This document shows, one piece after another, positions 1-22,219 of a DNA stretch of 22,219 nt. The stretch comes from Candidatus Methylomirabilales bacterium (GTDB lineage: Bacteria > Methylomirabilota > Methylomirabilia > Methylomirabilales > CSP1-5): contig JBHIAH010000042.1 of the NCBI GenBank assembly GCA_046758505.1, positions 1 to 22,219 of the forward strand, in the 5' to 3' direction. A program made the translations under genes and the position numbers. Numbering within the stretch: the first letter of the stretch is position 1; each line of letters starts with the position of its first letter. Below the pieces are notes generated by a model. It was given only the letters and a program-made list of their open reading frames with translations, was not told the DNA's origin and made no database searches.

Positions 1-140
1 CAGCCGCTCAGGCTGCGCCCGGCCAGGAAGTACTCTTCCAGGCTCTGTGAGGCGATCTTGCTGGAGTGAATGCCTGATGAGACCGAATAGACGATGAAGG
101 CCACGATGATAAGGACGTCGATCCAGCCCAAGGTCGCCAC
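1..140 (-). CDS. Sodium:solute symporter (SSS) family protein, N-terminal part (runs off the window start)
   Basis: Not in the ORF track. Translating by hand from GTG at 140 gives MATLGWIDVLIIVAFIVYSVSSGIHSSKIASQSLEEYFLAGRSLSG..., a TM helix followed by the typical SSS 'YFLAGRSL' motif. AGGGG lies upstream as a possible RBS. Confidence 0.88.
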   Translation of the reverse strand, partial: MATLGWIDVLIIVAFIVYSVSSGIHSSKIASQSLEEYFLAGRSLSG

Positions 141-211
141 GCGGTGATACCCCTAGCCGGTTGTTGCTTCTCGCAACGAAATCTCCCCCTTGAGACCCGC
201 ATCGACCGAGA

Positions 212-220
212 AGTGTACCA
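212..220 (-). promoter_or_regulatory. Putative extended -10 element (TG-G-TACACT) for the symporter gene
   Basis: The minus strand reads TGGTACACT about 70 nt upstream of the GTG start. No clear -35. Confidence 0.35.
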
Positions 221-478
221 CAAAGCCCCCCGGCCATCCAGGCTGTCACACCCGTCTCTCCCACGAAACCGGGAGATGCGTCCTAAGCACCTCCCCTACA
301 TTCCGTTTTGACGGCCCGCCCTTGCCCGGGTAAGATTCCCCCCTGAACACCCGAGGCCCCGGGCGAGGCTGGGCCAGCCGGCGCTCGTATCTCGGCGGCC
401 AGCCGAACGACATCGCACCGAGGGAACCACTCAGACGGTCTCCAAACAGACAAAGCGATATTTCAGGGAGGGTCCGAC

Positions 479-931
479 ATGCGCAAAGGGGTAATCCTGT
501 TTTTGGCAATTGTGATACCTGTTTCCGCAGCCTTTGCTGGGGCGGGCCTCGTCAACAAGAAAAGCGCGTACAGCGTGGCGGAAACACTGGACCGCCTTGA
601 AAAGGCTCTGACCCAAAAGGGGATTGTCGTCTTCGCTCGGATCGATCACGCGGCCGGCGCGAAAAAAGTTGGTCTCGCGTTGCGAGCAACGGAAGTGGTG
701 ATTTTCGGGAATCCGAAGCTGGGGACACCACTCATGCAGAGCAATCAGACCATCGGCATCGATCTTCCCTTAAAGGCCCTTGCCTGGGAAGACGAGACCG
801 GACAGGTGTGGCTGACGTACAACGCCCCGGCTTCCCTCGCAGATCGCCACGGGATTCGCGATCAAACGGATGTCGTCAATAAGATGTCGCGAGCCCTTGA
901 CAAGCTGACCGATGCCGCCACACGGCCTTAA
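479..931 (+). CDS. DUF302 domain-containing exported protein
   Basis: Signal peptide, 'FARIDHAAGA', 'IFGNPKLGTPLMQ' and 'GIDLPLKALAWED' motifs. GGGAGGG RBS upstream. Confidence 0.92.
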   Translation: MRKGVILFLAIVIPVSAAFAGAGLVNKKSAYSVAETLDRLEKALTQKGIVVFARIDHAAGAKKVGLALRATEVVIFGNPKLGTPLMQSNQTIGIDLPLKALAWEDETGQVWLTYNAPASLADRHGIRDQTDVVNKMSRALDKLTDAATRP

Positions 932-1069
932 CGCGCCGCGCAGAGACGGACTGGGTCGCACCGAAATGCATCGCCTCCACTGGCTGCCACGGTCAAGGGA
1001 AACGTTGGCCCGCATCGAACGGCCCCCTTCAGCCCTTCCATCGGCGCGCGGCGATTGTGCGGCAGCGGC

Positions 1070-1402
1070 TCAGATGAGCTTCCAGCCAATGGCCGAATTC
1101 ACCGTGTCCTTCACCACGCGCAGGGCGGCATTGATCGCCTGTTCAACGGCGATGATCCCTAGACCCTCAACGGTGACCATCACCGACCGCATGGCGTTCT
1201 TCTGGATCTCCATCAACAGACGCGCCTCTTCCTTGTCGATGTCACCCGCCAGTTTCATCTTCTGGATGTTCACGATTGTCACGCCGAATTTCCTGAACTC
1301 GACCTCCGCATACTTCTGGACGGACGGATACTTTTTTTTCAGGACGCGTAGGGCTGCGCTTCCCATCCGCTTGACCAGCTTTTCCACGTCAATGTCTGGC
1401 AT
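1070..1402 (-). CDS. Hypothetical protein (110 aa, helical)
   Basis: GGGAGGTGA RBS before the ATG, protein-like composition, co-oriented directly downstream of the lipoprotein gene. Confidence 0.85.
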   Translation of the reverse strand: MPDIDVEKLVKRMGSAALRVLKKKYPSVQKYAEVEFRKFGVTIVNIQKMKLAGDIDKEEARLLMEIQKNAMRSVMVTVEGLGIIAVEQAINAALRVVKDTVNSAIGWKLI

Positions 1403-1459
1403 GACTCACCTCCCGTGACGCATCCGTTGCGAGGCCATGCATCGGCGACTCTCTGGTGC

Positions 1460-1933
1460 CTACTCACCACGCTTTTTCGCCAATTCCAGTTTGATAATTG
1501 CCGTGAACTGGGCATCCAACGCATCTCGTACGGGGTCGACGAGGGGCTTCGCCAGGCCCTTCGGGCCGCGTTTTTCATGGAGGGTGCGGAGCGCATCAAT
1601 GTTCTTTTCGAGTAATTCGATGTGCTGTACCGTGAGCCTATTGTTCGGTATGGCTTTGGCACGCATCCGCATCGAGCTCAACGCCACTTTTGCCTCGTCG
1701 TAGAAGGTCTTGTTCTTGCGGTACGTTCCCGCACTGCTCCCGGCCGTGGCCTCCATCTTCAACAGGAATCTTTCCACGTTCTTGTGGAGCGCGGTCGCCG
1801 ACTTGTCGGTGACCTCGTCGTAATCGCTGATGAACTTGACCGAACATCCCGACACGACGAGGGTGAGCAGCGAGAACATCACAAGAGCGAAACGGACCCT
1901 CAGATGGGTAGCGGGGTGTTTGACGGTCATCAC
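1460..1933 (-). CDS. Hypothetical lipoprotein
   Basis: GAGGAGGA RBS. A hydrophobic stretch ends in lipobox-like VVSG-C and is followed by a helical charged domain. Confidence 0.85.
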   Translation of the reverse strand: MMTVKHPATHLRVRFALVMFSLLTLVVSGCSVKFISDYDEVTDKSATALHKNVERFLLKMEATAGSSAGTYRKNKTFYDEAKVALSSMRMRAKAIPNNRLTVQHIELLEKNIDALRTLHEKRGPKGLAKPLVDPVRDALDAQFTAIIKLELAKKRGE

Positions 1934-2053
1934 GTGATCCTCCTCTGTGATGAGATCGGGGACTTCACACCGAGATCATCGACGACGCACAGGTTTTTCA
2001 TATTGGGTCCCCAGTCATCATGCACCTGGGTATGGAGCGCCACGGGGCCGTCC

Positions 2054-2512
2054 CTATCCGCTCTCCGCCTCACCCTGCTCGGCGGAGGCCACCGGGGCCT
2101 GCTGAAGGATAAGCATCCCGGTGAGCTGGATCGGCGGCGACTGCGATGGTGTCTCGCGCCCGCGTTCGCGGAGCTTCAAGACCTCGCGAATCGGGTCAGC
2201 CCCGGAGGCGATCAGGAGCCCGGTGAGGACCTGCCCGCCGACACTCTGCGCGCTTCCGAGGCCCAGCGAGGCAAGCAGGTTGAGTTTGACGAGCAGCGCA
2301 CCGACCACCGCGAGCAGCGCACTCAGGGCGAAGAGGACCACCCGGCGGTTCCGCTCTATCTGGCCCTGCGCATGCGGGTCGACCGTGGCGGACACCTCCA
2401 TCCGCTCCCGCCACCATCCCCAGTAGCCCAGCACGATCGCGATCCCGTTCGTCAACCGCTCGACCATGAACGCGAGGAGTCCGAACGTCGCCACGAGCGT
2501 TGTCGTGTCCAT
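2054..2512 (-). CDS. Hypothetical membrane protein (152 aa, about 3 TM segments); may be translated separately or as the C-terminus of the upstream ORF
   Basis: Strong GGAGGT RBS (2517-2522) before the ATG at 2512. Hydrophobic segments TLVATFGLLAFMV, VVLFALSALLAVVGALLV and GQVLTGLLIASG. Confidence 0.75.
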   Translation of the reverse strand: MDTTTLVATFGLLAFMVERLTNGIAIVLGYWGWWRERMEVSATVDPHAQGQIERNRRVVLFALSALLAVVGALLVKLNLLASLGLGSAQSVGGQVLTGLLIASGADPIREVLKLRERGRETPSQSPPIQLTGMLILQQAPVASAEQGEAESG

Positions 2513-3136
2513 GAGCACCTCCATCCAGCCGCGGGACGCGGACCGTCCCACAGCGGTATGAGAGACCCGACCTTTTCCATACCAGAGCACGGCCCCCTCG
2601 CGCTTGGCGAGGAGAATCACACCGTGAAAGGCAACATCATCGATGCCTTTTTTGAGCCTGCCACTGACAAACGACAGGACGTGGCGCCCCGCCTCGAGGG
2701 CGAAGGGTTTCGAGGTCCAGGAGGCACCGCAGCGGGGATGATTGGGGGACTGATTGGGGGGGAGCCACCCAACTTCCTTGCCATCCACGAGCACCCTGTC
2801 GACCCGGCCGGCTGCAACCCCCCACACGCGTTCGAGCTGGATCTGAAGGCCGATCTGCCGGGAGGTGACGAAATCGATGGCATAGCGACCGCCCCACAGG
2901 CCGATGCGGTTCAGCTCGGCGAAGCCGCACTGGTCCCCGTAAAGCCCGTCGCCGATATGGTGAAGGACAGGGTCGAGGGTCGCCGCGTGCAAGTGCTCCT
3001 CTTGGGCAAGCGCGGGGCTCGCAGCAAGCCAGCTCAATGCCAGTATGCCCAGCACCGCCAGAGGCGCCGACCGGCGGACCCGCGGCACCTTCAGGGGCCT
3101 CGCGGCCCCGGCGTCAGGGATCAAGAGGGCATGCAT
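2054..3136 (-). CDS. Exported beta-rich domain protein, in frame (no stop) with the downstream membrane protein; start uncertain
   Basis: Signal peptide ending ...AASPALA|QEE, then a beta-strand-like domain (RVLVDGKEVG...LEAGRHVLSF). The frame stays open to 2054. Confidence 0.6.
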   Translation of the reverse strand: MHALLIPDAGAARPLKVPRVRRSAPLAVLGILALSWLAASPALAQEEHLHAATLDPVLHHIGDGLYGDQCGFAELNRIGLWGGRYAIDFVTSRQIGLQIQLERVWGVAAGRVDRVLVDGKEVGWLPPNQSPNHPRCGASWTSKPFALEAGRHVLSFVSGRLKKGIDDVAFHGVILLAKREGAVLWYGKGRVSHTAVGRSASRGWMEVLMDTTTLVATFGLLAFMVERLTNGIAIVLGYWGWWRERMEVSATVDPHAQGQIERNRRVVLFALSALLAVVGALLVKLNLLASLGLGSAQSVGGQVLTGLLIASGADPIREVLKLRERGRETPSQSPPIQLTGMLILQQAPVASAEQGEAESG

Positions 3137-3506
3137 CGGTGGGGCATGGCCCCACAAAATACGAATGCAGACACTTCGAGTAATGCGATACAAAGAAGTC
3201 CCCTTCTGTCGGCGTCCGTATCCCTTGGGTGGGCAGAATCGGGAGGCGAGAAGAACGCCGCAGCAGGGCTGGCGATGGGCTCTCGGTGCTTCTCGCGCTG
3301 TGTAATCCCGGAGGCGTTGGCCTTCGCCCCGCCATCGGGAGTCACCGTGATTGCGACGCTCCTCGGGGTGATCCGGCCCGGCAACGATTCCGGCTCACAA
3401 GGCGCACACGCCCGGGAGGAAGGCCTGCCAGTCATTCCACGTCGAACCGCACGGGAACATCAGCACGCGGGGAGGTGCCGTTTCCCCATCCCTCCTTGCT
3501 CGGCGA

Positions 3507-3537
3507 ATGATACTCTGAACCGTTCATGGGGTGTCAA
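3507..3537 (-). promoter_or_regulatory. Putative sigma70 promoter TTGACA-N19-TATCAT with an internal dyad TGAAC-N-GTTCA
   Basis: On the + strand, ATGATA at 3507-3512 and TGTCAA at 3532-3537. The 19-nt spacer contains the palindrome at 3516-3526. Confidence 0.45.
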
Positions 3538-3776
3538 GACATTTTGTCGATGCAGCGGAGGCGAACGGGCAGGATCGGGCACGATTGTTCCCGCAGATAC
3601 GCATGGCCGTTCCTCCGTGAGATGCGGCCCACACCGGATACCGATGGCAGCGATGGGAAGGACATGGAAGCCCCGCACCCTCGCGAGACCGTTGCAGGCC
3701 CAGCCTTGACTGGGGAGGAGAGACGGGCGATACTGAAGTACGGGCCCCCCACGATGAGCCGGCCCGCGGGATGTCA

Positions 3777-3800
3777 CCGGGGTGGACGCATCCGCCCCGG
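3777..3800. other. Strong GC hairpin upstream of the aldolase gene
   Basis: CCGGGGTGGA-CGCA-TCCGCCCCGG: 10-bp stem with one G-U pair. Confidence 0.5.
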
Positions 3801-3843
3801 AGAAAGCCGATCAGAGACAGCGCCATCACAGAGAGGGTATCCC

Positions 3844-4767
3844 ATGAATAAGCGCATCCACGAGATCCTCGGCTGGTACGACAGCATCAATCCGGGCACG
3901 CGGACCAATCTGGCCCGCATCCTGAACCATGGGACGCTCGGGGGGACGGGGCGGCTGGTGATTCTGCCCGTGGATCAGGGCTTTGAACACGGTCCGGCCC
4001 GCAGTTTCGCCCCAAACCCTCCGAGCTACGATCCCTTCTACCATTTCGAGTTGGCCGTCGAGGCGGGCTGCAACGCGTACGCCGCCCCGCTGGGTTTTCT
4101 GGAGGCGGGCGCCGGGCATTTTGCGGGCGAGATTCCGTTGATCCTCAAGCTCAACAGCCACGACGTGCTGCTGGACGAGAAGGACCCTGCGCCGGCAGTC
4201 ACCGGCAGCGTGCGGGACGCGTTACGGCTGGGCTGCGCGGCGGTCGGGTTTACGATCTATCCGGGATCGGCCGCACGCCAGCAGATGTACGAGCAGCTCC
4301 GAGCCATCGCCGAAGAGGCCAAGGCCTGCGGCCTGGCGGTGGTGGTGTGGTCCTACCCCCGCGGCTCTGGCTTGAGCAAAGCGGGGGAAACCGCCGTCGA
4401 CATCGTCGCCTACGCCGCCCATATCGCCGCCCAGCTCGGGGCCCACATCATCAAGGTGAAGCTGCCGACCGAGCGGGTAGAGCTCGCCGCGGCGAAAAAG
4501 ACCTACGAGCAGTACCCCATTGCGACCGGTACCCTCGCGGATCGGGTGCGGCACGTGGTCCAGAGCGCCTTCAATGGGCGGCGGATCGTCATTTTCTCGG
4601 GCGGGGCCAAGGAAACGGATGAGGCGCTGTTCGACGAGATCAGGGCCATCCGCGATGGGGGCGGCTTCGGGTCGATCATTGGCCGGAACACGTTTCAGCG
4701 GGAACGGCCGGAGGCGCTCAAGCTCCTCAATACCATCATGAAGATCTACGCGGGTCAGATCACGTAA
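3844..4767 (+). CDS. fbaB: Class I fructose-bisphosphate aldolase (DhnA/FbaB family)
   Basis: 'ILPVDQGFEHGP', 'GFTIYPGS', 'VVWSYPRG', 'AHIIKVKLP' (Schiff-base Lys) and 'GSIIGRN'. The likely start is ATG 3844 after GAGAGGG. The upstream extension in the ORF track looks non-coding. Confidence 0.93.
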   Translation: MNKRIHEILGWYDSINPGTRTNLARILNHGTLGGTGRLVILPVDQGFEHGPARSFAPNPPSYDPFYHFELAVEAGCNAYAAPLGFLEAGAGHFAGEIPLILKLNSHDVLLDEKDPAPAVTGSVRDALRLGCAAVGFTIYPGSAARQQMYEQLRAIAEEAKACGLAVVVWSYPRGSGLSKAGETAVDIVAYAAHIAAQLGAHIIKVKLPTERVELAAAKKTYEQYPIATGTLADRVRHVVQSAFNGRRIVIFSGGAKETDEALFDEIRAIRDGGGFGSIIGRNTFQRERPEALKLLNTIMKIYAGQIT

Positions 4768-4834
4768 CCGGCAGCCGCCGAGACATCGGAATTGCGCGTC
4801 GCGCTGAACGGCCCAGGCCTCACAGGTGCACCCT

Positions 4835-5851
4835 TCAGTTCCAGTGGCCCTTGGGTACCGTCACCCATCCTCCGAAGGCCTCCCGCGCCTCCCGATAGAA
4901 GGCCTCCGTCTCCCCCTGGTATCGCGGAGAAAAGTGAAAGAGCGCCAGTCGCCGAACGTCCGCCTCCCGCGCGATGAGTCCTGCTTGCTTCGCGGTGAGG
5001 TGAGACCGCTCTGCCGCCAGCGATGCGTCCCGGTCGAGGTAGGCCGCCTCGCAATACAGGACGTCCGCCCCCTTGACTAACGCCACGATGCGTGCCACGT
5101 TCTCGGGGGCGTAGAGGGCGTCGGTCACGTACGCCAGCTTCTGCCCCGGGGTGATATTGACCAGGGCGGCCTTGAGCTCCCCGAGCGCAAAGGTCTCTGG
5201 CCGGCCCCCCGGCGACTCCACCACGATCCGGTCCTTGTCAGAGACCCCCGCCCGGATCTTCGCCTTGAGGTCTGAAAGCCAGGGTCCGACCGGCAACTGG
5301 AGATCCGCAAGCCGCGTCTTGTCAATATTGATGTGAAAGGGCTCTTCGACGGCGAAAGCCAGACAGGGGATCTGATGATCGAGATGCGCTGCCCGGACGC
5401 GGAAGCCAGGCTCACCCCAGAGGTCACCCGCAAAGGCACGCGGCGCCAGGTCGCGGCGCCGGAAGGCCTCCGCGCAGGCAAAGCGCGCTCCCCGAATAGA
5501 GTCGAGATCAACTTCGAAGACTTCGAGACAGAGGGGGTAGCCCTGGACCAGGTTCCAGGTGTAACCGCGAAGTTTCCCCTCCACGTTCCCGATCATCCCC
5601 CGGGGCCCAAAGAGGCTCAGGATACGATCACGGCCGAGGACCGTCCGGAGGAGGTGATCAAAACCGACAAAGTGGTCGAGGTGGGTATGGGACACGAAGA
5701 CCTCGCTCACGCGGAGGAGGTCGCCGGATCGCAGGGGGGTAAGGGATCCCAGATCAAAGAGCAGGGCACGCCGGGCCCACCGGACCCGGACATAGAGAGC
5801 CGGATCGCCCCATGGGCCGTTGACCAATTGCATCTGAAAGGTAGGCTTCAT
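4835..5851 (-). CDS. rnz: Ribonuclease Z-like MBL-fold metallo-hydrolase
   Basis: 'SHTHLDHFVG' HxHxDH motif, exosite-like 'LPVGPWL' arm, 'AYVTD', 'CEAAY', 'HLTA' and 'HFSPRY'. Confidence 0.85.
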   Translation of the reverse strand: MKPTFQMQLVNGPWGDPALYVRVRWARRALLFDLGSLTPLRSGDLLRVSEVFVSHTHLDHFVGFDHLLRTVLGRDRILSLFGPRGMIGNVEGKLRGYTWNLVQGYPLCLEVFEVDLDSIRGARFACAEAFRRRDLAPRAFAGDLWGEPGFRVRAAHLDHQIPCLAFAVEEPFHINIDKTRLADLQLPVGPWLSDLKAKIRAGVSDKDRIVVESPGGRPETFALGELKAALVNITPGQKLAYVTDALYAPENVARIVALVKGADVLYCEAAYLDRDASLAAERSHLTAKQAGLIAREADVRRLALFHFSPRYQGETEAFYREAREAFGGWVTVPKGHWN

Positions 5852-5857
5852 GTCCGA

Positions 5858-5906
5858 AGCTGACAGCAGTCAGCAGTCCGCAGCAAGAGAGGCCCAGCGA
5901 TCAGCA
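5858..5906. repeat. Degenerate 7-bp tandem repeats (CAGCAGT/CAGCGAT type)
   Basis: gctgacagcagtcagcagtccgcagc...cagcgatcagca. Confidence 0.6.
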
Positions 5907-5924
5907 TTCCAACCCCCCTCATTG

Positions 5925-6515
5925 GAGCGAGGACGACAGCAAAGCCGAGGACGGCGGAAAAGACGGTAGCACGTTCGGCCCCTCCCTCCGCGCCTCCCGC
6001 GGCGACCCTTGTCGGCGGCTTACGCCCTGGGTCCCTCCGTGTTCACGATCCCTGCAAAGAAGATCGGCACGGATCGCGCCCCGGTTTCCCAGGCCGCCGC
6101 TCGCCGGGGGACCCCGCCGCTCCCGGCCATGTCGCTCGGGGCCTCCACGTGCTGCCTGAGAACAAAATGCGACTGGAGAGTCGGGCGTGTCTTCGGGAGG
6201 GCGAGGGGAGCTGGGCCTGGACCCGGCGGAACCTGGTTTGCGTCCGGCCGGGGTCCCGCCGCCGGAGCGCAGCGCAGGTGGGGGTGGCCGTCCTGCAGCC
6301 CGCTCGACCCGTCCGGCGTGGAAGTACCGGCACCCGCCAGAACTACCCATGGAATTGTTCCGCCGGGGAAGCCCCGCTCCCCGAGCCCTTCCGGGCACGG
6401 ATACGACGGGAGGCTTGGAGCGAGGGGCGTGCATGTGTTGCGCGACGGCGTGCAAACCAGTTTCCGCCCTTCTTGGCTTTGCTCCCCTGCCCCGTCTCGT
6501 GGCGGTCTTCGGACG
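5925..6515 (+). ncRNA. Candidate large structured non-coding RNA of unknown family
   Basis: End-to-end helices 5938-5960/6461-6483 (22 of 23 paired) and 5978-5999/6407-6428 (20 of 22 paired) enclose several internal stems. G-U pairs fall almost all on the + strand. A cUUCGg hairpin sits at 6505-6514. No credible ORF covers the region. Confidence 0.65.
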
Positions 6516-6516
6516 A

Positions 6517-6534
6517 CGGTCATCGGTCATCGGT
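6517..6534. repeat. 7-bp tandem repeat CGGTCAT (about 2.5 copies)
   Basis: cggtcat cggtcat cggt. The same unit recurs near 20080-20103. Confidence 0.6.
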
Positions 6535-6656
6535 AAATAGTTGGTACGGCTCTAATGCAAACGTATTAGATCTTGCGATAATGGAACAATAGAACATTAG
6601 ACCGCAATGGAGCATTTCTTCAGGATCACTCTATTGCTCCACCGCTCCATTCGTCC

Positions 6657-6685
6657 AAAGTAAACGCACAAAGTGCGTTTACTTT
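6657..6685 (-). terminator. Perfect 13-bp AT-rich hairpin directly after the stop codon of the 6684-7157 gene (probable terminator or binding site)
   Basis: AAAGTAAACGCAC-AAA-GTGCGTTTACTTT. It overlaps the TAA stop at 6684-6686. Confidence 0.6.
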
Positions 6686-7157
6686 ACCGGGGCCAGCCCA
6701 CGTACTGGCCATCCTCCCAGAGCTCGACCATCCGCTCCACGATGGACAGACGATCCTCAAAACGCTCGCTCTGGGAGAGCGATCGATCATGCGGCCAGAC
6801 CTCCTCCAGGAAGGGCCGGGCTTCTTCGGGAATCGCATAGTACGCTTCCCGAAGCTCGACGACCGTCCGGCGGTTGACCTGCTCGAGGTTGGAGACGGGG
6901 ACGATAAGGGGTTGGGGGTTGTCGTAGAGGCTCCGCCAGTGGACGCAATCTCTGAGGTTGGCGCCGACGAGATCTCGAGCAAGGCAGGCAAACTCCATAA
7001 ACCAGCCGATGGTTCGCTGGCACACCAGACACCCGGGACATTCGTCATCCAGGACAACGGGGAGGTAGGCTTCCGCTCGGAGGGGCCCTCCCGGTAGAAT
7101 CCAGTGGACCGACCGGCAGTGCCGGAAGCGCGCGTTGTTGGCGGTCAGCTCAGGCAT
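6684..7157 (-). CDS. Hypothetical Cys-containing protein (CPGCLVC); true start uncertain, possibly upstream of an in-frame UGA at 7200-7202
   Basis: Protein-like composition and a hairpin right after the stop. No RBS before the ATG at 7157. Confidence 0.65.
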   Translation of the reverse strand: MPELTANNARFRHCRSVHWILPGGPLRAEAYLPVVLDDECPGCLVCQRTIGWFMEFACLARDLVGANLRDCVHWRSLYDNPQPLIVPVSNLEQVNRRTVVELREAYYAIPEEARPFLEEVWPHDRSLSQSERFEDRLSIVERMVELWEDGQYVGWPR

Positions 7158-7458
7158 GGCAAGGCCGAAGAGAGTGCGGTCGTCAGGCGGAACCCGGTAT
7201 CATCCATGATCCCTCCAGCGTTTCTGATGTCCTGGTGTACTGTACCAAACGACGAGGCCGTTCCGCAATTTCTCCGTAGCGACCCCGGCGTCGCTCAGCC
7301 TTCTCGCCCGTCTCCGGTAGTGCTCCCCCAACGCGCGCTGCCCGGAAGGCGCCCCTCCGGGTTCTCCGCCGTGTCCGGCCGGACGCTCCCGGCACACGAC
7401 CGGAACGCTCACGCCGGCCCAGCCACACCGCGCGCCCCTTTTCCACCACCGACACCCA

Positions 7459-7467
7459 TGGTAAGAT
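7459..7467 (+). promoter_or_regulatory. Putative extended -10 (TG-G-TAAGAT) for the ArsC-like selenoprotein gene
   Basis: TGGTAAGAT lies about 30 nt upstream of ATG 7496 and is followed by the RBS GGGAGGG. Confidence 0.45.
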
Positions 7468-7495
7468 ACTCTCAGGACACGGGAGGGAACATCGC

Positions 7496-7861
7496 ATGGT
7501 CAAGGCCATTCTTTACAATCTGGAGGGGTGACCCACCTGCGCCGAGGCGAGGGAGTTTCTCTCGCGACACCGGATCCCCATCACCCTCCACGAAATCTCA
7601 ACAAGCCCCTTGGGCCCCCAAGAGACCCGGGCGCTGGTGCGGCAACACCAAGAGCTCTGGGTCAAAGTGGGATCAGCAATCCAAGAGTGGGATCGTCGCC
7701 ACACCGAGATCACGGACGAGGAAATCATTCGCTACCTCGTCCATCGGGATGGCAGACTGCGGGTCCCGGTCCTCTCCCGGGGCCCCATCCTCATTCGAGG
7801 CTTCACGGAAGCCCTGTACCGCCAGATTCTCGTCCCAGAGGCCGAGCGACCCCTTTTATAG
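7496..7861 (+). CDS. ArsC/Spx-like thioredoxin-fold selenoprotein (121 aa, UxxC motif)
   Basis: GGGAGGG RBS and ATG 7496 give MVKAILYNLEG-[TGA 7529-7531]-PTCAEAREFLSRHRIP..., in frame with the listed 7610-7861 ORF. That ORF ends in the ArsC-type 'GRLRVPVLSRGPILIRGF'. Confidence 0.85.
7547..7565 (+). promoter_or_regulatory. Putative bacterial SECIS element
   Basis: GCGAGGGA-GUU-UCUCUCGC: 8-bp stem with apical G-U, loop G 24 nt after the UGA. Confidence 0.6.
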
Positions 7862-7988
7862 CAGTCGGCAGCCGGCTGTCAGCAAGAATTCGGACCCACC
7901 GAAGAATACTAAAGCCGACCGCTGATAGCCTATCGCCGATTGCTGTTTGCTTTTTTGCTGACTGCTGATAGCAGATAGCGGTCACTGC
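7860..7988. repeat. Inverted arrays of degenerate heptamers (CAGC/GCTG type) between convergent genes
   Basis: agcagtcggcagccggctgtcagc ... gctgatagcctatcgccgattgctg ... gctgactgctgatagcagatagc. Confidence 0.65.
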
Positions 7989-9598
7989 TAGGGGTGAAGA
8001 CGGGAGCTCACTTCGGCAGCGATGCGTTGCCAGACAGGCGAGGTCCGATCAGGAGGCAGGATCGCCTCGATGAGGAAGAATGTCTTACTCTCGGCCGCCT
8101 GTTCCAAGGCCTGGCGGAACTGCCGGCGTGTATGGACCCGGGTCCCCTCCCCCCCCATGCACCGAGCGATACCCACATAGTCCCAAGAGCGAAGGTCAAA
8201 GTACGGTTTAGGACCGGCGATGCCCTTCAGGGTCCCGTAGCAGCCATTATTCCAGAGGACGATAATGGGGTTGAGTTCGAGCCGCGCCGCTGTCCCGAGC
8301 TCCATCCCAGTCATCTGGAATCCGCCGTCACCCACAAAGGCGATGGCCCGCTGCTCCGGCATTGCCAACCCCGCCGCGATGGCCGCGGGAACCCCGAAAC
8401 CCATGCTGTTATAGTATCCCGGGCCGAGGAAGTGATCGGTCCGAAGGTCAACACTGGCATACAGGCAATCCCCCACGTCCGAGAGGACAATGTACTTCCC
8501 CGGTTGGAGAAAGCGATTCATCTCTTCAATAATGGTGAGGGGATCCAGTCGCCCCCCCGGATGCCCCGTAGGCCCCCCCGCCTCCGGCAAGGGGGCAAAG
8601 GGATGCGATCGTACCTCTTCAGAGGCCAGAAGATAGTCGATGAGGTCCACCATATTCACCTCGAGGTAGCGGTGATAACTCACCACCAACTCCTCCGAGG
8701 AGGCGGAGATGAGCTTGGCCCGGTCGATCTTCGCTGTAAAGAGACCGGTGTTGACGTCGGTCAGGAAGGCACCCAGCATGAGGACACAATCGGCGTTCTC
8801 AATCATCTCCCGTGCCCCCTGTGACCCGGCCCGGCCCATGTACAGGCCGACGAAGTGCGGATGATTTTCCGGGAAGACCGTCTTCCCTTCCAGGGAAGTC
8901 ACGATTGGGACGTTCAACTTTTCCACCAGCGCGATGAGCTGCTCCCGTAGGTCAAACCGCTCGATCTCGACCCCAGCATAGATGGCGGGCCGCAGGCTCC
9001 GGTTCAGTCGATCAACGACCTCGCCCATAGCCTCTTCCAGGGCTGCCCGGCCGGGCCGCTCGGCCCCCGGCGGCCTCCCCGAGGCACGACCAGTCACCTC
9101 CACCATGTCTCTGGGAACCTCCAGATAGCCTGGGCGCTTCAGCTGGAGGATGGTGGCCAGCACCCGATCGATCTCCCGTAGGGCGGTGGTCGGATCGTGT
9201 ATAACCGCTGCTGCTGCCGCAACCTCGCGGTATACGTGCAACTGGGACTCAAAGGTCTTCACGCGATGATGCAAGAGGGCATCCAGGTCCCTGTCTCTGA
9301 TCTCCGGAGCCCCGCTCAGCACGAGGACCGGCGACTTCTCGGCGTAGGCCTGGGCAATGGGATTTACCATGTTGAGACCGCCAGCGCCAAAGGTGACCAG
9401 GGCCACCCCGAGGCCACGCAACCTCGCGTAGGCGTCCGCGGCGAACCCCGCAGAGGGCTCGTGGGTCACCACCACCGGCCGGAGGCCTGCCGCTTCCTGG
9501 GCCTCCCAGAGGGGAAGAGCAAAGTCGCCGGGAATCCCGAAGATGTGCTCTACTCCCCGGGCCTTGATCTGACGGAAGAGGTACGCTCCGATCTTCAC
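7988..9598 (-). CDS. ipdC: ThDP-dependent alpha-keto acid decarboxylase (indolepyruvate/phenylpyruvate decarboxylase family)
   Basis: 'IFGIPGDF', 'HEPSAGFAADAYAR', 'LLHH' and the ThDP motif 'GDGGFQMTG...WNN'. Substrate not determinable from sequence. Confidence 0.85.
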   Translation of the reverse strand: MKIGAYLFRQIKARGVEHIFGIPGDFALPLWEAQEAAGLRPVVVTHEPSAGFAADAYARLRGLGVALVTFGAGGLNMVNPIAQAYAEKSPVLVLSGAPEIRDRDLDALLHHRVKTFESQLHVYREVAAAAAVIHDPTTALREIDRVLATILQLKRPGYLEVPRDMVEVTGRASGRPPGAERPGRAALEEAMGEVVDRLNRSLRPAIYAGVEIERFDLREQLIALVEKLNVPIVTSLEGKTVFPENHPHFVGLYMGRAGSQGAREMIENADCVLMLGAFLTDVNTGLFTAKIDRAKLISASSEELVVSYHRYLEVNMVDLIDYLLASEEVRSHPFAPLPEAGGPTGHPGGRLDPLTIIEEMNRFLQPGKYIVLSDVGDCLYASVDLRTDHFLGPGYYNSMGFGVPAAIAAGLAMPEQRAIAFVGDGGFQMTGMELGTAARLELNPIIVLWNNGCYGTLKGIAGPKPYFDLRSWDYVGIARCMGGEGTRVHTRRQFRQALEQAAESKTFFLIEAILPPDRTSPVWQRIAAEVSSRLHP

Positions 9599-10152
9599 CG
9601 GGCCTCTTTTCCCAGTAGGGACCGGGCGAGGAGAAGGCTGGCCAGCGTCATCCCATCCTGGATGCGATTGCGCTCGACCCGCCGGTACACCTCGCGGATC
9701 GGCATCGGAATCACCTGGATAAACTCGCGATCCTCCGGTTGCTGTTTGCCGGGCCTGAGTCCCGTCGCCAGATAGACATGGCAGACCTCGTCACTCATCC
9801 CGGAGTACGGGTGAAAGGACCCCAGGCGCCTCCATCGCCGGGCCCGGTAGCCGGTCTCTTCAAGCAGCTCCCGCTTCCCCGTCGCCAGCGGGGACTTCCC
9901 CCCGGTATTCCCTCCCGGAAGCTCATAGGTAAACGCCCGATTGGGGTACCGATATTGCCGGAGGAGGATGATCCGTCCGTCCGTACTGATCGGTACTACC
10001 ATCACCGAGGCGGGGATCGTGACGTAGTAGTACTCAATGACCTGATCGGTGGGGAGGCGAATCCTTTCGCGGGCGATCCGATACCACGGACAGGAAAAGG
10101 CAACAGACCTTGTGAGCACCTGCCACTGCGTCAGCCGATGCCGCCGCGCCAT
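9595..10152 (-). CDS. NUDIX hydrolase (ADP-ribose pyrophosphatase-like)
   Basis: 'RQYRYP...ELPGG...KRELLEETG'. The start is probably ATG 10152 (or 10158). The stop overlaps the decarboxylase start (GTGA). Confidence 0.88.
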   Translation of the reverse strand: MARRHRLTQWQVLTRSVAFSCPWYRIARERIRLPTDQVIEYYYVTIPASVMVVPISTDGRIILLRQYRYPNRAFTYELPGGNTGGKSPLATGKRELLEETGYRARRWRRLGSFHPYSGMSDEVCHVYLATGLRPGKQQPEDREFIQVIPMPIREVYRRVERNRIQDGMTLASLLLARSLLGKEAR

Positions 10153-10159
10153 TCGCATC

Positions 10160-10335
10160 CCCCAGTCGCTGACCGAGCTGTCAGCAGTCCGCTGTCCACA
10201 CCCAGCTGATTTCCCATTGCCAATTTCGAATTTCGAAATGGAAGGCAGGTGTATGGTTACAAAATTCGAAATCCACAATTCCATATCCGAAATACTAGAA
10301 GCTGACCGCTAACAGCTGATTGCTGATGGCTGGCT
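10160..10335. repeat. Nested heptamer arrays: CAGC/GCTG-type arms around TTCGAAA-type units
   Basis: gctgtcagcagtccgctgtcc ... aatttcgaatttcgaaat ... aattcgaaatccacaattccatatccgaaat ... gctgaccgctaacagctgattgctgatggctg. Confidence 0.65.
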
Positions 10336-11004
10336 TCAAACGGGCCACGTCTCCATGCGCCAGCTCATCTCCCAGAACGCATGCTCGTACCTGGCACTCC
10401 GCAGAAAATGCTCCTCCATCCGGGCCCGCTCCGGCCCCCCCGCCTCTTCACCCGTCGTATCGAGCAGAGCGCGGATCCACTGAGCCAGGGCGGCGAACTC
10501 GGGCGATGCGTACGTCCGGATCCATTCGCCATAGAGGGGCTGGCCCTCGGGCTCTCCCTGCTTTGCCAGGGTGGTACCGATCTCGCAATACCCCCACTGG
10601 CAGGGGAAGAGCGAGGCGACGATCTCCCCGAGGCTTCCCAACGCGGCGACGTGCAGGAGGTGGCGGGTGTAGCCGACGGCCGTCGGGGCCGGCTTCGTCT
10701 GCTCCAGCTCCTCCCGGCTGATGCCGAACTTCTCTGCATATCCCCGGTGGAGGGCCATCTCGGTGTGCAGGGTCGCATGAAGCAGCTCGGCAAACTTCCC
10801 CATCGTGGCGAGGTCGGACCCCTTGGCCGTCGCCAGCGCGAGGACCCGGCTGTACTCAATGAGGAAGATGTAATCCTGGCGGATATAAAACTTGAACTTG
10901 TCGACCGCCAGCGTCCCGTCACCAATCCCACGGACGAAGGGATGGTGCAGGGTCTTTTGCCAGATCGGCTCCGCCTTTTTCCAGAGCAACCCAGAAAAAC
11001 TCAC
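10336..11004 (-). CDS. tenA: Thiaminase II / aminopyrimidine aminohydrolase
   Basis: 'HPFVRGIGDGTL', 'FYIRQDY', catalytic Cys in 'LFPCQWGY', 'YGEWIRTYAS' and 'YEHAFW'. GGAGG RBS upstream. Confidence 0.93.
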   Translation of the reverse strand: MSFSGLLWKKAEPIWQKTLHHPFVRGIGDGTLAVDKFKFYIRQDYIFLIEYSRVLALATAKGSDLATMGKFAELLHATLHTEMALHRGYAEKFGISREELEQTKPAPTAVGYTRHLLHVAALGSLGEIVASLFPCQWGYCEIGTTLAKQGEPEGQPLYGEWIRTYASPEFAALAQWIRALLDTTGEEAGGPERARMEEHFLRSARYEHAFWEMSWRMETWPV

Positions 11005-11024
11005 CGCCGTCCTCCGCTTGAAGA

Positions 11025-11118
11025 AGCTGTCCGCAGTCAGTGATCAGCTGTCAGCAATAAGGGAAAAATACTCGCCGCAGTATTTGCTGATTGCTGATTG
11101 CTGGCCGCTGATAGCTGG
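11025..11118. repeat. Inverted heptamer arrays forming a long imperfect hairpin
   Basis: cagtcagtgatcagctgtcagcaa ... ttgctgattgctgattgctggccgctgatagc. Confidence 0.65.
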
Positions 11119-11122
11119 TTTG

Positions 11123-12106
11123 TTAGATGTGAAATTCGATGACGTCCCCTTCGTGCACCAGGTACTCCCGGTGGACTTTCTGCCCGTCGAATTTACCCGC
11201 CCCCCAGACGCGGGCGAACTTGAGCTTGGCGGCGAAGTCCTTATGGACCCCCTCGGCCGCCTGCAGAAGGGTGCTCCCCCTCGGCAGCGTCACCGGATGG
11301 GAAAAATCCGCTGCCTTACCCGGGGCCTTCGTGTAGATCCGGAGCACTTCCAGGGCCTCGTAGAGCCGCTGCCCGATCTCCGCCAAACCGGTCCCCGCGA
11401 GCGCCGAAACCATCAGGACCGGAAAGCGCCCTCCCGCATGCTCGCGGAGGAGCAGGAACCGATCCCCCCCTCCGGGGAGGTCCGCCTTGTTCCCCACCAT
11501 GAGGGTCCGTTTCACGACCTGTCCCGGCTCCGTGATGTGCTCTCTGGCGCCCCCGGGGAGGATCTTGGCCTGGACGAGGATCTTCTCGGTCGCCTCCACG
11601 TCCTCGAGGAGGTTTTCAGATCCCAGATCTACGACCCAGAGGATCAGATCCGCGCTCCGAATGATACCGAAGACCCACCCCTCGACCAGGCCGGGCGCGA
11701 CCGCCGGCAGGTCCACGAGCTGGATCTTCACGTTTTCGAACGCGAGCATCGCGGGAAGCGGCTTCCTCGTGGTGAATGGGTACTCCGCCACCTCCGGCCG
11801 AGCGTTGGTGAGCTGACGCACCAGGGCGGACTTCCCGGCATTCGGCCCGCCGACGAGCACCACCTGCCCGATCCCTTCGCGCTCTACGAAGATCCCGGTC
11901 CCTCGCTTGGTCGCCGGGCGCCGCTCGAGCTCAGTCTTGAGCTTGGAGATCCGCCGCTTCAGATCCGCCTGGAGCTTCTCCGTCCCCTTGTGCTTGGGGA
12001 TGACCCCGAGCATCTCTTCGAGCGCCCGAATCTTTTCCAGGGGGTGCTTCGCCTGACGGAATCGCTTTTCGGCGTCGAGATACTGTGGGGGGAGATTGGC
12101 CGGCAT
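11123..12106 (-). CDS. OBG-superfamily DRG-like GTPase with C-terminal TGS domain
   Basis: N-terminal 'MPANLPPQY...PKHKGTEKL', G1 GGPNAGKS, G2 YPFTT, G3 DLPA, G4 NKAD and TGS 'FARVWG...GQKV...GDVIEFH'. Confidence 0.9.
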   Translation of the reverse strand: MPANLPPQYLDAEKRFRQAKHPLEKIRALEEMLGVIPKHKGTEKLQADLKRRISKLKTELERRPATKRGTGIFVEREGIGQVVLVGGPNAGKSALVRQLTNARPEVAEYPFTTRKPLPAMLAFENVKIQLVDLPAVAPGLVEGWVFGIIRSADLILWVVDLGSENLLEDVEATEKILVQAKILPGGAREHITEPGQVVKRTLMVGNKADLPGGGDRFLLLREHAGGRFPVLMVSALAGTGLAEIGQRLYEALEVLRIYTKAPGKAADFSHPVTLPRGSTLLQAAEGVHKDFAAKLKFARVWGAGKFDGQKVHREYLVHEGDVIEFHI

Positions 12107-12117
12107 GGCACCCTCTT

Positions 12118-12230
12118 CCAGCCATCAGCAATCAGCTGCCCGCTGTCCGCAAAGAGCCAAAAACTATTCGCAGTCAGCTAAGAGCGGCTTTCTCAATTTG
12201 CTGATTGCTGACCGCTGATTGCTGACTGCT
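12118..12230. repeat. Inverted heptamer arrays overlapping the 3' end of mnmG
   Basis: cagccatcagcaatcagctgcccgctgtccgc ... gctgattgctgaccgctgattgctgactgc. Confidence 0.65.
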
Positions 12231-14101
12231 CTCCCCCCCCGTCGGCGACGTTCCAGATACACGAGGAGGATCGAGAGGGCGGCGGGGGTCACGCCAGAGA
12301 CGCGAGAGGCCTGCCCGATGGATGTCGGACGGATGGCACTGAGCTTCTCCCTAACCTCATTGGAGAGCCCCGGGATCGCGCGGTAGTCCATATCCTCGGA
12401 AACCCGCCTGGCCTCGAGACGCTTGAACCTTTCCACCTCCTGGAGCTGCCGGTCGATATACCCCTGATATTTGACCTGGACCTCAACCTGGTGGATCACT
12501 TCGGGGTCCCCCTGCTCCATCTCCCCGCCCATCGCGAGGAGGTCCGCGTAGCGAACTTCGGGCCGCCTCAGCACCTGGATCAGCGGGGTGACCTCGGTCA
12601 AGGGGGTGGTCTCACGATCGGTGAGCACCGCATTCACCGCCGGGGTGGGATAGATTTTTCGGTGTGTGATCCGCTCCATGGTCTCCCGAATCCCCCGCCG
12701 CTTCTTCTCCAGACGCTCGTACTGCGCACGCGAGATCAACCCAAGACGGTACCCTTTTTCCATCAGGCGGAGATCGACGTTGTCCTCGCGAAGGAGCAAG
12801 CGGTACTCGGCCCGGGAGGTGAGCATCCGATACGGTTCATCGGTCCCTCGGGTCACCAGATCGTCCACCAGTACCCCCATGTAAGCTTCGGAGCGGTCGA
12901 GGAGGAACGGGGGACGCCCCTGGATGGCGAGGGCAGCGTTCATCCCTGCCCAGAACCCCTGGGCCGCCGCCTCCTCGTACCCGGAGGTGCCATTGATCTG
13001 TCCGGCCGTGTAGAGCCCCCGCACCCGCTTGGTCTCCAAGGTGAGCTGCAGCTGATGGGGATGCAGAAAATCGTACTCGATGGCGTAAGCCGGCCGGAGA
13101 AACTCCGCCTTTTCCAGCCCCGGGACCGAGCGGACGAGCTCCTCCTGCACGTCAAAGGGCATGCTGTTCCCCAGGCCGCCGGGATAGATGACGTCCGAGT
13201 GACGCCCCTCCGGTTGAACGATCACCTGGTGCCGATCCTTGTCACAAAAGCGGACCACCTTGTCCTCGAGGGAGGGGCAGTACCGCGCCCCGGTCCCCTT
13301 GATGGCTCCGCCGTACAGCGCCGAGCGGTCCAGGCTCTTCCGGATGATCTCGTGCGTCCTCGCCGTCGTGTAGGTGATGTAACAGGGGACCTGAGAGAGA
13401 TCGAGCCGCGTCGTCGCGTGGGAGAAGGGGCGCGGCTCCGCATCACCGTCCTGCCGCTCCATCCGATCGAAGTCCAGCGAATCTCGCTTGAGACGGGGCG
13501 GGGTCCCGGTCTTGAACCGGCCCAGCGTAAGACCGAGCTCCCGGAGAGAATCGGAGAGGGTATGGCAGGGCCGCTCCCCCATCCGCCCGCCCGAGAAGTT
13601 CGTCGATCCGATATGAATGAGCCCCTTCATGAATGTCCCGGCGGTGATGAGGACTGCCCGGGCGCCGACGAAGGTCCCCTCCTGACCCTCGACCCCAAAG
13701 ATCCGTCCCCCCTCCATGATCAGACGCTCCACCCTTCCCTGCACGAGGTCCAATCCCTCCTGTCCCTCCACAACCCGCCGCATCGCGAGATGATAGTCGC
13801 GCTTGTCGCACATGACTCGCGAGGACCGGACTGCCGGCCCCTTGGAGGCATTCAGGAGCCGGAATTGCATCCCGCTCCGATCTGTGACCCGGGCCATTTC
13901 GCCCCCCAGGGCATCGATCTCCCGGACGAGTTGGCCCTTGGCGGTCCCGCCGATCGAGGGGCTACACGGCATGGCGGCGATGGTATCCAGGTCTAGCGTG
14001 ATCAGGAGGGTCCGACAGCCCAGACGGGCCGCAGCCAACGCCGCCTCGCAGCCAGCGTGTCCCGCCCCCACCACGATCACATCGTACGCCGTGTGAAGCA
14101 C
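12164..14101 (-). CDS. mnmG: tRNA uridine-5-carboxymethylaminomethyl(34) synthesis enzyme MnmG (GidA)
   Basis: '[11 protein letters not shown]', 'KGPAVR', 'FKTGTPPRL', 'RYCPSLEDK', '[17 protein letters not shown]' and '[14 protein letters not shown]'. Confidence 0.97.
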
Positions 14102-14114
14102 CGTGACTCTCTCC

Positions 14115-14326
14115 TGATAGCTGTCAGGAATCAGCGGTCAGCACGGAAGAACAGGGCTGTCGGCCGCCAGCAGTCCACTGTCCGCAAGATGTCAGCTATC
14201 AGCAGTCGGCGGTCCGCTGCCAGCAAGAATTCGAAGCGACCGCAGCCCAACCAAGGCTGCCTGCTGAATGCGGACGGCTGGGAGCTGTTGGTTCATTGCT
14301 GACCGCTGACAGCCGACAGCTGGCTG
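14115..14326. repeat. Extended heptamer arrays between divergent mnmG and the radical SAM gene
   Basis: ctgtcaggaatcagcggtcagc, gtcagctatcagcagtcggcggtccgctgccagc and gctgaccgctgacagccgacagc. Confidence 0.65.
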
Positions 14327-14327
14327 C

Positions 14328-14357
14328 TTGCAATCCGGCATAGCGTCGGGATAAGAT
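14328..14357 (+). promoter_or_regulatory. Putative sigma70 promoter TTGCAA-N18-TAAGAT (near-leaderless transcript)
   Basis: The -10 ends about 10 nt before ATG 14367. No SD is visible. Confidence 0.4.
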
Positions 14358-14366
14358 ACAGCGATT

Positions 14367-15308
14367 ATGATATCAGCTTCCGCGACACAAACCAAGCGCT
14401 ACACCGATCTGCGCGGCTTCTTGCAGCAGCGATTCGGCTGCCGGGTTCACAAGATCACCCTGGATGCCCACCTGAGCTGCCCGAATCACGACGGCACCAA
14501 GGCGGTCGGGGGCTGCATCTTCTGCCATCAAGGTTCTGGGCATTCAACGGTCGGCGCCGAGACCATTTCCGAGCAGCTCGAGCGGGGCAAGGTCTCTGTC
14601 CGCCGGCGGCACAAGGCGGACAAGTTTCTGGCCTACTTCCAGCGGTACACCAACACCTACGCCCCGGTCGAGACCCTCAGGCACCTGTACGACGAGGCAC
14701 TCGCGGTCACGGACATCGTCGGTCTGGTGGTCGGGACGCGACCCGACTGCGCCCCCGATCCGGTCCTCGACCTGCTTCAGGGGTATGCGCAACGGACCTA
14801 CGTCTCAATCGAATACGGGCTGCAGTCGATTCATGACCGGACCCTTGCCCGGGTCAACCGGGCCCACGGCTCGGCCGAGTTTTGTGACGCCGTACACCGG
14901 ACGGCGGGGCGGGGGATCCATACCTGTGTTCACGTTATGCTCGGCCTCCCGGGAGAGACGCGGGCGGACATGCGGGCAACCGCGCACGCGATTGCGGGCC
15001 TCCCCCTCGACGGGATCAAGATCCACCTCACCTACGTCCTCAAGCATACGGTGCTGGGAGACATGTTCCTGCAGGGATCGTATCGACCGATGGAGATGAC
15101 GGAGTATGTCGAGACGGTCTGCGACATTGTGGAGCTCCTCCCGCCAGGGATGGTGATCCACCGGTTGACCGGGGACCCCCCTCGACGCCTCCTCCTCGCC
15201 CCCCCGTGGGCCCTGCGCAAATGGCAGACCCTCAACGCCATTCAGGTCGAGCTCGACCGGCGAGGCAGCTTCCAGGGGCGCGGATGGATTTCCCCCGCGC
15301 CTCGATGA
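14367..15308 (+). CDS. TIGR01212 family radical SAM protein (YhcC-like)
   Basis: 'SCPNHDGT..GGCIFC', 'AYFQRYTNTYAP', 'GTRPDC', 'EYGLQSIHD' and 'IHRLTGD'. Confidence 0.92.
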   Translation: MISASATQTKRYTDLRGFLQQRFGCRVHKITLDAHLSCPNHDGTKAVGGCIFCHQGSGHSTVGAETISEQLERGKVSVRRRHKADKFLAYFQRYTNTYAPVETLRHLYDEALAVTDIVGLVVGTRPDCAPDPVLDLLQGYAQRTYVSIEYGLQSIHDRTLARVNRAHGSAEFCDAVHRTAGRGIHTCVHVMLGLPGETRADMRATAHAIAGLPLDGIKIHLTYVLKHTVLGDMFLQGSYRPMEMTEYVETVCDIVELLPPGMVIHRLTGDPPRRLLLAPPWALRKWQTLNAIQVELDRRGSFQGRGWISPAPR

Positions 15309-15397
15309 CCGCACGGCCCGGCTTGAGGTTGCAGCAATGACAAGAGACGGGCGGCCATCGGGGCCGATGAACCCCTGAGCCTCTCACGGAGCGCATC

Positions 15398-16618
15398 GTG
15401 GTGTACCCCAAGCTCAGGTCTGTGGAGGCGTTTCCGACGCAGGTGAACGGGAGACAAGTCGTCTGCCTCCGGGACCCGACTCACTACGCCGAGGCGGTCC
15501 TCTTTATCCCCCTCGCAGCCGTCGACATCCTCCGCCACTTCGACGGTAACCACTCCGTCCTCGACATCCAGGCCGAGTATGTCCGCCGTCGGGGAGAGCT
15601 CCTCTTCCGCGAGCAGGTGGAAGACCTGATCGCCATGCTCGATCAGCACTACTTCCTCGAGAGCGATCGCTTTGCCAACTATCAGGAGGCACTGGACGAA
15701 GGATTTCGGCAAGGGGCAACGCGCCCGGCCTTTCTCGCGGGCAAGTCCTACCCCTCGGAGCCCGTGGAACTTCGTCACACCCTGGACCAGATGCTCCGCC
15801 ATCCCGAAGGTCCGGACGGTGCGGCGGATCCCGTCGAGGATTCCGTCCGGGCGCTGATCGCGCCCCATATCGATTTTATGCGCGGGCAAGTGGGATACGC
15901 CTGGAGCTACCGTGGGCTGGAAGCGAGGACGGATGCCGACCTGTTCGTCATCCTGGGGACGGCCCATGCGGGGACCACGAGACCCTTTGCCGCCTGCACG
16001 AAAGATTTCGAGACACCGCTCGGCCCCGTTCGAACAGACCGCGACATGCTCCACGAACTGAAGCAGCGCTGCCCCACCCTCCTGGCCGTGGACGACACCG
16101 CCCATCGGGCAGAGCACTCCATCGAATTTCAGGTCATCTTCCTCCAGCACCTCCTCGGGGCCACGCGTTCCATCCGCATCCTCCCCATCCTGTGCGGCTC
16201 CTTCCACGACTGGGTCCTCAATGGAACGCCGCCCTCGGATGACCCGGAGGTTCAGAGCTTTCTCGAGACCCTCCGCGCGCTCCTCGAAGCCCGGGGCAGT
16301 CCCGTCTGCCTCATTGCCGGCGCCGATCTGACCCACGTGGGTGCCCGCTTCGGCGATCCCGATCCGATCACGCCTGACTTTCTTCAATGGATTGAGGCCC
16401 AGGACAGACACATGCTCGAACCGGTCGCCGCTGGCGACCCCGACGGGTTCTTTCGCTTTGTGAGCAGAGAGGACGATCGCCGCCGGATCTGCGGCCTCCC
16501 CCCCATCTACACCCTGCTCCACGTGATGAAAAGTCGGCCCGGCCGGCTCCTCCACTACGGCCAGGCGGCCGACCCGCAGGGAGTGGTAAGCTTCTGCAGT
16601 ATGGCCTTCCCCGCCTAG
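15398..16618 (+). CDS. amrB: AmmeMemoRadiSam system protein B (MEMO1 family) with N-terminal extension
   Basis: 'AGKSYP', 'IAPHID', 'FETPLG', 'HRAEHSIEFQ', 'ADLTHVG' and 'ICGLPPIY'. Confidence 0.88.
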   Translation: MVYPKLRSVEAFPTQVNGRQVVCLRDPTHYAEAVLFIPLAAVDILRHFDGNHSVLDIQAEYVRRRGELLFREQVEDLIAMLDQHYFLESDRFANYQEALDEGFRQGATRPAFLAGKSYPSEPVELRHTLDQMLRHPEGPDGAADPVEDSVRALIAPHIDFMRGQVGYAWSYRGLEARTDADLFVILGTAHAGTTRPFAACTKDFETPLGPVRTDRDMLHELKQRCPTLLAVDDTAHRAEHSIEFQVIFLQHLLGATRSIRILPILCGSFHDWVLNGTPPSDDPEVQSFLETLRALLEARGSPVCLIAGADLTHVGARFGDPDPITPDFLQWIEAQDRHMLEPVAAGDPDGFFRFVSREDDRRRICGLPPIYTLLHVMKSRPGRLLHYGQAADPQGVVSFCSMAFPA

Positions 16619-16621
16619 CTA

Positions 16622-16698
16622 AGTTCACCGTTCACAGTTCACGGTTCATGGTTCACGGTAACGTCGAGTTGTTAGCTGATTGGTGTCCGCTATCCGCA
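16622..16698. repeat. Heptamer tandem repeat (GTTCAC/GTTCAT type, about 5 copies) plus CAGC-type units
   Basis: gttcaccgttcacagttcacggttcatggttcacgg ... gctgattggtgtccgctatccgc. Confidence 0.7.
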
Positions 16699-16974
16699 AA
16701 TTATCACAGTCCATCTCTCGGCGGCGAGGGGAAGGCCGACCTCGGGGGAAGGCGAAGCTCGCGCCTCCGTGGAAAAGCCCCGGACCGCGAGACATTGGCG
16801 ATCCCCATCCGAGGTGCCGGGCGCCACCAATCTTCTCGATCACAAGCCTGGCTTCCGTCCCGGTGCGCCAAGCCTAGGAAAGATGAATCCGCTTGAGCTG
16901 TTTCGCCGACGACAAGGAGGCGTTTTCCGAGCCGCACCCAACCGCGTCGCTCACCGGTCAAATATTTTGAGGCA

Positions 16975-17120
16975 GGTCGACAGTCGCCAGTCAGCATAAT
17001 TTCAAGCTGCCAGCAATCAGCGGTCAGCCGTCGGTTGCAGGATCTTCTCGCTGACAGCTGATAGCGGACCCCTGAAAGCGATTCAATTGCTGATAGGTGA
17101 TGGCTGGCTGCGGACAGCGA
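16975..17120. repeat. Inverted CAGC/GCTG heptamer arrays downstream of feoA
   Basis: ccagcaatcagcggtcagccgtcgg ... gctgacagctgatagcggac ... gctgataggtgatggctggctgcggacagc. Confidence 0.65.
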
Positions 17121-17122
17121 TC

Positions 17123-17569
17123 CTACTGGTGGTCGGACAGGACGTAAATTGCCTTGGCAAGGGAATGTTCCAAAGCCAGTTCGGTCTCGTGGATCTTGAT
17201 GATGGTCGCCGGGACGCGTTGGAGCACCGTGAGGCGGACCCCCGGAACCAACCCGTACGCCACCAGGCGCTGTACGTCTCTCTCATGGTCGGAGTCGAAG
17301 CCGACCACACGGGCCTGCGCACCCACCGCCACCTCGCCAAGGACGCACACCGCATCCCCCTCCTTCAGGACACAGGGCCAGGGCGGGACAGCGGGTGCGC
17401 CAGCCTGAGACGCGGCAGTGCCCTCCCCAGGCAGGCTGTGGTACCCGCACCGGGGGCACCGGATCAACTGCAGGCGACAGCCCCGGGTCCAGTGATAGAG
17501 CGGGCAGTTCCGGCAGGCCTGCACCTGGGCCGCTTCATCCAGCGGCGCGCGACACATCGGACATCGCAT
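17123..17569 (-). CDS. feoA: FeoA-domain protein with N-terminal Cys-rich metal-binding domain
   Basis: C-terminal FeoA SH3-like 'RLVAYGLVPGVRLTVLQRVP...ELAL...LAKAIYV'. N-terminal CPMC...CRNC...C...CPRC. Confidence 0.85.
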   Translation of the reverse strand: MRCPMCRAPLDEAAQVQACRNCPLYHWTRGCRLQLIRCPRCGYHSLPGEGTAASQAGAPAVPPWPCVLKEGDAVCVLGEVAVGAQARVVGFDSDHERDVQRLVAYGLVPGVRLTVLQRVPATIIKIHETELALEHSLAKAIYVLSDHQ

Positions 17570-17572
17570 GCG

Positions 17573-19666
17573 CTACCCCCGCAACACGGCGCGGACCAGG
17601 GCGTTCATCAGCGCACCCACCAACACGGCGTAGGGAAGGATAAAAGCTACAATCGCCGTGGCGGTCCTCCAGCCACGCTCCTTCACAATAATCAGGAGAT
17701 TGGCGATGCACGGGACAAACAGCGTGATCACCACCATGCTCACCAGGACCTGAACGGCGTCCAGGCCGCCCGCCTGCTGCAGTTGATACAACCCGGCGGC
17801 GCCATAGTCCCGGCGGAAGAAGCCCATGACGAAGGCGGTTGCCGCTTGCGCGGGCAGACCCAACAGGCCCTCCACCACCGGGCGCGCCAGGGCCTGAAAG
17901 GCCATCAGAACCCCGGTCTTATCGAGCGCAAACAGCGCCACGGTCCCCAGCACGAAGAGCGGCACCACCTCCGTGACATACCAGACCAGCCGCAACCGGG
18001 TCTTGGCGACGATGTTCCTCCACGCCGGCCAGCGGAGCGGCGGCAGCTCCATGATGAACGGAGAAGTCTCCCCTGGCAACAGGAGGGCGGCCAGGCGGCC
18101 GACGATGAAGAGCTGTAAGCCCACGCTCCCCAGTACACCGACTAAAACCCAAGGTGACACCGCCGCCGACATCGCCAACAGCACCGCCAGTTGCGCCGAA
18201 CAGGGGACACCGAGAGCTAAGAGGAGCGTGGCGATCACCCGCTCCTTCCGCGTTTCCAAGGCGCGCGTCGTCATCGTCGCCATGGTGTCACAGCCGAGCC
18301 CCAGGATCATGGGCAGCACCGCCTGGCCGCTCAGGCCCATCCCGCGGAAGACCCGATGGGCCATGACGGTGAGGCGCGGGAAGTAGCCCGAGTCCTCCAA
18401 GAAGCCAAAGGCCAGGAAGAAGGTCGTGACAATGGGCAAAATCAGGGCTACCGAATACGTCAACGCCATGGTAAGGACACCGTATTGCCCCACGAGTAGC
18501 TCCTGCAACAACGGGACGGGCACGTAGCGCCCGGTCAGGGCGACAAGCGCGGGGTTGATGTACCGGCCGAAGGCTATCCGCTCCAGCCAGTCCACCAGGA
18601 CCTGGGCACCCAGGTTTCCGACGAACTCGTACATTCCGATGAGCACGGCGACCAAAATGAGCGTGCCCCACAGGGGGTGCACCGTCCAACGGCCTAGGCA
18701 CTCGCGCCAGTGGAAACCCGATCCGCCGACGACGTTCGCCGTGCCTGTCCGATCTTCCCTCCGGCGGACTGGGCTTTCCCTCAGAACTCGAGCGACGACC
18801 TGCTGTCGCGAAAGGGTCATCCTGTAGGAGGGCCGGGGGGTCTGAGCATGAACTGCCGCGGAGAGACGCTTGATCCTCTCCCTTCCGTCCGGGGACAGAT
18901 CCAAGTTTCCCAACAGGCCTGGAAGATCCTGGGGCGGCAGGGCCAAGAACAAGGTAGCCAGGCCAGGCGCGTGGATTCGGGTGCGGCTGTTTCCGCCGAG
19001 CACCTCCGCGCCGCCCTGACAGCAAGGAGCTTTTCGCCCTTCCACGTCACGTCCTGTCAAGCCGCAGCCCTGCACGACCCCTGCCAGCGCGTGAATGGTT
19101 GGCCCCAGCTCCGGGCCATAGTCCGCCTCGAGCCGCGGCATTCGCGCCTGCGACACCGCCTCGCGCAAGGCCTCCACGCCCTCCCCCGTCGTTGCCACGG
19201 TCTCCACCACGGGAACCCCCAACTGCCGGGCCAGGTCCACCATGGAGTAGTCGAGGCCCCGGGCGCGGCGCTCATCGGCTAGATTCAAGTCGAGGACCAC
19301 CGGCAGACCCAGCTCCGCCAGCTGAATGAAGAGGAGTAAGGACCGCTCGAGGTTCTTTGCATCCGCCACCTGAAGCACGACGTCCACACCGCCAAAGAGC
19401 AGGAGGTCGCGCGTCACCTGCTCGGCCTCCGCGGAGGAAGCCAGATCCACCACGCCAGGGGTGTCCAGCACCTGCCAGGTTTGATCACCGATCCGGGCCG
19501 TACCCCGAAATAATTCCACCGTGGTGCCCGGGTAGTTGGAGCAACTCACATAGTGGCCCGTCAGCCGGAAGAAGATCAGGCTCTTGCCGACGTTCGGCTG
19601 ACCGACCAAGGCCAGAGTTTTCGTCGCCGTCTCTGGAACGTTACGCGTTTCCACAAGGCCGCCCAT
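17573..19666 (-). CDS. feoB: Ferrous iron transport protein B
   Basis: G1 GQPNVGKS, 'NYPGTTV', DTPG, 'LEDSGYFPRL', 'LGLGC', 'VPCSAQL', 'FIMELPP' and 'LFVPCIA'. Start probably ATG 19666 or GTG 19654. Confidence 0.95.
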   Translation of the reverse strand: MGGLVETRNVPETATKTLALVGQPNVGKSLIFFRLTGHYVSCSNYPGTTVELFRGTARIGDQTWQVLDTPGVVDLASSAEAEQVTRDLLLFGGVDVVLQVADAKNLERSLLLFIQLAELGLPVVLDLNLADERRARGLDYSMVDLARQLGVPVVETVATTGEGVEALREAVSQARMPRLEADYGPELGPTIHALAGVVQGCGLTGRDVEGRKAPCCQGGAEVLGGNSRTRIHAPGLATLFLALPPQDLPGLLGNLDLSPDGRERIKRLSAAVHAQTPRPSYRMTLSRQQVVARVLRESPVRRREDRTGTANVVGGSGFHWRECLGRWTVHPLWGTLILVAVLIGMYEFVGNLGAQVLVDWLERIAFGRYINPALVALTGRYVPVPLLQELLVGQYGVLTMALTYSVALILPIVTTFFLAFGFLEDSGYFPRLTVMAHRVFRGMGLSGQAVLPMILGLGCDTMATMTTRALETRKERVIATLLLALGVPCSAQLAVLLAMSAAVSPWVLVGVLGSVGLQLFIVGRLAALLLPGETSPFIMELPPLRWPAWRNIVAKTRLRLVWYVTEVVPLFVLGTVALFALDKTGVLMAFQALARPVVEGLLGLPAQAATAFVMGFFRRDYGAAGLYQLQQAGGLDAVQVLVSMVVITLFVPCIANLLIIVKERGWRTATAIVAFILPYAVLVGALMNALVRAVLRG

Positions 19667-19752
19667 TCTCACGTTTATCCAGTACGCACTCGAACTATCC
19701 TGCGGGTAGCACTGCCTCCAAAGTAAATTGCTAAGCCAATCCATAGCCCATC

Positions 19753-19769
19753 AGTAAGGCTGCCTTATT
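19753..19769. promoter_or_regulatory. Palindromic operator upstream of feoB (possibly a DtxR/MntR-family metal-regulator box)
   Basis: TAAGGC-T-GCCTTA is a perfect dyad (19755-19767) in an AT-rich region about 90 nt upstream of feoB. Confidence 0.5.
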
Positions 19770-19899
19770 ACAAAATGTAAACGCGCCAATTCCCTACGAC
19801 AATGACGTGTGTTAACAAGCAGCATGATCCTCATCATGTCCTAGAATTAACGAGGATCCTACGGTATTGATGGCATGTGGTGGGTTGTGAGAGGTGATT

Positions 19900-20103
19900 G
19901 CTGGTTGGTGGTTCACAGGTAACGAAATTCACAATCCGAAAGTCGAAATTGGACATGCCCAGGGTTCATCGGTGTGGGTCCTCTGCCAGCAGTCAGGGAA
20001 GGAATGGAGATTCAGGGGCTCGAGTTGACTGTTTCCTGACCGACAGGCGGCTTTTGCCGTAAACCATGAACCCTTCCAGCGGTCATCGGTCATCGGTCGT
20101 CGG
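19900..20103. repeat. Heptamer arrays and nested inverted repeat downstream of thrC
   Basis: cgaaattcacaatccgaaagtcgaaat. AGGGTTCATCGGT (19961-19973) pairs with ACCATGAACCCT (20063-20074), with inner GTCAGGGA/TTCCTGAC. Also cggtcatcggtcatcggtcgtcgg. Confidence 0.6.
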
Positions 20104-21319
20104 CCCCGAAGGATTCTTCCAGGGCGGCAAGGTCGGGTGGAATGGCGGCAGGGAGGGTGAGATCTGTTGGGGGCTGCTTCAGGCCGTGGCCGGTAAGCGC
20201 CGCCACAACCAGGTGGCCCGGTTCGATACACCCGTCTTGCGCCAGGCGAATCGCCGCCCCTACCGAGATCGCCCCCGCCGGCTCGGCAAAGATCCCGGCC
20301 TCTCTCGCGACGAGACGTTGGCTTCTCTCGATCTCCGCCTCTGACAGGGCCACCGCCACCCCGCCCGACTCCCGAACCGCCCGAAGGGCCCGCCATGCCA
20401 TGGTGGAGGGACTTCCCACCCTGATGCTCTCGGCAATGGTTTGACCTGGCTCGACCGGCCGGATCTCGTCAAGTCCTGCTTGAAACGCTTGAACAATGGG
20501 AGCGCACGCTGCCGCTTGCGCCACCACGATCCTCGGGAGCCGGTCGATCCATCCGAGTCGGTACAGTTCGTTGAAGCCCTTCCAGCAGGCGGCTGCCCCC
20601 GTCCCCCCTGCCGTCGGATGGATCACCCAATCCGGCACGCGGCCATCGAGGTCCGCCCAGATCTCATAGGCGTAGCTTTTCTTCCCCTCATTCCGAAAGG
20701 GGTTGGACGAGAGGCAGTTGTACCACCCGAACGCCTTAAGGGCCTGGCCATAGAGGCGCGCCGTCTCGTCGTAGTCCGCCCGCACCCGGACAATTCGCGC
20801 ACCATAGGATGCGGCCTGGACTATCTTTTCGGGGGCCGTCGCCTCCGGAACGAATACGACGCTCTGCAGACCCGCCCGGGCGGCATAAGCGGCCACCGAG
20901 GCCGCCGCGTTGCCGGTCGAGGCGACCGCGACGACCTTTCGCCCCTCCTCCATCGCGCGAGAGATCCCCACGGCATTGGAACGATCCTTGAGCGAACCGG
21001 TCGGGAGCAGGGTGTCGTTTTTCAGGTAGAGCTCGGCTCCGCCAACCTCTCTTCGGAGTCTTTCAGCCAGCAAGAGCGGTGTTCCACCCTCGCCGAGGGT
21101 CACGATGCTCTCCTCCTGCTCGATCGGGAGAAACTCCCGCCACCGCCAGATGCTCCTTTCGCAACGACCCAAGAAATAATCGGGGCCTTTCTCCTTCACA
21201 TCACTCAGGTCCAGCACCACCTCAAGTGTATAGTGACACTGCTGGCACCGAGGCTCCGTGATCCCGATCGGGTAGCCCTTCATGCACTTCGGACACTTGA
21301 GGCCCAGTACCTTCCCCAC
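20090..21319 (-). CDS. thrC: Threonine synthase (PLP-dependent)
   Basis: N-terminal CxxC..CxxC, 'TLGEGGTPL', 'PTGSLKDR', 'ASTGNAAASVAAYAARAG', 'EPAGA' and 'TGHGLK'. GTG start at 21319 after AGGGAG. Confidence 0.88.
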   Translation of the reverse strand: MGKVLGLKCPKCMKGYPIGITEPRCQQCHYTLEVVLDLSDVKEKGPDYFLGRCERSIWRWREFLPIEQEESIVTLGEGGTPLLLAERLRREVGGAELYLKNDTLLPTGSLKDRSNAVGISRAMEEGRKVVAVASTGNAAASVAAYAARAGLQSVVFVPEATAPEKIVQAASYGARIVRVRADYDETARLYGQALKAFGWYNCLSSNPFRNEGKKSYAYEIWADLDGRVPDWVIHPTAGGTGAAACWKGFNELYRLGWIDRLPRIVVAQAAACAPIVQAFQAGLDEIRPVEPGQTIAESIRVGSPSTMAWRALRAVRESGGVAVALSEAEIERSQRLVAREAGIFAEPAGAISVGAAIRLAQDGCIEPGHLVVAALTGHGLKQPPTDLTLPAAIPPDLAALEESFGADDR

Positions 21320-21417
21320 ACCAGACTCCCTTGAGCGTTTAGATGTGCCCCGAACGAAAACATCAAGCCCGACGCCTCTCCCACAGGGGCGACGGGCCAT
21401 GAAGGACACGCCAAAGG

Positions 21418-21903
21418 TCATTGAGGCTTACGGGGGTACCGTCGCAGGATGGCGATGGAGATGACCAGGACGAGAATCAAAAGAGTGAGCAGCCCGAGCT
21501 CGAGCATCGCGTTTCTGAAGGCACCCGGATCAGTCCGGGTGAACTCGGCCGCTTCCGGGGTCAGGATCAGGATGCGTCGGACCGAGGCAATCAGGGCGAC
21601 GATGAGAAACGGCTCCATCACCAGGGTATGTTCCCGGACGGCGAGTCGAATGGTGTACAGGATCTCGACCAGCATGAGGATGAGGAGGAGGCTGTCCAGG
21701 ATCTCGATCGAGTGTGATCGCAGGTTGCCGACCTTGGTGGCCTCGAGAAAGATCCCGGCCGTGGAGACGAGCAGGAAGACCGCCGTGGCCGCCAGCAACC
21801 CTCCGGCGAGCAGATAGATCGCATCCTCGCCCAATCCGAGCCAGCGAAAGAACTGATCACGCGTCTCGTAGATCTTGGACTGCAGGTCCCCCTTTTCCTC
21901 CAT
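21418..21903 (-). CDS. Phosphate-starvation-inducible PsiE family membrane protein
   Basis: Four TM segments with 'LLLILMLVEILYT', 'EPFLIVALIASVRRIL'. GGAGGTGA RBS upstream. Confidence 0.88.
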   Translation of the reverse strand: MEEKGDLQSKIYETRDQFFRWLGLGEDAIYLLAGGLLAATAVFLLVSTAGIFLEATKVGNLRSHSIEILDSLLLILMLVEILYTIRLAVREHTLVMEPFLIVALIASVRRILILTPEAAEFTRTDPGAFRNAMLELGLLTLLILVLVISIAILRRYPRKPQ

Positions 21904-21949
21904 GGCTCATCACCTCCGGACAGATTCTAGTGCCCCTCCAACTACTGAG

Positions 21950-22065
21950 CGATGACCGTTGACCGACGAAGCGGTTCAGGGTTCATGGTTGATGGTTTAA
22001 GAATGGGAATCTGGGTTCTTGCTATGAACCATGAACTGGGTCATCGGCTAATGGTCGTCGGTCCA
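21950..22065. repeat. Inverted GGTTCAT/ATGAACC and GACCGAT-type heptamer arrays
   Basis: gatgaccgttgaccgacga, ggttcagggttcatggttgatggtt ... tatgaaccatgaac, gtcatcggctaatggtcgtcggtc. Confidence 0.6.
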
Positions 22066-22098
22066 CACTGAGTACCGGGGGCCCGCCCCCCTAGCGGA

Positions 22099-22147
22099 AG
22101 TGCCGCACCAGTGCAGAATGCTAGTGAGAAATAGTTGGTGCGGCACT
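22099..22147. repeat. Perfect 12-bp inverted repeat (REP/MITE-like or terminator)
   Basis: AGTGCCGCACCA (22099-22110) and TGGTGCGGCACT (22136-22147). CTAG occurs at 22091, 22121 and 22146. Confidence 0.55.
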
Positions 22148-22219
22148 AGTGATCCGCCGTGTCGTGCACGGAGAACTTCGACGGCATCGTCGCGTACAGA
22201 TAGACAAAGTACCCGCAGG
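22146..22219 (-). CDS. 3' end of an unidentified gene entering from the right edge
   Basis: One frame reads ...CGYFVYLYATMPSKFSVHDTADH-TAG with GC-rich third positions. The stop abuts the inverted repeat. Confidence 0.4.
   Translation of the reverse strand, partial: CGYFVYLYATMPSKFSVHDTADH

What the first reader, a model, noticed from the sequence alone, without database searches (positions are those of the whole stretch)
5925..6515. Candidate ~580-nt highly structured ncRNA of no recognisable family, next to rnz
Seen: the two ends pair as a long rod. AGCAAAGCCGAGGACGGCGGAAA (5938-5960) pairs with TTTCCGCCCTTCTTGGCTTTGCT (6461-6483), 22 of 23 positions. GCACG/CGTGC pair at 5969-5973/6449-6453. 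5978-5999 pairs with 6407-6428, 20 of 22 positions. The rod encloses branched domains: GGCGA/TCGCC (6001/6101), CGGCGGC/GCCGCCG (6013/6093), CTGGG/CCCAG, TCCGTGTT/GGCACGGA (6036/6066), GGGACCCCG/CGGGGTCCC (6108/6249), GCCGGA/TCCGGC (6261/6312), CCGGC/GCCGG (6327/6362) and GCCC-TTCC-GGGC. A GTC-TTCG-GAC hairpin follows (6505-6514). About nine G-U wobbles fall on the + strand against about one on the - strand, which points to selection on a + strand single-stranded fold, opposite to both neighbouring genes. Established knowledge: it lacks the signatures of RNase P RNA (GAGGAAAGUCC), tmRNA ends, the SRP loop and group II intron domain V. Inference: a novel large ncRNA of OLE/ROOL/GOLLD size class, or a structured non-autonomous element. 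A possible + strand promoter TTGACC-N16-TAGGCT lies at 5820-5847 inside the start of rnz.
Basis: partly seen in the sequence, partly recalled or inferred. Interest (0 to 1): 0.88.

Follow-up and report, generated by a model that had tools for sequence, protein, structure and literature searches.

The report
Mosaic of conserved hairpin repeat elements
The folded stretch next to rnz is not one large RNA gene but an inserted patchwork of hairpin-forming repeat modules that occur in many copies in one genus of NC10 (Methylomirabilota) bacteria and are unusually well conserved.

Summary
No Rfam family matches. It is not a single-copy ~580-nt RNA.

Window 5968-6445 is built from repeated modules:
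- A: 188 nt, 5968-6155.
- B: 200 nt, 6194-6393, which contains a 65-nt core, C.
- An inverted partial A end: 6407-6442.

Module A occurs 2-26 times per genome in all 13 other genomes of this genus. It was found in none of 52 other genomes of the order.

At the rnz locus only G000 and G002 carry the element; nine other species have both flanks but no element.

Each module folds alone as an imperfect palindrome with covariation. Wobble pairs favour the minus strand for A and the plus strand for B, which argues against one long transcript.

Orthologous A copies are 91-94% identical where neighbouring third codon positions are 54-69%, and one double change in the terminal stem restores pairing at an orthologous locus.

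Best reading: an undescribed REP/ERIC/MITE-like family of mobile, selectively maintained structured repeats. The mobilising enzyme and the function are unknown.

The parts
4835..5851 (-). Its start codon faces the element.
   Evidence: ORF. Pfam Lactamase_B_2, E 3.4e-13. Only the superfamily is shown; RNase Z identity was not tested.
5861..5967 (.).
   Evidence: Only the self-match in the own genome. 5933-5967 is conserved in the G002 orthologue (31 of 35); 5873-5932 is absent there.
5968..6155 (-). Module A: a 188-nt imperfect palindrome (rod) with a fast-evolving apical loop. Pairing favours the minus strand.
   Evidence: 12-14 copies in G000. 60-copy alignment. 51 pairs: 98.0% of cells paired on the - strand, 90.8% for the same pairs on the + strand, 13 pairs with changes on both sides. 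Covariance model hits in 13 of 13 genus genomes.
6156..6193 (.). Spacer between modules A and B; poorly conserved.
   Evidence: 17 of 33 aligned positions identical to G002, against 88% in A and 91% in B. No other match in G000.
6194..6393 (+). Module B: a 200-nt imperfect palindrome closed by 6194-6216/6371-6393, with variable inner segments. Pairing favours the plus strand.
   Evidence: I3. 24 full copies. Consensus fold -65.5 kcal/mol; 56 pairs, 94.8% of cells paired, 11 pairs with changes on both sides, 0 of 500 shuffles as high. On the + strand fold: 103 G.U against 15 A.C cells.
6225..6289 (+). Module C: a 65-nt core inside B that also occurs alone. Its inner hairpin exists in three different sequence versions.
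   Evidence: 28 matches in G000. 43 distinct copies aligned.
6407..6442 (-).
   Evidence: I2. 5 matches in G000, each beside a copy of A. Not kept as a helix in the consensus fold of 17 long copies.
6446..6539 (.). Locus-specific DNA on the 3' side. It holds the outer 3' arm (6461-6483), an inverted copy of the start of module C (6452-6468), the small hairpin 6505-6514, and two 7-base repeat units (6517-6534).
   Evidence: I1, I4. Absent from the G002 orthologue. The 7-base repeat occurs at 13 other places in G000.
6540..6683 (.). Older intergenic DNA shared with species that lack the element. It is AT-rich and holds a perfect 13-bp palindrome (6657-6685) that overlaps the stop codon of the next gene.
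   Evidence: G005 and G010 orthologues match from about 6520-6542 onward. (I5, I9). GC 0.48.
6684..7157 (-). Flanking gene of 157 aa with no Pfam family; its 3' end faces the element.
   Evidence: Identity to G002 by codon position is 0.88/0.91/0.68.

Best explanation
Window 5861-6539 is a lineage-specific insertion between the rnz-like gene and the next gene. Its core (5968-6445) is a patchwork of members of multicopy, genus-restricted families of hairpin-forming intergenic repeats. It holds module A (188 nt), a variable spacer, module B (200 nt, built round the 65-nt module C) and an inverted partial A end. Each module folds on its own into an imperfect-palindrome rod. The apparent 580-nt rod arises because these nested palindromes, plus locus-specific inverted sequence at the edges, lie side by side.

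Shown:
- The family is multicopy and restricted to one genus.
- Filled and empty sites exist at orthologous loci.
- Each module has its own covariation.
- The two modules prefer opposite strands.
- Sequence conservation at orthologous loci is much stronger than at neighbouring third codon positions.

Inferred:
- The modules spread rarely by a transposition-like step that passes through a single-stranded form, because changes shared by several copies keep G.U or G.T pairing on one strand only.
- Once inserted, they are kept by selection as structured elements, in the manner of REP, ERIC or Correia elements. They would act either as RNA when co-transcribed or as single-stranded DNA sites for a protein.
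- The enzyme is not identified. The 12 Y1 (HUH) transposase-like genes of the genome are candidates without direct support.
For: Multicopy:
- 40 matches to 5860-6560 in the own genome; coverage is 4-30 fold over 5968-6440 and 1 fold outside it.
- Per-module counts in G000: A ends 12, A middle 14, B ends 8, C 28, inverted A end 5.

Distribution:
- DNA search: 13 of 13 other genomes of the genus and 0 of 1 in the sister genus. Elsewhere in the order there were only two marginal hits, in 2 of 6 genomes of genus g5 (E 5e-5 and 2.9e-4).
- Covariance model of A: 14 of 66 genomes of the order, all of them in the genus, with 2-26 copies each.
Of the 80 record titles shown, most name Methylomirabilota or NC10 CSP1-5 genomes.

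Mobility:
- At the rnz locus, G000 and G002 carry the element. G001, G003, G005, G006, G008, G009, G010, G012 and G013 have both flanks on one contig, 26-312 nt apart, without it.
- At the C35 locus only G000 has module A; 11 other species have gaps of 47-298 nt.
- Metagenome contigs join 5860 to 6540 and 5851 to 6690.

Structure:
- A: 51 pairs, 98.0% of cells paired, 13 pairs and 51 cells changed on both sides, 0 of 500 shuffles as high; slid controls give 36-41% paired.
- B: 56 pairs, 94.8% paired, 11 pairs changed on both sides.

Polarity:
- In A, G.U-type variants seen in 2 or more copies occur at 18 pairs, against 2 pairs for A.C-type. Variants seen once are 10 against 10.

Constraint in place:
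- At the C16 locus, orthologous A copies in four species are 90.7-93.6% identical, while third codon positions of the two flanking genes are 54-69%.
- The apical loop and both flanks are unalignable there. The terminal stem shows a change on both sides in G000, with G001 carrying the intermediate state.
- At the window locus against G002: A 88%, B 91%, spacer 52%, third codon positions 68%.

Not coding:
- No three-base periodicity (p 0.43 for A, 0.69 for B); single-base indels fall in 20 columns of A.
- ORFs across the element have no Pfam family.
Against: - No target-site duplication could be defined. The flanks of 60 copies share no short direct repeat, and the empty sites are filled with species-specific 7-base repeats that blur the junctions.
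- No autonomous partner was found. The two ends of A are always about 130 nt apart, and a search for the A terminus with up to 3 mismatches found only A copies and scattered chance sites.
- The 12 Y1 transposase-like genes carry their own unrelated flanking inverted repeats and show no A, B or C module within 800 nt.
- Slow evolution at orthologous sites is unlike a decaying selfish element. It fits a functional RNA or protein-binding site equally well.
- Gene conversion among copies was not excluded, although orthologues (91-94%) are more alike than paralogues (84-90%).
- The copies in the A alignment were retrieved with an exact 19-mer, so invariance there is by construction. Related copies are also not independent.
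Confidence: 0.75

Rival explanations
1. Modules A and B are families of genuine structured RNAs that happen to be mobile, as HEARO RNAs were before their protein partner was known. Each copy would be transcribed and act as RNA, for example as a processing or stability element or as a protein scaffold.
For: - Covariation and a strand-specific wobble pattern.
- Conserved unpaired stretches inside the rods.
- Conservation at orthologous loci equal to second codon positions, plus an in-place compensatory change.
- One contig of a soil metatranscriptome covers 6188-6295 with 2 differences.
Against: - Orientation relative to flanking genes is mixed: in tandem gene contexts, 3 copies of A have the preferred strand in sense and 5 in antisense.
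- No shared promoter-like flank: upstream and downstream flanks fall into several unrelated types.
- A and B prefer opposite strands although they sit in a fixed order in the long form.
- No recurrent neighbouring protein among 113 flanking ORFs. The neighbours are unrelated housekeeping genes.
- Apical loops show no complementarity to their flanks (6.05 against 6.09 in controls).
- The single RNA-library contig may be DNA carry-over.
Confidence: 0.2
2. The region is one single-copy, novel large ncRNA of about 580 nt, read from the + strand and closed by the 5938-5960/6461-6483 rod.
For: - The outer rod pairs 22 of 23 positions if wobbles are counted.
- The fold z-score is -3.76.
- No known Rfam family matches.
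Against: - The core is multicopy.
- The 3' outer arm is absent in the G002 orthologue.
- Nine other species lack the whole element at this locus.
- The minus strand folds as well or better.
- The consensus of 17 long copies is two independent rods.
Confidence: 0.02
3. The modules are double-stranded DNA sites for a nucleoid or recombination protein. Their palindromic form would reflect dimer binding, not single-strand folding.
For: - Strong sequence conservation that includes positions drawn as unpaired.
- No orientation bias relative to genes.
Against: A double-stranded site gives no reason for shared variants to keep G.U or G.T pairing on one strand only: 18 pairs against 2 in A and 103 against 15 cells in B. 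It also gives no reason for compensatory changes along a 188-nt rod.
Confidence: 0.05

Closest known systems
ERIC (enterobacterial repetitive intergenic consensus) elements; properties recalled from memory, not checked in a paper here
   Same: - Imperfect palindromes of more than 100 nt that lie in intergenic DNA.
- Copy number differs strongly between related species.
- Longer and shorter forms arise by internal insertions and deletions.
- Sequence is surprisingly conserved between species.
   Different: - No sequence similarity, and a different phylum.
- Here several modules combine into units of up to about 470 nt.
- Two modules show opposite strand preference.
REP/REPIN elements with RAYT (Y1 HUH) transposases; properties recalled from memory
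   Same: - Hairpin repeats in intergenic DNA that persist at orthologous sites.
- A single-stranded, strand-specific substrate would explain the wobble asymmetry.
- The genome holds 12 Y1_Tnp genes.
   Different: - Module A (188 nt) and module B (200 nt) are much larger than REP doublets.
- Copy numbers are tens, not hundreds.
- None of the Y1 genes is flanked by A, B or C.
Bacterial MITEs and mosaic intergenic repeats (Correia/NEMIS, BOX, BIME, NIME); properties recalled from memory
   Same: - Non-coding and small, with terminal inverted repeats.
- Dispersed, with insertion differences between relatives.
- Modular combination of sub-elements.
   Different: - No target-site duplication and no parent insertion sequence were found.
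- Copies do not decay at the neutral rate.
Large or multicopy structured bacterial RNAs (OLE, ROOL, GOLLD, HEARO)
   Same: - The long form is in the same size class.
- Secondary structure with covariation.
- HEARO is also multicopy and mobile (recalled).
   Different: - No Rfam match.
- No associated ORF.
- No evidence of a defined transcript.
- Copy number ranges from 2 to 26 within one genus.

Membership tests
MITE (non-autonomous transposon) | Small, non-coding, multicopy and dispersed | tested here: met
   Modules of 65-200 nt and composites up to about 470 nt. No coding signal. 2-26 copies of A per genome.
MITE (non-autonomous transposon) | Terminal inverted repeats | tested here: met
   The ends of A pair with each other (helices 1-2). 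B is closed by a 23-nt inverted repeat.
MITE (non-autonomous transposon) | Target-site duplication | tested here: inconclusive
   The flanks of 60 copies show no common direct repeat. Junctions at empty sites are obscured by 7-base repeat arrays.
MITE (non-autonomous transposon) | Insertion polymorphism at orthologous sites | tested here: met
   rnz locus: filled in 2 species, empty in 9. C35 locus: filled in 1, empty in 11.
MITE (non-autonomous transposon) | A parent insertion sequence with the same ends and a transposase | tested here: not met
   None found in G000, which is 96.8% complete. Other genomes were not searched for it.
REP/REPIN-RAYT system | A RAYT gene flanked by the same repeats | tested here: not met
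   12 Y1_Tnp genes. Their flanks hold other, AT-rich inverted repeats and no A, B or C module.
REP/REPIN-RAYT system | Short palindromic units of 20-40 nt, or doublets of about 70-110 nt | tested here: not met
   A is 188 nt and B is 200 nt. Only C (65 nt) is in that range.
Known Rfam RNA family (OLE, ROOL, GOLLD, HEARO, group II intron, RNase P, tmRNA, SRP) | A match to the family covariance model | tested here: not met
   0 matches at gathering score over the window. No relevant match at E<=10 over 5700-6800.
Stand-alone ncRNA gene | A defined transcript with its own promoter and terminator | not testable with these tools
   Only one RNA-library contig, kept as an assembled contig, touches 6188-6295. 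No sigma-70-like site was found. Flanks are not conserved among copies.

The most novel reading that the evidence does not exclude
Modules A and B are a new kind of host-maintained structured nucleic acid. They would be multicopy rods whose sequence and pairing are kept at each locus by selection as strongly as second codon positions. They would act either as RNA, for example as processing or stability elements or as a scaffold for an unknown protein, or as strand-specific single-stranded DNA sites for domesticated Y1 HUH enzymes. On this reading they are not merely selfish DNA.
Probability: 0.3. Interest if true: 0.6.

Novelty: new member of a known kind. Interest (0 to 1): 0.35.

Why it matters
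It removes a false candidate for a new large RNA class and shows how such a candidate arises: nested palindromic repeats lying side by side imitate one long branched rod.

What remains is an uncatalogued repeat family in an uncultured NC10 lineage with three uncommon properties:
- It is conserved better than the neighbouring protein-coding third codon positions.
- It shows compensatory change at an orthologous locus.
- Its modules have opposite strand polarity.

If the constraint is host-level, the family is a tractable case for asking what long hairpin repeats do in bacteria. The repeats also break assemblies and could serve as markers for this genus.

Tried and rejected
- **Rfam** at gathering score and at E<=10: nothing relevant.
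- **Protein-coding reading.** Translations across the element are Arg/Pro/Gly-rich and have no Pfam family. There is no codon periodicity, and single-base indels are scattered.
- **Guide-like reading of the variable apical loop.** The longest shared word between a loop and its own flanks averages 6.05, against 6.09 for other copies' flanks.
- **Associated protein.** 113 ORFs flanking 33 copies gave only a few unrelated paralogue pairs. The Pfam families of 16 neighbours are unrelated housekeeping functions.
- **TnpB:** no match in G000.
- **Y1 transposases as the partner:** no shared repeats.
- **Viral contigs:** 0 matches to the A pattern.
- **Expression.**
  - Of 23 runs listed, one is an RNA run. 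Laid down, it gave one 235-nt contig over 6188-6295 and nothing elsewhere. Contigs cannot show strand, ends or level, so transcription remains open.
  - No cover by that run over the rest of the stretch is not evidence of silence.
- **Papers.**
  - Three searches on Methylomirabilis, NC10 or CSP1-5 with repeat, MITE or structured-RNA terms found no description of these elements. I saw search listings and abstract starts only.
  - A search for an ERIC evolution paper found nothing usable, so all statements about ERIC, REP and MITE properties are recalled.
- **Consensus fold of the A alignment on the + strand** gave a weak, different structure (-33.8 kcal/mol). I set it aside for the minus-strand rod (-72.3 and -72.5).
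- **Rows dropped.**
  - Of 62 full-length A references I aligned 60, leaving out L051 and L063, which carry insertions of about 30 nt.
  - For the B fold I left out L168 (a 30-nt insertion) and two G000 copies that are not held as loci.

Full report
**Observation**

- The repeat finder reports arms 5938-5960/6461-6483, 5978-5999/6407-6428, 6194-6216/6371-6393 and 6103-6116/6249-6262.
- The short helices I checked against the printed sequence lie where stated.
- The 596-nt stretch folds to -324.1 kcal/mol on the + strand (z -3.76) and -325.3 on the - strand (z -5.37). No shuffle out of 100 did as well on either strand.
- Rfam gives nothing at gathering thresholds for the window, and only three chance-level hits outside the element at E<=10.
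- ORFs across the region translate to Arg/Pro/Gly-rich strings without Pfam families.
- The claimed + strand excess of wobble pairs is not seen in the whole folds: 14 against 13 G.U pairs. The four long repeat pairs hold 4 G.T on + and none on -.
- The proposed promoter does not pass the sigma-70 scan.

**The region is repeated DNA**

- A search of the window's own genome (G000, 3.0 Mb, 149 contigs, 96.8% complete) with 5860-6560 gave 40 matches.
- Coverage along the query is 1 outside 5968-6440 and 4 to 30 inside.
- Splitting the region into pieces shows separable modules:
  - Module A, 5968-6155. Its ends have 12 matches in G000 and its middle 14. It also occurs alone as a 188-nt unit.
  - Module B, 6194-6393. 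Its ends have 8 matches.
  - A 65-nt core C inside B, 6225-6289, with 28 matches, often alone.
  - An inverted partial copy of the 5' end of A, 6407-6442, with 5 matches.
- The spacer 6156-6193 and the stretches 5861-5967 and 6446-6539 have no other copy, apart from a short 7-base tandem repeat at 6517-6534.
- In other copies A is flanked by further recurrent modules. About 13 of 60 share one upstream flank type, and at least 6 of 60 have an inverted C directly after A.

**Taxon and distribution**

Of these, 103 hold module A by BLAST.
- Of the 80 record titles shown, most name Candidatus Methylomirabilota or candidate division NC10 bacterium CSP1-5 genomes. One bin labelled Nitrospirae also carries module A.
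- By DNA search the family is in 13 of 13 other genomes of the genus and 0 of 1 of the sister genus. There are only two marginal hits elsewhere in the order.
- A covariance model of A found it in 14 of 66 genomes of the order, all in the genus. Copy numbers run from 2 to 26, and some matches are about 100 nt long, that is, shortened derivatives.
- The genus tallies include the unpublished genome G007. Without it they read 12 of 12.
- Viral contigs hold no match.

**Mobility**

- At the rnz locus the element is present in G000 and G002 only. G001, G003, G005, G006, G008, G009, G010, G012 and G013 have both flanking genes on one contig, 26 to 312 nt apart, and no element. G011's contig ends there.
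- In G002 the filled site keeps 5933-6420 but lacks 5873-5932 and 6421-6646.
- At a second locus (G000 contig C35, a lone A plus another module) only G000 is filled, and 11 other species are empty.
- Contigs of a metagenome that also holds the window join 5860 to 6540 and 5851 to 6690.
- Exact junctions and target-site duplications could not be read. The empty sites are filled with species-specific arrays of 7-base repeats, a feature of this genome that earlier notes of the scan had described.

**Structure and strand**

Module A:
- I aligned 60 full-length copies of A.
- The minus strand (relative to the window) folds better in 59 of 60 copies. The mean is -107.9 against -95.0 kcal/mol, and the consensus fold is -72.3 against -33.8.
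- The minus-strand rod has 51 pairs:
  - 98.0% of cells form standard pairs.
  - 13 pairs and 51 cells are changed on both sides.
  - No shuffle out of 500 reaches the observed values.
  - Slid controls give 36-41% paired.
- The same pairs read on the + strand give 90.8%.
- The difference is wobble against A.C: 234 against 14 cells.
  - Variants shared by two or more copies are G.U-type at 18 pairs and A.C-type at 2.
  - Variants seen once are 10 against 10.
  - Private mutations therefore look symmetric, and propagated ones keep pairing on one strand.

Module B:
- B behaves the opposite way. Its + strand consensus fold is -50.4 against -24.8 kcal/mol in 24 copies, with 103 G.U against 15 A.C cells.
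- In 21 copies: 56 pairs, 94.8% paired, 11 pairs changed on both sides.
- The inner hairpin of C exists in three unrelated sequence versions at the same position.

Long copies:
- Seventeen long copies fold equally well on both strands. Their consensus is two separate rods, A and B, without the long-range helix 5978-5999/6407-6428.

Caveats:
- The A copies were retrieved with a fixed 19-mer.
- Related copies are not independent.
- The structures were predicted on the strand they favour.

**Constraint at orthologous loci**

- At the C16 locus, A sits between a UvrD/PcrA-type helicase gene and gatC in G000, G002, G001, G005 and G008.
- The four orthologous A copies there are 90.7-93.6% identical to G000's. 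The flanking genes are 84-95% identical at first and second codon positions and 54-69% at third positions.
- In the alignment, conservation starts and stops at the ends of A. The apical loop differs in every species.
- The terminal stem carries a change on both sides in G000, with G001 showing the one-sided intermediate.
- At the window locus against G002: A 88%, B 91%, spacer 52%, third codon positions of the downstream gene 68%.
- Orthologues are somewhat more alike than paralogues (84-90%). This argues against complete homogenisation by gene conversion but does not exclude some.

**What it is not**

- There is no reading frame signal.
- No protein family recurs next to the copies. The neighbours are unrelated housekeeping genes.
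- Orientation relative to neighbouring genes is mixed.
- The variable loops are not complementary to their flanks.
- G000 has no TnpB.
- It has 12 Y1_Tnp genes of 228-335 aa. Several are bracketed by their own short AT-rich inverted repeats, and one repeat type is itself multicopy. None is near or similar to A, B or C.

**Expression**

Only one of the 23 listed runs is an RNA library. It yields a single 235-nt contig over 6188-6295. This cannot show strand, ends or level, so transcription stays open.

**Interpretation**

- The thing in the window is an inserted composite of repeat modules, not a dedicated large RNA gene.
- It works most like REP, ERIC, Correia or MITE elements: hairpin repeats that spread within a lineage and then persist.
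- Two results go beyond the usual picture and keep a functional reading alive. These are the strand-specific pairing of propagated variants, which points to a single-stranded intermediate or product, and the slow evolution with compensatory change at orthologous sites.
- The opposite polarity of A and B argues against one long functional transcript.
- Statements on the properties of ERIC, REP/RAYT, MITE and HEARO are recalled, not read here. My four paper searches showed listings and abstract starts only, and nothing on these elements.
- Earlier notes of this scan describe similar cases on other DNA. They agree in kind but are not evidence for this locus.

Noticed in passing
window 6517-6534; also orthologous spacers in L144-L152 and L182-L190: Two units of a 7-base tandem repeat sit here, and the same 18-mer occurs at 13 other places in G000. 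The orthologous intergenic spacers of other species are filled with different, species-specific 7-base arrays.
   Followed up: partly
G000 contigs C14, C3, C31, C35, C70, C28, C6, C9 (x2), C25, C13 (loci L139-L142): Twelve Y1_Tnp (PF01797) matches, eleven of which lie in called ORFs of 228-335 aa. Several genes are bracketed by short AT-rich inverted repeats. The repeat type beside the C70 gene is found at about a dozen other places, an arrangement like a RAYT gene with its REPs. It is unrelated to modules A, B and C.
   Followed up: partly
window 6657-6685: A perfect 13-bp palindrome with a 3-nt loop overlaps the stop codon of the 6684-7157 gene. It is shared with G002 and absent from the other species aligned. 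It may be a terminator readable in both directions.
   Followed up: no
window 6540-6650: An AT-rich stretch (GC 0.48) with an inverted repeat at 6582-6593/6630-6641. Summed contig depth there is 4-6 fold higher than on the flanking genes in one metagenome, which suggests a further repeat.
   Followed up: no
loci L039, L107, L077, L113, L074, L091, L061, L124, L037, L110, L095, L024, L096 (left flank of module A): About 13 of 60 A copies share a conserved 30-nt flank just before the module. Its reverse complement shares 12 bases with the 3' part of module B. This is a further module of the mosaic.
   Followed up: no
G013:C73:6682-6781, G001:C102:22118-22217 and similar matches: Matches about 100 nt long cover the whole 188-position model of A at 65-78 bits. 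They are shortened derivatives that keep both ends.
   Followed up: no
L003, L191, L196, L193, L195 (C16 locus): At one orthologous site G000 and G002 carry the long form (A, spacer, B). G001 and G008 keep A plus the start of B, and G005 keeps only A. Long and short forms therefore interconvert in place.
   Followed up: partly
L062 (record titled as a Nitrospirae bin): This contig carries module A at 86% identity, although the family is otherwise confined to the NC10 CSP1-5-like genus. The contig may be mis-binned.
   Followed up: no
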